Shown piece after piece: positions 1 through 64,000 of a stretch of 64,000 nt of DNA. The notes below the pieces were generated by a model, which made no database searches, was not told where the DNA came from, and saw only the letters and a program-made list of their open reading frames with translations. Each line of letters begins with the position of its first letter. The first letter of the stretch is position 1. The stretch is from positions 64,001 to 128,000 of IMG/VR virus record IMGVR_UViG_3300031134_000001; one strand, 5' to 3'. The translations under genes and the position numbers were made by a program. Source of the DNA: a virus. Taxonomy: Duplodnaviria > Caudoviricetes.

Positions 1-167
1 ATAACCCACCTTGCGGCCTGGGCACCGAAGGCGAGCTCGAAACCGACGTCTATTCTCGTACGGGGCCTGGGCTTAATGAAAAACAACTTTTCGCTGTCTT
101 CGACAAGAAGGACATCAGCGTGATGATCAACCGTCTTCAGCGAGCATTGGACGAAGCAAAGGAGTAA
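1..167 (+). CDS. hypothetical protein, 5'-truncated by the window edge
   Basis: Open frame from position 3 (NPPCGLGTEG...LDEAKE) to TAA at 165-167. Its end contains GGAG, the RBS of the next gene. Confidence 0.6.
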   Translation, partial: NPPCGLGTEGELETDVYSRTGPGLNEKQLFAVFDKKDISVMINRLQRALDEAKE

Positions 168-168
168 C

Positions 169-438
169 ATGGACCAAACATCTAGCGATCTTCAATTCAC
201 TAGCGTGTACTCCGGCAAGCTTCTGTCTGAAGTGCCATTTGATCACTTATGGGCGGACATGCCCGTCGTTGACGATGACGATGGTGCGGGTAAGATTGTT
301 AACGTCATTAAGCGAGACCAGTACGGCATGCCGGTTAAAGCGGTGAAAATAACTTGCTTTGAACCCAAAGCCGAAGGCGTTGTTGAAATTACCTACACCG
401 CCATCCATTCTGAATTAAAGTTCGTGAGGGTAAAGTAA
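169..438 (+). CDS. hypothetical protein (89 aa)
   Basis: AAGGAG RBS; stop overlaps the next ATG (TAATG). Confidence 0.7.
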   Translation: MDQTSSDLQFTSVYSGKLLSEVPFDHLWADMPVVDDDDGAGKIVNVIKRDQYGMPVKAVKITCFEPKAEGVVEITYTAIHSELKFVRVK

Positions 439-995
439 TGGCCATCATCGGTATCATCGGCACAGCTGGCCGAGACAAAACCAAACCCATGACGCTAGCG
501 TTGTGGAAGTGGATGCTCCAAGATGCGTACAGTCGGGTACCTGCGGGTAGTCACGTGGGTTCGGGCGGCGCAGCATGGGCTGACCATTTGGTTGTGTCCA
601 TGTTCCTGTTTGGTTACACCGGCAACATCACGCTGCATCTGCCAGCGCCTTTCGTTGATGGTAAATACCAGGGCGAAGGATTCAAGAGCGCAGGCTCTGC
701 CGCGAATTATTACCACGAGATGTTCGGTAAAGTTATCGGTCGCAATACGCTGGAACAAATCGGGGACGTCATCGCCATGCGTGCTAGCATGCCTGAACGT
801 GTCCATATCACCGAAGAGCCCGCTTCAGCCAGTATCGGCGGGATGTTCGCCCGTAACGCCAAAGTCGCCCAGTTCGACGAACTACTCGCTTACACATTTG
901 GCGAGGGTGACGTACCAGCTGATGGTGGCACCAAAGACACGTGGGACAAATGCCAAGGCAAGAAAACCCACATTTCCCTTCCCCTTCTTTACTGA
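438..995 (+). CDS. SLOG-fold (YpsA/DprA-like) putative nucleotide-binding protein
   Basis: N-terminal IIGIIGTAGR strand and SGGAAWAD motif, typical of the SLOG superfamily; translationally coupled to the upstream gene. Confidence 0.55.
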   Translation: MAIIGIIGTAGRDKTKPMTLALWKWMLQDAYSRVPAGSHVGSGGAAWADHLVVSMFLFGYTGNITLHLPAPFVDGKYQGEGFKSAGSAANYYHEMFGKVIGRNTLEQIGDVIAMRASMPERVHITEEPASASIGGMFARNAKVAQFDELLAYTFGEGDVPADGGTKDTWDKCQGKKTHISLPLLY

Positions 996-1004
996 AAGCG
1001 CCCT

Positions 1005-1295
1005 ATGTCCGTTATCCTCCCAGTCATCAAACTCAAGGCAGATTCGATCGTCATCAAAATGGCAGTAGATGGCCGTGTTGTCACATACACGATGTTTAAT
1101 CCTGATCCCGAAACCATGGAGTGTCTGCGCGCAGCACAACTTGGTGACAAATTCAACGGCGTGATCATCGTTGATAAGCGTGACGATGGTGACGACGACA
1201 CGCACATCAACGAACGCATTCAGACATTCCTTGAACTGCATTTGCCCAGCATCAACAAGCGTCACACCCAAAGGGTGACATTCATCAACGGCTAA
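1005..1295 (+). CDS. hypothetical protein (96 aa)
   Basis: ORF packed in tandem with neighbours; phage-like codon usage. Confidence 0.65.
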   Translation: MSVILPVIKLKADSIVIKMAVDGRVVTYTMFNPDPETMECLRAAQLGDKFNGVIIVDKRDDGDDDTHINERIQTFLELHLPSINKRHTQRVTFING

Positions 1296-1308
1296 GAAAG
1301 GATACAGC

Positions 1309-1542
1309 GTGAGTAACATTCAACCTAAATGGATTATATTCATTGTTCGCGATCAAGACGGATCAATGATTTATAACTCGGGAATCTCCGGCAGTGCGCA
1401 TCAGCGACGTACACGATTGCGCGCCCTTCTTCAGCGCCTTCGCCAAGGGCGCGATATTGTTGTATCTAAAAACGAATGGGTAAAAGGTCGCGGGCAGCGC
1501 ACTACCAAAATGATCTGGAGTAAAGAGCTGCCCGCAATCTAG
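1309..1542 (+). CDS. hypothetical protein (77 aa)
   Basis: GTG start after AAGGA; fills the gap before the promoter motif. Confidence 0.55.
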   Translation: MSNIQPKWIIFIVRDQDGSMIYNSGISGSAHQRRTRLRALLQRLRQGRDIVVSKNEWVKGRGQRTTKMIWSKELPAI

Positions 1543-1554
1543 CCATTAGAAATG

Positions 1555-1587
1555 TGGCGCTAGAAAATCTCAAGGCTATATACCTAG
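1555..1587 (+). promoter_or_regulatory. phage early (virion-RNAP type) promoter
   Basis: TGGCGCTAGAAAATCTCAAGGCTATATACCTAG matches the motif repeated at 8085, 22455, 31172 and 36441. Confidence 0.6.
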
Positions 1588-1653
1588 TGTGAATTGGAAA
1601 CGGTATCGATTAAACGAACCGTTTCTTACCCTAACTTACACTGGAGAATTACC

Positions 1654-2034
1654 ATGAACTTCATCAAATCGATCTGGAATAAAGTCAAGTCGTTCTTCGG
1701 TGGCATGTTCGCGTCGAAGAAAGTCACCGCAGCACCAGCTGCACCAGCCGTCAAAACCGAAGTGGCTCAAGCTGCTGAAGTCATCAACGCTGAAGAAGTC
1801 CAAGCTGAAGCCGATGCTAAAGCAGAAGCTGATGCTCGTATGGAAGCCCTGGCAATTGTATTCAACCGCGTTGCTGAACTGGCTCGCTTCCGTAACTACT
1901 CGCTTGAAGAAGCGCGTACCGCATTCTACGCTGACGACATGACCACCATGGTTCGTATCGAACGCGACATGAAAGCACGCAAGTACAAAGCACCAAAGAA
2001 AGTCAAAGCAGTTAAGCAAGTTGTTGCAGCATAA
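1654..2034 (+). CDS. early protein with N-terminal amphipathic helix (126 aa)
   Basis: ATG at 1654 after GGAG (the track start at 1594 has no RBS). Begins MNFIKSIWNKVKSFF. Confidence 0.8.
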   Translation: MNFIKSIWNKVKSFFGGMFASKKVTAAPAAPAVKTEVAQAAEVINAEEVQAEADAKAEADARMEALAIVFNRVAELARFRNYSLEEARTAFYADDMTTMVRIERDMKARKYKAPKKVKAVKQVVAA

Positions 2035-2075
2035 TTCGTTCGTTCCCTATAACTAACAACACAAGGAGCATTACC

Positions 2076-2501
2076 ATGAAACAATTCTTCAACAACATCT
2101 GGTCGAATGTCAAAGACCTGTATGTCAAAGTGCGCAACTTCATCGCACGTCAGATCACGCCTTGCCTGCAATACGGCGACAAGCTGATCAACACCGTCAA
2201 AGCGCTTCGCACGCTTGGCAAAGAAGTGTCGTACATGGACTACGCTAAAGTGGTCCTGGGTTACACCGTGAACATCCTCACGTGCGTGACCTTCGGCGTC
2301 ATCCTGGCTGTGCTCGGTGCGTACGCTACGCTGGCACTGTCGTTCGTGGTTGGCGAATTTATCGCAACCGTGTTCGTGATCGTTGCCCGTACGCTGTTCG
2401 TCATGGACGTGTTCGAAGAAGTTGAAAGCCAGATGTTCTGCGCTAAGATTTCTGAAATTGCTGTCGCAGTGCGTGAACGCCGTGAAGCCGCGGCAGCTTA
2501 A
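2076..2501 (+). CDS. early membrane protein (141 aa)
   Basis: AAGGAG RBS; amphipathic N-terminus plus two hydrophobic segments. Confidence 0.8.
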   Translation: MKQFFNNIWSNVKDLYVKVRNFIARQITPCLQYGDKLINTVKALRTLGKEVSYMDYAKVVLGYTVNILTCVTFGVILAVLGAYATLALSFVVGEFIATVFVIVARTLFVMDVFEEVESQMFCAKISEIAVAVRERREAAAA

Positions 2502-2527
2502 TTCATAACCAACAACAAGGATCTATC

Positions 2528-2992
2528 ATGAACTTCCTGCGCAACCTCTGGACCCGTATCAAATCGTTTTTCAGCAACCTGTTCGGCGGCAAGAAAGTCG
2601 AAGCTGAAGTCAAGGCTGAACCAGCTCCACTGACACCGGCTGCTAAGCGCTTCAACGCCGCTTACGAGAAAGCTGAGCAAATCGCTTTCAACCCTAAGTG
2701 GAGCAACGGCACTGGTTACTTCAACCATGCTGTTGAAGGTGAGCACGCACCAAAACTGGCTGTTGGTCAAATTGTTGCAAGCAAAGTCCCTGCCGCTGAC
2801 AACCGTCGTCTGATCATCGTCGGTACTGCAACTGGCAACGCCGTAATGTTTGAGCGTTACACCGACAGCGCTCAAACACTCGCAAGCAATGTGCCAGATG
2901 AGCTGCGCTCGTTCATCAGCAACCGCCTGTCGGCTGACGATGTAACGTTCCTGCTCAACGCTGGTAACGTACCAGTTAAAGCTGCAGCGTAA
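2528..2992 (+). CDS. early protein with N-terminal amphipathic helix (154 aa)
   Basis: AAGGA RBS. MNFLRNLWTRIKSFFSNLFGGKKV is clearly similar to the N-terminus of the 1654 gene. Confidence 0.8.
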   Translation: MNFLRNLWTRIKSFFSNLFGGKKVEAEVKAEPAPLTPAAKRFNAAYEKAEQIAFNPKWSNGTGYFNHAVEGEHAPKLAVGQIVASKVPAADNRRLIIVGTATGNAVMFERYTDSAQTLASNVPDELRSFISNRLSADDVTFLLNAGNVPVKAAA

Positions 2993-2997
2993 TACCG

Positions 2998-3021
2998 AAG
3001 AGGGGGATCGCCCCCTCTTTT
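2998..3021 (+). terminator. intrinsic terminator-like hairpin
   Basis: AAGAGGGGG-ATCG-CCCCCTCTT followed by TT. Confidence 0.65.
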
Positions 3022-3047
3022 ATAAACAACAATAACTAGGAGTTGTC

Positions 3048-3425
3048 ATGAATTTTCTGAAGAAATGTTTCAACCGCGTTGTCGGCTGGATGGCTTATCC
3101 GTTGGCCAAGTCGATGGACAAGATGGCGCAGCTCTTCGCGCCAGCACTGGTCGACCTGAAGTCGGACCGTAGTGTGAAGTGGACGTGGAAAGCTGTGGGT
3201 CAAGTGGTGATGGGCTTCTTGCTCTTGATCCTTACGTCTGTCGCGCTCTGCGTAACCTTTGTCGGCTCCATCGCCGGCATCACGTTGCTGCTTGCTCTGG
3301 TCCTGCCATCGCTCTTGGCTAACGTGATCGCCATCCTCGGCACGTTGTACATCGGTCACTGCGTGTACGAAGTCACCGAACCAATGCGTGCTGACGAAAT
3401 CGCTGTTGATTTCGAACTTAACTAA
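3048..3425 (+). CDS. early membrane protein (125 aa)
   Basis: AGGAG RBS; long hydrophobic hairpin (VVMGFLLLILTSVAL...LLANVIAILG). Confidence 0.8.
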   Translation: MNFLKKCFNRVVGWMAYPLAKSMDKMAQLFAPALVDLKSDRSVKWTWKAVGQVVMGFLLLILTSVALCVTFVGSIAGITLLLALVLPSLLANVIAILGTLYIGHCVYEVTEPMRADEIAVDFELN

Positions 3426-3460
3426 TCCAATACCTGTTGTACCTTTAAAGGAGCATTACC

Positions 3461-3841
3461 ATGGAACGTATCAAAAACTTCTTCGTCGGCGTCGCCAAGT
3501 TCGCCTACGACTTCTTCATCCACCCAATCGTCAACCTGCGTCACCTGACGAAGATGGACAACACAACCAAAGCCCTCAGCATCATCGAAGCGGCTTCCCG
3601 TGTCATCGTCATGGCATCGTGGGTCGTCGCTGTGCCAGCCCTGCTGGTTACCCTGGCATGGACGTGGATCATCGGTACGCTGATCTGGGTCGCTGCAACC
3701 GTCGCTTTCATGATGGGTTCGATGGTTGCTATCGGCAAAATGGCTGGCGAATTTGATGCCGCTACTCCAGCTGCTGAAGTCAAAGCCGCCGACGCTGCTG
3801 AACCAGCAACTGAATCGACCATCATCCTCGCTACGGCCTAA
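3461..3841 (+). CDS. early membrane protein (126 aa)
   Basis: AAGGAG RBS; two TM-like segments. Confidence 0.8.
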   Translation: MERIKNFFVGVAKFAYDFFIHPIVNLRHLTKMDNTTKALSIIEAASRVIVMASWVVAVPALLVTLAWTWIIGTLIWVAATVAFMMGSMVAIGKMAGEFDAATPAAEVKAADAAEPATESTIILATA

Positions 3842-3844
3842 GCC

Positions 3845-4141
3845 ATGTGGGATTTTATCAAACGCCTCTTTAAATCCATCTACCGTCGTACGGTAGGTGG
3901 GTTGGTGCGGTTGGTAAAACACGCGGCGCAGGGTAAAGTGGATGGTCATGACAAAGTCGTGGTGTCGCGTTTCTTGCGACAGAGCGCGTACTTTGTGGTG
4001 CTGTTCTTCTTCCCAGCCCTGGGTGGTTTGCTTATGGCTTTGCGTATCATGGCGTTGGGTGATGTCTTTGGCATCATTAGCGACGTGTACGAAGATGTCG
4101 TTACCGCGTATTTAAAACAACCCGCACCTGCCCCCGCCTGA
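3845..4141 (+). CDS. early membrane protein (98 aa)
   Basis: Starts MWDFIKRLFKSI; hydrophobic core YFVVLFFFPALGGLLMAL. Confidence 0.7.
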   Translation: MWDFIKRLFKSIYRRTVGGLVRLVKHAAQGKVDGHDKVVVSRFLRQSAYFVVLFFFPALGGLLMALRIMALGDVFGIISDVYEDVVTAYLKQPAPAPA

Positions 4142-4180
4142 TTCAGGTGGTGGGTAGATGCCCACCATTTGGAGAACAAC

Positions 4181-4480
4181 ATGCGTAAATTGCTCGCATT
4201 TGTAAAAGGCTTTTTCTTCACAGCGAAAGTCATTGTGTCGGCGATTGTGGCGCCAGTCGCGCAGCTGCTGAAAAGCACGTTGCAAAATAAGCCGTTGTCG
4301 GTCTTCCAGTTAGCGTTTGCTATCTGGCGTTTGTTCGTATGGACGATCTTCGTTCTGTGCGTTACGTCATCGGTGGGCGTCCCTGCCATCATCGCTTACC
4401 TGTTCTTAATCGACGTCATGGTCGTTTGCGTGCAGGTCGTGGCAATCACTGTCCTTAACTTGAAGGAGAAAGCAGTATGA
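4181..4480 (+). CDS. early membrane protein (99 aa)
   Basis: ATG at 4181 after GGAG; strongly hydrophobic. Confidence 0.7.
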   Translation: MRKLLAFVKGFFFTAKVIVSAIVAPVAQLLKSTLQNKPLSVFQLAFAIWRLFVWTIFVLCVTSSVGVPAIIAYLFLIDVMVVCVQVVAITVLNLKEKAV

Positions 4481-4845
4481 AAAAGTTTCTCGACACCTTA
4501 GCGGTGTTTGTTGGTAACCTGCTGGACTTGAACCCCAAGTCGTGGCTGGAATCCCAACGCCAAGCGCAGAAGATGCGCGAAGCAGCGCGTGCATGGGAAG
4601 CTGTCCCAGCGCCTTCGATCGTTCACAAAGACGGTCAAGAAGAAGTCGCCGCAGCGCCTGAGTCGCCATTTAGCTACCTGGGTCGCACCGCCCTGGTCGC
4701 GCTTGGCTTTGTTGGTCTGGCGTGGGTCGTAACCCAAGTGGTTACCGCGTTCATCTACGTCCTGCCTATCTTGGCAGGTCTGGCAACGCTGGCTTTGTTG
4801 ATGACCATGTTTGGTCCCAAGAAGCCTGACCCAATCCCAGCATGA
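4477..4845 (+). CDS. early membrane protein (122 aa)
   Basis: AAGGAG RBS, ATGA overlap; two C-terminal TM-like segments. Confidence 0.75.
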   Translation: MKKFLDTLAVFVGNLLDLNPKSWLESQRQAQKMREAARAWEAVPAPSIVHKDGQEEVAAAPESPFSYLGRTALVALGFVGLAWVVTQVVTAFIYVLPILAGLATLALLMTMFGPKKPDPIPA

Positions 4846-4907
4846 ACACCGCAGTAAAATCCATTTCATTTTCTAATCGCAGCAAAATCAAACATCGGAG
4901 ATCTACC

Positions 4908-5609
4908 ATGAAAAACGCACAACAAGCCCAACACGTCGCTAACGCCATCAAAACCGTCCGCGCCCAAATCGAAGCACTGCGCGAGCAGATCAAGTCGGCC
5001 ACCGGCGACGAACGCATCGCGCTGCAAGCCGAAGCCAACGCGCTGCTCGAATCGATCGGCGTGGAATCGTCGGTCGGTGTGCAGTCGGCCGACAACAGCA
5101 CCGCTGGTCACATCCTGGGTAACATCAACGCCGTTGTCGAGAAAGCTGGCAACATCACTGGCTTGCCAATCGAACCAGCTGAAATCGATGTGAAGATCAC
5201 CAACGCCGACGGCAGCAGCACCACCACCCACACCACGGTCGAGACCAAGAAAGCTGGCCTGTGGACCCGCTTCAAACTCTGGTGCGCAGAGAACAAGAAG
5301 AAAGTGATCTTCGGTGCTATCGGCCTGGCCGCCGGCGCTGCTGGTCTGTGGTTCTGGATCAATGGTAAAAATACTGTGAACGTTACATCCTCTGCAACGG
5401 ATGTGATCATCACTGCCGAACCTACCATCCAAACCGGCGAGGCTGACCCTTCGATCTTCGAACGTGTCGGTGCCTGGGTTGTCGGTGCTGCTGGCGCCGT
5501 CAAAGGCTATGCGGTCAACGCCTGGTCGTGGGTGAAGGGTCTGTTCAACCGTAACAACAACACGGAGGTCAACGTTGAAGTCCCAGTCCAAATGCCACTC
5601 GCTGCCTAA
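4908..5609 (+). CDS. early single-pass membrane protein with N-terminal coiled coil (233 aa)
   Basis: ATG at 4908 after CGGAG; TM segment VIFGAIGLAAGAAGLWFWI; strongly biased codon usage. Confidence 0.8.
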   Translation: MKNAQQAQHVANAIKTVRAQIEALREQIKSATGDERIALQAEANALLESIGVESSVGVQSADNSTAGHILGNINAVVEKAGNITGLPIEPAEIDVKITNADGSSTTTHTTVETKKAGLWTRFKLWCAENKKKVIFGAIGLAAGAAGLWFWINGKNTVNVTSSATDVIITAEPTIQTGEADPSIFERVGAWVVGAAGAVKGYAVNAWSWVKGLFNRNNNTEVNVEVPVQMPLAA

Positions 5610-5706
5610 TGGCCGGCACTACCCTTCCGGTAAACAAGCACTTGTCTCGTTGGTGTTGGCCTTCGTGATCTTTGTGATCGCCAACATTTCCACCGGTCGG
5701 TTCTAA
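5575..5706 (+). CDS. possible small membrane peptide (43 aa, TTG start)
   Basis: GGAGG at 5564-5568, TTG at 5575; C-terminus ALVSLVLAFVIFVIANI. Below the track length cut-off. Confidence 0.35.
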   Translation: MKSQSKCHSLPNGRHYPSGKQALVSLVLAFVIFVIANISTGRF

Positions 5707-5707
5707 A

Positions 5708-5774
5708 AGCATACACTCATGAGGAGCTCGGGGTAACCCGGCTCCTTGTGGGCGTATGTTGTTTCTTTTTTCTT
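5708..5774 (+). terminator. terminator hairpin with CATA/TATG base
   Basis: AGCATAC-...GAGGAGC-TCGGG-GTAA-CCCG-GCTCCTT...-GTATGTT followed by a T-tract. Confidence 0.65.
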
Positions 5775-5789
5775 TACAGGAGTTGCCTT

Positions 5790-6071
5790 ATGGTCGCTGC
5801 CCTCGTTGCAAGCCTGCTGTTGTTAGTGACAGCGGTTCGTCGTAAAGCTGCTGAGCCGGTCCAACCGATCGCCGCTAAGCCCGTACCTAAACCCAAGCCA
5901 GTAGCTATGCCAGTGATGCCACGTGCTGCGCGTACTGCGCCACCAGCGCTTAAGCGTGATCGTCGTCCAACGTTGAGTGTGGATGAATACCAGCAGCAGT
6001 ACGCCACCCCAGTATCATTCAAGGTGGAGCTTACGGGCTACAACTTACCTCCTGGAACACTGACTTACTAG
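5790..6071 (+). CDS. N-anchored Pro-rich membrane protein (93 aa)
   Basis: ATG at 5790 after AGGAG; starts MVAALVASLLLLVTAVRRK, then a PKP-rich stretch. Confidence 0.7.
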   Translation: MVAALVASLLLLVTAVRRKAAEPVQPIAAKPVPKPKPVAMPVMPRAARTAPPALKRDRRPTLSVDEYQQQYATPVSFKVELTGYNLPPGTLTY

Positions 6072-6096
6072 AAAAATATTGTAAGTCAGCAATACC

Positions 6097-6942
6097 ATGT
6101 CCGACAATTTACCTATAACTCCATACCAACAGAAGGGATTCATCATGAAACTTTTTTCGACCATGTCGCCAGCTGAGCAACAAGCAATCCAACGTTTTTA
6201 CAATGGTTTCCAGAACGCGCCGACCACCATCGCGTTTCGTAGCCAGTTCATCGAGCGTAAAGCCGATGGCAGCGTCGGGTTCATGCCAATCATCAGTGAC
6301 CCCGTCAAGCGGATCGTGATGAAGGAAGGTGATACGGCGCGCATGCACAATGTGCACCCGATCGAGACCAAACAACACCTCAACAGTCTTTTCCTGTTGA
6401 TCGGCACGCCTTACGGCACGCTCGTGGTGTACGGTCGTGAAAACGAGTACAAGATCAATGGCAAAAATGTGGTCCTCGGCCCGTTGCCACAGCTGCACCA
6501 CACGGCGCGCTTCTTAGGCGCTGCCCTGCGGTTCTTCGCTCGCACCAAGCGTGGCAAGACCACCACGGCGGAACTGGTGACCTGGATCTTCTCGGACAAC
6601 TTCGAACGTGACATGGAAGAGCAAGCGCAGCTCGACCACGTCACCGAACAAAAGACCGGCAACACCAATCTGCTGGGCGACGGCATGCCACCCCGTATTC
6701 GTCAGCAACACCCAACGCAGAAGAAAGCCTATGATGTGAGCAAACGGCGTGGACCTATCCAGCCTGTTGCCGACTTCCAAAACCCGAAGGAAGTCCAACC
6801 ACATCCGCTGGATATCATCCCGTGCCGTGCCAATGGTTTCAAAGGCACGCGCTACGCTAACCAGACGCCAGAACAGCGCGCTGAAGGCGCTGCGATGGTG
6901 GTACAGCCTGGCGTTCTTTCGGGTGTGCATCCAGCGGTGTAA
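6097..6942 (+). CDS. hypothetical protein (start may be 6145)
   Basis: Long ORF with phage codon usage; alternative ATG at 6145 follows AAGGGA. Confidence 0.75.
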   Translation: MSDNLPITPYQQKGFIMKLFSTMSPAEQQAIQRFYNGFQNAPTTIAFRSQFIERKADGSVGFMPIISDPVKRIVMKEGDTARMHNVHPIETKQHLNSLFLLIGTPYGTLVVYGRENEYKINGKNVVLGPLPQLHHTARFLGAALRFFARTKRGKTTTAELVTWIFSDNFERDMEEQAQLDHVTEQKTGNTNLLGDGMPPRIRQQHPTQKKAYDVSKRRGPIQPVADFQNPKEVQPHPLDIIPCRANGFKGTRYANQTPEQRAEGAAMVVQPGVLSGVHPAV

Positions 6943-6961
6943 CATCCACTAAGGAGTTATC

Positions 6962-7210
6962 ATGGCCAATCCACAGAAGCAAGCTCAGTTCAAAGCACGT
7001 CAAGATGTGTTGCGTGACGAAGTCAATCTGTTTCTTTCGCAAAACAAGCGCGAAGTCGCCATTCGACATTACCAAGACAAATGCGCTTGCACTCTCGATC
7101 GCGCTGTTCAGTACGTCGAATCGGTGGAACGGGAACGTCGCGCTGTGCGTCATGAAGACTTCTTAACGCGGGTTCGCACTCGTAGTTGGTATGGCCATGC
7201 AATTGCTTAA
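6962..7210 (+). CDS. hypothetical protein (82 aa)
   Basis: TAAGGAG RBS. Confidence 0.75.
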   Translation: MANPQKQAQFKARQDVLRDEVNLFLSQNKREVAIRHYQDKCACTLDRAVQYVESVERERRAVRHEDFLTRVRTRSWYGHAIA

Positions 7211-7268
7211 ACGGCATAAGCCCGCTACCCTTCGGGGTAGCGGGTTGTATGACGTCTCTTTTTTTTTG
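7211..7268. terminator. bidirectional terminator between convergent genes
   Basis: ACGGCATA-AG-CCCGCTACCC-TTCG-GGGTAGCGGG-TTG-TATGACGT followed by a T-tract. Confidence 0.8.
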
Positions 7269-7269
7269 G

Positions 7270-8082
7270 CTATCGACCAATACCGCTGATCAACGAGATG
7301 TATCGGGTCATGGATTCCGGGTCATTCATGAACGCGACCTTGGCCCAGGTTTCATCCAGGTATTCCCGGTACATCATTTCTGCATCGGAATAACCTTCGA
7401 CGATTTCCTTGAACTTACCGACTTGCACACCACCACGCAGTTCACCCATGTCGAGCTGGATGATGTACGAGTTGTAGATGAAGGACTTGACAGCCAACTC
7501 CACTAGGCGGGCAAAGGCCAGGTAGCTGCGGGCTTGGATGTTTGACAAGTTCTCATCGTTCTCCAGCGAGCAGCGTAAGTACATGTTCTGCGGTAAAATC
7601 ATGGCGTCTTGCACCATCACCACGTTCTCACCGATTAACTCCACACGCGCAGTACCGATGTTACCAGTGCGCAGTTGTGCTTCCATGACTTGGGATGCCA
7701 TGGACAACGCAGGACTACCACGCCCTGTGCCGTAGTTGCCACCATAGCCACTTTGTAGATTGGCCAGATAACCGTACGTGACATCGAACACGCTCAAGAT
7801 CGCGCGGCCGTTGGTCTTTGTTTTGGGAATCTGAAAGACGGTGACGTAACCGTTCTCAACTGTTTCTCGGGGAACGTCACTTAAGTCAATCCGCGTTTCC
7901 ACGCCATTGACCAAGTTACAGTCCACCAACACACGCGGTGCGAGCACCATGAAACGAATGCGTTCTTTGATGTCAGAAGGCAGATCGCGAAACTGTTGAT
8001 ACGGTTCTTGGAACACCACCTTCAGAATCTCGCGCGGAATGCGGAACATCACTTCATCCAGCGCTTTGGTAATGGGATTCAT
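7270..8082 (-). CDS. conserved phiKZ-like protein, probably a virion structural protein (270 aa)
   Basis: GGAG RBS on the minus strand; position upstream of phuZ resembles the phiKZ gp32 region (synteny from memory). Confidence 0.6.
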   Translation of the reverse strand: MNPITKALDEVMFRIPREILKVVFQEPYQQFRDLPSDIKERIRFMVLAPRVLVDCNLVNGVETRIDLSDVPRETVENGYVTVFQIPKTKTNGRAILSVFDVTYGYLANLQSGYGGNYGTGRGSPALSMASQVMEAQLRTGNIGTARVELIGENVVMVQDAMILPQNMYLRCSLENDENLSNIQARSYLAFARLVELAVKSFIYNSYIIQLDMGELRGGVQVGKFKEIVEGYSDAEMMYREYLDETWAKVAFMNDPESMTRYISLISGIGR

Positions 8083-8084
8083 CT

Positions 8085-8118
8085 TGGCTCCTAAATAATT
8101 ACAAGGCTATATTACTAC
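8085..8118 (+). promoter_or_regulatory. phage early promoter
   Basis: TGGCTCCTAAATAATTACAAGGCTATATTACTAC; contains the TATTAC core reported for phiKZ early promoters. Confidence 0.65.
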
Positions 8119-8177
8119 TCTGAGATGCGTAGCACATAGCATTCATCCTTTACAACCAACAACTACTAGGAGTATTC

Positions 8178-11144
8178 ATGAATCAATCGCGTAAGCCCCT
8201 TGTGCATCTTCTTTTCGTCGGCATCAAAACACCAGAATGGTGCAACGATTCTGAGAGCGGCATCAGTAAACTGCTCCATCTCATGAAATCGGAAGGCTCG
8301 GCCATCATCGCGCTCGGTGACGAAGAGATGACCGCCGTGGGTAACAACGCCGCTTTCTTGGCACTGAAACAGAAGGTTGAAGAATTGCGCTCGAAAGGCT
8401 ATAAAGCAGATCGCTGGGTGGTTGTTTCGAATAGTAACAACTTCAGGTTTATTGGCGACATGGATGGTCGCCCCATCGATTTCATTTACACGCACATTCA
8501 CCCTGGTGAAAATACGTATTTGTACGAAGATGATGAGCGGTCGCAGTATGGCAAACCACGGGCGCTGAATAACGTTTTAATGGCCATGCGTCAACAAAAC
8601 AAGCAAGCCGAGAAAAACAAACTATCGGGCCTTCTGCCAACGCTGTTGATCAAAAAACTGCTGGTCAGCATGGTGTACCATCTCAACGCTACGCCACCCG
8701 ATCGAAACAATGAGCGCGAGTTGCGCGAAATCATCGACTTTACTGAACGCCAGCTGACGCTTGGTAAGTTGTTCCCTAAGCCCGACCCTATTAACAACCA
8801 ACAACCACAAGGAACCACCATGGACAAAAACCATATCGTGCAACTGCTCAAGCTGACATGCCAGATGCTGAAGCCAGAAGAAGCGAATTCGTCGACGATC
8901 GACGGAGAAGTTGTGTGTCGTGACCTGACGTGGGTTAAAGAAAATGCAGAGACGACGCTGAAGGATATCGTACCACGGGCCACTCCGATCGTCATCGGTG
9001 AAACTCTGGTGGCACTGCAAACCATCGTCCCTCCGCACCCTCTGTATGCGGCAAAACTCACTGATGATCTCAAGCGTGTGATCAATGCGATGAAAGAGCC
9101 AGAAGCTGAAGCTAGCTCGCAGCCAGCGGATGATCAGAAAGCGCCGGTCGTTCACGTCGCGCCAATGGGTAAGCGTAAGCAAGTTGTCGAAACTTTGGCA
9201 CGCGCTATCGGCGCCATCGAAAACGGCGCCGACCTGAACGAGACCGAGAAGAAAGATCTGGTGGACGACCTCGCGTTTATCCATCGCAACTTCGACACGA
9301 TCATTCCCGAGCCCAAAGCACCGACACACCACAAGAACGTCAACCTGATTCTCGACGGCTTGAGCGATCAGAATTGGGGCAAAGATATCCAGGCGTTGTT
9401 CGACGAAATGAACAAACGTGGCGGGCGTACTTTCCAGTTCAACCAGTACGGTTTCGACACGAATCAGGACATTGCTTTCGCTGCTGAACTGGGTGACTAC
9501 CTCAAGGTTGTGCATCCCGACTCGACCTGGGTCGTCATCAAGGTTAACCCTGACGCGAAAAAGGAAGCCACGCTGGGTGATAAACCAAGCACCGTGATGA
9601 TGCAGCATTTCAAAAGCAAGGTGCTGGATCACAACGTCGCCTACTTGACCTTCACGGCGGGTATTAAATTTAGCACCATTAAGTCGTCCCTCTATCAGGT
9701 GCTGGAAAAGCATTTGCGCCGTATCGCTGGCGCGAACCAGACTGAAGAGAAAGCGCCAGAGTCCGCCACGCCAATGGCAGATGAAATCCTGAAAGCGCTA
9801 CGCAACCTGGACGTGATGCGTGAAGCGTTGATGCCTTTGTTGCCAAAGCCGTCTTCCGAACCATCGGAACTGCAAGAGTATTTGCAGGGTTGGCTGCGTG
9901 ATTTTAATGGCATGCCTCCAGGCCCTGGTGCGAACTTCCAGCGGTTTGGCCGTCTTCCACAAGGCTATGCCGATGACTGGCGCTTCAATGTCAATGGTCA
10001 TCCAGATCAACAAGGCTATGGTCCAGTCGGTGGTTGGCCAATGTCGCAACCACCTTCGTATGGACCAGGTCGCGATCCATCGCAAGAAGCTTGGCGTACA
10101 TCACGGGCACCATTCATGGATTACGCCCGTCGTCCGCAGGGTGGTTCTTTCACGGAAGAAGTGTTGAAATCATTTAAGGGTGTGGTCGCAGTGCACGTGT
10201 ATGGCACATCCGGTGAGATTGCTTTGAAGCGCTTTATGAATATTTTCCATCAAGCGCTTCCACATGCGATGCTGACTGTTGTTCAGCATCAAGACCGGCA
10301 AGAGATCTCGTTGTTGGATTTCATACAGGAAGAGGAAGCGAAAGCAAGGTTATCGACTGGTCGTAAGAGTATTTTCCATGCCACTTTTTTCCTCGCACAA
10401 AGTGATGTTGCTGCGCACCGACACCTGCAAGAATTTAAGTATCAGATGGCTATGCATCATATTCCCTGCCCATGCATCGGTGCGCATGTTGTTAACGCGC
10501 ATGCGTTGTTGAATGCGAGCGATTTTGGTTCGCAATTACTTCAGTTTATCCAAAACCCACAAAGCAACGCTGGTGTCAATAGCGATGTAAGCCATCTGTC
10601 GCCTCAGGGTCGTGACAACGTCGAAGCGATGAAGCATACTCTGGAGCGCAACGGGCTGGGACGCTATGCATCGCAACCACGCCTGTTCGACGCCTTCAAT
10701 CAGTTCGAGGGGGTGTTGGCCATTCATGCCGTCGGCAAGCACAATGCGCACCACATGCGTGCAGCGAACCTTGCCATCCAGATGTTGATTCCAAACGCAC
10801 ACGTGGAAGTGTTTGCGTATTCGCTCGACGATAACGATGGTGTCAACACGTGCGGGAAGCTGATGAAGAATGTGTCGAAACTGAAGCAGCATCAACTTCA
10901 CGTCGTGGTATCGGCGGCGCAACCAATGCCGCCTTTGCCAGCACCAGGTGTGTCAAGCAACTTGGGCTATATGCTGTATTCCGCATTGTCGACGACTTTC
11001 CGTCCGAGTAAAGGGGCCGTGACGATGTTGGCTGAAGGTGCAATCACCGGCATCACGGTGCAAGCGCTGCAAGAAGTATTTGTCAGCGTACTCTTCGGGC
11101 TCTTGGAATCGGAAGCGCTTCCTCAGCCGACGCGGCGTTTCTAA
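8178..11144 (+). CDS. large hypothetical protein (988 aa) with an internal in-frame start at 8820
   Basis: AGGAG RBS; a second AC-rich leader plus AAGGA precedes ATG 8820; duplicated C-terminal alpha/beta motif. Confidence 0.75.
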   Translation: MNQSRKPLVHLLFVGIKTPEWCNDSESGISKLLHLMKSEGSAIIALGDEEMTAVGNNAAFLALKQKVEELRSKGYKADRWVVVSNSNNFRFIGDMDGRPIDFIYTHIHPGENTYLYEDDERSQYGKPRALNNVLMAMRQQNKQAEKNKLSGLLPTLLIKKLLVSMVYHLNATPPDRNNERELREIIDFTERQLTLGKLFPKPDPINNQQPQGTTMDKNHIVQLLKLTCQMLKPEEANSSTIDGEVVCRDLTWVKENAETTLKDIVPRATPIVIGETLVALQTIVPPHPLYAAKLTDDLKRVINAMKEPEAEASSQPADDQKAPVVHVAPMGKRKQVVETLARAIGAIENGADLNETEKKDLVDDLAFIHRNFDTIIPEPKAPTHHKNVNLILDGLSDQNWGKDIQALFDEMNKRGGRTFQFNQYGFDTNQDIAFAAELGDYLKVVHPDSTWVVIKVNPDAKKEATLGDKPSTVMMQHFKSKVLDHNVAYLTFTAGIKFSTIKSSLYQVLEKHLRRIAGANQTEEKAPESATPMADEILKALRNLDVMREALMPLLPKPSSEPSELQEYLQGWLRDFNGMPPGPGANFQRFGRLPQGYADDWRFNVNGHPDQQGYGPVGGWPMSQPPSYGPGRDPSQEAWRTSRAPFMDYARRPQGGSFTEEVLKSFKGVVAVHVYGTSGEIALKRFMNIFHQALPHAMLTVVQHQDRQEISLLDFIQEEEAKARLSTGRKSIFHATFFLAQSDVAAHRHLQEFKYQMAMHHIPCPCIGAHVVNAHALLNASDFGSQLLQFIQNPQSNAGVNSDVSHLSPQGRDNVEAMKHTLERNGLGRYASQPRLFDAFNQFEGVLAIHAVGKHNAHHMRAANLAIQMLIPNAHVEVFAYSLDDNDGVNTCGKLMKNVSKLKQHQLHVVVSAAQPMPPLPAPGVSSNLGYMLYSALSTTFRPSKGAVTMLAEGAITGITVQALQEVFVSVLFGLLESEALPQPTRRF

Positions 11145-11153
11145 GTAGTACCT

Positions 11154-11192
11154 GCCCAACCAGTGTAACTCTAGCTGGTTGGGTGTTTTTTT
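11154..11192 (+). terminator. intrinsic terminator
   Basis: GCCCAACCAG...CTGGTTGGGT followed by T7. Confidence 0.7.
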
Positions 11193-11265
11193 ACTCTGTT
11201 TCTCTTATTCAATGTCCAGAATAACGTTGAATGTTTTGCACTATAATTAACAAAAGGATCATGCA

Positions 11266-12309
11266 ATGAACGCTGTAACCAATTCTGCCCCTAAAGGCAA
11301 AGCCCGTCTGTATGCTTGCGGCGGGGCATCGATTAATATCGTGAGCGGCATTGGCGCGATGCAAATCAATCCTGATCTGCTCGCTGATCTGCTGATTACC
11401 CAAATCGACACCAGCCCATCGAACCTGACGACCCGCTCGACCAGCGTCGAGAACTACCTGATGACCATCGCAGGCAAGGTCGATGGCGGCGGCAAGAACC
11501 GCACCGAGAACGAAGCGCTGATTGAAGAACACGTCAAGCCGATTCTGAAGATGCATCCACCGGGCGACGTGAACATCGTGATCTCTACCGGCGGCGGTTC
11601 GTCCGGCTCGGTCATCGCCACCAAGCTGACCAACGAACTGCTGATCCGTGGCGAATGCGTGATCGTGCTGCTGATCGGCACGACCGGCTCGCGTATCGAA
11701 GCAAAGAACTCGATCGACACGCAGACCAACTACGAGCAGATCGCCAAAGCTCGCAATGCGCCAGCGGTCATGGTTTACATGCAAAACTCGCAGACGATGC
11801 CGCGTGAAAAGGTTAACGACCACATGCGCTCGACGATCATGTACCTGGCCATGTTGTTCTCGCGTCGCAACAGCGGTCTGGACTCGATGGACCTGCGCAA
11901 CTGGCTGTACTTCACTCGCCCAGAAGTGATCAAGGGTTTGACGCCACAGCTGTTCAGTCTGACGGTGCTGCTGCGCGAACATACGCCTGAAGGCGAAGCC
12001 AAGTTCGAAAAAGAACTCGACCAACTCGGCAACATCTTGTCGGTCGCTACCTTGGCCCGCATCGGCGGTCAAACGGAAATGCCGGAAGACTTCATGCCGG
12101 AGTACCATACCGAAGGTTTCGCTCCGGACATCAAGGACAGCAAAGTCTTTGATACCCAATCGGTGAACTTCGTGATCAGCGATGGTCTGGTACAAGGGTT
12201 CGTCACGGAACTGCGCAAGTTTGCCAAGCGCGAAAAACCGCAGATCAACACATCGACGCTGTTGGCAGACAGCGAAGATGATGACGACGCGCCTACGGTT
12301 AATTTCTGA
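11266..12309 (+). CDS. phuZ: phage tubulin PhuZ (FtsZ/tubulin family)
   Basis: YACGGASINI N-terminal loop, IDTS, tubulin signature TGGGSSGS, acidic C-terminal tail; 347 aa. Confidence 0.9.
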   Translation: MNAVTNSAPKGKARLYACGGASINIVSGIGAMQINPDLLADLLITQIDTSPSNLTTRSTSVENYLMTIAGKVDGGGKNRTENEALIEEHVKPILKMHPPGDVNIVISTGGGSSGSVIATKLTNELLIRGECVIVLLIGTTGSRIEAKNSIDTQTNYEQIAKARNAPAVMVYMQNSQTMPREKVNDHMRSTIMYLAMLFSRRNSGLDSMDLRNWLYFTRPEVIKGLTPQLFSLTVLLREHTPEGEAKFEKELDQLGNILSVATLARIGGQTEMPEDFMPEYHTEGFAPDIKDSKVFDTQSVNFVISDGLVQGFVTELRKFAKREKPQINTSTLLADSEDDDDAPTVNF

Positions 12310-13037
12310 TACCGACATGGATATAGCCATCATCGGCGGCGGTGGTGGATGGTTAGGAACCGCTCTTATAAGAGCACTCTGTGGCGGCTTGGGTCGGACA
12401 GTAGAGATCGTGAAGCTTTGTGACTGGGTAAACAAATGGTCGTTTACTCATCAACATGAAGTCATGTACGGTCTATGCAATTATGAGAGCGGGGTTTACG
12501 GCGCGGGTTGCATAACCCCGTCACATCACGTTCAACAGCCCGAGCGGGCACTGGCACACAGTAAGGGTCTGTGTAAGCCTGTGATTGTCTCCGCCAACGG
12601 CCAAAGATAATGTGAACAAAATAAACCTCCGGTTATTAATAGCGCAAGTTTACGGGACTTGTAGCTAAACTTATCCCATTTAGATAAGTTTTCGAACCAT
12701 CCAAGCCTATCCGCTGCGCGCGGTATTAAGCGTCTGCCCGACGTTTGTCTGAGTCCGCAACATCGAAGACGCTTTCCTTTTACACCGCCAGCACATTGAT
12801 TCATGAATCAACAGTGTTGTGTTAGGTGATCTGCGGAGGTTGTCCTAGAACCGGATGATCGGACGTTAAACGAAGTAAACTTGGGGGCGGGACGAGCGAA
12901 GCTTTGCGAAGAGAATCACTCAGGCATGAGTGGGCGAAAATCTCTTTGCCAGCATTAGAACTCCCTTCCCCCCATTTCATCCCACTTACCTAACCGTTCT
13001 CTTCGGAGAATAATTAGGTAAGTGGATTCATTTTTTT
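12310..13037 (+). ncRNA. putative large structured non-coding RNA, family unknown
   Basis: ~720 nt with no typical phage ORF; at least 12 helices, including long-range pairs 12346-54/12695-703 and 12624-31/12834-41; ends in a long hairpin plus T7. Strand inferred from the terminator. Confidence 0.6.
12982..13037 (+). terminator. intrinsic terminator closing the structured region
   Basis: CCACTTACCTAA...TTCTC-TTCG-GAGAA...TTAGGTAAGTGG followed by ATTCAT7. Confidence 0.7.
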
Positions 13038-13111
13038 ATGCCGCCACAGTGAAATATCACAGTAGGTAAAAACGCACTAGAAACGCTTCTAAGCGTTATT
13101 TTACTTGGCGG

Positions 13112-13624
13112 GTGTATTGTATACGTAACGCCGTCAAAAGGCCCCCAATGGACCATAAACAACGATTGCAGCGATCTGTTTGGGTGCTCGACATCAACGA
13201 TTACATTTTGTACTTGGAAGACTGCCTTTACCGCATCTCACCCAAGTTTCCGTGGTTGTTAGATAGCCAGCCAATTGATCGTAATTGGACGTGGCAACAC
13301 ACAGATCGTTTTACTGTAGACAAGACCCAGCGAGATTACTTGATCGACTGGATCATCAAACACTTCTTGCGTGAAGTCTATCACTTCGATACCGGTAACG
13401 ATTGGAACGAAGACTTTCACGATGTTTTCAATGTCTTGTGTAGTGACTACGCCCTGCACGAATCCACCAAATACTACCTGAGTATCCCGCACGTCTACGG
13501 CGACATCTTTACTCCTCAGGTATTCCGACAATCTTGCTGGGTGTATATCGAAGCGGATATCGACCCACAACAACAAAAGATTCCAATCACACATGCCCTA
13601 CCCAAACCCATCACGCCAGCTTGA
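13112..13624 (+). CDS. hypothetical protein (170 aa)
   Basis: GTG start (uncertain); first gene of a tightly packed operon. Confidence 0.65.
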   Translation: MYCIRNAVKRPPMDHKQRLQRSVWVLDINDYILYLEDCLYRISPKFPWLLDSQPIDRNWTWQHTDRFTVDKTQRDYLIDWIIKHFLREVYHFDTGNDWNEDFHDVFNVLCSDYALHESTKYYLSIPHVYGDIFTPQVFRQSCWVYIEADIDPQQQKIPITHALPKPITPA

Positions 13625-14549
13625 AGTCCATCATTCGTTTATCTCGGATGTGTTTGATGTTGCCCATTACATCCAGGGCGTGCTTGAACCTGTTCTGAAA
13701 GCGCCTGAAGCTGGTTTGTATTTGCCTGGTCAAGTCGATCCAGTGCTACGGGCTGATCGTGAGTATTGGTACCAAGAACCAATCTCGATCCAGCAGGCCA
13801 GCCGTTCGGTAGCAGTGCGTACGTTTGATGCGCCTTACAATCCGTCCCCGTATCACACGGGTCCTTTGGTGCAGCTGCACAACCAGCCATGGCAATACTA
13901 CCGTTACAACTACATCCGGGTAAACGACTTAGAACAAGTCATTACCTCGCCGTGGGATGTGGTGGAAATGCCGCACGGTTTTATCCCGCCTTACTTCAGT
14001 CCAACTGACGACATGTCCGGCACGGACGCATTGCCGATGCGGGTAGCATTAACGTCACACCTGGCGCACATGTGTTCACTGACGCCCGACGTGCCGTTTG
14101 CGGGCATCAAGCTCGCTAAGCTCATGCTCGACAATGAGATCGTTGCTACGCGCAGCTTTAACCCATCGCCCGGTAAGACCATCGAACAGCTGATCACGCC
14201 ATTCATTAGCGAGCACTACCTGCCGCCCGATTTGTCTGATTTAGACAAATACGAGCACATCCTCGAAGATGCTTGGTTCCGGCGCGCCATGAATAAGATT
14301 TGCGAAAGCATGGCTACCGTTCTGGCCCCCTTACGCAATGGCTTGTATGGCGACTCGTACCAGATGTTCACGGCGCAATACCAAGATGGCTTTACCATCC
14401 GCATTGATCAGCTGGGCGACTACCGCATCCACGAGTGGGAACGTATCGTGAACGATCCTGAATATCAACGTTGGTTGCGTGCCAAAGCCGATGGTAGCTG
14501 GTACCGCGTTCCCGTAGCTGATGCTTACGATTCTAAACTTCATCTCTAA
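13593..14549 (+). CDS. hypothetical protein (318 aa)
   Basis: Long ORF overlapping the upstream gene by 32 nt. Confidence 0.75.
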   Translation: MPYPNPSRQLEVHHSFISDVFDVAHYIQGVLEPVLKAPEAGLYLPGQVDPVLRADREYWYQEPISIQQASRSVAVRTFDAPYNPSPYHTGPLVQLHNQPWQYYRYNYIRVNDLEQVITSPWDVVEMPHGFIPPYFSPTDDMSGTDALPMRVALTSHLAHMCSLTPDVPFAGIKLAKLMLDNEIVATRSFNPSPGKTIEQLITPFISEHYLPPDLSDLDKYEHILEDAWFRRAMNKICESMATVLAPLRNGLYGDSYQMFTAQYQDGFTIRIDQLGDYRIHEWERIVNDPEYQRWLRAKADGSWYRVPVADAYDSKLHL

Positions 14550-14551
14550 TC

Positions 14552-14935
14552 ATGACCATATCGCAGGAGTTGTTTAAGTTACCGTTTGATCCTGTCATGC
14601 AGTCTGTCGAGATGGGGATGGAGCCGCTATCAGCGTTGGCCAAGTACAACATCGTGATCCGCACCTTTATCGAGTACCTGCTGGAAGAACTGAGCGTGAA
14701 GATCTCGGACCAGTACGCGACGTCGCCGATTGATTTAGCCGTGGCGTATCTGAAACAGAACTACGTGGATGAGGAATACGCGCAGCGGTTTAGCCACCAC
14801 GTTCTCGACGCGCTCATGACGACCGTGATCGGTTACTTCCCGTCGATCTCACACCAGACGCTATCGGCTGCCCGGTACGTACTCGATCAAGATAACATCA
14901 CTTTGTTGGTTTACATGCAATACAAAAACCCATGA
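14552..14935 (+). CDS. hypothetical protein (127 aa)
   Basis: Tandem ORF; ATGA overlap with the next gene. Confidence 0.75.
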   Translation: MTISQELFKLPFDPVMQSVEMGMEPLSALAKYNIVIRTFIEYLLEELSVKISDQYATSPIDLAVAYLKQNYVDEEYAQRFSHHVLDALMTTVIGYFPSISHQTLSAARYVLDQDNITLLVYMQYKNP

Positions 14936-15324
14936 ACCAATTACTTATTGACACCGCAGGCGCGCTTGATCAGTTCAAGCGCTTGGAGCACACGTTTGAT
15001 TTCTATCCAGCCGGGTTTGTTGGCTTGATCTCAGACATGCTGAACTACCACATGAGCAATCCGGACAGCAGTGAAGATGCTGACCAAATGTTCATGGACA
15101 CGGTATTAGAAGCGTATTACACGTCAACCAAATACCAGGCCACATCTGCATCACCAGAAGACCCAGCCATTGAAAACTTAATTGCTTTGGCTTTACTCAT
15201 GATTAACCACACCACCATGCATTTCGTGCGGTATCATCGTAACACGCTGTCGCTGTGCGAAGTCGATTCGCAGTCCATCGAGCTGGGTTCGTCATTCGAA
15301 TACATTTTGTTGAAAAGAAAATAG
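14932..15324 (+). CDS. hypothetical protein (130 aa)
   Basis: Translationally coupled ORF. Confidence 0.7.
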   Translation: MNQLLIDTAGALDQFKRLEHTFDFYPAGFVGLISDMLNYHMSNPDSSEDADQMFMDTVLEAYYTSTKYQATSASPEDPAIENLIALALLMINHTTMHFVRYHRNTLSLCEVDSQSIELGSSFEYILLKRK

Positions 15325-15332
15325 GAGGTTGT

Positions 15333-15746
15333 GTGGCACTGGGCGAACAATACATCGTGAACTTTTCAGAAGCCATCGACCTCTTCCAAAAGCGGATGGC
15401 GGCCGATGATTTACCTACCATTGATTTAGATGTTGTGAAGTGGCGTGTGATGGAAATGTGGGAACAGAAATACCCACTGCGTCATTTGGAATTAGTTGTG
15501 GATGACATGCTCAGACACGACTGGTTGTATGCCAAAGAAGAGTTTGTTGATACTACTCCTATGCGAGCTCGTCAGAAAAAAATTCAGTTGAACCAATATC
15601 TGCGCACTTGCCTCATTGAACTTGGTGTTAATCTGCACGCCAAGCTTCGGGAGATGGGCATGCTTACTTCAGGCACCGAACGTTATCGCGTCACCCTACG
15701 GCCACTAGACAATGAAACTTACACCTTACGACAGACTGGGAGTTGA
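15333..15746 (+). CDS. hypothetical protein, paralog family member 1 (137 aa)
   Basis: GTG at 15333 after GGAGG; C-terminal LREMGMLTSGTERY motif. Confidence 0.7.
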   Translation: MALGEQYIVNFSEAIDLFQKRMAADDLPTIDLDVVKWRVMEMWEQKYPLRHLELVVDDMLRHDWLYAKEEFVDTTPMRARQKKIQLNQYLRTCLIELGVNLHAKLREMGMLTSGTERYRVTLRPLDNETYTLRQTGS

Positions 15747-16326
15747 GTATCCGCCTCCGTCAGTAGAAACGCCTTTGCAGATCAAGTACCCGGACTACTA
15801 CATTTTGAAGATTGACGACATCGTCGACGACTTCATCAAGCAGTGGGATTTCATCATCACCACCGAAATCATGGAGCATCCGATTGACTCGGATGTGGTG
15901 CTGCCTGAAGTGTACACCATCGGTCAAGATGGCACGCTGCACAAAACCGTGTACTTCGCCCAGCACGTATCCGAACGCGTCAAGCCTTGGCATCCAGACA
16001 TCAGCATTATTCTGGCAGCCACGATCGAGACCATCAAGGCCAAGAACGAAGCAGAAACAGACATGGATCTTGTCATGGGGTCGCTCTGGGTGGACGTAGC
16101 GTACATGGCCGATATTCATATTCGCTCGAACGTGGGTGAACTCCACGTGAACAGAGCCATCACCGGCGCACGGCGAGCTATCGCAAAGCTCTCTACCCAA
16201 TTCGGCAAGAAAATCTATCAACGACTCATCGAGTACGGCTTGTACAAACAAGGCTACTTCCCGTACCACTATGTCGGTTGGGAAGACGAATGCGCGATCG
16301 TTGCGCTCGATGACACACACAGGTGA
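15712..16326 (+). CDS. hypothetical protein, paralog family member 2 (204 aa)
   Basis: C-terminal LIEYGLYKQGYFPY motif. Confidence 0.75.
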   Translation: MKLTPYDRLGVEYPPPSVETPLQIKYPDYYILKIDDIVDDFIKQWDFIITTEIMEHPIDSDVVLPEVYTIGQDGTLHKTVYFAQHVSERVKPWHPDISIILAATIETIKAKNEAETDMDLVMGSLWVDVAYMADIHIRSNVGELHVNRAITGARRAIAKLSTQFGKKIYQRLIEYGLYKQGYFPYHYVGWEDECAIVALDDTHR

Positions 16327-16329
16327 ACT

Positions 16330-16692
16330 ATGGTAATAACCGATCAAATAACCATCTTAGATACGATGGAACTTGTGGTCGATTTCGAGCAGAAGTTAGG
16401 CTACGAACTCACGCCTGAAGATCGTCTGGAAATCTTTCATCAGATTTTCCTGATGATCAATCAGCACAGTGCGTTGGACCTGGACGACAAGGACGTTTTG
16501 GACTACGACTCGCTTGTGTTCGCCAATTATCTGAACGTGGACCACGCTGCTGTTGATCGGATTGCCTACAACCTGATGGTGAAGGTGTGGCACCTTTGTC
16601 ATCAGCGTGGCTTTTATATCAATGGCGAATTGCGCTACATGCCCTTTGCCATGCATGGCTGGGACTTGTCGGTTCGCTATTACCAGAACTAA
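16330..16692 (+). CDS. hypothetical protein, paralog family member 3 (120 aa)
   Basis: AGGTGA RBS; C-terminal CHQRGFYINGELRY motif. Confidence 0.75.
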   Translation: MVITDQITILDTMELVVDFEQKLGYELTPEDRLEIFHQIFLMINQHSALDLDDKDVLDYDSLVFANYLNVDHAAVDRIAYNLMVKVWHLCHQRGFYINGELRYMPFAMHGWDLSVRYYQN

Positions 16693-16707
16693 CAGAGGAG
16701 TCCGGTA

Positions 16708-17124
16708 ATGAATTTAGATGTCGGCGGTACGTATAGCTTTGCAGTGTACCCAGTAGCTGTGTTGGGTACCAATTTCAAGAACGTGTTGGTGTTGTCGATC
16801 TTAAGCGCTGCCACGGCGCAAGCGCTGGGTGAAGACATCTTCGCTCGCCACGCGTTGATCTCGCCATCCCTGCCAGATACGACGCAAAAGAAAGATCCCA
16901 GCAAATACAAGTACGTGCAGATCAAACTGCCATCAGGTGCTGAGCAAATCATCGCCATGGAATGGATCAACACGGCCACGATCCAATCGGTGAACTTGGG
17001 TCGCCATACTGTCATCATCGACAACAGTCCAAGCAGCGAACGGCAAAAGATCCTGGACGCATTGGCTGCCAACGGTATCAACGTGTCGGAGATCGATTTC
17101 CAGTCGGCTACGATGCAGGCGTAA
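16708..17124 (+). CDS. conserved phiKZ-like hypothetical protein (138 aa)
   Basis: GAGGAG RBS; beta-rich; immediately upstream of the DNA polymerase as in phiKZ-like gene order. Confidence 0.75.
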   Translation: MNLDVGGTYSFAVYPVAVLGTNFKNVLVLSILSAATAQALGEDIFARHALISPSLPDTTQKKDPSKYKYVQIKLPSGAEQIIAMEWINTATIQSVNLGRHTVIIDNSPSSERQKILDALAANGINVSEIDFQSATMQA

Positions 17125-17154
17125 TCGTTTTTTATCCGCGATACGTATAAAGTG

Positions 17155-17520
17155 CAAGAGAGGGACTCACACATCCTCGACGCAAATCGCCGGGACCTGG
17201 CCTAGCGGTTTGTTACACTCTGTTTGCGACGGAGTGGTGTGTTGTGCGGCGCTGCCGAGAAACATGGAGGTGTGGCGTAAGGTGACGCGAAGTGGCGGAG
17301 ACGTAAAGCCATTAAGTTGTTGATCTTGCTTTTACCTTTTTGGGCAATTGATCCGATGGATGTGGCGTGTAGTCTTGCCATTAGCATTTCCTTGATATCG
17401 GCAGCGCTGTGCTTTCTTTTGTGGCTAGGTAAGCGCAAAGGGACTTTTTGAAGTTGTGAATCCCCTCTTGAGCGAGGGCGTTTTGGCGATCGGGTACCTT
17501 CGGGTGCTCGATCGTTCTTT
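17155..17520 (+). ncRNA. putative structured RNA or small-peptide mRNA with a 5'-3' closing helix
   Basis: 17155-71 pairs with 17455-70; 17246-58 pairs with 17398-410; hairpin 17216-36; terminator 17488-17520. Confidence 0.55.
17356..17451 (+). CDS. possible 31-aa transmembrane peptide
   Basis: MDVACSLAISISLISAALCFLLWLGKRKGTF: hydrophobic core with a basic tail; no obvious RBS. Confidence 0.35.
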   Translation: MDVACSLAISISLISAALCFLLWLGKRKGTF

Positions 17521-17522
17521 TT
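17488..17522 (+). terminator. intrinsic terminator
   Basis: GATCGGGTACC-TTCG-GGTGCTCGATC followed by GTTCT6. Confidence 0.75.
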
Positions 17523-17597
17523 GCCGCCTGTTTATTTTTTTGGTCATTTTTGATCACCAGTTCTAATGATGTAGTTCGTAGCCATCAGGATGTCAAC

Positions 17598-19742
17598 ATG
17601 TCTCGTAATAGTCCGTTCATTTCCAAACCAGATGAGTATATCCGGGATATCAATCCGGTGAAACACATGGTGCACCAACAAGCAACCCACCTGTCGATCA
17701 TGGGTGGTATCTCGTACGAAGAAGCTTGTGAGTTTGTAAAGCATCAACTCGGACCCCAAGGTGAATTTCCCTTGCAAGATCCGAATGCCATTTTCCTAGA
17801 GCGTGATTTCGACTCAGGTGACCGGGAAGAATCTTCCATTCCCATGTCGAAGTATATCGGCGAGATCTTACAACAAGAACAGATCTACGCCCCCACGTTC
17901 ACGACGTACCACAATCCCAAGGTACGCCTGTCACCGCTGTCGAAGTTCCAAGACGATAACGTCAAGAGCCGCGGTAAAGCCAAGAAGGCAATGTTCGTAG
18001 CAGAACAAGAAGAAGGTAAGTCAAGCTTTAACTATCAGTTCTACAAAGGCTCGCAGACCACAGAGAAGTTGGCTAACAACGCCGTCTCTGGCGCCATGGT
18101 CAGTGAGTACAATCCGCTGCACAACAAGACCGGCCACAGTTCCTTAACGTCTTCGTGTCGTCAGACGTCGGCGTATGGTAACGCCAACAACGAACGGTTC
18201 CTGGCCAGCAACCGCCATTACTGGTCGTATGACACAGCACGCCAGAACATCGTCTCGATCGTCGCCCATACGGACATGGCTGCGGTTGAACGGGTAATGA
18301 CGCAGTACAATCTGCACTACCCAACGCAGGACGAAACATATCAAGTCGTGTGCCGTTCAGCCAAGCTGTACTGGAACTCGGCCAATGCTTACCAGAAGAT
18401 CCGGCAACTGATCGATCGCTTGACACCACTGCAGCGTGCTGCGTTTGTCTACACTGGCGATATGTATCAGCTGAAAGAATTTAACGAACCGTTCGTTCGC
18501 GAATTCATGTCGCGGTTAATCCACAAAGTTGATATTGCGGACCCGACACCAGAAGCCACAATTAAGAAGTGGCCAGAAGACTTCCTGAACTTGGCTAAAC
18601 AGCTGCAGCCTGAAATCACCAAAGGTAAGTCGCTTAACGAGATCATCAAGAACGATCCTCACGGCTATGGACTGGTTGCTGCGCAAGTAGAATACATCGC
18701 GCAGACGCTCTGGTCTTACTCGGACATGATCCGTGTGTTTTGGGCTACAGACAACCTACCTGCTTCGATCGCCATGTTCCCTAGTTCGCTGCGCCGTGTG
18801 GTGCTCGTGTCAGATACGGACTCGACGATCTTTACCACGCAAGACTGGATCATCTGGTATTGCAAACAGGTCAAGTTCGATGCCACGTACGATGCGATTA
18901 CTGCCAGCATGATTTTCTTGGCATCGCAATCGATCGTGCACATTCTGGCCAAGATGTCGGTTAACGTGGGCATTGGTCGCGACCATGCGTTCACGATTGA
19001 GATGAAGAACGAGTATAAGTTCGACGTCTTTGCATTGACGCAGCTGGGCAAGCACTACTATGCTCAGATCAGCTGTCAAGAAGGTAATATCAAGAAACAG
19101 TTGGAGAAAGAGATCAAGGGCGTTCACTTGAAGTCTTCCAACGCGCCGAAACAGATTGTCAAACAAGCCGAACAAATGATGCTCTCCATCATGGACGACA
19201 TCATGACTCGCGGTACGATCAAAGCGCACAAGTATCTGAAAGAGGTCGCTGACCTTGAACGCTCGATTGTTGAATCGATCCGTAAGGGTGAGTTTAAGTT
19301 CCTGAAGCTAAGCACCGTTAAGGATGCTGCGGCTTACAAGAATGGTGCTGAGACGTCCACGTACAAGCAGTACGGCATGTGGAACGGTGTGTTCGGTAAC
19401 AAGTACGGTCCGATCGCTCCGCCGCCTTACAAGGCCATCTACATCAGCTTGGGGCTCGATAGCAAAACCAAGACCAACAACTGGTTAGAACAAATGCCTG
19501 ACCAAGATGTCGCTGGTAACATGCGTCGCTGGTTGGGAGAAAACGCCCGTGACAAGATTCCTTCCTTGCAGTTACCGCTTGTGATCGTATCGTCCAAAGG
19601 TATTCCGGACGAAATCATGGCAGCAATCGATGTACGCAAGATTGTGCAGAAAGCCTCTGCAATGTTTTACCTTATCTTAGAAACACTCGGCTTTTACTTC
19701 AATCACGATGACTTGAGCCAATTGGCCATGGACTACTACTGA
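17598..19742 (+). CDS. family-B DNA polymerase, polymerase-domain subunit (phiKZ gp50-like)
   Basis: KLANNAVSG (region III KxxxN) and VSDTDSTIF (region I DTDS). ATG 17598 preferred over the track TTG at 17550. Confidence 0.85.
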   Translation: MSRNSPFISKPDEYIRDINPVKHMVHQQATHLSIMGGISYEEACEFVKHQLGPQGEFPLQDPNAIFLERDFDSGDREESSIPMSKYIGEILQQEQIYAPTFTTYHNPKVRLSPLSKFQDDNVKSRGKAKKAMFVAEQEEGKSSFNYQFYKGSQTTEKLANNAVSGAMVSEYNPLHNKTGHSSLTSSCRQTSAYGNANNERFLASNRHYWSYDTARQNIVSIVAHTDMAAVERVMTQYNLHYPTQDETYQVVCRSAKLYWNSANAYQKIRQLIDRLTPLQRAAFVYTGDMYQLKEFNEPFVREFMSRLIHKVDIADPTPEATIKKWPEDFLNLAKQLQPEITKGKSLNEIIKNDPHGYGLVAAQVEYIAQTLWSYSDMIRVFWATDNLPASIAMFPSSLRRVVLVSDTDSTIFTTQDWIIWYCKQVKFDATYDAITASMIFLASQSIVHILAKMSVNVGIGRDHAFTIEMKNEYKFDVFALTQLGKHYYAQISCQEGNIKKQLEKEIKGVHLKSSNAPKQIVKQAEQMMLSIMDDIMTRGTIKAHKYLKEVADLERSIVESIRKGEFKFLKLSTVKDAAAYKNGAETSTYKQYGMWNGVFGNKYGPIAPPPYKAIYISLGLDSKTKTNNWLEQMPDQDVAGNMRRWLGENARDKIPSLQLPLVIVSSKGIPDEIMAAIDVRKIVQKASAMFYLILETLGFYFNHDDLSQLAMDYY

Positions 19743-19787
19743 CGGCATACTCCCTCTCCCGCGCAAGCAGGAGAGGGAGATGTCATC
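19742..19787. terminator. bidirectional terminator
   Basis: ACGGCATA-CTCCCTCTCC...GGAGAGGGAG-ATGTCAT between convergent genes. Confidence 0.7.
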
Positions 19788-19796
19788 GTGAGATGA

Positions 19797-21080
19797 TTAC
19801 GCTTTTTGGAAGTTGTTCGTTGCCATTTCGTAGAACGACAAGAAGAACTTGTTGTGACGCGCAGCGGCGCCAAACAGCTTGGCCGTTGGCTGGGTCGACC
19901 AGTTGGCGTAAGCCGAGCACAGACCCATCAGTTGCTTGCCGAAGGCGATGCCGTCCTTGTTGTCTTCCTTGATACGGCCGAGCATGCCGTCGCAGGCTTT
20001 CTGGATTTTCTCCATCTGCGCTTCCAGCGCCTTGAGCTGATCGTTCTTGAAGGCCAGCAGCTGCTCGATAAACACCAGACGCTCTTTGACGTATTGGAGC
20101 AGCATTTCAGGCGTGGTATCGTTCTTCATGACGCGACCTTTGCTGGTGGCGAAGTCGGTCTTTTGATCGACATCGAAACGCACCTTCGACAGACCAGCGA
20201 CCTTGGTTTCGACGTTGTTGGTTGCCAGCGCCCAGTTTGCACTATAGTGCTTGGCCGTGACGGTCATGTTACCCAGCGTGTCGGTTTTCCAGAAGTCGCC
20301 GTTCTTCGGTTCGAGTTTCAGGCGCTTCATGTAGCTGTTGAACGTGGTACCCAGTTTGTCGATGACGCTGGTTACGTCAGCCATTTCCACGCCGTCATAG
20401 GTCGTGAATACGCGTTCCAGGTCACTACCGATTGGACCCATCAGTTCGTGCTGGGCTTTGGATGCTTCGATGACGTAGGTGCAGAACTCTTCAGCATCGC
20501 GACCAGCTTTGTTGAAGAAGTCGACCCACGACGAACCGCCGTAGTTGAAGATGTCGGTGATCACGCTGGTCATTTCAGCGCCGCTGTTGGCGGTGTAGCC
20601 CTTCATGCCTTCCAGGCGAGTGACCAGGTCTTGGGCGTGCTTCTTGTTTTGTTCCAGGGTCGAGAAGTACGTGGTGAACCAGTGCTTGATGCCGACCCAC
20701 ATGTTCTTGATCGCGGTGATGATGGCATTCCAGAGCGACTTCAAGGCGCTGGCGATCCCTTCGACGCTGATCGTATCGTCCTCGCCAGTAGGCATCGAGA
20801 TGACATCTTCAGCGGATTCGTCGGTACCAGCGACAGCCATCTCGCCCACAGCGTTAACGAGTTCTTGTTCGACTTGGCCGACTTCAGGCGTTTCATCGAC
20901 GACCAGCATGGTGTCGTTGGCCACGTCAGCCACTTCAGCGACACGGTCCAGATCAGCAGCAGCAGCGTCAGCGGCAATACCAGCTTCGCTAACTGAGTCG
21001 ATCAGAATCGCATCTTCTTCGACGGACAGGGTTGGGGACGATACGGCTGGAGCTGGCCGCGCTTTCAGATGACGTTGCAT
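19797..21080 (-). CDS. internal head protein, phiKZ gp93-like paralog family (427 aa)
   Basis: Acidic propeptide, EMAVAGTD motif shared with the 62775 gene, SVE|G cleavage-like site followed by an amphipathic helix. Confidence 0.7.
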   Translation of the reverse strand: MQRHLKARPAPAVSSPTLSVEEDAILIDSVSEAGIAADAAAADLDRVAEVADVANDTMLVVDETPEVGQVEQELVNAVGEMAVAGTDESAEDVISMPTGEDDTISVEGIASALKSLWNAIITAIKNMWVGIKHWFTTYFSTLEQNKKHAQDLVTRLEGMKGYTANSGAEMTSVITDIFNYGGSSWVDFFNKAGRDAEEFCTYVIEASKAQHELMGPIGSDLERVFTTYDGVEMADVTSVIDKLGTTFNSYMKRLKLEPKNGDFWKTDTLGNMTVTAKHYSANWALATNNVETKVAGLSKVRFDVDQKTDFATSKGRVMKNDTTPEMLLQYVKERLVFIEQLLAFKNDQLKALEAQMEKIQKACDGMLGRIKEDNKDGIAFGKQLMGLCSAYANWSTQPTAKLFGAAARHNKFFLSFYEMATNNFQKA

Positions 21081-21105
21081 TTTTAAACCTTTTGTTTAAG
21101 AGAAG

Positions 21106-22209
21106 TTACAATGAAATCAAGATCTCATCGATCATATCCATTGCGGATTGGTACAGTTCTTTGGGGAGCGCTGAATCTAATACACGTTGCGACTTTAACC
21201 GCTTCAAGGTAACGGCGATATCCGCCAACCCTGTTTGGTCTTGCACACGTTCGATCTTCTTGGCCAGACGAATCAAAAACAACAACATCGGTAACCGCGC
21301 TAAGATTACAGACCATAGAATTTGACGTGTTGGTACAACGTCTGGTACAAACATCACCGAGCGCATGTCTTTGTGTGATGCCGAAGGAATCGCGGCCAAC
21401 AACGCCGGGACTGGGTAGTGCACTTTATCGAGCATACCGAGCAGCCGTTTGTAGACAACGTCCACTTGCGGGTGATGGCTAGGTGTATGCAATGCTTCAC
21501 GGGTAGGCGTGTTGTCGACCGGAGCATCACGATCTAACGCATCGATTCGATTGAACAACGCATAATCGAGATAACTCTCTAGCATGTTGGGCAGCACGTA
21601 CATGTGCACGAACTGCTGGACGTTGCGCTGCGTGTAGTCTGGATTGGCGTTTTGTTTACGCTGCTCGGCATAACGAAATGCGCGGTACTGCACGGCGAGT
21701 AAACTCACGTTCACAGCCACTACAGCCAAACCCACTTCACGACTCATGTAGCGCCCGTTGGGCACCTGCAAATTGAGATTGGTGAAAGGATGGCGTAGCA
21801 CACGCACTGGTGTCGCGTCTTGCCACTGCGCTTCGACTTTGTCTATGTTAAAGCTCTCATCGAAACCGATGATCACTTCTTGCACGCTCTTACTAAAGAA
21901 CACACCACGGAACAACTTGCCTGCGCCAAACGGTGTAGTTAGTTGAAACGCATTGGCCGTTTGCAAAGCACTGATACTTACGTTACTGTAATACCGATCG
22001 CTGTTTAAGCTAAGCGGTATGTTGATGGACTGGAGAAGCTGCACAAGCAGGTGGTCTGGTGCAACGCTGTAACTCGCGTGCCGGTAATGCGATAACATGG
22101 CAACCAGGTTTCTCTTGAGTCCATCTTGTACGGTCTTCCATTCCGGAAGCTTTACGACACCGTACTCTTTCTTAGGGTCGACGTCAATGAGGCTATACAT
22201 GGATGGCAT
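21106..22209 (-). CDS. conserved phiKZ gp52-like protein (367 aa)
   Basis: Divergent from chimallin and adjacent to the DNA polymerase, as in the chimallivirus core block (synteny). Confidence 0.65.
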   Translation of the reverse strand: MPSMYSLIDVDPKKEYGVVKLPEWKTVQDGLKRNLVAMLSHYRHASYSVAPDHLLVQLLQSINIPLSLNSDRYYSNVSISALQTANAFQLTTPFGAGKLFRGVFFSKSVQEVIIGFDESFNIDKVEAQWQDATPVRVLRHPFTNLNLQVPNGRYMSREVGLAVVAVNVSLLAVQYRAFRYAEQRKQNANPDYTQRNVQQFVHMYVLPNMLESYLDYALFNRIDALDRDAPVDNTPTREALHTPSHHPQVDVVYKRLLGMLDKVHYPVPALLAAIPSASHKDMRSVMFVPDVVPTRQILWSVILARLPMLLFLIRLAKKIERVQDQTGLADIAVTLKRLKSQRVLDSALPKELYQSAMDMIDEILISL

Positions 22210-22454
22210 TCACCACAGAAGAGGGAGGAAGGGGATGACATACGATTGCATTCACCTAGTACCAAGTTAGAAAAATACCCGCACTAAGTATCTGTTGAAC
22301 CATTAAGTCGTGATGAGAAAAGCATAAAGGAAAGCACATGAACAAGTAAAAAAATATGTTCTCACCCCCATGGTATAGTGAAAGCGAAAAAGCTTTGCAC
22401 ATTGATTGTGATATGCTCTGTCTTCGGCATTACATGCCATTAAGTAAAACGATC

Positions 22455-22487
22455 TGGCGCTAAATCATTTTAGCACTATATCACTAA
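22455..22487 (+). promoter_or_regulatory. phage early promoter for chimallin
   Basis: TGGCGCTAAATCATTTTAGCACTATATCACTAA; same 21-nt spacing of TGGCGCTA to CTATAT as at 1555. Confidence 0.7.
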
Positions 22488-22572
22488 ATTGATCTAACTA
22501 GCGATAGTGATGATCAACAGTTTGTTTGCGCAAACAAATTAAACACATCTTTACCACAAAAAGGAAAACAGT

Positions 22573-24594
22573 ATGAAGACCGGTAGCCAAAATACTCCGA
22601 ACGCAAACAGCGCTCAAGGCTCCACGCAAATGGGTGAAGCATTCGCTCAAGCGGCCCCGCAACAAAACCAAGCCAACTACCAGACCCAGCCACCAGCAGC
22701 AGCACCAGTCGGCGGCGCACCACGTGCCGGCGGCATCAGCGCACTGTTCAGCCGTGGTCGTATCGGCGGCACGCCACAAAACGGCGGCCGTGATGTCGCG
22801 GAACTGACCAAGAAGCTCCAGGACTACTACGACAGCCAGAAGACCACCGAACTGAACGGCGTGAACATCCGCATCGTGCCGGCCACCCGTGGCTCGATCA
22901 TCGGCGCCGCTGACAACCTCAGCAACGCCATCGGCCTGATCATGTTCGTCGTCGAAGGTTCGGACAACCGTGCAGCATTCCACACGCTGCTGATCGCTTC
23001 GGACATGTCGCCATCGGCGCCTACCCGTACCAACGACATGTACCAGTTCGCGCAAGAACAGGTCGTCGCACCACGCACCACCGCCACCCTGGCCGATGAT
23101 GCGCTGAACAAAGTCGTGCATCTGCGCGTCGGTCAGCTGATGCCACAAGCAAAGCTGTTCTCGGCCGACTGGTCGACGGTGCCAACCAACTTCAAGATCA
23201 ACGATCCGGTCGCTATCGCAACGCTGTTCCTGAACGCGCTGCGCGCATGCTGGACCGAACTGGAAGTCAAGACCCCTGGCTTCAAGTACGACAGCCTGTC
23301 GATGGTCGCCGGCGACGGCATCCTGGTCAACTCGGTGCACTTCAACCAAGACCAGGTCAACCCACCAGTCGAAGCATTCGATCCAGCCGGCCTGCCGATT
23401 CGCGGCGAAGTCGTTGCAGCGTTCCGTTCGGAACAACCGCGTATCGTCAACCAGCGTGACCAGACCGAAAACACGGCCGGCATCATGGACCTGGGCACCA
23501 CCCTGGCCTCGATCAGCCTGAACATCGATCCGGTGCCAGCGCGTGCCAACCGCTACATGCCGCAACAAGCGCAAGCTGATGCGACGCAGGAATACAGCGC
23601 TGAAGTGACCATCACCGGTTTCGACATGCGTCTGCCGCCAGACCTGGGCAACGTGCTGCTGCAACTGTCGACCATCCTGGCTGTGCTGAACTCGCAAGAA
23701 CGTCCATGGCTGCGCAACTTCCTGCCACGCCACCTGCAAATGAACGGCGCGAGCCCAACCCGCAACGACAACTTCCGTCCGCGCGACCTGGGCGCCCTGA
23801 ACTACGACTACGGCCTGAAAACCCAACGTCCAGATGGTTCGGGTGTCATGGAAGTTCTGCCATTCCCAACGGCGAACCAGAACGACTTCGGCATCGACAA
23901 CTACTACCTGCTGGTCAACGCCATCATCCAGTCGGCACCAGCGCTGTCGATCGACTGCCCGCTGGCCGGCGCCGAGACCTGGTATCTGCGCATCTTCGCT
24001 GAAGCTAGCGATGTGCCAGAAGCGTTCAACGCCATCGTCAACGCAATGGATTCCATCACGGACAACCGCTTCAGCCAGATCTTCTTCGCGGCCAATTCGA
24101 GCCGTCAGATCGTCCTGAACCGCGCCGAGCGTATCCTGAACGGTTACTTCACCGATTCGGACGGTCGCATTCACGACCTGCGCGTTGCGCAAGACCTGCT
24201 GTACCTGATGAACGCCAAAGGCCACGAAGACCCAGAAATCGGTCGTAAGTACGCCGCAACGTTCAACGGCAGCAGCGATGCACAACTGGCGGCCCGTGCC
24301 AAGCTGATCGAATCGGCTGTGCACAACGTGACCTACACCGGTATCTCGATCCACAAGACCTTCCACCCAGACTTCCTGCGTGCGATGGACGAATCGATCA
24401 CTGCTACCGGCCTGCGTCCACGTATCGACATCGCCCAGCAAGACAACCGCATGCAAATGCGTACGCCATACGGCCTGGCGTCGGCCGGCGCCCTGAACAC
24501 GGGCTTCGTTTCGACGATGTTCCAACAGGGTCCAGCCTACGGCAACAACGCTGCGTCGGGTTACCGCGGCATGGCGCACACGCGCACGTACTAA
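22573..24594 (+). CDS. chmA: chimallin, major nuclear shell protein (phiKZ gp54-like, 673 aa)
   Basis: Size; position between the gp52-like gene and nvRNAP beta'; own promoter and terminator; extreme codon bias; disordered Q/P-rich N-terminus. Assigned mainly by synteny. Confidence 0.8.
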   Translation: MKTGSQNTPNANSAQGSTQMGEAFAQAAPQQNQANYQTQPPAAAPVGGAPRAGGISALFSRGRIGGTPQNGGRDVAELTKKLQDYYDSQKTTELNGVNIRIVPATRGSIIGAADNLSNAIGLIMFVVEGSDNRAAFHTLLIASDMSPSAPTRTNDMYQFAQEQVVAPRTTATLADDALNKVVHLRVGQLMPQAKLFSADWSTVPTNFKINDPVAIATLFLNALRACWTELEVKTPGFKYDSLSMVAGDGILVNSVHFNQDQVNPPVEAFDPAGLPIRGEVVAAFRSEQPRIVNQRDQTENTAGIMDLGTTLASISLNIDPVPARANRYMPQQAQADATQEYSAEVTITGFDMRLPPDLGNVLLQLSTILAVLNSQERPWLRNFLPRHLQMNGASPTRNDNFRPRDLGALNYDYGLKTQRPDGSGVMEVLPFPTANQNDFGIDNYYLLVNAIIQSAPALSIDCPLAGAETWYLRIFAEASDVPEAFNAIVNAMDSITDNRFSQIFFAANSSRQIVLNRAERILNGYFTDSDGRIHDLRVAQDLLYLMNAKGHEDPEIGRKYAATFNGSSDAQLAARAKLIESAVHNVTYTGISIHKTFHPDFLRAMDESITATGLRPRIDIAQQDNRMQMRTPYGLASAGALNTGFVSTMFQQGPAYGNNAASGYRGMAHTRTY

Positions 24595-24618
24595 TCTGGT
24601 CGTGACTCGTTAAGAGAG

Positions 24619-24652
24619 AAAGTGGAGCCCCGCAAGGGCTTCACTTTTTTTT
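24619..24652 (+). terminator. intrinsic terminator after chimallin
   Basis: AAAGTGGAGCCC-CGCAA-GGGCTTCACTTT followed by a T-tract. Confidence 0.85.
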
Positions 24653-24710
24653 CTTTACTACGAGAAGAAAAGTAGCAGTAGTTTATTGTTCCCTTCCAGA
24701 GGAGTGTATC

Positions 24711-26285
24711 ATCGGTACTTATCTGCGACTTGTAAGTCACGACGACTTGTGGAAATCACAGTCGCGCACTGATCCGATTATCATCAACGAGTTTCAGGAG
24801 TGTTCTGATACCGCGATCAAGGCGTTTAAAGAGAAGATCTTTACTCGCTACCAACCTAACGATGTTCTGACCAATACGCCACGTTGTGAATGCAACCAAA
24901 CGAAAGGGAAGAAGTACTTAGGCGTTGTATGTGATAACTGTAACAAACCCGTATTGAACATCCGGGAGCAAAAGCTGGAATCGTTGGTGTGGCTCAAGCA
25001 GCCTGCCGGCGTGGAGCGGTTGATCAACCCGACGACGTGGACGATTCTGTCGAACCATTTCAAGAAGGGACGGTTCAACGTTATCCATTACTTAACTGAC
25101 ACCAAGTACCCGGTGCCGGATAAGCCCCCGAAGATCTTCGCCCAGGTACAAGCGCTGAACATTACTCGTGGCTACAACTACTTTGTCAGGAACTTCTTTG
25201 ACACGGTGGATGCTTCAGGTAACGTCATTGGGCCAGGCATCATCGCGAAGCTGCTGACCATCAGCGACTTCCGCAAGAAAAAGCAAGACAACCAACACGA
25301 GGTCCATCACATTCTCCGGTTCTTGGAAATGAATCGTGATAAGATCTTTTCAACACGGTTGGCACTACCGAACAAAACATTGCTGGTCGTTGAAGATACC
25401 GACATGGCTGTGTACGTGGATTCGAATGTACCGATTGCGATCGACGCGATCGAGTCGTTGATCGGGCTGGATGATCCGCTGAATAACTACACGCCGGCAA
25501 TGCGTCAGAACCGCGTGATTCGTGCTATTGCGAATCTGGCGACGTACTACCAAGAGTTCAACAAGAAGTCGTTCTCCTCCAAGGAAGGCATTTCGCGTAA
25601 GCACTTGGCCGCAACACGCTGCGACTGGTCGTTCCGGGCCGTCATCAGTTCGCTCACCGCTGACCACCACTTGCAGGAAATGCATCTGCCGTGGGGATTG
25701 GGCATTGGCTTGCTACGTCTGCACCTGGCGCGTAAGCTCAAAGACCGTGGATGGTTGCCCAATGAAATCTGGCGCTTCTTAAGCCGGTACGCAACGGAGT
25801 ACAATCCGTTGATTGATGAGCTGTTTAAAGAACTCATCGCAGAATCCACCCATCAGCTGCAAGGCCCGATGGGCATCGACCGTACGACCGGTTTGCGCAA
25901 GACAGGTCTGCCAAGCATCTTCCAACGCAATCCATCGCTTGGCTTGGGCTCGATGCAGTTGTTCTACATCACCCGTATCAAACCTGATCCGCAAGATCAG
26001 ACGATCAGCTTCTCCATCCTGACCGTACGCGGCTTTAACGCCGACTACGACGGAGATGAGATGAACGGCACGTTGTTGATCGACGATTACATGGCAGGCC
26101 GTTTCGAAGCCATGGCGCCGTACCGCAGTGCAATGAGTACGTCTACGCCGCGTCAGCTCTCGGGGAACTTCTCGAAGACCAAACCGTGGTTGTCTACCGC
26201 AGCAAACTTCATCGAAGCGGCACCAAATATTCCGCCCGATCCAGAAGTCATGAAGCGGATGATGACTATCCCAGAAGCGGCGTAA
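24711..26285 (+). CDS. non-virion RNA polymerase beta' N-terminal subunit (phiKZ gp55-like), probable ATC start
   Basis: Zn finger CEC...CDNC, RAVISS, FQRNPSL, catalytic NADYDGD. GAGGAG precedes in-frame ATC at 24711; first canonical start is TTG 24747. Confidence 0.9.
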   Translation: MGTYLRLVSHDDLWKSQSRTDPIIINEFQECSDTAIKAFKEKIFTRYQPNDVLTNTPRCECNQTKGKKYLGVVCDNCNKPVLNIREQKLESLVWLKQPAGVERLINPTTWTILSNHFKKGRFNVIHYLTDTKYPVPDKPPKIFAQVQALNITRGYNYFVRNFFDTVDASGNVIGPGIIAKLLTISDFRKKKQDNQHEVHHILRFLEMNRDKIFSTRLALPNKTLLVVEDTDMAVYVDSNVPIAIDAIESLIGLDDPLNNYTPAMRQNRVIRAIANLATYYQEFNKKSFSSKEGISRKHLAATRCDWSFRAVISSLTADHHLQEMHLPWGLGIGLLRLHLARKLKDRGWLPNEIWRFLSRYATEYNPLIDELFKELIAESTHQLQGPMGIDRTTGLRKTGLPSIFQRNPSLGLGSMQLFYITRIKPDPQDQTISFSILTVRGFNADYDGDEMNGTLLIDDYMAGRFEAMAPYRSAMSTSTPRQLSGNFSKTKPWLSTAANFIEAAPNIPPDPEVMKRMMTIPEAA

Positions 26286-26313
26286 TCAATAACCAACAAA
26301 AAGGAGCAACACT

Positions 26314-26493
26314 ATGTCAACACAGGCATTTGATTTTGCCTACGATCCAGCCGATGAAGCCATCGCGGCAGATCTGCGTGAGTTGCATCAATGGCCCATC
26401 CCAGTTCCGGGTTACAAGTTTACCGATGAACATGGCGGCAACGGAGTGATCTGTGAAATTCACGAATCGGACGCTGAATCGAAGGAGCAGTAA
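26314..26493 (+). CDS. small acidic hypothetical protein (59 aa, not in track)
   Basis: AAGGAG RBS; MSTQAFDFAYDPADE...SKEQ; TAATG coupling to the next gene. Confidence 0.75.
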   Translation: MSTQAFDFAYDPADEAIAADLRELHQWPIPVPGYKFTDEHGGNGVICEIHESDAESKEQ

Positions 26494-27122
26494 TGGCTAC
26501 CGCGTTTTATGGTGGTGAAGCAGAACTCAATCTGTTTACCGCAGGCGAGCCACACCCGTCCATGTTGCAGTACGCACGTGAACAGGCACAAGTCATCGGC
26601 GGTTACATCCAGCGCACCGGTCACCAGTTTGCACAAGGTGTGGTGGATGCCTACCAATCGTTCTACAGCGATGAAGCAATTCACCGCGCCCGCATCGGGA
26701 TCTCCCGTGTGAAGAGTTACTTCCAAGAAGACCGGATTGCTCTGCTGTCCTCGATCTACGAGATTCAGCAAGCCTCTCCGGTGATGCAGCGTTACATCTT
26801 GGCCGAACCTACTATCGCAAAGATGGTCGACCAAGGACGCTGTGAAGGCTATGGTTATCCGAATCCTTTCCCTGAGCAATACGGTGAGGACAACTATAAC
26901 TACCGCCGCGCTACCAACGGTCTGGTGCAGTTCCAGCCTGAAACCGAAGACCAGCCAGATGGTGGCTGGAAGGTGGTGATTCACATTGAAGACCTCATGG
27001 AAGGCGACCGAGAACTGATCTTACCTGAGCAAGTGGCCATTGGTCACACTTGGGCATCGATCCGTTATTCGTTGGCCAACTCCATGTACGACCCAACGTC
27101 GAAGTCTGGCGAGATGTTGTAA
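26493..27122 (+). CDS. conserved chimallivirus hypothetical protein (209 aa)
   Basis: AAGGAG RBS; coupled ORF in the core block. Confidence 0.8.
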   Translation: MATAFYGGEAELNLFTAGEPHPSMLQYAREQAQVIGGYIQRTGHQFAQGVVDAYQSFYSDEAIHRARIGISRVKSYFQEDRIALLSSIYEIQQASPVMQRYILAEPTIAKMVDQGRCEGYGYPNPFPEQYGEDNYNYRRATNGLVQFQPETEDQPDGGWKVVIHIEDLMEGDRELILPEQVAIGHTWASIRYSLANSMYDPTSKSGEML

Positions 27123-27126
27123 CATA

Positions 27127-27180
27127 GTGCCCACTGCCCATTACGGGCGGTGGGCATTGTGATGTTATGAATCTTTTTTT
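27127..27180 (+). terminator. terminator-like hairpin
   Basis: GTGCCCACTGCCC-ATTAC-GGGCGGTGGGCAT, with a T-tract further downstream. Confidence 0.6.
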
Positions 27181-27204
27181 GTTTGTTTCTAGCCAGGAGC
27201 ACGT

Positions 27205-27621
27205 ATGGAACCCATCAAACCAATCGCCACCTTGTCACCTAAAGGTTACGTCAAATCCATCGTGGAGAAGACGGATCGTATCGTGGCGCACTTCTTTGCG
27301 TCTGACTCCAGCCAAGATTACATCTACGCTGGCACCATCGCCAACTGTTCTATCTTGCTGCAAGAATGCGGCAATGACATCCTCCAGTTCCGCGAACGCT
27401 TAGGCGCTACGCTGCAAACGTACATGGCGCGCTTATACGACAGTGTGACGGTGGATGTGTGGGACGATACCGAAACCAACTTCACCAGCCGCATCAACGT
27501 CAAGTTCTCGATCGAAGTCACCCAAGGTGGAGAGCGTTACGATGTGGCCAATTTGCTGACACTCATCGATGGCAAATTTGAAAAAATTACGAAGCTTAAT
27601 AATACAGGCAACGTCGACTAA
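27205..27621 (+). CDS. conserved hypothetical protein (138 aa)
   Basis: AGGAG RBS. Confidence 0.8.
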   Translation: MEPIKPIATLSPKGYVKSIVEKTDRIVAHFFASDSSQDYIYAGTIANCSILLQECGNDILQFRERLGATLQTYMARLYDSVTVDVWDDTETNFTSRINVKFSIEVTQGGERYDVANLLTLIDGKFEKITKLNNTGNVD

Positions 27622-27639
27622 TTATAAAGGAACCAAACC

Positions 27640-28230
27640 ATGTCGCAACAAGAACCTACTGATTTCATTACCCAAAGCCTGAACGATTTGTTAGAAGACC
27701 TGGAACAGAACTTGGTCAACGACAAGTCCGGCCAACGCGTGATTGCCGAAAGCTTCTTCGTGGGCGTGTTCTTGCCGATGTTCGCTGGCGACGCTAACCC
27801 ACAACACAAAGCCACACCTGAAATGTGGTTCAATGTCGCGCATAGCGCGTTCAATGAAGTGACCGTGGTGTCCGACGGCGGTGGGTTCTTGTTCGATGTA
27901 CCGGCCTTGGCCAGTCAAGATGCCATCAAGCCACTGGACGGCACCGGTAAGGACGCCAACATGCAGACCGTGACCGACATGATCACGACAGCGCGTTTGT
28001 ATGCGCAGCGTGGCCCGAACGTCATGCAGGGCATCATCGCCAACGAGATGGACAAACGCTCGTTCCTGTTTAAAGATGCGCAGATGAGCGCGGATCATAT
28101 CCGCCGCTGGAACGAAATCTTCGCGCGTTACGACCGTCCGCTTTTGCCAGTGACTGGCGCAGTTGCAACCAACACGACCAACCATGCCTACGACCCAGCC
28201 CGAGACAGCACTGACTTTGAACCGCTTTAA
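27640..28230 (+). CDS. conserved hypothetical protein (196 aa)
   Basis: AAAGGA RBS. Confidence 0.8.
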   Translation: MSQQEPTDFITQSLNDLLEDLEQNLVNDKSGQRVIAESFFVGVFLPMFAGDANPQHKATPEMWFNVAHSAFNEVTVVSDGGGFLFDVPALASQDAIKPLDGTGKDANMQTVTDMITTARLYAQRGPNVMQGIIANEMDKRSFLFKDAQMSADHIRRWNEIFARYDRPLLPVTGAVATNTTNHAYDPARDSTDFEPL

Positions 28231-29431
28231 GACTGGCGGGTTTTACTACGCCGTCATCAGTGACATTCATTTAGGTCACAACCGTAATAGCGCAGCGCGC
28301 ATTGTCGAGAACTTGTTCCAAGCGTTCCCTGACAATGCCGAGACTGCCAGCCTGGACGCGATCTTTATCCCAGGCGATATCTTCGACAACCTGCTCATGT
28401 TTAACGACGAAGACATCGATGCGATTATGCATTGGAGTAATAGTCTGCTGCACATGTGCAAACGTCACGGCATTATTCTGCGCATTGTGGAAGGTACGCC
28501 ACTGCATGACCGTACCCAGTCCAAGTACTTCATGCGGGAAAACGAGATCGGTCGTATCGGTGCGGACATGAAGTACATCGACAAGATCGATATCGAGTAC
28601 ATCGCTCGGTTGGATATTCATGTGTTGTATATCCCTGACGAAGTACCAGGCGGCTCTGCTGCTGCGCTGCAAACGGTGAAAGACCTGATGCGTGCGCGCG
28701 GCATTGAGCAAGTGGATATCGCCATGGTGCACGGCTTGTTCCGGTTCCAGATCGATTTCGTCGATTCGTCCATCACCCATGACGAACACGAGTATCTTCG
28801 TTTGGTCAAGCACAACATCAGCGTGGGACATGACCATAACCACAAGAGCTTTGTGAAGGATGGTCATGGGGTTTATGTGCAAGGTTCGTTCGATCGTTTA
28901 GCGCACGGCCATGAGACGCCCAAAGGGCACATGCGCTTTAAGTGGCAGCCCGACGGAACCTGGGAGATTCGCTTTATCGAGAACGTTAATGCGATGAAGT
29001 TTGTCACGCTTAATTGCACTGGCAAGACGCTCGAAGAGACGTTTGCCTTTGTGCAGGCGTCGGTGCAGGCTTTGCCGGATAACTCCCACGTACGGATCTT
29101 GGCCGAAAGTAACCATCCTGTATTTACCAGTATGGAAGTGTTGATTCGCATGGCGCCGTTGCTGAACTGGAAGAAAGATCCAGTGCGGGACAAAGAGAAG
29201 GCGTTAGCGCCACTCGCCGAAGTCGACACCAAGTACATTCCGACTAACATCATGCCCGACAACCTTGCAGGATTAGTCTTGGAGCGAATCGCTAGCGAGG
29301 GAGCTTCGGGGGAAATCATGGATGCGGCATTGGAAATCTTGGAAGAATTATTCCCATCATGCAAGAAACCACAGTCACCTATGCTAACACAGCAGATGGA
29401 AGAGCCCAGGGATTTTTCCCCTTATCAATAG
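28184..29431 (+). CDS. sbcD: SbcD/Mre11-like metallophosphoesterase nuclease
   Basis: SDIHLG, GDIFD, GTPLHD, MVHG and GHDH motifs. Start uncertain (ATG 28184 or TTG 28217). Confidence 0.85.
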   Translation: MPTTQPETALTLNRFKTGGFYYAVISDIHLGHNRNSAARIVENLFQAFPDNAETASLDAIFIPGDIFDNLLMFNDEDIDAIMHWSNSLLHMCKRHGIILRIVEGTPLHDRTQSKYFMRENEIGRIGADMKYIDKIDIEYIARLDIHVLYIPDEVPGGSAAALQTVKDLMRARGIEQVDIAMVHGLFRFQIDFVDSSITHDEHEYLRLVKHNISVGHDHNHKSFVKDGHGVYVQGSFDRLAHGHETPKGHMRFKWQPDGTWEIRFIENVNAMKFVTLNCTGKTLEETFAFVQASVQALPDNSHVRILAESNHPVFTSMEVLIRMAPLLNWKKDPVRDKEKALAPLAEVDTKYIPTNIMPDNLAGLVLERIASEGASGEIMDAALEILEELFPSCKKPQSPMLTQQMEEPRDFSPYQ

Positions 29432-30222
29432 CGACTTCGCTCGCAATCGAATCGGCGGTCGGGATACATCCTGACCTGCCTCGCCCGGACGTTATGCCCA
29501 TTAAGCAATACCGGGGCGTCTGGATCAACATGCGCACGCTGTACCGTAACATTGTTGGCGCTATGTCCAAAGAGATCGCAGCGTCGATCTCCGCTGTCGA
29601 GATCGCCCAAATCCTGGATGAAGAAATGCGGGTCATTCCCGACTTTCTTGGCGAATACGCTGGCGCACCTGTCAACGTCACGTATTACTTCAACAACTTA
29701 AATGAGGTTGAACGCAAGCACCCAGAAGCCGATGTGCGGAAAGACACGACCGACCGCATGCGACACTTCACCCGCGTCATGGGCGATGTGATGAAAGTCA
29801 TGCTGGCTGAACGTTCAGATCGGTTTATCGTCGTCAACGATCGCTTGCCAGGTGAAGCAGTTAAGACGTTGATTATTACGCACATTGCCTATGATCTGCT
29901 GGCAGAGAAGAACTTTGGTGGTTTGGTGTTACTGGAAAGTCACACCGGACGTATCAAACCTAAGCCCTTGTGGTACTCCAAGTATTATCAAGGGCGCGAC
30001 TTGGCAATGATTCCTTTCACCGAGGAACTCTTACAAGTATTTGGCGACACGGAAACGTTCCATCCTCTGGATAAGAAACTCCGTGAAGCCATCATTGAAG
30101 TGGCAGCAAAACGTGGATGGCATGCTTCGACATCGAGGGAGCGTATTGTCGAGGGCATCAAAGAGCTGCCCAACCCAGCACATCTTCTCAAGATGAAAAA
30201 GATCTTCAAAGTCCTCATCTAA
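29359..30222 (+). CDS. conserved chimallivirus protein (phiKZ gp66-like), possibly nuclease-related (287 aa)
   Basis: Follows and overlaps sbcD as in the core block; function not evident from motifs. Confidence 0.7.
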   Translation: MQETTVTYANTADGRAQGFFPLSIATSLAIESAVGIHPDLPRPDVMPIKQYRGVWINMRTLYRNIVGAMSKEIAASISAVEIAQILDEEMRVIPDFLGEYAGAPVNVTYYFNNLNEVERKHPEADVRKDTTDRMRHFTRVMGDVMKVMLAERSDRFIVVNDRLPGEAVKTLIITHIAYDLLAEKNFGGLVLLESHTGRIKPKPLWYSKYYQGRDLAMIPFTEELLQVFGDTETFHPLDKKLREAIIEVAAKRGWHASTSRERIVEGIKELPNPAHLLKMKKIFKVLI

Positions 30223-30290
30223 CTGTGGAAAAATATCCAACGGTACTATTGGATGTACTCCGCAAACATATCTTTTCAGGATAGCAAAAA

Positions 30291-31082
30291 ATGGCATATA
30301 ACAACCAGGAAAAAGACAAACGCCCAAAGGCTCCCTTCGACCTTTTCGCGCTGACACTGTGGGCACCTTCCACAGCCCAAGGCAAGTCCGCCATGTTCAT
30401 GATGGACGTGAGCCTGGACGGCAAGGTCAACTTCACCGTGCGTACGGGTGACCCGGCCGACAAAGAAAAGCAAAAGGATGGCGACGTCATCCGCATGCGC
30501 ATGAATCTGGTCGACTACGAGAAAGTCGTCAACGTCTTCGGCGACGTGATCCGTTCCAAAGGTCCGATGAAAGTCGCGGCCGTGGCCCTGGACTACTACC
30601 GCTGGGACAAAGAAAGCAAACAACGCGTGCGCATGGATGCGCCGCGCGACGGCAACAAGCTGTTCATCAACAAAGACGCCGACGGCACCGTGTCGCTCTC
30701 GCTCGTGCAATACAACCGCACGAACATCGAGTTCGGCTTCATCCCGCGCAATCCTGAACTGGTGTTCGCGCATTCCGACGGCAACAAGTGGACCGACGGC
30801 GAGATGTCGCTCTCGGGCGCCCGTGCTTACCACAAAGTCATGGCGGAACTGCACTCGCGCGTGGCCGCATCGACGATCCGTCAACACCAGATCCCAGACC
30901 AGTTCCAACCACCGTACGTGGCGCCACAAGCTGCTGGCGGCGGTCAAGGCGGTGGCTACAAGTCGGGCAATGGCGGCGGTGGCGGCGGTGGTTACAACAA
31001 GCCGCAGCAAAGCAACAACGGCGGCGGTCAACGCGCTGTGGTCGTCGCTGAAGACGACATGGACGACGATATCCCGTATTGA
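30291..31082 (+). CDS. phiKZ gp67-like protein with an SSB-like Gly-rich linker and acidic DDDIPY tail (263 aa)
   Basis: C-terminus GGGGGGGYNKPQQSNNGGGQ...EDDMDDDIPY; highly biased codons. Confidence 0.75.
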   Translation: MAYNNQEKDKRPKAPFDLFALTLWAPSTAQGKSAMFMMDVSLDGKVNFTVRTGDPADKEKQKDGDVIRMRMNLVDYEKVVNVFGDVIRSKGPMKVAAVALDYYRWDKESKQRVRMDAPRDGNKLFINKDADGTVSLSLVQYNRTNIEFGFIPRNPELVFAHSDGNKWTDGEMSLSGARAYHKVMAELHSRVAASTIRQHQIPDQFQPPYVAPQAAGGGQGGGYKSGNGGGGGGGYNKPQQSNNGGGQRAVVVAEDDMDDDIPY

Positions 31083-31118
31083 TCGTCTATCTCACTTAAG
31101 TGAGGTAATCTAATAGGT

Positions 31119-31150
31119 CCACGCAGCTTACGGGCTGCGTGGTCTATGCC
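31119..31150 (+). terminator. hairpin with downstream TATG
   Basis: CCACGCAGC-TTACGG-GCTGCGTGG-TCTATGCC. Confidence 0.55.
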
Positions 31151-31171
31151 TTCGTAACGAGATAAAGCCGA

Positions 31172-31201
31172 TTGAAAATAATTTCACGACTATATCACTA
31201 C
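31172..31201 (+). promoter_or_regulatory. phage early promoter for the gp68/PicA operon
   Basis: TTGAAAATAATTTCACGACTATATCACTAC. Confidence 0.7.
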
Positions 31202-31245
31202 GATGAGTAGTATCTGTAATACAACGTCAACAAAAAGGAGAAGAC

Positions 31246-32937
31246 GTGAGATTTAGGAAAGTGTTATCGGTTTCCGACAAAGTATCGAACGTTGTTATTG
31301 ACCATGCTGGCCAGGAACTGGCGTGGGATGTGAAGATCTTGGAGCGCGGTAACAAAAACGCGAACCGTAACAAAGACCCAGCAGCTGAAGAAGTAGCACC
31401 TGCTGATCCGTTCGAGCAACTCAACGACTTCCTCAAAGAGCGCTCGGTGCAGCAGCAAAACGAGTTGTTTGAAGTCTATACGCACATTCACGGCATCTTG
31501 CAGCCGCATGGGCATCATGACATTCAGGACTTGCGTCGCAAGATCCCTGGGCTACTCAAACGCATCTTTACGATCGTTCCGCCAGATGAAGTGGCGCGTT
31601 GGGTGCATCATACGCCGACGATTCTGTTCCCTGCCAACATCCGCGTGTTTCAAACGCTGAAAGAATCAGCAGAGCGTGGCGAGAACTTCGGTCTGTCCAA
31701 ACGGCCGGTGGACGCAACGTATCTGGAAAAGGATTACTGGGGCTTGGTGGTGTTGGTGTTGATCTGCCGGATGTTGGTACCAATCTGGGGTCGCTTCCTG
31801 GGCAACATCGATTCGACAGTGAACAACCACTACAAGGAAATCTACGCCCTGCGCTTGGCAACCAAGACCGCGTTGGTGGATACCGATGGCTATAAACGCC
31901 TGGAGAATTACATCAACATCTACCTGACCCCGGACAAGTTCAAGAACTCGGCCATGGAAGGTAGCGTTGCCAAGGAAGATGCGCCGATCCAAACCATGGC
32001 GATTCTGTTGGTGCGTCGTTTGGCGTGGGTCAACATCTCGGGTCGTGATCCTAACTTCTCGTTGGTTGGTCGGGTCTACTCGTTTATCGAGCAGCACCTC
32101 GAAGGCGCTGACCGTCAGTACAACGAACGGGTCAAGCCAAAGATCCCTGACAGCGGCATGTCAGGTAACGATCAAGAGAACCGGGCATCGGTTTCGGAAC
32201 TGATCAAGATCCGCGAACCATTCTCGGCTGGCGACTTGACGCTATCTGAAGCATGTGCCCGCACACCAGAGATGTTCATCGCCCGTCTGCATCCAGAAAT
32301 GATGGAAGGCTACTGGATGGAAATGGCGTTGAAGACGGTTGAGCCACTGCGCAAGAATCCACCGCAGCAGTTCCAGTTCACGATGCTGCAAAACGTGCTC
32401 GGCGTTGAATGCCGACAGCGTGACGGCTTGTGGGAGCTGGACCCAACCCAACGGGAAAAGTGGGATGCCATCTTCCCACCTCGGGCCATCGATGAAATGA
32501 ATCTCATCGAAGACTTGAACATGATGGCTGTGGCTGTAGCGTTGTTGTGCTACAAAGGCTTTTACGATGTGGCAGCTTTGATGACGGCCACCCCAGTGAA
32601 AGACAGTCAAGGTAATTCGATTGGCGGTAGCGCACCACCTGCCGCACTCACCGATGACAACGTGAAAGCATTGGCGCAGCACTGGCCGTTTGCTCAGCGT
32701 CCATCAGGAAAACTTCGGAATGATAACCCGAGGACGATCAAGCTGCCCAACGTAGCGGGAGCTTTGATCGACAACATTACTTTTAACCTGAGTAATTATC
32801 AGTGGTTACTCAACATCCCAACACCATGGATCAAGATGTTGCCAGACCACGACGGCAATCGCCGTTATGCAGTGAAACCAAACTTTCGTAATCGTTTTGC
32901 TGAACTCGCAATCAGCATCGCCACCAGGAGCTTGTAA
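31246..32937 (+). CDS. non-virion RNA polymerase promoter-specificity (sigma-like) subunit, phiKZ gp68-like (563 aa)
   Basis: GTG after AAGGAG; size and position between the gp67-like and gp69-like genes (synteny). Confidence 0.7.
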   Translation: MRFRKVLSVSDKVSNVVIDHAGQELAWDVKILERGNKNANRNKDPAAEEVAPADPFEQLNDFLKERSVQQQNELFEVYTHIHGILQPHGHHDIQDLRRKIPGLLKRIFTIVPPDEVARWVHHTPTILFPANIRVFQTLKESAERGENFGLSKRPVDATYLEKDYWGLVVLVLICRMLVPIWGRFLGNIDSTVNNHYKEIYALRLATKTALVDTDGYKRLENYINIYLTPDKFKNSAMEGSVAKEDAPIQTMAILLVRRLAWVNISGRDPNFSLVGRVYSFIEQHLEGADRQYNERVKPKIPDSGMSGNDQENRASVSELIKIREPFSAGDLTLSEACARTPEMFIARLHPEMMEGYWMEMALKTVEPLRKNPPQQFQFTMLQNVLGVECRQRDGLWELDPTQREKWDAIFPPRAIDEMNLIEDLNMMAVAVALLCYKGFYDVAALMTATPVKDSQGNSIGGSAPPAALTDDNVKALAQHWPFAQRPSGKLRNDNPRTIKLPNVAGALIDNITFNLSNYQWLLNIPTPWIKMLPDHDGNRRYAVKPNFRNRFAELAISIATRSL

Positions 32938-32940
32938 AAA

Positions 32941-34608
32941 ATGAATGATCCATATAACCAACAACCACATAACCCTTACGATTCATTCAACGAAAAGTAC
33001 GCTGACTACAGCGAGGACCGTCGCCCGACCTTCCCACACCACAATGCGGCGAAAGTCACCATCGAACAACTGTTCTTCATTCCGACCGGCACCTACCAGG
33101 AACAATGGCGGCGCCCGTGGACTGCCGAAGTCAATCAAGGCAACGTCAACCAAGTGTACGAAGCTGTGGCCCATGCTTACCATGACCACAAAATCAAACG
33201 CGACGCCGGCAGCATCTCGCCGGATCTGGCCTACGCCATCGACCCGATGAGTCTGGCCTCCGTGTCGGCTTCGTTCATCCAACCAGCCGCTGTCGGTGAA
33301 GCACCAGCACGTCACCGCATGAGGCACAGTCTGGCGCACCAGACGGCCCGTTTCATCATGACGCTCGCAGTGCATCGCCATGGCGCCGTCGAACCGAACC
33401 GTTATCTCATCAACGGCTACACCGATCACCTGGGCCTACTCAAAAAGGGTGACCGCGCTGGCTACAACCAGAGCGACTATGAAGTGGATCACACCATGGA
33501 AATGACGGTGAATTCCATCATGGAAGTGCGCCGCATGGAACGCCACACCGGTTACGGTCTGGAAGTCACGTCGGAAATGGTGTCGGTCAACCAAGTCCTG
33601 CTGGACCCGAACTTCACCGGCGTGGATCAGGCGCAGATCATCCGTCTGCGTCCGTATGAAGTGGCTACTGCGCTGACGCGCATGCAAGATCCGCAGATCA
33701 ATCGCAGCGGTGTGAGCACTACCGACACGCGTTACGTGCAAAACGGCACGCCGACGTTCTCGGATATCCACCACACCAATCCGAACGACTACATGGCCCG
33801 CACCATCTCGGGCCTGACCAACGGTCGTGACATGGCCGTGCACCGCAATCAGTCGGGTCTCCTCGATCCACTGACCAACGCTACGCGTGAGCTGCGCGAT
33901 CAGTCGGCAGCAAACGATCCGTTCCTCAAAGCGATCTCAAGCTTTACCGACGGCATCGTGTCGGCCACGTTCACGTTCCGTGATCTGTTGATGGTCGATC
34001 CGAATGCTGACAAAGACGGCATCTGCTTTATCGACATGCGTGACTATTCCAAGTTGGCGGGTCAGCGCGGCCACAACATGGCTGCCGGTGGTTACACGTC
34101 TGAATGGCAGGGTCGTGATGCAGCTACGCAATGGGCGGCGCAACTTGCCAACATGTTGCCACCGATGATGATGGACTTGGGCGTTCGCAAGATCGACCTC
34201 GTTGCATCCAACATCCATCGCGAAAAGATCTGCACGGCAGCCAATGCCTTGCCGTTCATCCGGGGTGTGAACATCGTGCCTCAGCAGCGGGCGTTGGAAG
34301 GATTGTTCTTCCAGCAGTTTGTGCAGCCGATGTCGTTCGATGGACAGATCCCGTATCAGATCGATGTGAGCGTGGACCTGTATGGCGAAATCATCATGAA
34401 CCTGTCGGTCGATGGCAGTCCGTTGTATCCATACGCGTTTCCGGCATTCATGTCGGCCGGCAGTTCGCCAATCCTGACGACGCAGGCCAATACGCTGGAC
34501 GCAATCGCGACTGCTTTCCGCGATCTGCAATCGCAAGTCCTGCCGCCACTTCGCCCCCTCATCACTGAAGTAGCGCGCCAGCCGTTGCCTACCGGCGCCC
34601 GCTATTAA
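32941..34608 (+). CDS. picA: probable phage-nucleus protein import factor PicA/Imp1 (phiKZ gp69-like, 555 aa)
   Basis: Directly downstream of the gp68-like gene in the conserved block; assignment by synteny and size only. Confidence 0.6.
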   Translation: MNDPYNQQPHNPYDSFNEKYADYSEDRRPTFPHHNAAKVTIEQLFFIPTGTYQEQWRRPWTAEVNQGNVNQVYEAVAHAYHDHKIKRDAGSISPDLAYAIDPMSLASVSASFIQPAAVGEAPARHRMRHSLAHQTARFIMTLAVHRHGAVEPNRYLINGYTDHLGLLKKGDRAGYNQSDYEVDHTMEMTVNSIMEVRRMERHTGYGLEVTSEMVSVNQVLLDPNFTGVDQAQIIRLRPYEVATALTRMQDPQINRSGVSTTDTRYVQNGTPTFSDIHHTNPNDYMARTISGLTNGRDMAVHRNQSGLLDPLTNATRELRDQSAANDPFLKAISSFTDGIVSATFTFRDLLMVDPNADKDGICFIDMRDYSKLAGQRGHNMAAGGYTSEWQGRDAATQWAAQLANMLPPMMMDLGVRKIDLVASNIHREKICTAANALPFIRGVNIVPQQRALEGLFFQQFVQPMSFDGQIPYQIDVSVDLYGEIIMNLSVDGSPLYPYAFPAFMSAGSSPILTTQANTLDAIATAFRDLQSQVLPPLRPLITEVARQPLPTGARY

Positions 34609-34613
34609 AAACA

Positions 34614-34639
34614 GTAGCCCTATCGACAGGTAGGGCTAC
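34614..34639 (+). other. intergenic hairpin without a U-tract
   Basis: GTAGCCCTATC-GACA-GGTAGGGCTAC, just upstream of the next gene's RBS. Confidence 0.55.
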
Positions 34640-34660
34640 ATCACAAAAAAGGAAAGCAGC

Positions 34661-35989
34661 ATGAATAAAATCGACATGTTCGATACCTACAAGCAGCTTC
34701 TCGCCACGACCAGTATGGAAGTGACCGAAGAAGGCTTCGTACGGATGGAAATCGATGAGAATGAATACATTCCCGTCACAGCCAAAGACCAGAAAATCGT
34801 GGTGCTGCCGCTCGTTGAGCGTTTGCGCGATAAGAAGGTCGACGAATACGAAATCTTCCACTTGCTGCGCGACGGCGGTGGCAAAGACAGTGACCTGATG
34901 TCGCGTTATCGCCATTGGCTGATCAACCGTCTGAACCTGGTACTCGGCGGCCTGGGTGCCATCCTGCTCGATATCGCAGCCAGTCCTGCCATTACCAAAA
35001 CGCTTTCGCCAGAACAGCAAGCGTACCTGGGCATGGTCGCTGACGCCGACGTGGACTCCGTGAAGAACTTCGACAAGCTCGCCGATATGGCATCCAAAGC
35101 CAATCAGATCCAGCAAGTCTTCGTCTCGGTGTATCTGCAGCCGGCAGCTGTCCTCGATGTCAACGGCGAGAAGGTCAGCTTCAACCGCGTGGCCCGTTTC
35201 AACTTCCCTATCTTCGATGCCATCAAAGATGTCATTGCAGAAGACGAAGCGTACAAGGCAGCGCCCAAGGCCAAGAAACCGACCAAGGGCGACGGCAAGA
35301 TCTTCGGCGCCGCTATCCGGGTGAAAGATCGCGATGTGTTCATCGGTCTGCTCAAGTACATGTTGCCAGAACTGGATGTGCGTCATCGCTACGATATCGG
35401 TAGCAACTCGCGCATTTCGCCAAGCCTGGATGCCATGATGCGCGGCTTCCTGCCGATGATCACGCACCTGAACGCAATCATGGAACTGTTCACTGGCGTC
35501 AAGCCAGAGATCGATCGCGCCATTTCGGGGATGATGATCCCAACGGACTGGGAAGCAGCCTTCGAAAACCTGGATGTGCTGTGGCCGCAGATCCGTTCGG
35601 TTCCAACCCAAAGCGTGGGCGCCTTGGTCGAACCAGCGCCGACCGATCTGCGTCAGAATGCAGCAGTGGCTGCAACCGTGCATTCGCCGTACAATGCCCC
35701 AGCAGCACCACCGCCATGGGCATTGCCAACACCAACGCCACACGTACAGCCAACGCAGACCATCTACGGTAGTACCTACGCACCACCTGTACCAGTTCGT
35801 AGCGGTAACAGTGGTGGCGGTATGGATGTGGGTGAAATGATGCGTGGTCTGGGTGGCGGTCGTCACGCACCACAGCAACAGCACCCTGGTTACGTACAAC
35901 CGCAACAGCCGTACTATCCACCACCTGCGGCGACGATGTACCCAGGCCAGCAGCAGTACCAACCCCAGCAACAACAACGTCGTTATTAA
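34661..35989 (+). CDS. conserved phiKZ gp70-like protein with a Q/P/Y-rich C-terminal tail (442 aa)
   Basis: AAGGA RBS; tail QQQHPGYVQPQQPYYPPP...QQQQRRY. Confidence 0.8.
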   Translation: MNKIDMFDTYKQLLATTSMEVTEEGFVRMEIDENEYIPVTAKDQKIVVLPLVERLRDKKVDEYEIFHLLRDGGGKDSDLMSRYRHWLINRLNLVLGGLGAILLDIAASPAITKTLSPEQQAYLGMVADADVDSVKNFDKLADMASKANQIQQVFVSVYLQPAAVLDVNGEKVSFNRVARFNFPIFDAIKDVIAEDEAYKAAPKAKKPTKGDGKIFGAAIRVKDRDVFIGLLKYMLPELDVRHRYDIGSNSRISPSLDAMMRGFLPMITHLNAIMELFTGVKPEIDRAISGMMIPTDWEAAFENLDVLWPQIRSVPTQSVGALVEPAPTDLRQNAAVAATVHSPYNAPAAPPPWALPTPTPHVQPTQTIYGSTYAPPVPVRSGNSGGGMDVGEMMRGLGGGRHAPQQQHPGYVQPQQPYYPPPAATMYPGQQQYQPQQQQRRY

Positions 35990-36056
35990 CGGCATAAAGC
36001 CAACCCGACCCGTAGTGGGATCGGGTTGGTCTTTCCTTTATGCGTTAATTTTTTTA
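35987..36056. terminator. bidirectional terminator
   Basis: TAACGGCATAAA-GCCAACCCGA...TCGGGTTGGT...TTTATGCGTTA followed by T7. Confidence 0.75.
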
Positions 36057-36088
36057 GCTCTTCTGTTAAAAAAGATCACACGATCCTA

Positions 36089-36424
36089 TTAGCTGATGCG
36101 CGGCCAGCTATTGTGCGACTGTAGGATTTGTTCAACCAGGGCAAAGTCGGGCACAGTCATGGCCAACACATCTTCATGGAACTGGTTGGGGGATGTAAAC
36201 TGGTTGATACGCATGACCAACCAGTGGTATTGTCGCTTGACGGTTTGGGTGTCCAGGAAACTGAAGAAGTCTCCACGCCAACGATACGCGTCGGATGGAT
36301 CAATCAGAACGATCTGCGAATTGGTTTCTCGCAGAAACGTCATGTGATCTTCCAGCACGTTGCGAAACTCAGGATCATAGAAAATATCTGGTCCAGGATC
36401 AACCATCAGATTATTCAGCGCCAT
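36089..36424 (-). CDS. small virion protein, possibly T4 gp53/LysM-like baseplate wedge subunit (111 aa)
   Basis: YHWLVMRINQFTSP resembles the W-hydrophobic-N...P pattern of gp53/LysM-type wedge proteins; weak evidence. Confidence 0.5.
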   Translation of the reverse strand: MALNNLMVDPGPDIFYDPEFRNVLEDHMTFLRETNSQIVLIDPSDAYRWRGDFFSFLDTQTVKRQYHWLVMRINQFTSPNQFHEDVLAMTVPDFALVEQILQSHNSWPRIS

Positions 36425-36440
36425 TTTATCACCTTAACAA

Positions 36441-36471
36441 GCATTAGAAAATTGTAAGACTATATCACTAA
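36441..36471 (+). promoter_or_regulatory. phage early promoter for the nvRNAP beta/beta'/helicase operon
   Basis: GCATTAGAAAATTGTAAGACTATATCACTAA. Confidence 0.7.
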
Positions 36472-36536
36472 AACAGAGCAGAACGCTCCGATAAGTAACA
36501 AGAAGATAGTTTGTTTTATTTACAAAAAGGATCGGT

Positions 36537-38801
36537 ATGAGTTACAACCATTCACCAGCTGTGAGTTTTGATCCACCGCTTAACTACCGGGTTATCAAAC
36601 CTTCGCTCGTCGTACCGAACGAGCACTTCCCGCAGGGTGAAAGTGTCATGGCCATTAACATGGCCAACGCCGCGATTTCGGCGTCACGTAAACAGATGTA
36701 CGGTAACAACTTGGGTCAGATCGTGGTGGTGTGCGGTATGACCGAACGGATTATTCAGACAGGCATGGACACCCTGTTATCCGACACCACGTTCTCCCAG
36801 CGCATGCCGGCCAAAGGCCAGATCGTTGGTTACTTCCACCGCTATGAACGTAAAATCGGTGAGAATGCATTTAAGACCAGCCCACCGCAGTCGGTCGCCA
36901 TCTTCCGCTCGTTTGACGATAGCGTGGATTACGAGTACGGCTTGGTGAGCCTGTCAGACTACAGCGCTTACCATCCGTACCTGGGCTTTAGTTATGTCGA
37001 CAAGCCCGGTATCACGCAGCTTCGTATTGGTCATACGATCGAAAAGGACACGGTGTTCCGTGATTCGCCAGGTGTGTTGAATGATCCAGAAGACACCAGC
37101 GGCGACCATGACTACGCGTTCACCGTGACGATCAACGTGGCCATGATGGGCCTGCGCGATGTGGCTGAGGATGGTATCGTCATCGCCCGCGGCGCCCTGA
37201 AGAAGTTTGGCTTTGAAACGTTCGAACGCCATGTGGTGGAATTTGGTCAACACATGGTGCCCCTCAATCTGTACGGCGATCCAAACGATCCAACGGACTA
37301 CAAGATCTGTCCGGACATCGGTGAGAAGATCGGCAAAGATGGTTGCTTGATGGCGCTGCGTACGTGGCGGCCTGACCTGGCGATTGCAGAACTGAGTGTG
37401 AACGCCCTGCGCCGGATCGACTACATGTTCGACAAGAAGGTCATGGCGGACGGTGAAGTCATCGACATCAAAGTGCACCACGATCGCAACACCGGCCTCG
37501 TCGGCACTCCAGCTGCCATGGAGACGCAGCCACTGAAGTACGACGAAGGCCGTCGTGAGTTCCTCGGCAAGATCTATCGCTGGTGGACTGACATCGTCAA
37601 GGATCTCGGACGTGATCCAATCCTGCAGCCGCAACTGCACAACCTGATCATCGAAGCCATCTCGGTGGTCAATCCTAACCAGGACAACAACACGGTCGTT
37701 AAGGTCCACAAGAAAACCCGGATCGACGACTACCGCATGGAGTTCACCATCCGGCACCGGATCGTGCCGAACATGGGCAACAAGTTCACCGATCTGTTTG
37801 GCGGTAAGGGCGTGGTCGTGTCCATCTGGGAAGATGAAGACATGCCGGTTGATGCAGACGGCAATCGTGCAGAAATGATCTTTGACCAAGCGGCTGTGAA
37901 CAACCGCATGATTCCTGGTCGTCTGTACGAGCACATCATCAACGGCAGCGCCCGTGATGTGTACCGCAAGATCGTGCGTGCTTTGGGCATTCAGGACATG
38001 CGCCGTCCAGCACAGATCCGTCAGGACCTGATGCGCATCCAAGCCGAGCAGCCAGAGCTGTTGTCCAAAGCGTGGGAATATCTGCTGGGCTTTTACGAAG
38101 TCACCGTGCCTAAACAAGCCGCGATCTTCCGTAACTGTGACTTCGGCGCCAGTCCGCTGCAGCACCTGTCGTACATCATGTCGAAAGGGCATACTGTTCT
38201 GTACATGCGTTCGGACCATCCACTGATGCTCAAGAACATGGTGTCGGACATCGAGCGGCTGTATCCATCGACGTTCGGTCCTGTGTACTACCGCGGTGCT
38301 TCGGGCAACCATGTCTGGACGGAAGAGCCTGTGCGTATCGCACCGTTGTCGATCATCATGCTGGAAAAGATCGCCGACACAGGTTCTGCTGTATCATCGA
38401 CCCGTCGTCAACATGCTGGCGTGCTTGCAACCCTGAGCAACGCCGACAAGTACTCCGAGCGTATCCGTAACCAGCCGACCAAAGCGTATGGTGAATCGGA
38501 AATTCGCATCGTGATTTCGTACTCGGGTACGTTGACAGCTGCCGAGATCCTCGATCGCAACAACAGCATCGAGTCACACAAAGCGATGTGCTGGAGTATC
38601 TTCGAGTCGACGCACCCAACCCGCATCGCGCGTGCTGTGGATCGTAATGTCATTCGCTTGGATGGTTCCCGTTCCTTGCAGACGGTGAATCACGTGTGGG
38701 CATGCTCGGGTATGGAAATGGCGTGGGATAACTATCGCCCAACCCATCCAGCGCACCACGCGATGCACAACATCCATGAAAGCGTTCTTAAAGCTGCGTA
38801 A
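36537..38801 (+). CDS. non-virion RNA polymerase beta C-terminal subunit (phiKZ gp71-73-like), uninterrupted
   Basis: EDGIVI, GNKFTDLFGGKGVV (equivalent to GDK...HGNKG), MLEKIAD and YGESE motifs. Confidence 0.9.
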   Translation: MSYNHSPAVSFDPPLNYRVIKPSLVVPNEHFPQGESVMAINMANAAISASRKQMYGNNLGQIVVVCGMTERIIQTGMDTLLSDTTFSQRMPAKGQIVGYFHRYERKIGENAFKTSPPQSVAIFRSFDDSVDYEYGLVSLSDYSAYHPYLGFSYVDKPGITQLRIGHTIEKDTVFRDSPGVLNDPEDTSGDHDYAFTVTINVAMMGLRDVAEDGIVIARGALKKFGFETFERHVVEFGQHMVPLNLYGDPNDPTDYKICPDIGEKIGKDGCLMALRTWRPDLAIAELSVNALRRIDYMFDKKVMADGEVIDIKVHHDRNTGLVGTPAAMETQPLKYDEGRREFLGKIYRWWTDIVKDLGRDPILQPQLHNLIIEAISVVNPNQDNNTVVKVHKKTRIDDYRMEFTIRHRIVPNMGNKFTDLFGGKGVVVSIWEDEDMPVDADGNRAEMIFDQAAVNNRMIPGRLYEHIINGSARDVYRKIVRALGIQDMRRPAQIRQDLMRIQAEQPELLSKAWEYLLGFYEVTVPKQAAIFRNCDFGASPLQHLSYIMSKGHTVLYMRSDHPLMLKNMVSDIERLYPSTFGPVYYRGASGNHVWTEEPVRIAPLSIIMLEKIADTGSAVSSTRRQHAGVLATLSNADKYSERIRNQPTKAYGESEIRIVISYSGTLTAAEILDRNNSIESHKAMCWSIFESTHPTRIARAVDRNVIRLDGSRSLQTVNHVWACSGMEMAWDNYRPTHPAHHAMHNIHESVLKAA

Positions 38802-38852
38802 CTAAAGAAAACACGCCCTGTCACCTAGGGCGGTAGTTCTAGGAAAGAAAAG

Positions 38853-40982
38853 ATGCCTACAGTATTAAAACGTTACGATGCTCGTTATTTTCTGCGCTTT
38901 GATCCAGAAGATCTTTGGAACTGGATCACAGGCCCGTTTATTCTCGTGATGGATGATAAGGAGGAGATTGAAACCAACCACGTAGAGACTTGCTACAGCA
39001 GCTACGCGTGGGACTTCCACCGTAAGTATCCCAACACCCCGCTCTTGGCTGAGCACCACATCCGCGGTATTTTGAAGTGGGACAAGAAGACCGGCATCGC
39101 TGGTCGCTTGTCAATCGGCGCTGATCTGGAACTGTTCGGCAACTGCATGATGTCGAGCTGGGAAGCGTACTTTCGCACGCCAGAGAAGATCAACCGCGTA
39201 ACACTCTGGCGCGACATGGCCGAAGCAATGAACCGGCATTACTGTCACTTCATCAAGTTCGCCGATCGTTACGTGGGTACGCTGGACATTCTGCACTTCC
39301 ATGAAGCAATGGACGATGAAGAGATCTACGCAGCGAACTTGGCAGTGCAACGTGGGGAAATCCAGATCCACGAAGTCTACGCCATCATCGACCGGGTCTT
39401 TAAGAAATCCAAGCGTTTGATGCACAACCCACTCGTGCGCGAGTATCGCTCCAAGCTGCTCAAGCAAACCCAGGTGCACCAGAACATCGGACCACGTGGG
39501 CGGCCTACCGACATGAACTCACGCATCTTCGGCCACACCATCTTGACCGGGTATGTCGAGGGGATTAACCGGATTGCTGAGTCGGCCATTGAAACACGCT
39601 CGGCAGCACGCGCTTCGTACTACGCGGCGGAATCGCTGCGCATGTCCGAGTACTTCTCGCGCAAGTTGCAGTTTGTCTCGCAAAACGTGTGCAACATCCA
39701 CCAGGACTGCGATTGCGGTTCGACCAAGTATCTGGAATGGAAGGTGCGTGACCGTAAGATCGATGAGCAAGGTGATGAAGTTCGGCCAAGCGATCTGATT
39801 TTACTTAACGGTAAGTACTATCTTAATGAGAGGACCGGCGCATTAGAGCCGATCCGGCCTGACTCGTTCCATCTGCTCGGTCAAACCGTGCGGGTACGCT
39901 CGACGTTGTATTGTGCGCATCCCGATCCTGTCGGCGTGTGCTCAACATGTTTCGGTGAATTGGCGTTTAACGTGCCACCTGAAGCGAACATCGGGCAGTG
40001 GTGCGCAACAACGATGGCAGAGCAAGCAACACAGGCTCTGTTGTCCGCGAAGCATTTGGAGCGTTCTAGCGCGTTGGAGCGGATCGAGATCGATCCACGC
40101 TGGACGAACTATATCGCAGGCGGGCTGAACAATTCGTCGTATGTGCTGTCCAAAGCCATCGAAGACAAAGACGTGAGCATCATCTTGCTGCGTAGTCAGG
40201 TTGAAAGCCTGCACGACATCAAGAGCGTCGAAGACATCGAAGAGCATCCGGAAGAGCACTACAGCGAACTGACCATGCTCAACATCAAGATCGCCGAAGG
40301 GTTGGATACCCCGATGGTGCCTACCCCTGGCAGCAAGAACAAGGTTGTTGGTGGTGGCGGCATTGTGGGTGTCGAAGTGGGTACGGCTGGTAGCCGGGAA
40401 GCTAGTTTGTCGTACGAGATGCTGAACTACATCCGTGAACATGGCTACCGGACTGTGTCGTTGTCGGAAGGTCAGGTTCGTGCGGGTCAACGCAATGAAG
40501 ACCGCTACGAAATCGACATGGTGAACTGGAACTGGGATGATCCTATCCTGGTGATGCCGGCCAAACACTTCAACAACTCCGACCACGTGGATCAAGTGGC
40601 GCGCCGACTGGAGTCGCGTGTGGAAGAGATGCGCAAACGATCGCGTATCGACACTGCCGATAAAATGGTCTTGGACTTGTTTAACTTCGTGAACATGAAG
40701 CTGAACGTGAACTTGTCGTGCTTGGAAGTTATCTTGTACGCCACCATGATCATCTCGGCAGAGGACAACGACTACAGTCTGCCAAAACCGTGGACCACAT
40801 CGCAACCGTCGGTGTTGTCCATGACGATGAAGGGACGGAGTTTGTCGGTGTTGATGGCCTTCGAGAAGCAGTACGAAGCGCTGATCGATCCGAGCAGCTT
40901 CATCCACACCAATCGTTTGAACCATCTGTTTGACGGCATCTACACGCCAACTCACGTATATGGACAAACACAACTAGAATGA
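38853..40982 (+). CDS. non-virion RNA polymerase beta' C-terminal subunit (phiKZ gp74-like)
   Basis: Bridge-helix-like SEYFSRKL, DCGS, RSTLYC...CSTCFG zinc site, trigger-loop-like IGQWCATTMAEQATQ. Confidence 0.85.
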   Translation: MPTVLKRYDARYFLRFDPEDLWNWITGPFILVMDDKEEIETNHVETCYSSYAWDFHRKYPNTPLLAEHHIRGILKWDKKTGIAGRLSIGADLELFGNCMMSSWEAYFRTPEKINRVTLWRDMAEAMNRHYCHFIKFADRYVGTLDILHFHEAMDDEEIYAANLAVQRGEIQIHEVYAIIDRVFKKSKRLMHNPLVREYRSKLLKQTQVHQNIGPRGRPTDMNSRIFGHTILTGYVEGINRIAESAIETRSAARASYYAAESLRMSEYFSRKLQFVSQNVCNIHQDCDCGSTKYLEWKVRDRKIDEQGDEVRPSDLILLNGKYYLNERTGALEPIRPDSFHLLGQTVRVRSTLYCAHPDPVGVCSTCFGELAFNVPPEANIGQWCATTMAEQATQALLSAKHLERSSALERIEIDPRWTNYIAGGLNNSSYVLSKAIEDKDVSIILLRSQVESLHDIKSVEDIEEHPEEHYSELTMLNIKIAEGLDTPMVPTPGSKNKVVGGGGIVGVEVGTAGSREASLSYEMLNYIREHGYRTVSLSEGQVRAGQRNEDRYEIDMVNWNWDDPILVMPAKHFNNSDHVDQVARRLESRVEEMRKRSRIDTADKMVLDLFNFVNMKLNVNLSCLEVILYATMIISAEDNDYSLPKPWTTSQPSVLSMTMKGRSLSVLMAFEKQYEALIDPSSFIHTNRLNHLFDGIYTPTHVYGQTQLE

Positions 40983-42526
40983 GCTTTGCAACCATAACTG
41001 TTGGTAGTCACCATTTCGTGGTTACCAACATACATGCGCGCGTTAGGGCGGTCTGCCGTGAATTCTCTCGTCCACTCATTGTGTACAAGAAAGAATTCGC
41101 GGGCTATGGCCGCCCTAAGATTATCGTCATGGACAAGATCTACGCGGGAGCAACCGTGTCGCGTAGTGAACATCGTTACCACATCAACCATCTGGAGGAG
41201 TTCAAGAAGTTGTTGTACCGTCACCAGCTGGAAGGTGAGGGACTGATCGAATGGAACGAAATCCCGCCGTACGTACCTGACCCGATGGAACTGGAGATTC
41301 GTTCTCACTTTATTCCTACCCCGGATCAAGACGAGGCGATTAACTACATCTTGCAAACATCCCGCCCGAACAACAAAGCTGTCATCATGCAAGCTGGCGG
41401 GGGCAAGACCTTGACCACCATGATTGCCGCCGCCAAGCAGGGTGAGCGGATGGTGATCATGCTGGAAGCGCGTTACATCGGTCAGTGGTTAAAAGCGTTT
41501 GAAGAGAACTGCATCATCAAGAAAAAACGCATCGCTGTGATTCAAGGCAGTAAGTCGCTTAAAGCATTGATGTTCATGGCCGACGAAGGGAACATTCCTT
41601 ACGACGCTATTATCATTAGTGCGACCACGTTCGCAGGTTACATCAAGGACTACGAGGAGCACGAAGGTCAACTTGAGGCGATGGAAGGTTATCCATTCCC
41701 GCCGCAAGTCTTCTACGAGAAAGTCAAGGCAGGTCTACGCGTGATCGATGAAGGTCACGAAAACTTCCACTTTGTTTTCAAACAGGATCTTTATACCCAC
41801 GTCAAAAATTCGGTGGTTCTATCGGCGACGTTGTTTAACGATGAACCGTTCTTAAACAGCATGATGAAGTTGGCCTATCCGACGGCTGATCGGTTTGACA
41901 AAGGCGGCTTTAACAAGTACGTGCACGCGTACTCCCTGCATTACAGCATGCGGGCACCACGCGAGATTAAATGCCAAGGCAGTATGGGCTACTCGCATGT
42001 GGAGTTTGAAAAGAGTATACTCAAGTCGAAAGAGAAGACGCTAGCGTACTTCCGTATGGTGCGTGAAAGCATGCGCTATACGTACGAGTTTGATTATCGA
42101 CAGGGCGATCGGTGCTTGGTGTACTTCGGCACGATCGACATGTGTACACGCTTTACTGAGTTCATCCAGAAAGAGTTTGCGCATCTTCGTGTCGAGCGTT
42201 TTGTGGAAGACGATCCACTAACGAATCTGTTAGAAGCTGACATCAGTGTTTCGACATTGAAGTCGGCGGGTACGGGTAAAGATATCGCCATGCTCACCAC
42301 CGTGATCATGACGCCAGCTGTGAACGCATCACCGTCGAATATTCAAGGCTTTGGTCGCTTACGTGACTTGAACCGGAAAGATCCGACGTTGGGACGTCGC
42401 ATGCACTTCGTGTATTTCTGCTGCGACGATATCTTAAAGCACCTGGATTACCACGAGCGCAAGAAAGAGTTGTTACGCACGCGTGCTTTGCATTACGAGC
42501 CGCGGTATTTCGGTACGTTAATTTAA
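40979..42526 (+). CDS. SF2 (DExH) helicase, phiKZ gp75-like
   Basis: Walker A AGGGKT, Walker B DEGH, motif III SAT, motif VI QGFGRLR. Confidence 0.9.
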   Translation: MSFATITVGSHHFVVTNIHARVRAVCREFSRPLIVYKKEFAGYGRPKIIVMDKIYAGATVSRSEHRYHINHLEEFKKLLYRHQLEGEGLIEWNEIPPYVPDPMELEIRSHFIPTPDQDEAINYILQTSRPNNKAVIMQAGGGKTLTTMIAAAKQGERMVIMLEARYIGQWLKAFEENCIIKKKRIAVIQGSKSLKALMFMADEGNIPYDAIIISATTFAGYIKDYEEHEGQLEAMEGYPFPPQVFYEKVKAGLRVIDEGHENFHFVFKQDLYTHVKNSVVLSATLFNDEPFLNSMMKLAYPTADRFDKGGFNKYVHAYSLHYSMRAPREIKCQGSMGYSHVEFEKSILKSKEKTLAYFRMVRESMRYTYEFDYRQGDRCLVYFGTIDMCTRFTEFIQKEFAHLRVERFVEDDPLTNLLEADISVSTLKSAGTGKDIAMLTTVIMTPAVNASPSNIQGFGRLRDLNRKDPTLGRRMHFVYFCCDDILKHLDYHERKKELLRTRALHYEPRYFGTLI

Positions 42527-42589
42527 ACGGCATAAGTCCCTCTCTACCCTTCGGGGTAGAGAGGTTCTTTATGATGTCTATTTTTTTTT
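42526..42589. terminator. bidirectional terminator
   Basis: AACGGCATAAG...CCTCTCTACCC-TTCG-GGGTAGAGAGG...TTTATGATGT followed by T9. Confidence 0.8.
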
Positions 42590-42595
42590 GGTACT

Positions 42596-43051
42596 TTACG
42601 AGCGATAATCGGGACAATACACCGTCACAGTCATGCTCGTATCTTTGAGGAGTTCTTCGATCAAAGGTTTTACCTCACGATCAAAGTCAAGCCCTCCTTT
42701 ACCACAACCTAGTGCAGGCAGTGCCACACTTTCAATGTCATTGCGCACGCACCAGTCCAGTAGTTTCAGTAATCCATCGCGAACAATGTCCACAGAAGAA
42801 TCATTCCACCACCGCACTTTGGTGTGCAAGCAATACACCACAAAGCCATCAGCTCTAAATAAGAACGGAAACATCTTCTCAGGCGCATGCTTCTTACAGT
42901 GCACACGAAACCGATCGAAGAATCTAGGCACTCGCATACGAAACGCATACGCTAGACCATTTCCCATCACGCCGCCGGCGTTGGTAGGACAGACCAGCAC
43001 TTGGGCAGTATCCTTAAAGATGTCGCCCCGTTCAATATAGCGAATACCCAT
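42596..43051 (-). CDS. macrodomain ADP-ribosylhydrolase (DarG-like)
   Basis: GDIF, VCPTNAGGVMGNGLA and ALPALGCGKGGL are canonical macrodomain motifs. Confidence 0.85.
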   Translation of the reverse strand: MGIRYIERGDIFKDTAQVLVCPTNAGGVMGNGLAYAFRMRVPRFFDRFRVHCKKHAPEKMFPFLFRADGFVVYCLHTKVRWWNDSSVDIVRDGLLKLLDWCVRNDIESVALPALGCGKGGLDFDREVKPLIEELLKDTSMTVTVYCPDYRS

Positions 43052-43060
43052 GTCACCCCC

Positions 43061-43501
43061 TTAGTTCACACGCATAGCTGCTTGCATCTTCTCAAGCTCA
43101 CTCGCAGTATGTGCCTCTTGGGTATTTTTCTTCCGTCGACGCTTTTCTGCAATGCGCCGGATCATCTCCAGTTCATGACGTGGTTTGCTGATGTAAGCAT
43201 CCCATTGCATATACTGGAAAATCTCTAAATCAAGGAAGTGTTCGAAATGGTCTTCTAAGAGCGTCCCGACGTAAGCATCTTCGGCAGGACGCAGCTTAAC
43301 CAAGGAAGCTGGGTTTAACGTCAACTCATCTTTGGTGGCCAGACCATAACGAACCAGATAGGCTTTGTGAAGTAACTGGGTTACCTGCACTGCACTTAAC
43401 CGCCCGCGGTGCGCCAGCTCTGGCTGGATAGCACTTAAGAACACATCGATCACGAGTGTCAGATCCGTTTGGAACTCGGCCCCGAAGTTCGGGTGACACA
43501 C
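43061..43501 (-). CDS. conserved hypothetical protein; possible frameshift (GT-type) extension of the upstream gene
   Basis: GTG start without an RBS; its frame stays open upstream through the T7 run at 43562-43568. Confidence 0.65.
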   Translation of the reverse strand: MCHPNFGAEFQTDLTLVIDVFLSAIQPELAHRGRLSAVQVTQLLHKAYLVRYGLATKDELTLNPASLVKLRPAEDAYVGTLLEDHFEHFLDLEIFQYMQWDAYISKPRHELEMIRRIAEKRRRKKNTQEAHTASELEKMQAAMRVN

Positions 43502-43515
43502 GTGACTGATGACGT

Positions 43516-45078
43516 CTATGGACGCTGACGGATTTGTTGGATCTTTTGGTAAAGGAGGCTGAAAAAAACAGACACCGGGTCGATAGGGATGATGTTCTCG
43601 AACCGTGGCAGGACTTTGTCGCTTTCATCGACGTGCACCTGCGGCACTGCAACGATCGAGACCATCGAGTCGTTGATGTATTGCTGCACTGCCTTGTAGT
43701 ACTTGTCGCGCACCACGTCGTCGCTCGACATGTTCGAGATCGTCATCTCCAGCGTGGGCCGGTCGACGATCTGCTTGCCCAACTTCGGCATGTCGATGCT
43801 TTCGATCCAGTGAACATACTGACGCATCGACGTGGCTTTGGCACGATCGTAGATCATGTCATTGCGTTGCTTTTCCGTCAGGTCTTGCGCGAACGCGTTC
43901 GTGACAGACTGCACCAGTTCATCCACCCAGCGCTGACCCGAGTTGAGGTATTCGTCAACGCTTGGCGTACGCAGCGTAATGCCGACTTCGTCGCTGAGCA
44001 TGATCGTTCGACGCTTGCCGACGACGAAGTGATCGCGGTAGATCGGCAGCGATGCTGGGTTCATCGAACCGGTAACGCGCTGCGCCATGTGACTGACTTG
44101 CCAGTCGTTCAGGCAGTTGCGATCGGTGTACAGGCACGTGCCCACGTTCAGCAGTTCCCGCACCACGGTGGTTGCTACGCCACGCGCGTCGAGCAGCGCA
44201 CGTTCGAACTGGAAACCTTTCGGATACACAGCCGCAGCCAAACCCCAGGCAATTGCTGGGATGTCCATGGCGTTGATCGCGCCGCGGATCTTGTCGGTAG
44301 TGTTAAAACCGGCGACCGTGGTTTCGAACATGCTGCGCATGGCCAGATCAACGATCGCGCTGTTGGTTACCACCACGTGGTTGGCGAACGTCAGGCCGTT
44401 GGTCGAACGACCGAAGTTGATCTTGTTGTCGCTGATGTGTTGCAGGGCGTCGAGCAGTTCGATTTCACCCGGCGACTTGACCGTGATCCAGAAGCCCGAA
44501 TGCCAGAGTGGGATCTGGACGATCGAGCCACGACCCAGCAGAGCACTCACGCGCAGCATAGCGCGCTCGCCGGTCAACAGAGGACCTTCATCCCCGCCGA
44601 ACTTGGGTGTTGCCAACGACATCGCACGACCGCCATCCACAGGCGAAATTTGCTGTTGCCAGTTGGCGCCTTCACGCTTGGCTGCCGGCAGGGCGTTGTC
44701 GTGGAACGAACCGTGGTTAATGCCGAGCGATACCGATTCTGCCCAGTTTTCACCCTGTGCGCTGTCGACCATGCTGGCTGCGTGCGGGTTCGTCTCGCCG
44801 TAGTTCAGCGTACGTGCCACGGTGTCGGGCGGCAAAGCGATGGTGGTCGCCAGATCATCCCACTGGTCGCCCAGCACGCGGTAGTACGGCGTGGTGATCG
44901 TGGCGTTGTTCAGTGGTTCTGGCGCAGGCCAGCTAAAGCTGCTTTCTGCATCGCCTTCAGGCGCATCTTCAGCGGGAATGCCAGCCGGTGCTGACACGGG
45001 CGACGACAGATCGATTTCTTCGAGTTGCGCTTCGGTCGACACAGCGACCGGTGCTTTATCAGGATCGTTAATTTGCAT
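43516..45078 (-). CDS. conserved phiKZ gp77-like protein, possible tail/baseplate assembly chaperone (520 aa)
   Basis: Long ORF with an acidic disordered N-terminus; function inferred from the slippery-site architecture. Confidence 0.75.
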   Translation of the reverse strand: MQINDPDKAPVAVSTEAQLEEIDLSSPVSAPAGIPAEDAPEGDAESSFSWPAPEPLNNATITTPYYRVLGDQWDDLATTIALPPDTVARTLNYGETNPHAASMVDSAQGENWAESVSLGINHGSFHDNALPAAKREGANWQQQISPVDGGRAMSLATPKFGGDEGPLLTGERAMLRVSALLGRGSIVQIPLWHSGFWITVKSPGEIELLDALQHISDNKINFGRSTNGLTFANHVVVTNSAIVDLAMRSMFETTVAGFNTTDKIRGAINAMDIPAIAWGLAAAVYPKGFQFERALLDARGVATTVVRELLNVGTCLYTDRNCLNDWQVSHMAQRVTGSMNPASLPIYRDHFVVGKRRTIMLSDEVGITLRTPSVDEYLNSGQRWVDELVQSVTNAFAQDLTEKQRNDMIYDRAKATSMRQYVHWIESIDMPKLGKQIVDRPTLEMTISNMSSDDVVRDKYYKAVQQYINDSMVSIVAVPQVHVDESDKVLPRFENIIPIDPVSVFFSLLYQKIQQIRQRP

Positions 45079-45090
45079 GACGGCGCCTGA

Positions 45091-45660
45091 TTAGATTGCT
45101 GGGGTTTCGTACGAACTGGCCGATGGGACCGGTGGCTGCGTTTGAGCGGCTGCCGAAGCTTGCGCTTGTTGAATGACAGCGTTGCTGGCGGTGGCCGACG
45201 CGATTTGATTGACCTGGGCTTGTTCCTTGGCACGCAGAGCGTATTGCAGATTTTCGTCCAGTTCGAACATGACCGGCATGATGTTTTGCTGGTGCACGTT
45301 CAAATACATGATGTAACTTTGTTGCAGTTGCATCAGGGTATAGTGGACATCTTCGTCCTTTGGGTCAGGCCAGCCGGTCGTGTGGGCATGCTGGCGATGA
45401 ACTGCGGCGGTCTTGGCCAGCAGATCTTCGATGTCGACCGACATGCCGCGCAGCAGACCTTCGGTGCGGGTACGGTTTTTCAGGTGTGGAACGATTTCGT
45501 CGTGCGAGACCAGCTCGATCATGCGAGCGTACTGGGAGAACATGCCGCACTGTTGGGCATACATGTCGTTCAGGACTGCATACATGCTCTGCACGCCTTG
45601 TGCTTGAGCGTTCTTGGCGACTGCATCACGCTGTTGGCGTGCTTTGGATTTCTGTGTCAT
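45091..45660 (-). CDS. hypothetical coiled-coil protein (189 aa)
   Basis: ATG 45660 after GGAG on the minus strand (preferred over TTG 45741). Confidence 0.75.
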   Translation of the reverse strand: MTQKSKARQQRDAVAKNAQAQGVQSMYAVLNDMYAQQCGMFSQYARMIELVSHDEIVPHLKNRTRTEGLLRGMSVDIEDLLAKTAAVHRQHAHTTGWPDPKDEDVHYTLMQLQQSYIMYLNVHQQNIMPVMFELDENLQYALRAKEQAQVNQIASATASNAVIQQAQASAAAQTQPPVPSASSYETPAI

Positions 45661-45897
45661 TTCTGTAAACTCCGAATACTTCAATTGGAAAAACGCGCGT
45701 GAGACCCGCCAAGTCTCTGGAAAAGCCTTTACGTAAGGCAACTGTCAGACGATGGCAAGCAGTAGATATTTTTTTACAAATTGAGATTTAGCATAAGAAC
45801 GAATGCACAAACCCAAAGGATGTGGAACAAAGTCCCAATCATTTGACAATACCCAACGAGTAATCGAACGGTAATCCCTTTTCTTTCCACCTTTAGG

Positions 45898-46749
45898 GTG
45901 ACCTTAACCATGTTAGATTTGTTAACTGATTTCCTCGATACACAGACCACTGTGGAAGAGAAGCAATACGTGCTAGCAGCTGACCGCGTTGCGCAGCGCG
46001 CAGAGCTGGAATACGAACACGTCATTGAAGAAATACTGTCGGTGCAGCAAGAGCTGGACTCCGGTAGCGCTTTGAGCGAGATCATCAATGTCTACCGTCA
46101 ACTCATGCTCAACCTTCTGGATATGCATGCCGTGACGGTGAGCGACGACTTAAGTATCAAAGAGCTGGCTGACATCGTCAACGGTTTACTTGACATCGAC
46201 AACGTCGAGAACCCACACCTGTTATTCCATCTGGCCGACGAAGAAGCCCGTCCAGTGGAAAAGCTCTCGATCATGCTCTCGCAGGTCACGACCTTATCGA
46301 CCGAACAACTCATGCAAAGCGTGAGCGATGTGTCCGAGACGTTCTTCCGTCGCTTAAAGGAAGTCAACCAAGTCATCCATCACGAAGAAGACGATGATGA
46401 ACTGCACATGACCCGTGAACGTATCCACGCCTACCGCAAGTTCGACATCTACTTAAGCGCAATCGGCGCGGCGATCGTTCATGTCCCAAGCATGATGCGT
46501 GGCCACGCTAAGCCAGGGATGACGTTCGAACTGTATGCACGGTTGATCGACGGCATGCAGCCAATCCTGTCGATGCCCGGCAAGATGATTGCGCGTGAGT
46601 TGTTTGCAGCTGCCTTGATTTCCTCGGACGGCTTTGGTAACCCAGGCGAAATCGTTAAAGCCAATCTGGAGCAATTCATCCCTGACCTGAAACTCATTGG
46701 CGAAGTGATGGTAGAAGTGCGCCAACTCATGATGGGATACTCCAAATGA
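45898..46749 (+). CDS. conserved phiKZ gp79-like protein (start 45898 or 45910)
   Basis: Acidic helical ORF coupled (ATGA) to the virion RNAP subunit. Confidence 0.75.
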   Translation: MTLTMLDLLTDFLDTQTTVEEKQYVLAADRVAQRAELEYEHVIEEILSVQQELDSGSALSEIINVYRQLMLNLLDMHAVTVSDDLSIKELADIVNGLLDIDNVENPHLLFHLADEEARPVEKLSIMLSQVTTLSTEQLMQSVSDVSETFFRRLKEVNQVIHHEEDDDELHMTRERIHAYRKFDIYLSAIGAAIVHVPSMMRGHAKPGMTFELYARLIDGMQPILSMPGKMIARELFAAALISSDGFGNPGEIVKANLEQFIPDLKLIGEVMVEVRQLMMGYSK

Positions 46750-48107
46750 ATCGTTTAGAATTCTTCTTAGGCGCCATGCGCGCCGGTATGTATCGGCACA
46801 AGAACTGGGTGATCACAGCGTTTGCTGTCACGCAGGAAAATGCCGATGCTTATAAAGCCGATCCGTATCCATACCGGATTGTGCAAACACCGACTGGCAC
46901 GTTCTTCGTCAACCCAGAAAACCCGAGCGAACTGTTACCCATCGACGAAACCGTTCCCGGTCAAGCCCCGTTTGACAAGGCGATGAAAGTCCAGCTCAAA
47001 GCCGGCGACGTGGAGAACTTGACGCAAAACGTTGAGACCAGTTACGGCAACATTCTGGCCAACTGCATTGTGTTAGTCTACCCGTTCGGTAACAAGCTCC
47101 CGTTCATGCTCGGCAAAATGAAGCCTGAACAACTCGAAGCCATGATCCTGCCACGCCTGGTGGATGATCCGGTACAGAACGGCATGGTGCAAGCAGGTAG
47201 TCCGATGCCCGCACCTCGCTTACCGAATGCGCCCCAGGAAATCTACGTTTCCGAATACCTCAAGTTCACCAACGCCATGACGTACATCACTGGCTTTGCG
47301 TACTTGTGGGTGACAGGTGGTACGGAGAAGTGTCTGCTGCCGCCTCCGGGTCTGAAAGAGTTCAAGGCTGCGCTCTTTAAGAAGTACAATATCGATCCGA
47401 AAGACAAGAGCTTTGATCCTGCGGTGCTAGCCCAGATTGCCAAAGAGCTGAAAGAGCTCGATCAAGAATGGTTGAAGGGCGACGACGCGTTAAACTTCCT
47501 GATTGGTAGTAAAGTGGACGTCACGCGTGGTAAGAAGTTCTTGATGGTTGGCGCTGAAGCTGGTCTGGGCGATGGCCAGAACATGGAACTCGTACCGAAC
47601 TCCTTGGCTGAAGGTTGGGACGTGGACAAGATGCCCGCCATGATTAACAACCTGCGGGCAGGTTCGTTTAACCGTGGTGCCGAGACCATGAAGGGTGGTG
47701 AGTCGGTTAAGTGGCTGCAACGCGCGTCGTCCAACATCAACATCAAGCCCGGCGACTGTGGCACGAAACTGGGTCGGGTGGTAACGCTCGTACCGGAGAT
47801 GCGTTCGAAGTATCTGAACTTCAGTGCGATTGTGCCTGGTCCGGGCCTGCCTACCGTGCGCTTGACGGAAGACGTCATCGACAAGTACATGGGCAAGAAA
47901 CTCATGATGCGTTCTCCTATGTATTGCATCCACTCGCATACGGACTACTGCGCTACGTGCGTCGGCCCGCGTCTGGAAGAAAACCCAACCGGGTCTTCCT
48001 CGGCAATCTCCGAGTTTGGTTCTACCATCATGCTGATGTTCATGAAGGCCAACCACGGTAAAGCCTTGTTGCTTAAGAAGTACGATTACAAGCTTCGTAT
48101 CCTTTGA
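46746..48107 (+). CDS. virion RNA polymerase beta' middle subunit (phiKZ gp80-like)
   Basis: SLAEG, RGAETMKGG bridge helix, GDCGT and RSPMYC...CATCVG zinc site. Confidence 0.85.
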   Translation: MNRLEFFLGAMRAGMYRHKNWVITAFAVTQENADAYKADPYPYRIVQTPTGTFFVNPENPSELLPIDETVPGQAPFDKAMKVQLKAGDVENLTQNVETSYGNILANCIVLVYPFGNKLPFMLGKMKPEQLEAMILPRLVDDPVQNGMVQAGSPMPAPRLPNAPQEIYVSEYLKFTNAMTYITGFAYLWVTGGTEKCLLPPPGLKEFKAALFKKYNIDPKDKSFDPAVLAQIAKELKELDQEWLKGDDALNFLIGSKVDVTRGKKFLMVGAEAGLGDGQNMELVPNSLAEGWDVDKMPAMINNLRAGSFNRGAETMKGGESVKWLQRASSNINIKPGDCGTKLGRVVTLVPEMRSKYLNFSAIVPGPGLPTVRLTEDVIDKYMGKKLMMRSPMYCIHSHTDYCATCVGPRLEENPTGSSSAISEFGSTIMLMFMKANHGKALLLKKYDYKLRIL

Positions 48108-48138
48108 AGCACCTTTCATTATCCATTAGGAGTCTACC

Positions 48139-48960
48139 ATGAGCAAAAACAGTAACCGCAACCGCGCCGCCCAAACGACCGAAACCGCGAACGCTTACGA
48201 ACAACCGACTGGCGATACCGCTCCCGTCCAGTTCCCAAAAACCAACACGCCACCCGAAAAGTTCGAACCGACGAATAAACCGGAAGACACGCAAGGTGCC
48301 CAGGGTGAAACGTCATCGGCCGACACAGCAACGACTACACCCGCTGAAGCAGTCGAAACCAAAGTCGACCCACTCGGTCCAATCCCGGAAAATGCGAACG
48401 TTCTGCGTGGCATGGTTGCGGCATCGGCCCCAGAAGTCACTACGGCCGTAGCGCCGGCCGAACCAGTCGTCATCGCCAAGCAAACCGTTCAGCCGCTGAC
48501 CATCCCGGTCGACCCGTACCAGCTGCCGCTGTCGTGCTCGGCTGGTTCGCGCCTGACCGTGCAAGAGCTGCGCGAGTACGTCGAGAAGATGTCGAGCCGC
48601 GTGCGTATGCCGGCTGTTGAAGGTGGTCAAGTCCAGTCGGGCCTGTATCACATCCTGATCCAAGCCATCAACACCCGCGCTGAAGACTTCGACGCGACGT
48701 TCGGCACCGTGATGCGCATCGTCCGTGACAACCTGCCGACCGTGTTCAGCATGGAAAACATGCACCGCTACACGCCGTACGCGACGCTGCCATCGAAGTC
48801 CATGGCACACTTCCGCTATCTGCTGTCGGTGCTGACCGGCTTGGCCGATCCATCGCTGCGCAACGAGACCGCTCGCCAGACCAGTCTGGAAAAGGCGTTC
48901 CGCTCGATGAACATCAAAGAAGAAGCACGTCAACGCGTGCTGAACTTCTTCAACTTCTAA
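48139..48960 (+). CDS. conserved hypothetical protein with a disordered T/E/P-rich N-terminus (273 aa)
   Basis: TAGGAG RBS; biased codons. Confidence 0.8.
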   Translation: MSKNSNRNRAAQTTETANAYEQPTGDTAPVQFPKTNTPPEKFEPTNKPEDTQGAQGETSSADTATTTPAEAVETKVDPLGPIPENANVLRGMVAASAPEVTTAVAPAEPVVIAKQTVQPLTIPVDPYQLPLSCSAGSRLTVQELREYVEKMSSRVRMPAVEGGQVQSGLYHILIQAINTRAEDFDATFGTVMRIVRDNLPTVFSMENMHRYTPYATLPSKSMAHFRYLLSVLTGLADPSLRNETARQTSLEKAFRSMNIKEEARQRVLNFFNF

Positions 48961-48971
48961 ATCGTTACGAC

Positions 48972-49027
48972 GACATAGGAACTACTACCCCTACTAGCTG
49001 CGAGGCCGGTAGGGGTAGTATGCCGCC
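48972..49027. terminator. bidirectional terminator
   Basis: GACATAG...TACTACCCCTAC...GTAGGGGTAG-TATGCCGCC between convergent genes. Confidence 0.7.
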
Positions 49028-49028
49028 A

Positions 49029-50798
49029 TTACGCGGCAATCGTGGCTGTATTCTCCAGCGCTTTTTTACGGAGGAACGATTGGTACATTTGATCGAGGCT
49101 AGGCGCCTTGTACAAGTCTTGGCAAATCTCCAGTGCATTGACATGACCACCAGCCAAGTTAAAGCCGATGCGTCGCCGGATATGATCCGGAATGCCTTCG
49201 ATGTACATGAGCTCTCGGTGTGTGGTGTACTTCGAGATGTTCATGCAAATACCCTCGTTCGGGTACGTACCAGCAATGTCCAAGTCACCCACGCCAATGC
49301 GGATGTTGGTCGGTACGTGGTGCACTTCTTCCAAACACTTCAGCCCCGAGTCCATGACCAAGTGCGCCGGCAGCATCGTAATCCAACCTTTGCCGTTGAC
49401 GGTTTTGTCATCGTTCTCATCACGCATCTCATCGGACGTACTGGCTAGTACCCGGTCCTGCTGCAACAAGTCAAAGAAGAACTTATTGCACAGCTTCTTC
49501 GGTTGCGATGGGAACAGCGCGTAGTCTGTCGGACCAGAGTACAACGGGAAGTTCAGGTTCAAGTCACCTGTTACTTCATCGAGCATCTCCATGCCGATAC
49601 AGTCAAACACGTTGTAGACGACATATTCGAATTTGTAGAACTCTTGCAAGAACGCGTGCTTCTCCCGACCGTGGTAACCATCTGCTTCGGTAAAGTTCAG
49701 CTTACCGCGCTTGAGGTACTTGTCCATGATGTCGTCCAGCGAATAACTCGACTCTTCTTGCTGGCCTGTACGAATCTGGCGATAGGCGCACATCGCATCG
49801 ATAAAGTAGAACGATGCTGGGGTAGTAACGATATGCCACTGCTGGGATGGTGAGAGTGGTGTCGTGTCGCCGTTGGCTTTCTTCTTTTGCGCAGGCCCGA
49901 TCTTAAATTCGAAATGCTTGTAGTCTTGGGGCATTCGTGGGTCGGAGAACACTTGCGCTGGATCGTCGCCATTAGCTTGCAAGGCTTCGAGCATTTTCAC
50001 CATGTCGAACTTGATGTTCCAGATGGCCAAGAAGTCAGGCTGCCATTCATGGGACTTGGCGATAACTGCTTTAACCACGTCCGCTGCCGTATCGACCAAC
50101 ACCACTTCCCACGTGATGTTACGCTGCTTCATCACGTCGCCGATGTAGTGCTGCATGGCTTCATGCAGCTTTTGTTCGACGTTAATGTGACCATCGAAGA
50201 AGGAACGTTTGATCGCCGTGAAGACGCGCTCTTTCATCGAGATCGTCTGCATGATGACTTCTTCTTCTTTACTGTGCATGTTCGTTTCCGTATCTGTCGC
50301 AGCCATGGTAGCTAGGCCGCGCAGTTGAGGGAACATGTCCATGTACATCTTCTTGAGCAGCGTCGTAGACGTCACGTCGGTGCCGTACAGATACGGTGAG
50401 CGAGCCAGCTTACGCATGTTGTCGCGCTCTGCTGGGAACGGTAACCCATAACGCTTGCGGGCTTTGTCGGTACGCTCGATCAGTTCTTTGCGTACTTTCT
50501 TTTGCAGTTCCGATTCCGTGCACACGAATTCGGTCAAGTCTGCCATCTCAGCAAACTCACGCTTTTCTTTGTGTTGCTGCACACCTGGCCGCTCAATCCA
50601 GAACTTGCGTTTGAAGTCTTTCTTGATGACGGTGTGTGGTACGAGAACAATCTTATCGCCTTCTTTGACGTGAGCAACACGTTTGATAAAATGAATATCC
50701 GGCATGCCCTGATCTGGCGGTGCGCAGTAAGTGCTATGCCGGCATTCGAAACCCAAGATGTCGTCCGGGTTGTACTCTTTGATATTCTTGATTTTCAT
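49029..50798 (-). CDS. family-B DNA polymerase, 3'-5' exonuclease/N-terminal subunit (phiKZ gp82-like)
   Basis: ExoI TDTET, ExoII WNIKFD, ExoIII YNVFD, and region II DLDIAGTYP. Confidence 0.85.
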   Translation of the reverse strand: MKIKNIKEYNPDDILGFECRHSTYCAPPDQGMPDIHFIKRVAHVKEGDKIVLVPHTVIKKDFKRKFWIERPGVQQHKEKREFAEMADLTEFVCTESELQKKVRKELIERTDKARKRYGLPFPAERDNMRKLARSPYLYGTDVTSTTLLKKMYMDMFPQLRGLATMAATDTETNMHSKEEEVIMQTISMKERVFTAIKRSFFDGHINVEQKLHEAMQHYIGDVMKQRNITWEVVLVDTAADVVKAVIAKSHEWQPDFLAIWNIKFDMVKMLEALQANGDDPAQVFSDPRMPQDYKHFEFKIGPAQKKKANGDTTPLSPSQQWHIVTTPASFYFIDAMCAYRQIRTGQQEESSYSLDDIMDKYLKRGKLNFTEADGYHGREKHAFLQEFYKFEYVVYNVFDCIGMEMLDEVTGDLNLNFPLYSGPTDYALFPSQPKKLCNKFFFDLLQQDRVLASTSDEMRDENDDKTVNGKGWITMLPAHLVMDSGLKCLEEVHHVPTNIRIGVGDLDIAGTYPNEGICMNISKYTTHRELMYIEGIPDHIRRRIGFNLAGGHVNALEICQDLYKAPSLDQMYQSFLRKKALENTATIAA

Positions 50799-50948
50799 GT
50801 GCTGTGCATTCCAAGTAGGTTAAGTGATTATCAGTATGACTTCCCCGATAACAGGCGCTTATTGTTGTGGTTATTGTGCTGAGCCAGATGATAGCACTCG
50901 CTGTTATTTTTACTTTTTACCCTCTAGGTTAATAAGGATACCTTAACC

Positions 50949-52262
50949 ATGCATCGCATGCCCCTGCTCTCTACCGAGGCAATTCACTATCAAGATACGC
51001 AGACGTTCAAAGAACTGGAGTTGGCATTTCGCGACATCATGTTCCAGACCGGCTCTGCCTACGAAGAACAACAACGCCGCAACGAACAGCTGATCGAAGC
51101 CATTATCAACAACCGCTTCAACTCGAACTGCTCGATCTCGTTCGGCGACGAATGGCCGTGCGTGCGTATCTACGACGAATACCAGAACAGTGTGCTGGTA
51201 CGTAACGAGTGGCGCGAGTTCTTCGCTGCCCAACTGAACTTCACCAAACGCTTCATCGGTGGCTCCGGCGGCATCAAGGCCGGCGTGAACATCATGAACG
51301 GTAAGCTCTCGGGTCTGTTTTCCCAGCTGCCGTTTACCATCTACCTGCCTGACATGATGCTCAAGCGTAATGCACGCTCGACAGAAGGCTACTCGATTCC
51401 AGCGCAGTACCGCGTCACTTCGGAAGAGATGGCATCAATCGTCCTGCACGAGATCGGGCACTTCTTCACGTACTGCGAAACGTTCAGCCGTACCGTCACG
51501 ACCAACCAAGCACTGGCTGCGATGGTCAAAGAACTCGACGGCAACTACTCGGTGGAAAAGCGTGAAGTCATCATCGCGCGTACCGTGGACGACTTGAAGC
51601 TTAAAGACGTGAACGTGGCTGCCCTGTCCAAAGTGAACAACAGCGCTATCCTGGAAACAGCGATCGTCTCGGAAGTGGCGGAGCAGTCACGTACGGAACT
51701 GGGCATCAGTATCTACGACTCGACCGCGTCGGAACAACTGGCTGACCAATTCGCTACCCGCTTCGGCGCTGGCGTTCACCTGATGACCGGCCTGAATAAA
51801 ATTCACGCGCTGTTCGGTGGCACCAACGCTACGAGCAGCACGCCATGGTTTGTGTTTGGCCAGATCATGTCGATCGCCATCATGTTCATTCCGCCAATCT
51901 GCATCCTGACCATTCCGCTGAACATCATCGGTATCTTAATGGGTGGCTTCGGTGACGCTGGTGACAACACCTACGACACACCGGAGATTCGTTTCCGCCG
52001 GATCAAGCAAGACACGATCAACCGCCTGAAGAACCGCGCCATCTCGGACGTTGAGCGCAAGCGTACGCTGGCTGATCTGGAAGCGATGGACAAAGCGATG
52101 CAAGGCGTTCGCGACAAACGCGAGTGGACCGAAATGGTTGCCCAGACCATCATCCCTGTGTACCGTCGTCACCGCAAAACCAAACTGCTGCAACAGCAGC
52201 TCGAACAACTGGCCAGCAACCCACTCTTCGTGCGCGCTGCTGAACTGAACACTTTACTGTAA
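50949..52262 (+). CDS. virion protein with zincin metallopeptidase motif (437 aa)
   Basis: IVLHEIGH (HExxH), EQLADQFA and a hydrophobic segment; heads the structural gene cluster. Confidence 0.7.
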   Translation: MHRMPLLSTEAIHYQDTQTFKELELAFRDIMFQTGSAYEEQQRRNEQLIEAIINNRFNSNCSISFGDEWPCVRIYDEYQNSVLVRNEWREFFAAQLNFTKRFIGGSGGIKAGVNIMNGKLSGLFSQLPFTIYLPDMMLKRNARSTEGYSIPAQYRVTSEEMASIVLHEIGHFFTYCETFSRTVTTNQALAAMVKELDGNYSVEKREVIIARTVDDLKLKDVNVAALSKVNNSAILETAIVSEVAEQSRTELGISIYDSTASEQLADQFATRFGAGVHLMTGLNKIHALFGGTNATSSTPWFVFGQIMSIAIMFIPPICILTIPLNIIGILMGGFGDAGDNTYDTPEIRFRRIKQDTINRLKNRAISDVERKRTLADLEAMDKAMQGVRDKREWTEMVAQTIIPVYRRHRKTKLLQQQLEQLASNPLFVRAAELNTLL

Positions 52263-52280
52263 CTACAAGGACCCATCGTC

Positions 52281-52811
52281 ATGAACCCAAAATACTTCGG
52301 CTTGAATGAAGCCATCGGCAAACTGATCAAAGTGCCAGCCGTCCAAGGCCGCATCGTCGCCATCGCTGTTGCTCTGGCTGCATCGAGTCAAGCGCACATG
52401 CCTTCGTCGCAACTGGAAAACCCGTCGGCGTTCTACGGCGAACAAGTGCACGGCTTCGTGGCTGAGAAGATCTCGGAAGTCGGCGAGTCGGTGATCTTCG
52501 CCAGCAACCTGTCGCTGGACTACGCGCAGATGTTCTGGAAGATGCGTTACACCGCAGCCTATCCAAACCGCATGCTGGTGGACAACGCATACCAAATCGA
52601 TCGCCTGCTGTCGGTACGCGCTTCGACCAGCCTGGACATCACGTCGATCTGGTCGGGCGGTCTCTTGGACGTCTCGGAAGAAATGAGCCAGTTCATGAAC
52701 ACCTACCGCGCCGAGATTATGGGCGTGGCTACGCGTGTGGCACTGATCCTGCAAGTGGAAGAAGTGCGTGACGGTGACCTGAACCCGACCGCTGCGGCAG
52801 GAGTGCTGTAA
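52281..52811 (+). CDS. putative virion protein (176 aa)
   Basis: AAGGA RBS; operonic with structural genes. Confidence 0.7.
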   Translation: MNPKYFGLNEAIGKLIKVPAVQGRIVAIAVALAASSQAHMPSSQLENPSAFYGEQVHGFVAEKISEVGESVIFASNLSLDYAQMFWKMRYTAAYPNRMLVDNAYQIDRLLSVRASTSLDITSIWSGGLLDVSEEMSQFMNTYRAEIMGVATRVALILQVEEVRDGDLNPTAAAGVL

Positions 52812-54175
52812 TGTCCTTCATTGACGTCACCGCAGCACTGGCCAAAGCCAATGGCGACAACGTCGTGTTGGCAGCACCTACCGACGAAAGTCTGAACGCC
52901 GGCGCATTCCTGCCCGATGAACCAGTTGGCGATGTCTTAACCAACGAAGTGCCGGGCGATCCGAACGTGATCCTGGACGCACTGAACAAGCTCAACGAGC
53001 CAGTGGCGACCGAATCGATTTTCAACAACCTGGACTATCTGCGTAAGGACATGCTGAGCCTGCGCGGCATGAACCAGAAGATCGCTACCGAAGCCATGAC
53101 GCTTTTGCCCAACTTCGGCCAAGGTCGTCCGGTGAACTTCTACAGCCGTCACGTCTCGCCAACCGGTTACAGCGTCGCGCTGGAAGAAATCGAAGCTGGC
53201 ATGCAAAGCGATCTGCTCTCTTCAATCGCTGGCCAGATCAATCGTCTGGAATCGATGGTGGCAACGCCAGGCAACGGCTTCGTGCTGGAAAACCTCGACT
53301 TCAAACGCCGCGCTGATCAAGTCGTGAACCAAGGCTGTCTGTTGGAAGAGTTCGCTACTACGCTGGCGACCCGAACCGCCTTCCAATGGGACGACGCAAC
53401 GTTCCGTGGTTGCGTGGTTGACCCAACGCAGAACACCATGGTGCCTGCTGTCTTGGGTATCCCTGTCAAAGTGGCGCACGGGTTTGGTGAGATGGATGCG
53501 TACTACACTGCCCACAACGATGCTCCAGCGATGCTGGAAATCATGGAGTCGTATCTGAAGGAGTGGCTGGATCTGTTTGTTGGCATCACTGACCAACTCA
53601 AGCAAACCGACACCAAGATCAGCAGCGACACGCCTAAAGCACCCACGGTGTACTTCGGCGGCGGTGGCAAGAGCACCACGCTGGTGAACATCGCCGATGT
53701 GTTCCGTTCGGCCGCTGACAAGGTCGTTGATCCAGACCCATCCACACTCAACACCTTAACGCTGGTCAAGGCTGTGGGCAACGCTGCGCAACAAGCGCGG
53801 GTCGACGACATCATGTCGCGTGGCAAAGCGTTCGTGGAAGTGGCTACTCAAGTGGCTGCTGTACTCAAAGGTCTGAGTTCGGCGTTGCAGTCGAGCCCTA
53901 ACGTGGACCACATCAGCGCCGTGCACAAGCTGGTCGGTGATTTCGCAGTCGCCTCGCAAGCACTCAACGCTGGTTACACGGAAATGCTGCGCTGGTGTGT
54001 GAACGCCAGCATCGCTACGTCGTATGCTGGCACGTTGGCTGCCAAGGTCGGCGAAGTCGCATGGAAGGCTGCGCAGCAATGCCGCGAGACCATCCAGATG
54101 TCCGAGCACACCTACGTGTCGCTCAAAGTGCGTGCTGAGCTGATGCAAGCTGCACTCACCCAAAACGCAATGTAA
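52811..54175 (+). CDS. putative virion head protein (454 aa)
   Basis: TAATG coupling; A-x-E sites (ATE|S, ALE|E) after an acidic N-terminus, as in phiKZ head-protease substrates. Confidence 0.65.
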   Translation: MSFIDVTAALAKANGDNVVLAAPTDESLNAGAFLPDEPVGDVLTNEVPGDPNVILDALNKLNEPVATESIFNNLDYLRKDMLSLRGMNQKIATEAMTLLPNFGQGRPVNFYSRHVSPTGYSVALEEIEAGMQSDLLSSIAGQINRLESMVATPGNGFVLENLDFKRRADQVVNQGCLLEEFATTLATRTAFQWDDATFRGCVVDPTQNTMVPAVLGIPVKVAHGFGEMDAYYTAHNDAPAMLEIMESYLKEWLDLFVGITDQLKQTDTKISSDTPKAPTVYFGGGGKSTTLVNIADVFRSAADKVVDPDPSTLNTLTLVKAVGNAAQQARVDDIMSRGKAFVEVATQVAAVLKGLSSALQSSPNVDHISAVHKLVGDFAVASQALNAGYTEMLRWCVNASIATSYAGTLAAKVGEVAWKAAQQCRETIQMSEHTYVSLKVRAELMQAALTQNAM

Positions 54176-54222
54176 CATCATAGCTCCCGCCACCCACACC
54201 GGGTAGCGGGAGTCTATGCCGT
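54175..54222. terminator. bidirectional terminator
   Basis: ACATCATAG-CTCCCGCCACCC-ACACC-GGGTAGCGGGAG-TCTATGCCGT. Confidence 0.75.
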
Positions 54223-54224
54223 CA

Positions 54225-57164
54225 TTACGACGTAATTACTTTGCGGAACGAGATCGTCACATCTTCCTCCGCCGCTAACGTACCGTCAGCCAGTGCCACC
54301 AAACGCTTACGGATAGACAAGCGATCCGTATCGTCAGCCACAGTGACCACCGAGTAGTTCTCAGCACCACCCAAGCCCGTGATCTGGATAGACACCACGT
54401 CGGAGCCATACGCTTGACGCAGGTTGTCCACGATTTCGGAAGTCGACACGGTCTTGTGTTTAAGTGCTTCAGAGAGCACCGACACCGTGGTTTCTTCCAG
54501 ACGCCCTTTCAAGTTCGGGTTGTCGTAGACTTGCTTGGAGACGCCGAGCGTCACGTTAAACGCTTGACCAGCTGGGATGTTGGTTCGCGCTTCATCCAGA
54601 ATGAACACGCTGATCATGCCGTTCGTGGTCTTCGGATAGAAGTAGATCCGGGTCTTGTCCAAGAGCGCACCCTTGAAGGTTTCCAGATCATTGGCAATCC
54701 ACTTAACCAGCGCATTGGTCAGTGCCGTACGGTAGGTCGCTGTGGTGGTATCAGTAGCGAACCAATACACACCCTCGATCAACATTAGATCGATTTGACG
54801 CAACATGCCGCGTGGGTTGGCTTGGATGAGTTGGCCGCTACTGTCGCGCTTGAAGTCACCTTTGCGATACCGATACGTAGGTTTGCCATCGCTACCCAGA
54901 ATCGGATCACCCTTGTGATGCAATGTCGTGTAGACCAGAGCGCCATCCACGATCTTGAGCTTCGTGCCATCGGCGTTATACTGGTAGACTTCTTCAGTAT
55001 AGAAAGCTGGTTGGTCTTCTTCCCAAGCTTCATACACAATCGACGATACCACTGAGCGAGCGCGAGTCCAGAGCATGTCAAGCGCTTCACCAAACTTCAG
55101 CTTGATGCGCTCGTGGTTAATACCCGCCACTTGGTTAGGCAGCAAATGGTGACCGACGTAGTCGTCCACTTGATTGGCGATCCAACGACCCGACAAAATC
55201 GCCGATGTGGAATACACCAGATCGAACGAATTAAGCAGTGGCGACTTGGTGATCCGCGCTTCCGAGTTGTACATGGTGAACTTGGTCAAGTCCAGCATGT
55301 TGTTGGCGTCAACGTTAAACGTGGTGCCCAGGTTAAAGTCAAACACCCGTTCATCCGTCTCTGTCTTACCAACTAACACACCGTTCAGGTAAGCGCGGTC
55401 ACGCTCGCCAAATGGGATGTAAGCCAGTTGCGCAAACACTTGGTTATCTGGAATTGCCTTGTACGTCTCATCCGAACGCGACACCACCCGCAGCGTGTAA
55501 CCGCCGGCAGTACGCAGCAGCGCGTACGTGGCAGTACCAACCAACATCATCGTGGTGTCGTTTTGTTTCACGAACACTTTTGATTCTGCTTCCGGATCAT
55601 TCAAGTAGTAAGGACGAATCTCGAACGCGTTGTTGGTGGTGTCAACAACGTAGTGGAACGGTGTGGTCAGGAAATTACCCACGGTCACTTCCAGCGCCCG
55701 CTTGTCTGGCGGCAGAGCCAGCAGACGTTTGATTTCTGCTTCTTTGACAGGCCGGGTAACGCCGTCAACGATCTGGTAAACCGTCTCTGGTGTGATGGTT
55801 AAGCTTGCGCCGTTGTCCACCACAGTCGACAATCCCGCTAGGGCCTCTGTAGAGATCGTCAGCGTCTCGATCGAGGCCGCAGCCGCCGTGAGTAGCTTGT
55901 TGACCGCGGACGTCGCGTTGGTGGCTTTAACGAGCTCAGGCGAGGGCATCTCCCGCGTGGCCAGATACACCCGGTTCGTCACGTTGTCCACGTTCTTGAC
56001 AACATCGTAACCAGCATTGCGGATTTGGGTCTCCAACTGCGCTGGCGTGATCGGTTCACGGATGGTGCCAGTGGCGTTGTTAATCACGTTGGTGCGCAGC
56101 GTCGCCATGTCCATTTCGTTCTTACCGCCAATCACGGTGTCGTTCGAATACACAGCCACGTTCATGTTCGGTAGCGCCGCCGAGAAGGGATTGCCTTCTT
56201 CGTTGGAGTCAAACGTTTTCCACGTCACGCTCACCGCATCACCCCGGTAGTCAACCAATGGCAAGTTGACTTGGCCTTTGGTCTGATACAGGTCCACCCG
56301 GATGGTGGAATAGAGCTGACCGGTCGTGACGTAGATCTGTGGAATCTTCACCGCCAAGAAACCATTTAACACACGCAGCACCGCGGTTGGACGCTTAACG
56401 TCATACACGCTTTCGGCATGCGTGGTCAAGAGTTCTTCCCAAGCGCCTGTGCGGGTGTTCTTGTGGTAGACCCGTGCGTAGTAGAACTGGTCAGCGATCT
56501 CCATGGTCATGATGAGATCTTTGGCCCGGCTCAACGGCGTGTGCATGGACCGGATACTGAACTGCGTGGTAGGCACATCGAACTTGACGTATTCTTCGTA
56601 CAGACCATCTTCTAAGATTTCGTAGTCGATGGTGTTACTCTCCAGGGCCTGGAGAGGTGAGACGACGTCGTTGTCGTAGGTGATTTGCAAACCACCGTGC
56701 GCCAGTTGCCGGATCTCGATTGGGTATTGCAAGCTGAATGTATAGACATCGGCAGTGAAATACGTGTTGCGAGGAATGACCAACTTCTTGTAGCCAGTCT
56801 CCGGTTCGATGCGCATGGCGTGTAGCAACTCGCTCTTGTTAAAGCGCAGGCTAAAGAGCGCTGTGGCTGGAATCGAGAAGCGGTTGATGTAGTCCTTATC
56901 GGACATGTGCAGATACAAGTCTTCTTGCGTCTGCGACAGCGAAGGATAACGCCGACGACTTTCAGCTGCGTGCTGCTGCATGAACGCAGCCGTCTCGTAG
57001 GCTGACGATGACAACGCTTGCACAAATGGCGAGGTTGCATCAAACACTTGTTGTTCGCCGTTGTTGATCTCGGTTAACGCTTGCACCACCACACGCTGCA
57101 AAGCGCTTGGGTTAAAGCGAAAACTACTGATATCATCAATCAGCTTTTGGGAAGCCAAAGTCAT
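54225..57164 (-). CDS. large baseplate wedge-like structural protein (phiKZ gp87-like, 979 aa)
   Basis: Beta-rich; segments such as DYINRFSIPATALFSL and IGGKNEMDMATLR resemble baseplate J/gp6-type proteins; synteny. Confidence 0.65.
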   Translation of the reverse strand: MTLASQKLIDDISSFRFNPSALQRVVVQALTEINNGEQQVFDATSPFVQALSSSAYETAAFMQQHAAESRRRYPSLSQTQEDLYLHMSDKDYINRFSIPATALFSLRFNKSELLHAMRIEPETGYKKLVIPRNTYFTADVYTFSLQYPIEIRQLAHGGLQITYDNDVVSPLQALESNTIDYEILEDGLYEEYVKFDVPTTQFSIRSMHTPLSRAKDLIMTMEIADQFYYARVYHKNTRTGAWEELLTTHAESVYDVKRPTAVLRVLNGFLAVKIPQIYVTTGQLYSTIRVDLYQTKGQVNLPLVDYRGDAVSVTWKTFDSNEEGNPFSAALPNMNVAVYSNDTVIGGKNEMDMATLRTNVINNATGTIREPITPAQLETQIRNAGYDVVKNVDNVTNRVYLATREMPSPELVKATNATSAVNKLLTAAAASIETLTISTEALAGLSTVVDNGASLTITPETVYQIVDGVTRPVKEAEIKRLLALPPDKRALEVTVGNFLTTPFHYVVDTTNNAFEIRPYYLNDPEAESKVFVKQNDTTMMLVGTATYALLRTAGGYTLRVVSRSDETYKAIPDNQVFAQLAYIPFGERDRAYLNGVLVGKTETDERVFDFNLGTTFNVDANNMLDLTKFTMYNSEARITKSPLLNSFDLVYSTSAILSGRWIANQVDDYVGHHLLPNQVAGINHERIKLKFGEALDMLWTRARSVVSSIVYEAWEEDQPAFYTEEVYQYNADGTKLKIVDGALVYTTLHHKGDPILGSDGKPTYRYRKGDFKRDSSGQLIQANPRGMLRQIDLMLIEGVYWFATDTTTATYRTALTNALVKWIANDLETFKGALLDKTRIYFYPKTTNGMISVFILDEARTNIPAGQAFNVTLGVSKQVYDNPNLKGRLEETTVSVLSEALKHKTVSTSEIVDNLRQAYGSDVVSIQITGLGGAENYSVVTVADDTDRLSIRKRLVALADGTLAAEEDVTISFRKVITS

Positions 57165-57167
57165 GGT

Positions 57168-58262
57168 TTATCCTTGCGGGTTCTTGAATTTTTGAATTAC
57201 CGAAGTGAGCTGCCGGTATTCGTCTTTGCGCACCCACCATTCGAGTTCGTACGTCTCTAAGTTAATGCGCGGATAACCGCGGTAGTTAAAGATGGGTAAC
57301 TCGGCGATGGGGATTTTCTGGAAGATCGTCTCACGTGTGCCGTCTGCCATGGCGGGGTTGAACCACTGTTCACTACACTGGTTAAACTCCCACATCAAAA
57401 TGTCGTCATGATACAAGGCGCCGGTATTGACAAAGTGCACACTCACTTGCTGCAGACCAGTGTTGACTTGACCTTCACCCACATCCGTCTCGTGGTTAAA
57501 CACAGCACCAGTTGGATTAGATACAGGAAAACCCCAACCGGTGGCGCCAATGCGCAGAACAAACTGCTTCTTTTCGTCTAAGACCAAACGATAGATGCGA
57601 GTGTCGTAATCCACCTCGTTTTCGAGGATGGCGTCGAAGTACGGCATGATGTCGTTGAAGTACACGCCCCGACCGTAAGTCTCCCAGTAAGAGAACAGCG
57701 CTGTGAGCGGGTCACCCGAGACGTTGCGGAAGTTCGCGGTTAAGTCCACGATCCGGTTAATCTCGTTGGTGCCGTCGTAAAGCGCGAACTGCTCTTGCCG
57801 GATACCAGCTTGCGAAGTCGAGTATTGCATCGCTTCGTCTGGCCAACCTGGCAAACTGATTAACAGGTTTGACAGCAGCGGAATGAACGGCATGCAAGGA
57901 TCGACGTACGGACTGGTGAAATCACCCTTCTTGTTACCAACTGGATCTAACCAGCATCGGATAATGCGTTGCAGCGAATCTTCGCGCGTCGATAGCATCG
58001 GCGCGAGCTTACGCATGATGCGCAAATTCTGGTCTGACAAGTTCATCCGTGGACGGGTGAAAAAGGTCAAACCAAATTGATCCTTATTAATTGGTATGAG
58101 ACTCGGCGCTTGCCTGTGGTTAATTCCACTGAAATTATCACCGATCGCCGTGGTGTGTAGTCCGGCTGGCGAGATCCGAAAAACGTCGTCAACCTCGGAA
58201 GATTTAGTCGGCGTGGCGCTATAGTCAACGTTCCGATAAACGTTAGAATTATCATCGGCCAT
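57168..58262 (-). CDS. tail/baseplate structural protein (phiKZ gp88-like, 364 aa)
   Basis: Beta-rich, tube-like; coupled to the baseplate gene; synteny. Confidence 0.6.
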   Translation of the reverse strand: MADDNSNVYRNVDYSATPTKSSEVDDVFRISPAGLHTTAIGDNFSGINHRQAPSLIPINKDQFGLTFFTRPRMNLSDQNLRIMRKLAPMLSTREDSLQRIIRCWLDPVGNKKGDFTSPYVDPCMPFIPLLSNLLISLPGWPDEAMQYSTSQAGIRQEQFALYDGTNEINRIVDLTANFRNVSGDPLTALFSYWETYGRGVYFNDIMPYFDAILENEVDYDTRIYRLVLDEKKQFVLRIGATGWGFPVSNPTGAVFNHETDVGEGQVNTGLQQVSVHFVNTGALYHDDILMWEFNQCSEQWFNPAMADGTRETIFQKIPIAELPIFNYRGYPRINLETYELEWWVRKDEYRQLTSVIQKFKNPQG

Positions 58263-58296
58263 TTAGAAACCCTTGTACGGAAAAAAGGAAAAAGTA

Positions 58297-59568
58297 ATGT
58301 ATAGCGATATCGTGGGTGGTGGACTTACTGTCCTCAACCAAGCAGGTAATTTACTGCGCAATGGAGCTGCTAGCGATTCGCTGGTGGACTTCACCAAAGT
58401 CGGTCGTGTCGAGCCAATCGTTCTGATCGAACAAAATGCCATGCACCTGGACTGCATCGGTGAAGTGCAACAATCGTTGCTGTCGATCTTCTCGGGCTAC
58501 TACCTGCAAGCTGCGTCGCTGATGAACACCATCGGCAATGTGCGTGTGCTGGAACGCCTGGATGCATTGAATCCAAACCGTAGTCCAGTCAACGCTGGTA
58601 TTTCGTCGTGGCTCGTGGCTTCCGAATCGTACGAACACGGCCTGCCATTCGGTAACAACACCCGTCTGCAAGTAGCTGTCGAATCGTTCGGCACCGGTCT
58701 GGGTGTGGGTTCTGGCGGCTCGGGCAGTGGTCAGAACAAAAAGACGCAGGGTCGTACTGGCTCCGGTCCAGCCGCAGGCGGCATGGGTGGCATGGGTGCA
58801 CAACAAGCCCCAGCCCCAGCCTCAGGCGCCGGCAGCATGATCGACACCATGGCTGACAAGAGCTACGGTCGCGCTGGTAGCGGTAACCCGCAATCGATCA
58901 GCAAAGACATCGGTCGCACCATGACTGAACTGGCCAACCTGTCGGTCGGTAAAGCATACGAGATCGTCATCAGCGATGGTCAGAGCAACGTGCCAGTGCA
59001 AATCAACATTCGCCTGATCGCTTCGGTCCTGCCGACTCCCGATCTTGTTCATATTTTAGCCACGGGTAGCGACGACACGTCGTTCAAAGAACGTTGGCAC
59101 GGTATGAAGTCGGGCAAGCTCGCGTTCTGGAAAGACCTCGTGTTCTGCAACGACCTGATCGACAAGCGCCGTAACGACCTGATGAAAGACAAGTCCGGCA
59201 CGCTGGGTAACCTCTCGCGCGCCGACCTGGGCAATACCATCACGTCGGTCATCACCGGCCAACCAACCATCGCGTCGTCCTCGGCCATGGTGGTCCTGAC
59301 CAAAGACAGCGCTGAAAGTCTGGAACTGCAACTGGAAGGTAAACTGTCGAAGTTCGACGTACGTCAACGCATGATGAAGAAGACCGCCCTGATGATCATG
59401 GCGATCGTCGATGAAGTCGACTACAACACCGTGACGTTCTACCACCGCAACATCGCCACGCCAACGACCATCCGCATCAAGGACCTGAAGGCATCGTCGA
59501 AGGGCAATGGCCCGGACATCGGCGAGATCTTGAAAGCGTTCATGGGCGGTCACGCTCCGGCCCTGTAA
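58297..59568 (+). CDS. internal head protein (phiKZ gp89-like, 423 aa)
   Basis: ATG 58297 after AAGGA; ASE|S and AVE|S sites flank a Gly-rich linker; synteny. Confidence 0.65.
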   Translation: MYSDIVGGGLTVLNQAGNLLRNGAASDSLVDFTKVGRVEPIVLIEQNAMHLDCIGEVQQSLLSIFSGYYLQAASLMNTIGNVRVLERLDALNPNRSPVNAGISSWLVASESYEHGLPFGNNTRLQVAVESFGTGLGVGSGGSGSGQNKKTQGRTGSGPAAGGMGGMGAQQAPAPASGAGSMIDTMADKSYGRAGSGNPQSISKDIGRTMTELANLSVGKAYEIVISDGQSNVPVQINIRLIASVLPTPDLVHILATGSDDTSFKERWHGMKSGKLAFWKDLVFCNDLIDKRRNDLMKDKSGTLGNLSRADLGNTITSVITGQPTIASSSAMVVLTKDSAESLELQLEGKLSKFDVRQRMMKKTALMIMAIVDEVDYNTVTFYHRNIATPTTIRIKDLKASSKGNGPDIGEILKAFMGGHAPAL

Positions 59569-59589
59569 TTTAACTGGACATCATTTACC

Positions 59590-60528
59590 ATGAAAATCAT
59601 TGACTTTTTCAAGTCGCTGCTGCCGAACTTCGCCAAGCAGACCGTGCTGGAAGATATCCGCACCACCAAGCTGATCATGACCACGGTCACGATGCCGGCT
59701 TACCAAGAAGGCATGCGCGTTTTCGGCGGACGCAAGTTCAGTAACGAAAGCCTGCAAAAGGATTGGGAAATCTATCGCCGCAATGTCAAGGGCGCTTCTG
59801 GCGCCAATACCATCGTCGCGGTCGAAAAGTCGTTCAAGGATGTACTGTCGACGCTCGACCTGCTGGAAACGCTGGTGGAGAAGGACTACAACGAAGACAT
59901 CGAAGGTTCGGGCGTGACGTACTACAAAGCGGCTGTCCTGCAAATGATCGAGTCGGTCAGCTTTGCCGTGGACTTCGCCACCAAGTACCTGAACTACGTT
60001 TACGTGGTCGAGTCGGCTTCGTTGTTCGACGACAACGGTGTGCATCGTGACGAAAACGGCGGCATTACGGTGGTTGATGAAATCAACGCGTCGATCGTGC
60101 CTGCGGAAGTGCGTTTCCTGCATGATCGCTTCATGGACTTCTGCACCGTGATGGATACGTTGTCCAAGCCAACCACGAAGATCAAAGAAAACTTCGAGGA
60201 AATCCCGGACATCACCATCACGCCGTCGGGCGACCGCGCCATCCAATCGACGATGGGTACTGCCCGCCTCGATCCGTTCCGCCACGGCTTCGTGCCGCTG
60301 GCCATGAATCCGATCTACCACATTCGTATGCAGGCTGCTGACTGGCAGCACTATCGCTACGAGCGTGCCAAGGCCGACAAAGAGATGCTGCAGCTGCGTA
60401 AGCTCAAGCTCGAACGTGACATGGCGAATAAGCCTGACGCCGCTATCGAACGCCAGATCGAATACACGCAAAAGCGTATCGAAGATCTGTCCACCCAGAT
60501 CCGGAAAGTCGAGGAGCAATATGCCTGA
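59590..60528 (+). CDS. internal head protein (phiKZ gp90-like, 312 aa)
   Basis: Biased codons; C-terminal coiled coil; synteny. Confidence 0.65.
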   Translation: MKIIDFFKSLLPNFAKQTVLEDIRTTKLIMTTVTMPAYQEGMRVFGGRKFSNESLQKDWEIYRRNVKGASGANTIVAVEKSFKDVLSTLDLLETLVEKDYNEDIEGSGVTYYKAAVLQMIESVSFAVDFATKYLNYVYVVESASLFDDNGVHRDENGGITVVDEINASIVPAEVRFLHDRFMDFCTVMDTLSKPTTKIKENFEEIPDITITPSGDRAIQSTMGTARLDPFRHGFVPLAMNPIYHIRMQAADWQHYRYERAKADKEMLQLRKLKLERDMANKPDAAIERQIEYTQKRIEDLSTQIRKVEEQYA

Positions 60529-61123
60529 TTTCGCCCCGGCCTATAAAGGCTACCGCGTCTATCCACGCGGCTTTCTGGGAGCGAACCTGGGTGAGCAAGT
60601 CAAACCTACGGAGCGTCCCTTCGCTGCGCAACTGCGTTCCCACACGTACCACCCGGCCTGGCTGAACGGTACGCCCAATCCGAAAGAAGTCAACCGCGCA
60701 ATCGATGGTCTGTGGCGCCATCTGAATGATGGCCCGAGCGTGCTCGATGCTGTGGAATACCGTGAGAAAGTATTGACGGTTGCCCTCAAGGCGTTTGGCA
60801 CCCCTGACTTCTATGAGTGGCTGAACGTTCAAATCAAAGGTCCGTCGACTGGCGATTTGCACATGCGCTTCTTGCAAGACACCTTGGAATTCATCGAGAC
60901 CGGCCACCGCAGCTTAAACCTGCATGCCTGGGCCGCGATGCTCTCCATGTCCAACATCACTCACGATGATGTGGACGAAGGCCAATTCAACTGGTTCTTC
61001 ATCACAACCGACAAGCGCCCAAAGAACATGAGCGTGCTCGATGTGGTGCAGCGCTGGTGCGGTCAGAATGGCGGATTTGCCGACATGATCCAAACTCTAC
61101 ACGTATTGTTTGGCGAAGTCTAA
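60521..61123 (+). CDS. putative virion protein (200 aa)
   Basis: ATG 60521 after GAGGAG (track start 60365 lies inside the upstream gene). Confidence 0.7.
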   Translation: MPDFAPAYKGYRVYPRGFLGANLGEQVKPTERPFAAQLRSHTYHPAWLNGTPNPKEVNRAIDGLWRHLNDGPSVLDAVEYREKVLTVALKAFGTPDFYEWLNVQIKGPSTGDLHMRFLQDTLEFIETGHRSLNLHAWAAMLSMSNITHDDVDEGQFNWFFITTDKRPKNMSVLDVVQRWCGQNGGFADMIQTLHVLFGEV

Positions 61124-61130
61124 TTATCCC

Positions 61131-61134
61131 TATG
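61131..61134 (+). promoter_or_regulatory. possible late (nvRNAP) promoter TATG
   Basis: TATGACTT upstream of a head gene; the same octamer lies upstream of the 50949 structural operon; TATG is the reported phiKZ late start motif. Confidence 0.4.
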
Positions 61135-61255
61135 ACTTACCTTGCGCTAACTTTGTAGATAGTATAGTAGCAAGGTAAGATGTCATTTCCTATTCCGCGC
61201 GGAATGAAGTAGTTATTTATTCAATCAATTAAACCCATTGCAATGGAGCATCAAA

Positions 61256-62671
61256 ATGCGTAACAGCCGTAACTATGGTATCGTCACCCGTCTGGCCATC
61301 GAAGGTCTGGAAGCCAATGCCGTCGCCCCAGGTGAAGAAGTCGCAGCAGAACCCGTCGAAGCCGGCGCGGACAGCCTCGAAGCCGAACTGGTCGAGATCA
61401 ACAGCGATGTCGTGAACATCGAAGTCACCGAAGAAACCACCGACAGCGCCGTCGAAGTCGTGGAAGAAATGGAAGAAGCCGCAGTCGCCCTGGAATCGAT
61501 CGCTGCCAACGGCGGCCTGGATCGCAACGGTGCGCGCGTCTGGAACCTGTACGCAGCTTCCCTGAACCGCCGCGTCGGTTTCGACGAAAACTACAAGCTC
61601 CTGTCGGTCGAATCGTTCGGCGGCACCGCTGACCGCGTCAGCACCACCCGCCTGGCTGCTGAATCGATCGCTGACAAAGCGAAAGAACTGTGGGGCAAGA
61701 TCGTGGAAATGTTCCGCGCCGCTGTCGCTGCTGTCGTCGCTGTCTGGAACCGCCTGTTCGACGGCGCCACCAAGCTCAAGGCTCGCGCCGAGAAGCTGGC
61801 CAAGGCCGCTAGCGACATCAAAGCTGACGACAAGCAAGCCACGTTCGAAAACCAGAAGCTGGCCGAAAACCTGCACATCGGCGGCACCGTCGACGCGAAG
61901 AAAGCTGCTGCTGCCATCGTCGCCGAAACCGTCATGCTGAGCGCCATCACCAAAGCCTCGATCCAGTTCGCCGGCCAAGCCACCTCGATGATCGAATCGG
62001 GCGACCTGGGCATGCTGACCCAACTGACCCAAACCATCCACGGCGCCGCCAACAGCGGCTTCACCAAAGTGGCTGACGCTGCTTCGGTCGGCATGGGTGC
62101 TGCTGGCGAAGGTCTGGAACTGATGCGCGGTGAAGAACTGCCAGGTAACAAGGCCGTGATCGCCTTCGTCCCAACCGCTGGCGCCAAGCCAGAAGCCCTG
62201 GGCCGCGTCGGCTACAAGCTCGGCACCTTCGATGCGTCGAAGAAAGTCGCTGACAAGTCGCAACTGCCGACCCTGTCGAAAGAAGACGTCATCGCTGTCG
62301 CCAAGACCATCGGCCAAGCTGCTGACCATCTGCTGTCGTACAAGTCGGCACAGAAAGAAGCCGAAGCTGCTGCGAAGAAAGTCATCGCCCTGGCCGAGCA
62401 GAAAGCCAAAGAAACCGCACGTGCTTCGACCGGCGAAGGCGCAGTCAACGCAGTCAAAGGCGCCGGCAAGGCCCTGATGGCTGGTTCGGATGAGCGCGCC
62501 ATCGCCAAAGGCGCCATGAACGCCGTGGTCAGCGCCGCGCCTCCACTGGCCGGCTTCGCACTGAACGCTGGTGGTTACGTCCTGCAATACGGCGAGCAAT
62601 CGCTGAAGCAGTACGGCGCCGCCAAGAAGGAAGAAAAGCCAGCAGCTGAGCCTGCCAAGGCAGCCGCTTAA
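61256..62671 (+). CDS. abundant internal head protein, phiKZ gp93-like family (471 aa)
   Basis: ATG 61256 after GGAG; acidic propeptide with AIE|G, ALE|S and AAE|S sites, then an amphipathic helix; extreme codon bias. Confidence 0.75.
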   Translation: MRNSRNYGIVTRLAIEGLEANAVAPGEEVAAEPVEAGADSLEAELVEINSDVVNIEVTEETTDSAVEVVEEMEEAAVALESIAANGGLDRNGARVWNLYAASLNRRVGFDENYKLLSVESFGGTADRVSTTRLAAESIADKAKELWGKIVEMFRAAVAAVVAVWNRLFDGATKLKARAEKLAKAASDIKADDKQATFENQKLAENLHIGGTVDAKKAAAAIVAETVMLSAITKASIQFAGQATSMIESGDLGMLTQLTQTIHGAANSGFTKVADAASVGMGAAGEGLELMRGEELPGNKAVIAFVPTAGAKPEALGRVGYKLGTFDASKKVADKSQLPTLSKEDVIAVAKTIGQAADHLLSYKSAQKEAEAAAKKVIALAEQKAKETARASTGEGAVNAVKGAGKALMAGSDERAIAKGAMNAVVSAAPPLAGFALNAGGYVLQYGEQSLKQYGAAKKEEKPAAEPAKAAA

Positions 62672-62680
62672 TTAACGGCT

Positions 62681-62739
62681 AAGTAGTATCCCCTTCACTC
62701 TCGGCAGCATGGAGGGTGAAGGGGATTACTTCTTTTTTT
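62681..62739 (+). terminator. intrinsic terminator
   Basis: AAGTAGTATCCCCTTCACTCTC...GGAGGGTGAAGGGGATTACTT followed by CT7. Confidence 0.8.
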
Positions 62740-62774
62740 CCATCATCCGAACAAATTCACGTAAAGGTACTGTG

Positions 62775-64000
62775 ATGCGTCGCTATCAACTGAACAAAGA
62801 CGTTGCTGTCAAAGTCGCTGCTAAGCCAGCGAACGAAGGCATCGACGTCACCCTCGCCATCGAGAACATGACGATCGACCAAGTCCTGGTCAATCGCTAC
62901 GTGCCATCGCTGGAAGAAGAAATCGTCGATCTGCAAGAAGCGGATCAACTGCAAGCGCAAGCTGACGCCGACGTGGCTGAAACCACCCGCGTGGAAGACG
63001 TCACCGACGTCATGCTGAACGTTGCAGACACACTCGACACCGTCGAAGAAATCACCCCGCAACAAGCCATGCTGACCGACACCGTGTCGGAAATGGCTGT
63101 GGCTGGTACGGATGGCGATCCTGACGACGTGATCCCGTCGGCCGCTGACGTGACCGAAGGCAAGATCTCGCTCGAATCGTTCGTCGAAGACATCCGCAAA
63201 CGCGCCGCCGAAATCTGGGCCCGCATTCGCCAGTTCTGCCTGGAAATCTGGAACACCATCAAGGAGTTCTTCAACCGCATCTTCCACGCTGCGCCGCGCC
63301 TGCTGGCTCGCGTCAAGGAACTGCGTAGCGCCGTCGAAGCCAAGAAGAAAGGCAACCTCGCGCCAACCGCCGGGTTCGTCGTACCGCTGATGGGCGCCAA
63401 CTCGGTGTCGTATCCAGGCTACATGGTGCGCAACCAATCCGAACTGGCCAAGGGTCTGTCCCAGCTGGAAGGTCTGGCCAAGTACGCTTACGGCAACTAC
63501 CTCAAAGACTGCAAGTCGATGGGTGAGTTCGTCGCTGGCGAACTGAAGAAGTTCGATGTCAAGAACCCAGCTGAACACCTGAAGAACGTTGCCCAAACCG
63601 TGCAACGCAACAACTTCACCAACTGGCCTGGCAATCCGCCAACCGGTTACATGGGCTGCTTCGACGTCATCCCATCCAAGCTCGACAAGAACAAGACCAA
63701 GGACTTGTCGCACGCACAGATCGTCTCGGCGCTGCGTAGCTCGGGCATGCGTCTGCAAGCGCGTCACGGCAGTGCTGCACTGGTTAACACCAAGAACCAG
63801 TTCACCACCATGGACTTCCCGCAAATGGAATCCACGCTCAAGCAAGTCGAGAGCCTGGTCAAGCTGATCGTCGGTTTCGAATCGTCGGCTGACAGCAAGT
63901 CCCTGGAAAAGGTCCGTCAAGACCTGATCAGCGGTGGCGACCATGCTTCGGCTGAAGTCGGCAAGATCAACGTCACAGCTGGCGGCACCGACGCCATGAG
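62775..64000 (+). CDS. internal head protein, gp93-like paralog; 3'-truncated by the window edge (not in track)
   Basis: ATG 62775 after AAAGGT; starts MRRYQLNKDVAVK; contains EMAVAGTD and ISLE|S, then an amphipathic helix; open to the window end. Confidence 0.8.
   Translation, partial: MRRYQLNKDVAVKVAAKPANEGIDVTLAIENMTIDQVLVNRYVPSLEEEIVDLQEADQLQAQADADVAETTRVEDVTDVMLNVADTLDTVEEITPQQAMLTDTVSEMAVAGTDGDPDDVIPSAADVTEGKISLESFVEDIRKRAAEIWARIRQFCLEIWNTIKEFFNRIFHAAPRLLARVKELRSAVEAKKKGNLAPTAGFVVPLMGANSVSYPGYMVRNQSELAKGLSQLEGLAKYAYGNYLKDCKSMGEFVAGELKKFDVKNPAEHLKNVAQTVQRNNFTNWPGNPPTGYMGCFDVIPSKLDKNKTKDLSHAQIVSALRSSGMRLQARHGSAALVNTKNQFTTMDFPQMESTLKQVESLVKLIVGFESSADSKSLEKVRQDLISGGDHASAEVGKINVTAGGTDAM

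Follow-up and report, generated by a model that had tools for sequence, protein, structure and literature searches.

A candidate family of large, structured and partly coding phage RNA downstream of phuZ in nucleus-forming jumbo phages

Directly downstream of the tubulin-like gene phuZ, between its stop codon and a terminator ending at position 13037 of the window (the whole stretch of DNA analysed, 64 kb taken from an IMG/VR virus record that is 271 kb long and has terminal repeats), we found an element that is conserved on the + strand, holds helices maintained by compensatory changes, keeps a short reading frame open and is present in RNA libraries. Judging from sequence comparison, it probably represents a new family of large phage RNA that is partly coding. 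The reading we favor, to which we assign a probability of roughly 55%, is that the element is a structured 3' RNA tail of the phuZ unit, alternating between translated and closed forms and selected mainly for its fold over its protein. Structured RNAs of this size (>400 nt) are known from bacteria and phages in no more than about a dozen classes. Such classes have each opened new biology once their partners or 3D architecture were found. The RNA biology of chimalliviruses, i.e., RNA export from the phage nucleus and escape from RNA-targeting defences, is an open question; here, a covarying element with invariant blocks predicted to be accessible is fixed beside the chimallivirus spindle gene, and presents a case in which one set of nucleotides conserves both an open frame and an RNA fold.

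The gene upstream of the element encodes a divergent PhuZ tubulin, whose sequence is 31-37% identical to the annotated PhuZ/tubulin proteins of jumbo phages (tblastn); by PhuZ, the nearest cultured relative is Burkholderia phage FLC9. The element itself sits between complete genes, and no host gene is interrupted. Upstream, all relatives as well as FLC9 keep the same gene order, in which a minus-strand 269-aa DUF7484 gene comes first, followed by a variable gene of large size (550-988 aa) and then by phuZ. Downstream, the next start codon (13148) lies 110 nt past the terminator and has conserved motifs of its own: this interval (13060-13147) carries a conserved hairpin (AACGCTTCTAAGCGTT), ATTTTACC and CGTATTGTATACGTAA, and comparison with the relatives places the start of the next gene most likely at ATG 13148 (MDHKQRLQRSVWVLDINDY...) and not at GTG 13112. 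Other PhuZ clades have different genes at the element's position. One such distant clade in IMG/VR (L151-L154 and L159) has a different short ORF overlapping the end of phuZ (..IPAWCCNWW..), followed by an acyl-carrier-protein-like gene (IEERVKAIVSAQLQV...) that replaces the structured element. An earlier annotation of this DNA, made from the sequence alone and referred to here as the sequence-only reading, had tied the element to the spindle/nucleus locus; a functional link of this kind is not supported, the invariant gene order being its sole ground.

The same annotation had suggested looking for homologues downstream of phuZ and examining them for covariation. We gathered 15 distinct homologues from phyllosphere, straw, dairy, wastewater and other metagenomes using a PhuZ protein-database search, contig look-ups, and pattern and profile scans. 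Their PhuZ proteins are 54-87% identical to that of the window (protein search), and in all 15 a block of 600-750 nt separates phuZ from a conserved gene of ~150 aa, with the gene order unchanged. A direct PhuZ back-translation scan of IMG/VR gave no match, and the pattern of the conserved block E6 (Table 1) matched 3 IMG/VR contigs and had no match in collections of metagenomes or genomes; CCATTTC..CTTACCTWA, a looser pattern, proved non-specific and was dropped. Searching 50,697 GenBank phages by blastn with the region and with its conserved half yielded no match even at E<=10. The family comprises 15 sequences in about 11-12 lineages, of which 12 representatives entered the swap tests described below, and the power for the weaker helices (E1, H2 and P1) is modest because of these small numbers.

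When folded, the 728-nt stretch reached -264 kcal/mol, compared to -219 ± 6.6 kcal/mol for dinucleotide shuffles (z -6.9), and its reverse strand gave a z of -6.5. A 735-nt piece of phuZ coding sequence, used as a control, scored z 0.01, and therefore the excess structure belongs to the stretch and is not a genome-wide property; the strong folding relative to shuffled controls on which the sequence-only reading depended was thus borne out (z -6.9 against 0.0 for phuZ). Scanning the whole window with the Rfam 15 covariance models at their gathering thresholds returned no match in any family, and relaxing the cut-off to E<=10 over 12200-13200 returned only four chance-level matches (miRNA, snoRNA and PhotoRC models), far under threshold. 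Membership in GOLLD, ROOL, OLE, HEARO or raiA was ruled out by the lack of a covariance-model match. Likewise, ARAGORN found no tRNA or tmRNA gene within 12000-13400, and group I/II introns, RNase P and known ribozymes were set aside, having no Rfam match here and no interrupted host gene. The element's dissimilarity to tRNA, tmRNA, RNase P and introns, noted by eye beforehand, was hence upheld, and of the proposed affinity to large ornate RNAs the size and complexity are in range, while membership in the OLE, ROOL and GOLLD classes is excluded by the covariance models.

Table 1. Coordinates in the window of phuZ and of the features of the element.
Feature	Position	Strand	Basis or remark
phuZ (tubulin-like), gene upstream of the element	11266..12309	+	tblastn; homologues P0002-P0013; folding control
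Short ORF, 97 codons (MDIAIIGGGGGWLGTALIRAL...)	12317..12610	+	ATG start; open in all 15
P1 5' strand, long-range closing helix	12333..12367	+	within Gly-rich ORF codons; RNAduplex, swap test
P1 3' strand	12681..12720	+	has conserved CCAUCCGCUGCG; overlaps H2 5' arm
E1 hairpin (GCCC GAGC GGGC)	12538..12549	+	homologue folds, swap test
E2 hairpin: outer stem, 2-nt 3' bulge, inner stem, loop UAAGGG	12550..12582 (pairs 12553-79)	+	ORF end; covariation
E3 variable insertion: two local hairpins, conserved block CCUCCGGAUAUUAAUAGCGCGAG	12583..12690	+	alignment
H2 hairpin (CCGC UGCGC GCGG)	12711..12723	+	all homologues; swap test
Junction UAUUARG, H3 hairpin (12728-34/12740-46, pentaloop URYYC) and conserved tail UUGUCYGAGUC	12724..12757	+	covariation
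S3 variable spacer, holding palindrome 12796-12811	12758..12849	+	unalignable across clades
E6 near-invariant 30-mer GAUSAUCRGACGUUAAACGAAGUAMAY, predicted mostly unpaired	12852..12881	+	identity, accessibility
3' domain, multi-helix: Pa 12882-87/12969-74, Pb 12889-92/12962-65, Pc 12901-03/12951-53	12882..12974	+	individual folds
3' domain inner helices: Pd 12906-14/12941-49, Pe hairpin 12916-22/12927-33	within 12882..12974	+	
Two-tier terminator hairpin (12+6 bp) and U-run	12982..13037	+	fold, homologues
Conserved UUUUUUAUGCCGYC spanning terminator end	13031..13045	+	all 15, FLC9, L158

The stretch had been described as gene-free and as a ~720-nt non-coding RNA. It is not purely non-coding, because its first ~300 nt carry a conserved short ORF whose start is coupled to the phuZ stop; what remains of the gene-free description is that, once this 97-codon ORF (12317-12610) is subtracted, 12611-13111 is still the longest stretch of the window without an ORF of at least 100 aa. 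The ATG of the short ORF lies 8 nt past the phuZ stop in the window and overlaps that stop in most relatives, in most of which gene callers had annotated its counterparts. The frame is open in 15/15 homologues, at lengths of 87-136 codons. Dinucleotide shuffles put the chance of its staying open at 0.01-0.09 per lineage, and since the shuffles keep it open in just 1-9% of trials, the open frame is under selection. At the protein level, uncorrected pN/pS values were 0.5-0.7 over the first 45 codons and about 1 over the rest, compared to 0.2-0.5 for phuZ in the same pairs. Between clades, the ORF DNA is 55-64% identical, near the baseline for unrelated sequence, and phuZ DNA is 70-78% identical. 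The N-terminal 45 codons, where constraint is mild, show a strand/Gly-rich loop/helix pattern resembling hhhhGxGxxG...hhhhD, and the ORF may yet encode a genuine small protein. A Pfam search with the product gave no match, no relatives of it were found outside the clade, and AF2 gave no confident fold (pLDDT 46). By these comparisons, the product is weakly constrained and fast-evolving. In the strict sense, only 12611-13037, which has no conserved frame, is non-coding, and 12317-12610 is not.

Two smaller observations concern this part of the element. A mini-ORF at 12612-12668 (GTG AAC AAA ATA AAC CTC CGG ..., VNKINLRLLIAQVYGTCS) overlaps the conserved block CCUCCGGAUAUUAAUAGCG, and begins with ATG-AAA-ACC-ATA-GAC (MKTIDLRILIA...) in L004, L007, L138 and L009; it is confined to homologues that carry the insertion E3, and its conservation may be at the level of either the peptide or the RNA. 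In addition, GAAGCTTTGYGA occurs twice, in the ORF body (12412-12423) and in the CGAAGCU motif of the 3' domain (12898-12909), which is either chance or possibly the trace of a duplicated internal helix-loop module.

We examined the helices in two ways. E2 and H3 were scored for covariation on tool-made alignments, and further elements were subjected to a swap test, in which each lineage's 5' arm was paired with its own 3' arm or with the 3' arms of other lineages (12 representatives). E2 was paired in 99.1% of cells, with compensatory changes at 5/8 pairs (0/500 shuffles; slid controls, 12-45%), and its swap test gave -13.1 vs -6.8 kcal/mol; H3 was paired in 100% of cells, with compensatory changes at 5/7 pairs (0/500 shuffles; slid controls, 30-47%). 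Six further elements, i.e., E1, H2, Pa, the inner 3' domain, the terminator and P1, are backed by swap tests. Pairs are thus kept by compensatory changes across independent lineages, as in a candidate new structured RNA family. Five of six elements tested fold better as the + strand (in 8-11/12 lineages), G-U pairs being the source of the difference; the exception is E1, for which the + strand was better in 2/12 lineages. The claim of a structured element conserved at the RNA level on the + strand was in this way supported, by compensatory changes in E2 and H3 and by the swap tests.

P1, the long-range helix, takes in a 9-bp pair noted earlier (12346-54/12695-703) and is found by RNAduplex as an interrupted helix in every lineage, with 17 near-continuous pairs in L014. 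With their own partners its arms reached -33.2 kcal/mol, compared to -28.2 kcal/mol with swapped ones (0/5000 permutations); the variable part alone gave 29/5000, and control windows gave 611 and 2366 of 5000. In other lineages P1 is rebuilt with different sequences, such as GGCUGAGAG/CUCUCAGCC, UUAGGGG/CCCCUAA and UUAUUAGG/CCUAAUAG. RNAalifold returned no consensus for the joined P1 arms, because the register shifts between lineages, and the support for P1 therefore consists of the duplex and swap tests. The 3' strand of P1 and the 5' arm of H2 share nucleotides, which makes the two helices alternatives to each other. H2 is a hairpin of 4-7 bp in all homologues, built from two unrelated stems (CCGC/GCGG vs CACGU/ACGUG; swap test, 32/5000 permutations). 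E1 forms a 4-5 bp hairpin with differing stem sequences in 12/15 homologues and is weak in L014, L015 and L140 (swap test, 23/5000 permutations); a phyllosphere metatranscriptome contig carries a compensatory C>G/G>C change in it. The 25 codons that end the ORF contain both E1 and E2. The variable insertion E3 is carried by 9/15 homologues and is reduced or absent in the others.

Downstream of the ORF there is no conserved frame, yet blocks of 20-50 nt are conserved at the level of phuZ or above. Notable among these is E6, with 76-92% identity to the window's copy, compared to 70-78% for phuZ DNA; it is predicted to be accessible, with a mean unpaired probability of 0.57 vs 0.33 overall (12 lineages). 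Sites complementary to E6 in the genome of the phage numbered 59, with about 50 expected, and so did not exceed chance. A putative pairing of UUGUCYGA with the UCRGAC of E6 is broken in L007 and L006. For the palindrome TTGATTCATGAATCAA (12796-12811), in the spacer preceding E6, L004/L137 have CTGATTCATGAATCAG, a version that differs at both ends and is again a palindrome; the other clades lack it. The 3' domain shows the same architecture in the individual folds of all 15 homologues, and its internal loop CGAAG / CAUUAGA is common to 13/15. The swap tests gave 0/5000 for Pa and for the inner 3' domain, and the pair types in Pa were AU:7 GC:6 GU:1 CG:1.

The element ends in an intrinsic terminator, a hairpin (12982-13025) of -25 kcal/mol followed by U7, which is kept in 15/15 homologues. 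Its DNA is as conserved as that of phuZ or more; the stem is unusually conserved in sequence with a few compensatory pairs, its swap test lies, like those of Pa and the inner 3' domain, within 0-2/5000, and the + strand was favored in 10/12 lineages. No conserved antiterminator pairing was found, either by eye or by column scan. UUUUUUAUGCCGYC, across the terminator end, is the sole exact copy in the 64-kb window, and UUUUUUAUGCCGY also occurs in FLC9 (L144, 4683-4697) and in L158 (4966-4980), whose PhuZ proteins are just 31-37% identical. The downstream unit may have its promoter or start site in this motif, which could otherwise belong to the 3' end of the RNA; late promoters of phiKZ have a TATG motif.

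These comparisons also sort the pairings that had been read by eye. All eight long-range and crossing pairings are complementary, seven of them perfectly (6/6 to 9/9, ungapped) and 12882-92/12961-74 at 9/11; each local hairpin folds, neither palindrome has a mismatch, and the sequence ends in the hairpin and U-run described. The 15 homologues back 12346-54/12695-703, 12538-49, 12556-74, 12882-92/12961-74, 12906-14/12941-49, 12917-32 and the terminator. Other proposals did not hold up: the crossing helices at 12474-12519, taken for a pseudoknot or switch, are confined to the closest relatives, and so is the conservation of the palindromes that were thought to drive multimerisation; the pairing 12624-31/12834-41 is uncompensated even in the closest relative L139 (CCGCC opposite unchanged GGAGG); and 12728-35/12767-74 competes with the strongly covarying H3.

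The element is also present in RNA libraries. A 608-nt contig from a phyllosphere metatranscriptome covers 12367-12972 at about 95% identity, a 260-nt contig from a freshwater metatranscriptome covers 12706-12965, and altogether three metatranscriptome studies hold the core of the element, all as assembled contigs that give no strand, ends or level. The position past a stop codon and the terminator agree with a putative stable RNA derived from a 3'UTR, which would in addition accumulate as a discrete species with a processed 5' end. For phuZ, the metatranscriptome search returned a 151-nt low-depth piece only, and because phuZ diverges faster in the same relatives and would be missed at a likeness cut-off of 85%, a higher abundance of the element's RNA compared to phuZ mRNA is only suggested.

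Taken together, these results are best accommodated by the following model. The RNA (~700 nt here, 600-750 nt in relatives) would constitute the 3' part of the phuZ transcription unit, and ribosomes finishing phuZ would enter the short ORF, whose start abuts or overlaps the phuZ stop. P1 (12333-67 with 12681-720) would close a domain consisting of the rest of the ORF, E1, E2 and the variable insertion, after which H2, H3, the variable spacer, an accessible E6, the multi-helix 3' domain and the strong intrinsic terminator would follow in this order. Translation of the ORF and formation of P1, E1 and E2 would be mutually exclusive, and this, along with the overlap of P1 and H2, is why the RNA could be either open (translated) or closed (compact). 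In the translated form, ribosomes arriving from phuZ would melt P1, E1 and E2, leaving H2 free to form, and the compact form would be nuclease-resistant and accumulate as a stable RNA. E6, the UAAGGG loop and the CGAAG/CAUUAGA loop may then bind a putative protein or nucleic-acid partner.

A further possibility, which we put forward tentatively, is that one subclade of the nucleus-forming jumbo phages has a new large ornate RNA class of its own, homologous to the equally structured gap after PhuZ in FLC9. Such an RNA would act in trans as a stable RNP scaffold or decoy through its invariant 30-mer and loops, and would also be a micro-protein message whose translation toggles the fold. Examples of trans roles would then be the handling of phage mRNA outside the phage nucleus or the countering of RNA-targeting host defences.

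The main rival, which we regard as rather unlikely, is that the element works purely in cis, be it as a long structured 3' UTR governing the stability or timing of the phuZ/short-ORF mRNA, as an insulating terminator, as a processing platform or as a leader or attenuator of the downstream gene, with no function in trans. This would agree with the flanks of the element, which are a stop codon and a terminator oriented alike, with the terminator and UUUUUUAUGCCGYC being the most widely conserved parts (reaching FLC9 and L158), and with the E6 search, which found no trans target in the phage genome above chance; 3'UTR-derived species are moreover known in phiKZ and PAK_P3 (PMC8545117, PMC10914365). 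However, covarying helices and invariant unpaired 20-30-mers take up about 500 nt, far beyond the requirements of a stabiliser or terminator; past the terminator, conserved motifs that belong to the downstream gene precede it; and the Rfam riboswitch models gave no match to the element.

The remaining explanations fit the data poorly. It is improbable that the region is essentially protein-coding, i.e., that it exists for the 97-aa ORF, perhaps with the mini-ORF, and that its RNA structure is incidental or merely tunes translation. The frame kept open in 15/15 homologues, its coupled start, its hhhhGxGxxG...hhhhD-like N-terminus and an N-terminal pN/pS of 0.5-0.7, which is not far above that of phuZ at equal distances, are what such a function would predict, but the ORF stops at 12610 and the strongest conservation and covariation lie downstream, where no frame is conserved. 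Within the ORF, moreover, the C-terminal half has a pN/pS of about 1, the product has no Pfam match, a pLDDT of 46 in AF2 and no homologues outside the clade, and in FLC9 the frame over the G-rich run differs, giving WWW in place of GGG.

Very improbable is a function at the DNA level, for instance as an origin of replication, as a site for packaging or recombination or as an array bound by proteins, with the palindromes and hairpins acting in DNA. The palindromes (12362-75 and 12796-811) are indeed exact and both strands fold well (z -6.9 and -6.5), yet the palindromes are unconserved across clades, the many G-U pairs become A-C mismatches on the other strand, so that the + strand is better in 8-11/12 lineages (E1, at 2/12, excepted), and the element is present in RNA libraries. 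We give next to no credence to the idea that chance has preserved, beside phuZ, the decayed remains of a mobile element or self-splicing intron, or the pseudogene of an enzyme of the Rossmann type, since, for all the likeness of the N-terminus to a truncated dinucleotide-binding motif and the coming and going of the insertions E3 and S3 among lineages, compensatory changes and invariant blocks persist in phages whose PhuZ is just 54% identical, and therefore reflect purifying selection, while Rfam gave no intron, ribozyme or transposon-RNA match and no flanking repeats exist except one 12-mer.

Returning to the structured 3' RNA tail, a probable counterpart exists in FLC9, and would make the element directly testable in a cultured phage. 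FLC9 has an unannotated gap of 770 nt after PhuZ (gp11; LC667451 7020-7789, L144 3985-4754), which folds with a z of -9.3. Similarly to the element, this gap shows the same gene order, a UAAGGGA-loop hairpin with a 3' bulge, the motifs CCGAAGCU ... GCACUAGGA, a G-rich run (GGUGGUGG) with its complement CCACCACC about 350 nt downstream, and a long terminal hairpin followed by UUUUUUUAUGCCGU. It differs in that some motifs come in another order and its ORF reads the G-rich run in a different frame (WWW, not GGG), and it gave no significant nhmmer or CM match, the model R1 of the 3' domain being marginal at 9.7 bits, all of which leaves homology plausible and undemonstrated. R1 found one copy in the phage's own genome and no match in phiKZ, RTH11, LucasX or nine more distant PhuZ loci. 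In L158, a contig more distant still, the hhhhGGGG start of the ORF and the UUUUUUAUGCCGY tail motif are kept, and an nhmmer search with the 15-sequence profile aligned the UUUUUUAUGCCGU tail only.

In phiKZ, 55 nt separate PhuZ (PHIKZ039) from PHIKZ040, and there is therefore no positional counterpart of the element; the phiKZ ncRNA named '5'UTR gp40/p40' was considered as a positional homologue and rejected, as it belongs to the locus tag PHIKZ_p40, located elsewhere. Virulent Pseudomonas phages do carry UTR-derived ncRNAs of 90-210 nt with two stem-loops, i.e., 3'UTR_PHIKZ298 and the 5'UTR of p40 in phiKZ, and ncRNA1 and ncRNA2 in PAK_P3 (PMC8545117, PMC10914365). Each of these phage RNAs ends at the terminator of an mRNA and accumulates as a structured species, as would the element in the model above. 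phiKZ is also a chimallivirus. None of these ncRNAs has sequence similarity to the element.

GOLLD (RF01998), ROOL (RF03087) and OLE (RF01071), large ornate RNAs of bacteria and phages whose architecture is either unknown or a recent discovery, resemble the element in being 500-700 nt long and phage-carried, with many covarying helices and invariant unpaired blocks. Unlike them, the element has no covariance-model match even at E<=10, occupies a narrow range (one clade of uncultured nucleus-forming phages), holds a conserved ORF inside and is fixed beside one gene, phuZ, and not beside tRNAs. In this last but one respect it recalls the dual-function RNAs, both coding and regulatory, of which Staphylococcus RNAIII/hld and SgrS/SgrT are examples. 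The frame of the element differs from theirs in its length of 87-136 codons, in its coupling to an upstream gene and in its overlap with conserved helices, and its translation and target are only putative; what it has in common with them is a long structured RNA that contains a short frame, with structure conserved past the coding part.

What the first reader, a model, noticed from the sequence alone, without database searches (positions are those of the whole stretch)
17155..17520. 5'-3' closed ~320-nt RNA encoding a small transmembrane peptide: type I toxin-like architecture
CAAGAGAGGGACTCACA (17155-71) pairs with TGTGAATCCCCTCTTG (17455-70). GCGGCGCTGCCGA (17246-58) pairs with TCGGCAGCGCTGT (17398-410), which lies inside the ORF MDVACSLAISISLISAALCFLLWLGKRKGTF (17356-17451). 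The frame is open back to 17281 and adds a second hydrophobic stretch (KLLILLLPFWAI, possible TTG start). A local hairpin at 17463-77 competes with the closing stem, and a strong terminator follows. Long-range sequestration plus a short TM peptide with a basic tail resembles hok/ldr/aapA-type toxin mRNAs. It could be a timed membrane effector, or a standalone ncRNA regulating the downstream DNA polymerase (inference).
Basis: partly seen in the sequence, partly recalled or inferred. Interest (0 to 1): 0.7.

Follow-up and report, generated by a model that had tools for sequence, protein, structure and literature searches.

The report
New structured RNA before jumbo-phage polymerase
The gap between a baseplate gene and the DNA polymerase gene of this uncultured phiKZ-like giant phage encodes a conserved, heavily folded non-coding RNA of about 300-360 bases that matches no known RNA family and is found on its own in environmental RNA samples; it is not a toxin gene, and its job is unknown.

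Summary
The interpretation as a type I toxin mRNA fails. The 31/44-aa ORF is not conserved: the two closest relatives have a stop after 4 codons, the others have no start, and there is no RBS.

The region is a single-copy gene for a structured non-coding RNA on the + strand. It has a conserved promoter-like motif (17128-17152) and a phiKZ-type terminator (17485-17528). Eight distinct homologues exist, all between the gp49-like SH3 gene and the DNAP-C polymerase gene of one clade of uncultured Chimalliviridae-like jumbo phages.

The core domain (17239-17417) is strongly supported by covariation: 90.6% of cells are paired, 33 of 47 pairs show compensatory changes, and 0 of 500 shuffles reach that. 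A local 5' hairpin is conserved instead.

Four metatranscriptomes from four studies contain short contigs covering only 17161-17456 and none of the flanking genes, so it exists as a discrete RNA. Rfam gives no match. No conserved antiterminator was found. Function is unknown; I infer a trans-acting folded RNA linked to the replication module. This scan has noted other new jumbo-phage RNAs, but not this one on other DNA.

The parts
17128..17152 (+). Promoter-like motif: T-run followed by ATCCG, about 7 nt, then ACGTATAAAG
   Evidence: Nearly invariant in the 5 closest relatives. The same motif occurs once more in the 271-kb genome, 20 nt before a protein gene start. RNA contigs begin 9-12 nt after its TATAAAG.
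17159..17528 (+). Predicted primary transcript of the ncRNA (about 365 nt), from promoter to end of terminator tail
   Evidence: Inferred from the promoter motif and terminator. The + strand is indicated by many G-U pairs in covarying helices and by the fold z-scores.
17161..17456 (+). Part present as whole short contigs in 4 metatranscriptomes; possibly the mature form
   Evidence: contigs of 151-284 nt, 95-99% identical, from 4 runs and 4 studies. Flanking genes have zero cover. Three contigs start at 17161/17164. Ends fall at 17444 (two studies), 17456 and 17402.
17160..17178 (+). P1, local 5' hairpin (GAGGG/UCCUC) with a CACA-containing loop
   Evidence: Forms in all 7 sequences folded, with different stem sequences. 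L098 has the same hairpin by eye.
17185..17210 (+). P2 hairpin carrying the near-invariant GGGACCUGGCC (17192-17202)
   Evidence: RNAalifold on A1, with compensatory pairs in the outer stem.
17216..17236 (+). P3 hairpin with conserved loop UUUGCGA
   Evidence: RNAalifold on A1.
17242..17414 (+).
   Evidence: 16 of 18 P4 pairs show changes on both sides and 92.9% of cells pair. Model R1 finds held-out L098 at 100.6 bits.
17263..17394 (+). P5 (17263-72 with 17385-94), enclosing P5a, P5b and P6
   Evidence: 7 of 10 pairs compensatory. P5b (17291-95 with 17378-82) appears only in the A1 consensus.
17275..17288 (+). P5a hairpin with conserved purine loop UA(G)AGGUGR, which resembles a Shine-Dalgarno sequence
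   Evidence: helix 3. The loop sequence is conserved in all 8.
17308..17363 (+). P6 stem-loop: GAUC...GAUC helix, inner stem, pyrimidine-rich loop (17329-17343), then UUGAUCCG (17348-55), invariant in 7 of 8 (L098 reads UUGAUCGG)
   Evidence: 9 of 15 pairs compensatory. Similar pyrimidine-loop hairpins are enriched upstream of pol in distant loci.
17356..17451 (+).
   Evidence: The homologous frame stops after 4 codons in L001 and L002 and has no start in L003-L005. No shared peptide among relatives.
17455..17478 (+). 3' arm of the window-specific closing stem, the conserved GUGAAUCC-type motif (17456-63) and the small hairpin 17463-78
   Evidence: The segment pairing with 17155-60 is an insertion absent from relatives.
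17485..17528 (+). Intrinsic terminator: 14-bp stem, UUCG loop, tail CUUUUUGCCGCC
   Evidence: The stem covaries in relatives. The tail matches the phiKZ terminator motif (hairpin followed by YTTATKYYGT) of PMC10914365.
17531..17574 (+). Second promoter-like element (T-run ... AAUGAUGUAG) in front of the polymerase gene
   Evidence: Conserved in relatives. Similar T-run followed by (A/C)(A/T)GTAG elements follow other terminators in this genome.
16708..17124 (+). Upstream neighbour: SH3-fold protein (PF20287), homologue of phiKZ gp49
   Evidence: PDB 9XQS chain M at E = 1e-19; a baseplate ring protein according to PMC13250141.
17598..19742 (+). Downstream neighbour: divergent family B DNA polymerase (PF20286), counterpart of phiKZ gp50 (DNAP-C)

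Best explanation
Window 17128-17528 is a single-copy gene for a structured non-coding RNA of a clade of uncultured phiKZ-like (Chimalliviridae-type) jumbo phages.

Shown:
- It has a conserved promoter-like motif and a phiKZ-type intrinsic terminator.
- The + strand folds into three 5' hairpins plus a multi-branched core closed by a 16-18-bp long-range helix, and these helices are maintained by compensatory mutations in 8 homologues.
- It carries no conserved ORF.
- It occurs in environmental RNA as a discrete species without its flanking genes.

Inferred:
- It is transcribed from its own promoter starting near 17159-17161 and is possibly trimmed at the 3' end near 17445-17456.
- It acts as a folded RNA in trans rather than as an mRNA or a conditional attenuator.
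- Its conserved unpaired elements are the likely contact points for a protein, ribosome or mRNA partner. These are the purine AGGUG loop of P5a, the pyrimidine-rich P6 loop, GGGACCUGGCC and UUGAUCCG.
- Its fixed place in front of the DNAP-C polymerase gene suggests a role tied to expression or function of the replication module.

I put about 0.3 on the translation/RBS-directed version of that role. The rest is open.
For: - Structure: + strand z = -5.8. RNAalifold on 6 sequences gives 83 pairs, 43 with compensatory changes. The core domain on 8 sequences has 90.6% of cells paired against 27-45% for slid controls, 33 of 47 pairs compensatory, and 0 of 500 shuffles as high. L098 was not used to build the model, scores 100.6 bits and fits the structure.
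- Not coding: no conserved ORF.
- Transcription unit: the conserved upstream motif is reused before a protein gene elsewhere in the genome. The terminator is of the phiKZ type.
- Expression: whole short contigs from 4 metatranscriptomes in 4 studies cover 17161-17456 only, with zero cover on 450 nt upstream and 740 nt downstream. This argues against DNA carry-over.
- Copy number: one copy per genome in two complete and three partial genomes.
- Not conditional: no upstream partner for the terminator arm is conserved in position, and energies are mostly no better than shuffled arms. A second promoter-like element lies between the terminator and pol.
- Not a known family: no Rfam match at E <= 10 in the window or E <= 1 in relatives.
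Against: - Only 8 related sequences from one clade were available. The shuffle control does not remove phylogenetic signal.
- The RNA data are assembled contigs. Strand, exact ends and abundance are therefore not established, and the promoter is inferred from conservation only.
- The upstream SH3 gene has no terminator of its own here, so the RNA could also arise by processing of a read-through transcript.
- Nothing tested here identifies a partner. Pairing of the P6 loop to this phage's own pol start region is weak (-4.3 kcal/mol).
- P5a-P6 loop pairing shows no specific covariation.
Confidence: 0.75

Rival explanations
1. Cis-acting leader of the DNA polymerase (DNAP-C) gene. Transcription starts at 17159, most transcripts stop at the terminator, and a fraction reads through. 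The structured leader would control pol transcription or translation, as in the 5'UTR-derived RNAs made by premature termination in phiKZ.
For: - The RNA, or an analogous promoter-to-terminator unit, always sits directly upstream of pol: 34 of 79 distant pol loci have a gap of 350 nt or more to the upstream same-strand ORF (>=80 codons, stop to stop).
- phiKZ makes many such short RNAs by premature termination (PMC10914365).
- In several distant clades the pyrimidine loop is complementary to that phage's own pol start region. L019 has an 11-bp match at -17.4 kcal/mol. Matched pairs beat mismatched pairs with permutation p = 0.013.
Against: - No conserved antiterminator was found.
- The terminator is very strong (14 bp plus a U-run).
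- A conserved second promoter-like element separates it from pol.
- No RNA contig links the RNA to pol.
- Loop-to-pol pairing is absent in the window clade.
Confidence: 0.15
2. Processed 3'UTR of the upstream late (baseplate SH3 protein) operon. On this reading there is no promoter of its own, and the stable structured part survives after cleavage near 17160.
For: There is no terminator between the SH3 gene stop (17124) and the RNA. phiKZ has 3'UTR-derived RNA candidates. RNA contigs cannot distinguish a transcription start from a processing site.
Against: The 30 nt upstream of the RNA are more conserved than the RNA itself. The same motif precedes a protein gene elsewhere, right after that gene's upstream terminator. 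Distant loci have a terminator after the SH3 gene and still carry the T-run/TATA-like motif.
Confidence: 0.07
3. Type I toxin mRNA: a folded mRNA that sequesters and times translation of a small membrane peptide.
For: In this one sequence a 31/44-aa hydrophobic ORF with a basic tail lies inside a fold-back RNA that has a 15-bp 5'-3' stem.
Against: The ORF is broken or absent in all relatives, while the RNA helices crossing it covary. There is no SD before ATG 17356. The closing stem is not conserved. No promoter-like site lies on the - strand within the element; the only - strand site in 16000-19000 is at 17662-17635, inside pol, by a sigma-70-type scan that does not cover phage promoters. No hok/ldr/aapA-type Rfam match.
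Confidence: 0.02

Closest known systems
Short intergenic and 5'UTR-derived ncRNA candidates of phiKZ (Grad-seq, dRNA-seq and ONT-cappable-seq; PMC10914365, PMC8244752)
   Same: Encoded by a phiKZ-like phage. Bounded by a phage promoter and a hairpin-plus-TTAT-type terminator just upstream of a gene. Seen as a discrete RNA. Function unknown.
   Different: Those RNAs are 70-200 nt and were defined experimentally in phiKZ without covariation models. This RNA is about 300-360 nt with a multi-helix core. The corresponding phiKZ gap (gp49-gp50) is only 201 nt, too short to hold an RNA of this size.
Type I toxin mRNAs (hok/sok, ldr/rdl, aapA/isoA)
   Same: In this single sequence: a long-range 5'-3' stem, an internal short hydrophobic ORF and a 3' terminator.
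   Different: No conserved ORF, no RBS, no detected antisense RNA, the closing stem is not conserved, and no family model matches.
Large ornate RNAs of phages and prophages (GOLLD RF01998, ROOL, HEARO, raiA)
   Same: Phage-borne, complex multi-helix fold kept by covariation, own transcription unit, unknown biochemical role.
   Different: About half their size or less, no Rfam match, not next to tRNA genes, and restricted so far to one clade of nucleus-forming jumbo phages.
ColE1 RNA II and T4/T7 origin transcripts (RNA-primed initiation of replication)
   Same: A structured or promoter-defined transcript in the replication module of a replicon that needs an RNA primer. Chimalliviruses have RNase H but no known primase (PMC7824862, PMC13648687).
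   Different: This RNA ends at a strong terminator rather than persisting as an R-loop. There is no GC-skew turning point at this locus and no evidence of hybrid formation.

Membership tests
Type I toxin-antitoxin mRNA (hok/ldr/aapA type) | Conserved short hydrophobic toxin ORF with a translation start signal | tested here: not met
   The frame stops after 4 codons in L001 and L002 and has no start in L003-L005. No shared peptide. No SD before 17356.
Type I toxin-antitoxin mRNA (hok/ldr/aapA type) | Conserved long-range 5'-3' pairing that locks the full-length mRNA | tested here: not met
   15/15 pairs in the window but 5-8/15 in relatives, with no compensatory change. The outer 6 bp sit in a window-only insertion.
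Type I toxin-antitoxin mRNA (hok/ldr/aapA type) | Antisense RNA antitoxin with its own promoter | tested here: inconclusive
   No promoter-like site on the - strand within 17155-17520; the only - strand site in the scanned 16000-19000 lies at 17662-17635, inside pol. The scan covers only sigma-70-type promoters, not phage RNAP promoters.
Type I toxin-antitoxin mRNA (hok/ldr/aapA type) | Match to a curated RNA family model | tested here: not met
   No Rfam hit at E <= 10 in 16000-19000 apart from a chance snoRNA match outside the element.
Any Rfam 15 family | Covariance-model match | tested here: not met
   Window and 9 related or analogous loci: nothing in the element.
phiKZ-type promoter-to-terminator short RNAs (5'UTR-derived ncRNA candidates) | Phage promoter upstream and a TSS at the RNA 5' end | tested here: inconclusive
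   A conserved promoter-like motif is reused before another gene. RNA contigs start 9-12 nt after it. No 5'-end chemistry is available.
phiKZ-type promoter-to-terminator short RNAs (5'UTR-derived ncRNA candidates) | Stem-loop terminator followed by a TTAT-type tail, upstream of the next gene | tested here: met
   14-bp hairpin plus a T-rich tail ending GCCG in the window, and a TTTTATGCCGT-type tail in relatives.
phiKZ-type promoter-to-terminator short RNAs (5'UTR-derived ncRNA candidates) | Discrete RNA species more abundant than the downstream mRNA | tested here: met
   RNA-only contigs in 4 metatranscriptomes with none on pol or the SH3 gene. These are contigs, so the evidence is qualitative.
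Riboswitch / transcription attenuator | Conserved alternative pairing (antiterminator) competing with the terminator | tested here: not met
   The best upstream partner of the terminator 5' arm lies at different places in each homologue, and is within about 1 sd of shuffled arms in 7 of 8 (L002 about 1.9 sd better).
Replication-origin primer RNA (ColE1 RNA II-like) | Origin at or next to the RNA gene | tested here: inconclusive
   Cumulative GC skew has no extremum near genome position 81 kb. The skew is weak throughout, so this is not decisive.

The most novel reading that the evidence does not exclude
The RNA belongs to the replication machinery of primase-less nucleus-forming phages. It could be a folded transcript that supplies or positions the RNA primer, with RNase H-clamp protein Rhc processing it. 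Alternatively it could act as an RNA cofactor or assembly scaffold for the split DNA polymerase whose DNAP-C gene it precedes.
Probability: 0.05. Interest if true: 0.9.

Novelty: new variant of a known kind. Interest (0 to 1): 0.6.

Why it matters
Nucleus-forming jumbo phages are a major model for viral compartmentalisation. Their RNA biology is barely charted: a 2026 review devotes one sentence to non-coding RNAs.

This RNA is covariation-supported, expressed and single-copy, with a complex fold, and it sits at a fixed place in the replication gene block. That makes it a concrete new RNA family to add to Rfam and to test.

Its conserved loops give direct handles for pull-down, antisense-oligomer knock-down and structure work. 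Because these phages have no known primase, any RNA tied to the polymerase locus deserves a look.

The case also shows that a plausible toxin-like ORF inside a folded RNA can be an accident of one sequence.

Tried and rejected
- blastn of the region against 50,697 phage records: no match. The nearest cultured polymerase is only 45% identical (Burkholderia phage FLC9).
- tRNA/tmRNA scan: none.
- Rfam on the window and on relatives: nothing.
- DNA-pattern scan of IMG/VR with two conserved RNA blocks: only the 5 contigs already found.
- Core model R1 against 82 more distant polymerase loci, with default filters and with filters off on 14 of them: no significant hit beyond L015. The best syntenic alignment was L032 at 9.5 bits, E = 0.25. 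Homology of the analogous units in distant clades, FLC9 included, is therefore not shown.
- MAFFT alignment of the P6 hairpins across clades (A4) was not structurally consistent, so no broad model was built.
- Fold z-scores of the distant units are heterogeneous, from -10 to about 0.
- Pairing of the whole RNA with its own pol start region: no consistent site.
- P5a-P6 kissing-loop covariation: not specific.
- Genome-wide targets of the P6 loop: only generic A-rich SD regions; the top hit has z about -3.8 among 1004 starts.
- Antiterminator search: negative.
- GC skew for an origin: uninformative.
- Intron idea (SH3 gene and pol as split exons): dropped. Both are complete genes with their own stop and start, and gp49 is a baseplate protein.
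- Literature searches found no description of this RNA. Supplements of PMC10914365 and of the 10,000-motif viral RNA catalogue PMC10690425 are not held, so I cannot exclude that the motif is listed there without a name.

Full report
**Context.** The window is part of a complete 271,026-bp virus record with direct terminal repeats. The genes around the finding are typical of phiKZ-like, nucleus-forming jumbo phages:
- an SH3-fold protein of family PF20287 at 16708-17124;
- a divergent family B DNA polymerase of family PF20286 at 17598-19742;
- a phiKZ-type internal head protein on the opposite strand.

The nearest cultured polymerase is only 45% identical (Burkholderia phage FLC9), and blastn finds no related phage record. 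The finding occupies the 473-nt gap between the SH3 gene and the polymerase gene.

**Checking the observation.**
- The minimum-energy fold of 17140-17530 contains both long-range helices, the small hairpin at 17463-78 and the terminator. Its energy is -165.3 kcal/mol with z = -5.8 against dinucleotide shuffles. The reverse strand gives z = -3.7.
- The terminator is a 14-bp stem with a UUCG loop and a U-run.
- The ORF 17356-17451 exists, and a TTG at 17317 extends it to 44 aa.

**Relatives.** The polymerase protein retrieved five IMG/VR contigs at 80-83% identity (L001-L005). A metagenome scan added L015 at 68%. A further scan added L098. All carry a homologous sequence in the same gap. There is one copy per genome in both complete genomes and in three partial ones.

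**The ORF is not conserved.** In L001 and L002, the two relatives closest in RNA sequence, the homologous ATG frame ends after four codons. L003-L005 have no start codon there. The longest ORFs of the eight sequences lie in different places and share no peptide. ATG 17356 directly follows the UUGAUCCG block (17348-55), which is invariant in seven of the eight sequences, and has no Shine-Dalgarno sequence. The helices that cross the ORF covary. Selection therefore acts on RNA pairing, not on the reading frame.

**The structure is conserved.**
- RNAalifold on six full-length sequences predicts 83 pairs, 43 of them with compensatory changes.
- I built a covariance model (R1) of the core domain, window 17239-17417, from seven sequences. 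It finds L098, which was not used to build it, at 100.6 bits.
- On the eight-sequence alignment, 90.6% of cells form standard pairs and 33 of 47 pairs change on both sides. None of 500 column shuffles reaches these values. Sliding the 3' partners by 1-3 columns drops pairing to 27-45%.
- Frequent G-U pairs in covarying positions fit the + strand only.

**The helices, in window coordinates.**
- P1: 17160-78.
- P2: 17185-210, carrying the near-invariant GGGACCUGGCC.
- P3: 17216-36, with loop UUUGCGA.
- P4: 17242-57 with 17399-414.
- P5: 17263-72 with 17385-94.
- P5a: 17275-88, with a conserved purine loop UA(G)AGGUGR.
- P6: 17308-63, with a pyrimidine-rich loop at 17329-43 followed by UUGAUCCG.
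- Then a variable region and the terminator.

**The closing stem.** In the alignment the relatives keep 5-8 of the 15 pairs, and none by compensatory change. The six outer pairs fall in a segment that only this window has. The 5' arm overlaps P1, a local hairpin that forms in each of the seven sequences folded, with different stem sequences. A short remnant (GGG...CAC with GUG...CCC) is alignable but hardly varies. A small long-range or pseudoknot contact therefore cannot be excluded, but the hok-like lock is not a family feature.

**Transcription signals.**
- The 30 nt before the RNA are more conserved than the RNA itself, reading TAATCSTTTTTTATYCG...CKTATWRARTGCAG.
- In the whole genome this motif recurs essentially once. 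It lies directly after a terminator and 20 nt before the ATG of a protein gene at genome position 231355. That is what one expects of a promoter.
- The terminator tail (TTTTATGCCGT in relatives) matches the terminator motif reported for phiKZ, a stem-loop followed by YTTATKYYGT (PMC10914365).
- Between the terminator and the polymerase start lies a second conserved element, a T-run followed by AAUGAUGUAG. Similar elements follow other terminators in this genome. The polymerase gene therefore probably has its own promoter.

**Expression.** Public-run indexes show four metatranscriptomes, three from phyllosphere and one from ice, each from a different study. The indexed words they hold (about 12 per run) match in number those found with the RNA alone, which suggested they all lie in the RNA; the contigs laid confirm it. 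Laying their contigs on 16700-18200 gave whole short contigs of 151-284 nt at 95-99% identity. They cover 17161-17456 and nothing on the SH3 or polymerase genes.
- The flanks serve as an internal silent control, so DNA carry-over is unlikely.
- Three contigs start at 17161/17164, which is 9-12 nt after the TATAAAG.
- Two studies end at 17444 and one at 17456.
- These are contigs, so strand, exact ends and level are not established. The shared stops are only a weak hint of a 3'-trimmed form.

**What it is not.**
- Rfam 15 has no match in the window at E <= 10 or in nine related or analogous loci at E <= 1.
- ARAGORN finds no tRNA or tmRNA.
- No conserved antiterminator exists. The best upstream partner of the terminator's 5' arm lies at a different place in every homologue and is, in seven of eight, no better than for shuffled arms. 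A riboswitch-like attenuator is therefore unlikely.
- Cumulative GC skew shows no turning point at this locus.

**Wider distribution (tentative).**
- Of 79 more distant polymerase loci (38-49% identity), 34 have at least 350 nt between the upstream same-strand ORF and pol.
- Many of these gaps show the same layout: a T-run/TATA-like motif, about 300 nt, a terminator, then a second T-run motif. FLC9 is among them.
- Model R1 does not detect them, even with filters off. Their fold z-scores range from -10 to about 0. Homology is not shown.
- One feature recurs: a hairpin whose loop is pyrimidine-rich with a UUCCUU-type core. It is found 120-400 nt upstream of pol in 26 of 82 loci, against 4.5 expected from the background rate in the same loci. 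I defined the motif after seeing part of these data; about ten of the hits were in loci I had not inspected first.
- This loop is complementary to AAGGAA-type ribosome-binding sites. Across 29 loci it pairs better with its own phage's pol start region than with those of other phages (mean -9.9 against -8.8 kcal/mol, permutation p = 0.013). L019, L026, L028, FLC9 and L044 give striking 9-11-bp matches.
- In the window clade this pairing is absent (-4.3 kcal/mol). The window's loop matches only generic A-rich SD regions genome-wide.
- phiKZ itself has only a 201-nt gap, with a short promoter-hairpin unit.

**Neighbours.**
- The upstream protein matches phiKZ gp49 in PDB entry 9XQS at E = 1e-19. 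The 2026 cryo-EM atlas places gp49 in a hexagonal ring of the baseplate (PMC13250141). The Pfam name, "associated with phage DNA polymerases", therefore reflects gene order and not a shown polymerase function.
- An antisense-oligomer screen found the gp49 gene to be important for plaque formation (PMC12571901).
- The downstream gene corresponds to gp50, the DNAP-C half of the split polymerase.
- Chimalliviruses have an RNase H-clamp protein but no identified primase (PMC13648687, PMC7824862).
- The RNA thus sits at the border between a structural gene and a replication gene.

**Mechanism.**
- Shown: a conserved fold, no conserved coding frame, and a discrete RNA in environmental samples. A promoter-like motif and a terminator are present in the sequence but their activity was not tested.
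- Inferred: it works as a folded RNA in trans. Its conserved unpaired blocks and its two loops, one resembling a Shine-Dalgarno sequence and one complementary to such sequences, are the likely contact surfaces.
- I rate a translation- or RBS-directed role as the single most likely function, at about 0.3. A cis leader role for pol gets about 0.15. Processing from the upstream operon as the route of biogenesis gets about 0.07. A role in priming or in the polymerase complex gets about 0.05.
- The toxin reading is at about 0.02.

**Novelty.** I found no description of this RNA in Rfam or in the searched literature. Two supplements that might list it are not held. Earlier notes of this scan report other new structured RNAs in jumbo phages, including one after phuZ in this same genome. 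They hold no other copy of this RNA.

Noticed in passing
window 16708-17124: The PF20287 protein, named 'SH3 fold domain associated with phage DNA polymerases', is a homologue of phiKZ gp49 (PDB 9XQS chain M, E = 1e-19). Cryo-EM places gp49 in a baseplate ring. The Pfam name therefore reflects synteny only, and the gene is probably a late structural gene next to a replication gene.
   Followed up: partly
G000:C1:231301-231360 (outside the window): Second and only other clear copy of the RNA's promoter-like motif (TTTTTTGATCCGGCAAACGTATTAG). It lies right after a terminator and about 20 nt before the ATG of a 192-aa ORF. These may form a small regulon with unusual timing.
   Followed up: partly
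L016, L017, L019, L022, L026, L032, L033, L044, L047, L051, L058 (about 300-450 nt before pol); L006 (FLC9) 2456-2991: Distant chimallivirus-like phages carry an analogous promoter-to-terminator unit of about 300 nt before pol. It has a purine-rich 5' end (GARRGGG) and a hairpin with a UUUCAUUUCCUUGUUU-like loop. Homology to the window's RNA is not detectable with the core model.
   Followed up: partly
L019 around 2740-2765 and 2977-3003: The pyrimidine loop UUUUUCCUAUG is complementary over 11 bp, with one bulge, to that phage's own pol ribosome-binding region CAUAGGAGAAAAA (-17.4 kcal/mol). L026, L028, FLC9 and L044 show similar matches. This suggests RBS targeting in those clades.
   Followed up: partly
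window 17531-17574; also window 13026-13065 and 24640-24675: A recurrent element, terminator T-run then about 20-28 nt then (A/C)(A/T)GTAG, lies in front of genes on the + strand. It is a candidate promoter class of this phage.
   Followed up: partly
L097 1878-2078 (phiKZ 40377-40577): The phiKZ gp49-gp50 gap holds a terminator, a T-rich promoter-like stretch and a short GGGUACCC hairpin followed by UUCUUUCCUUUUCUUUUUU. This may be a minimal counterpart of the unit described here.
   Followed up: no
Model R1 finds no similarity to it.
   Followed up: partly
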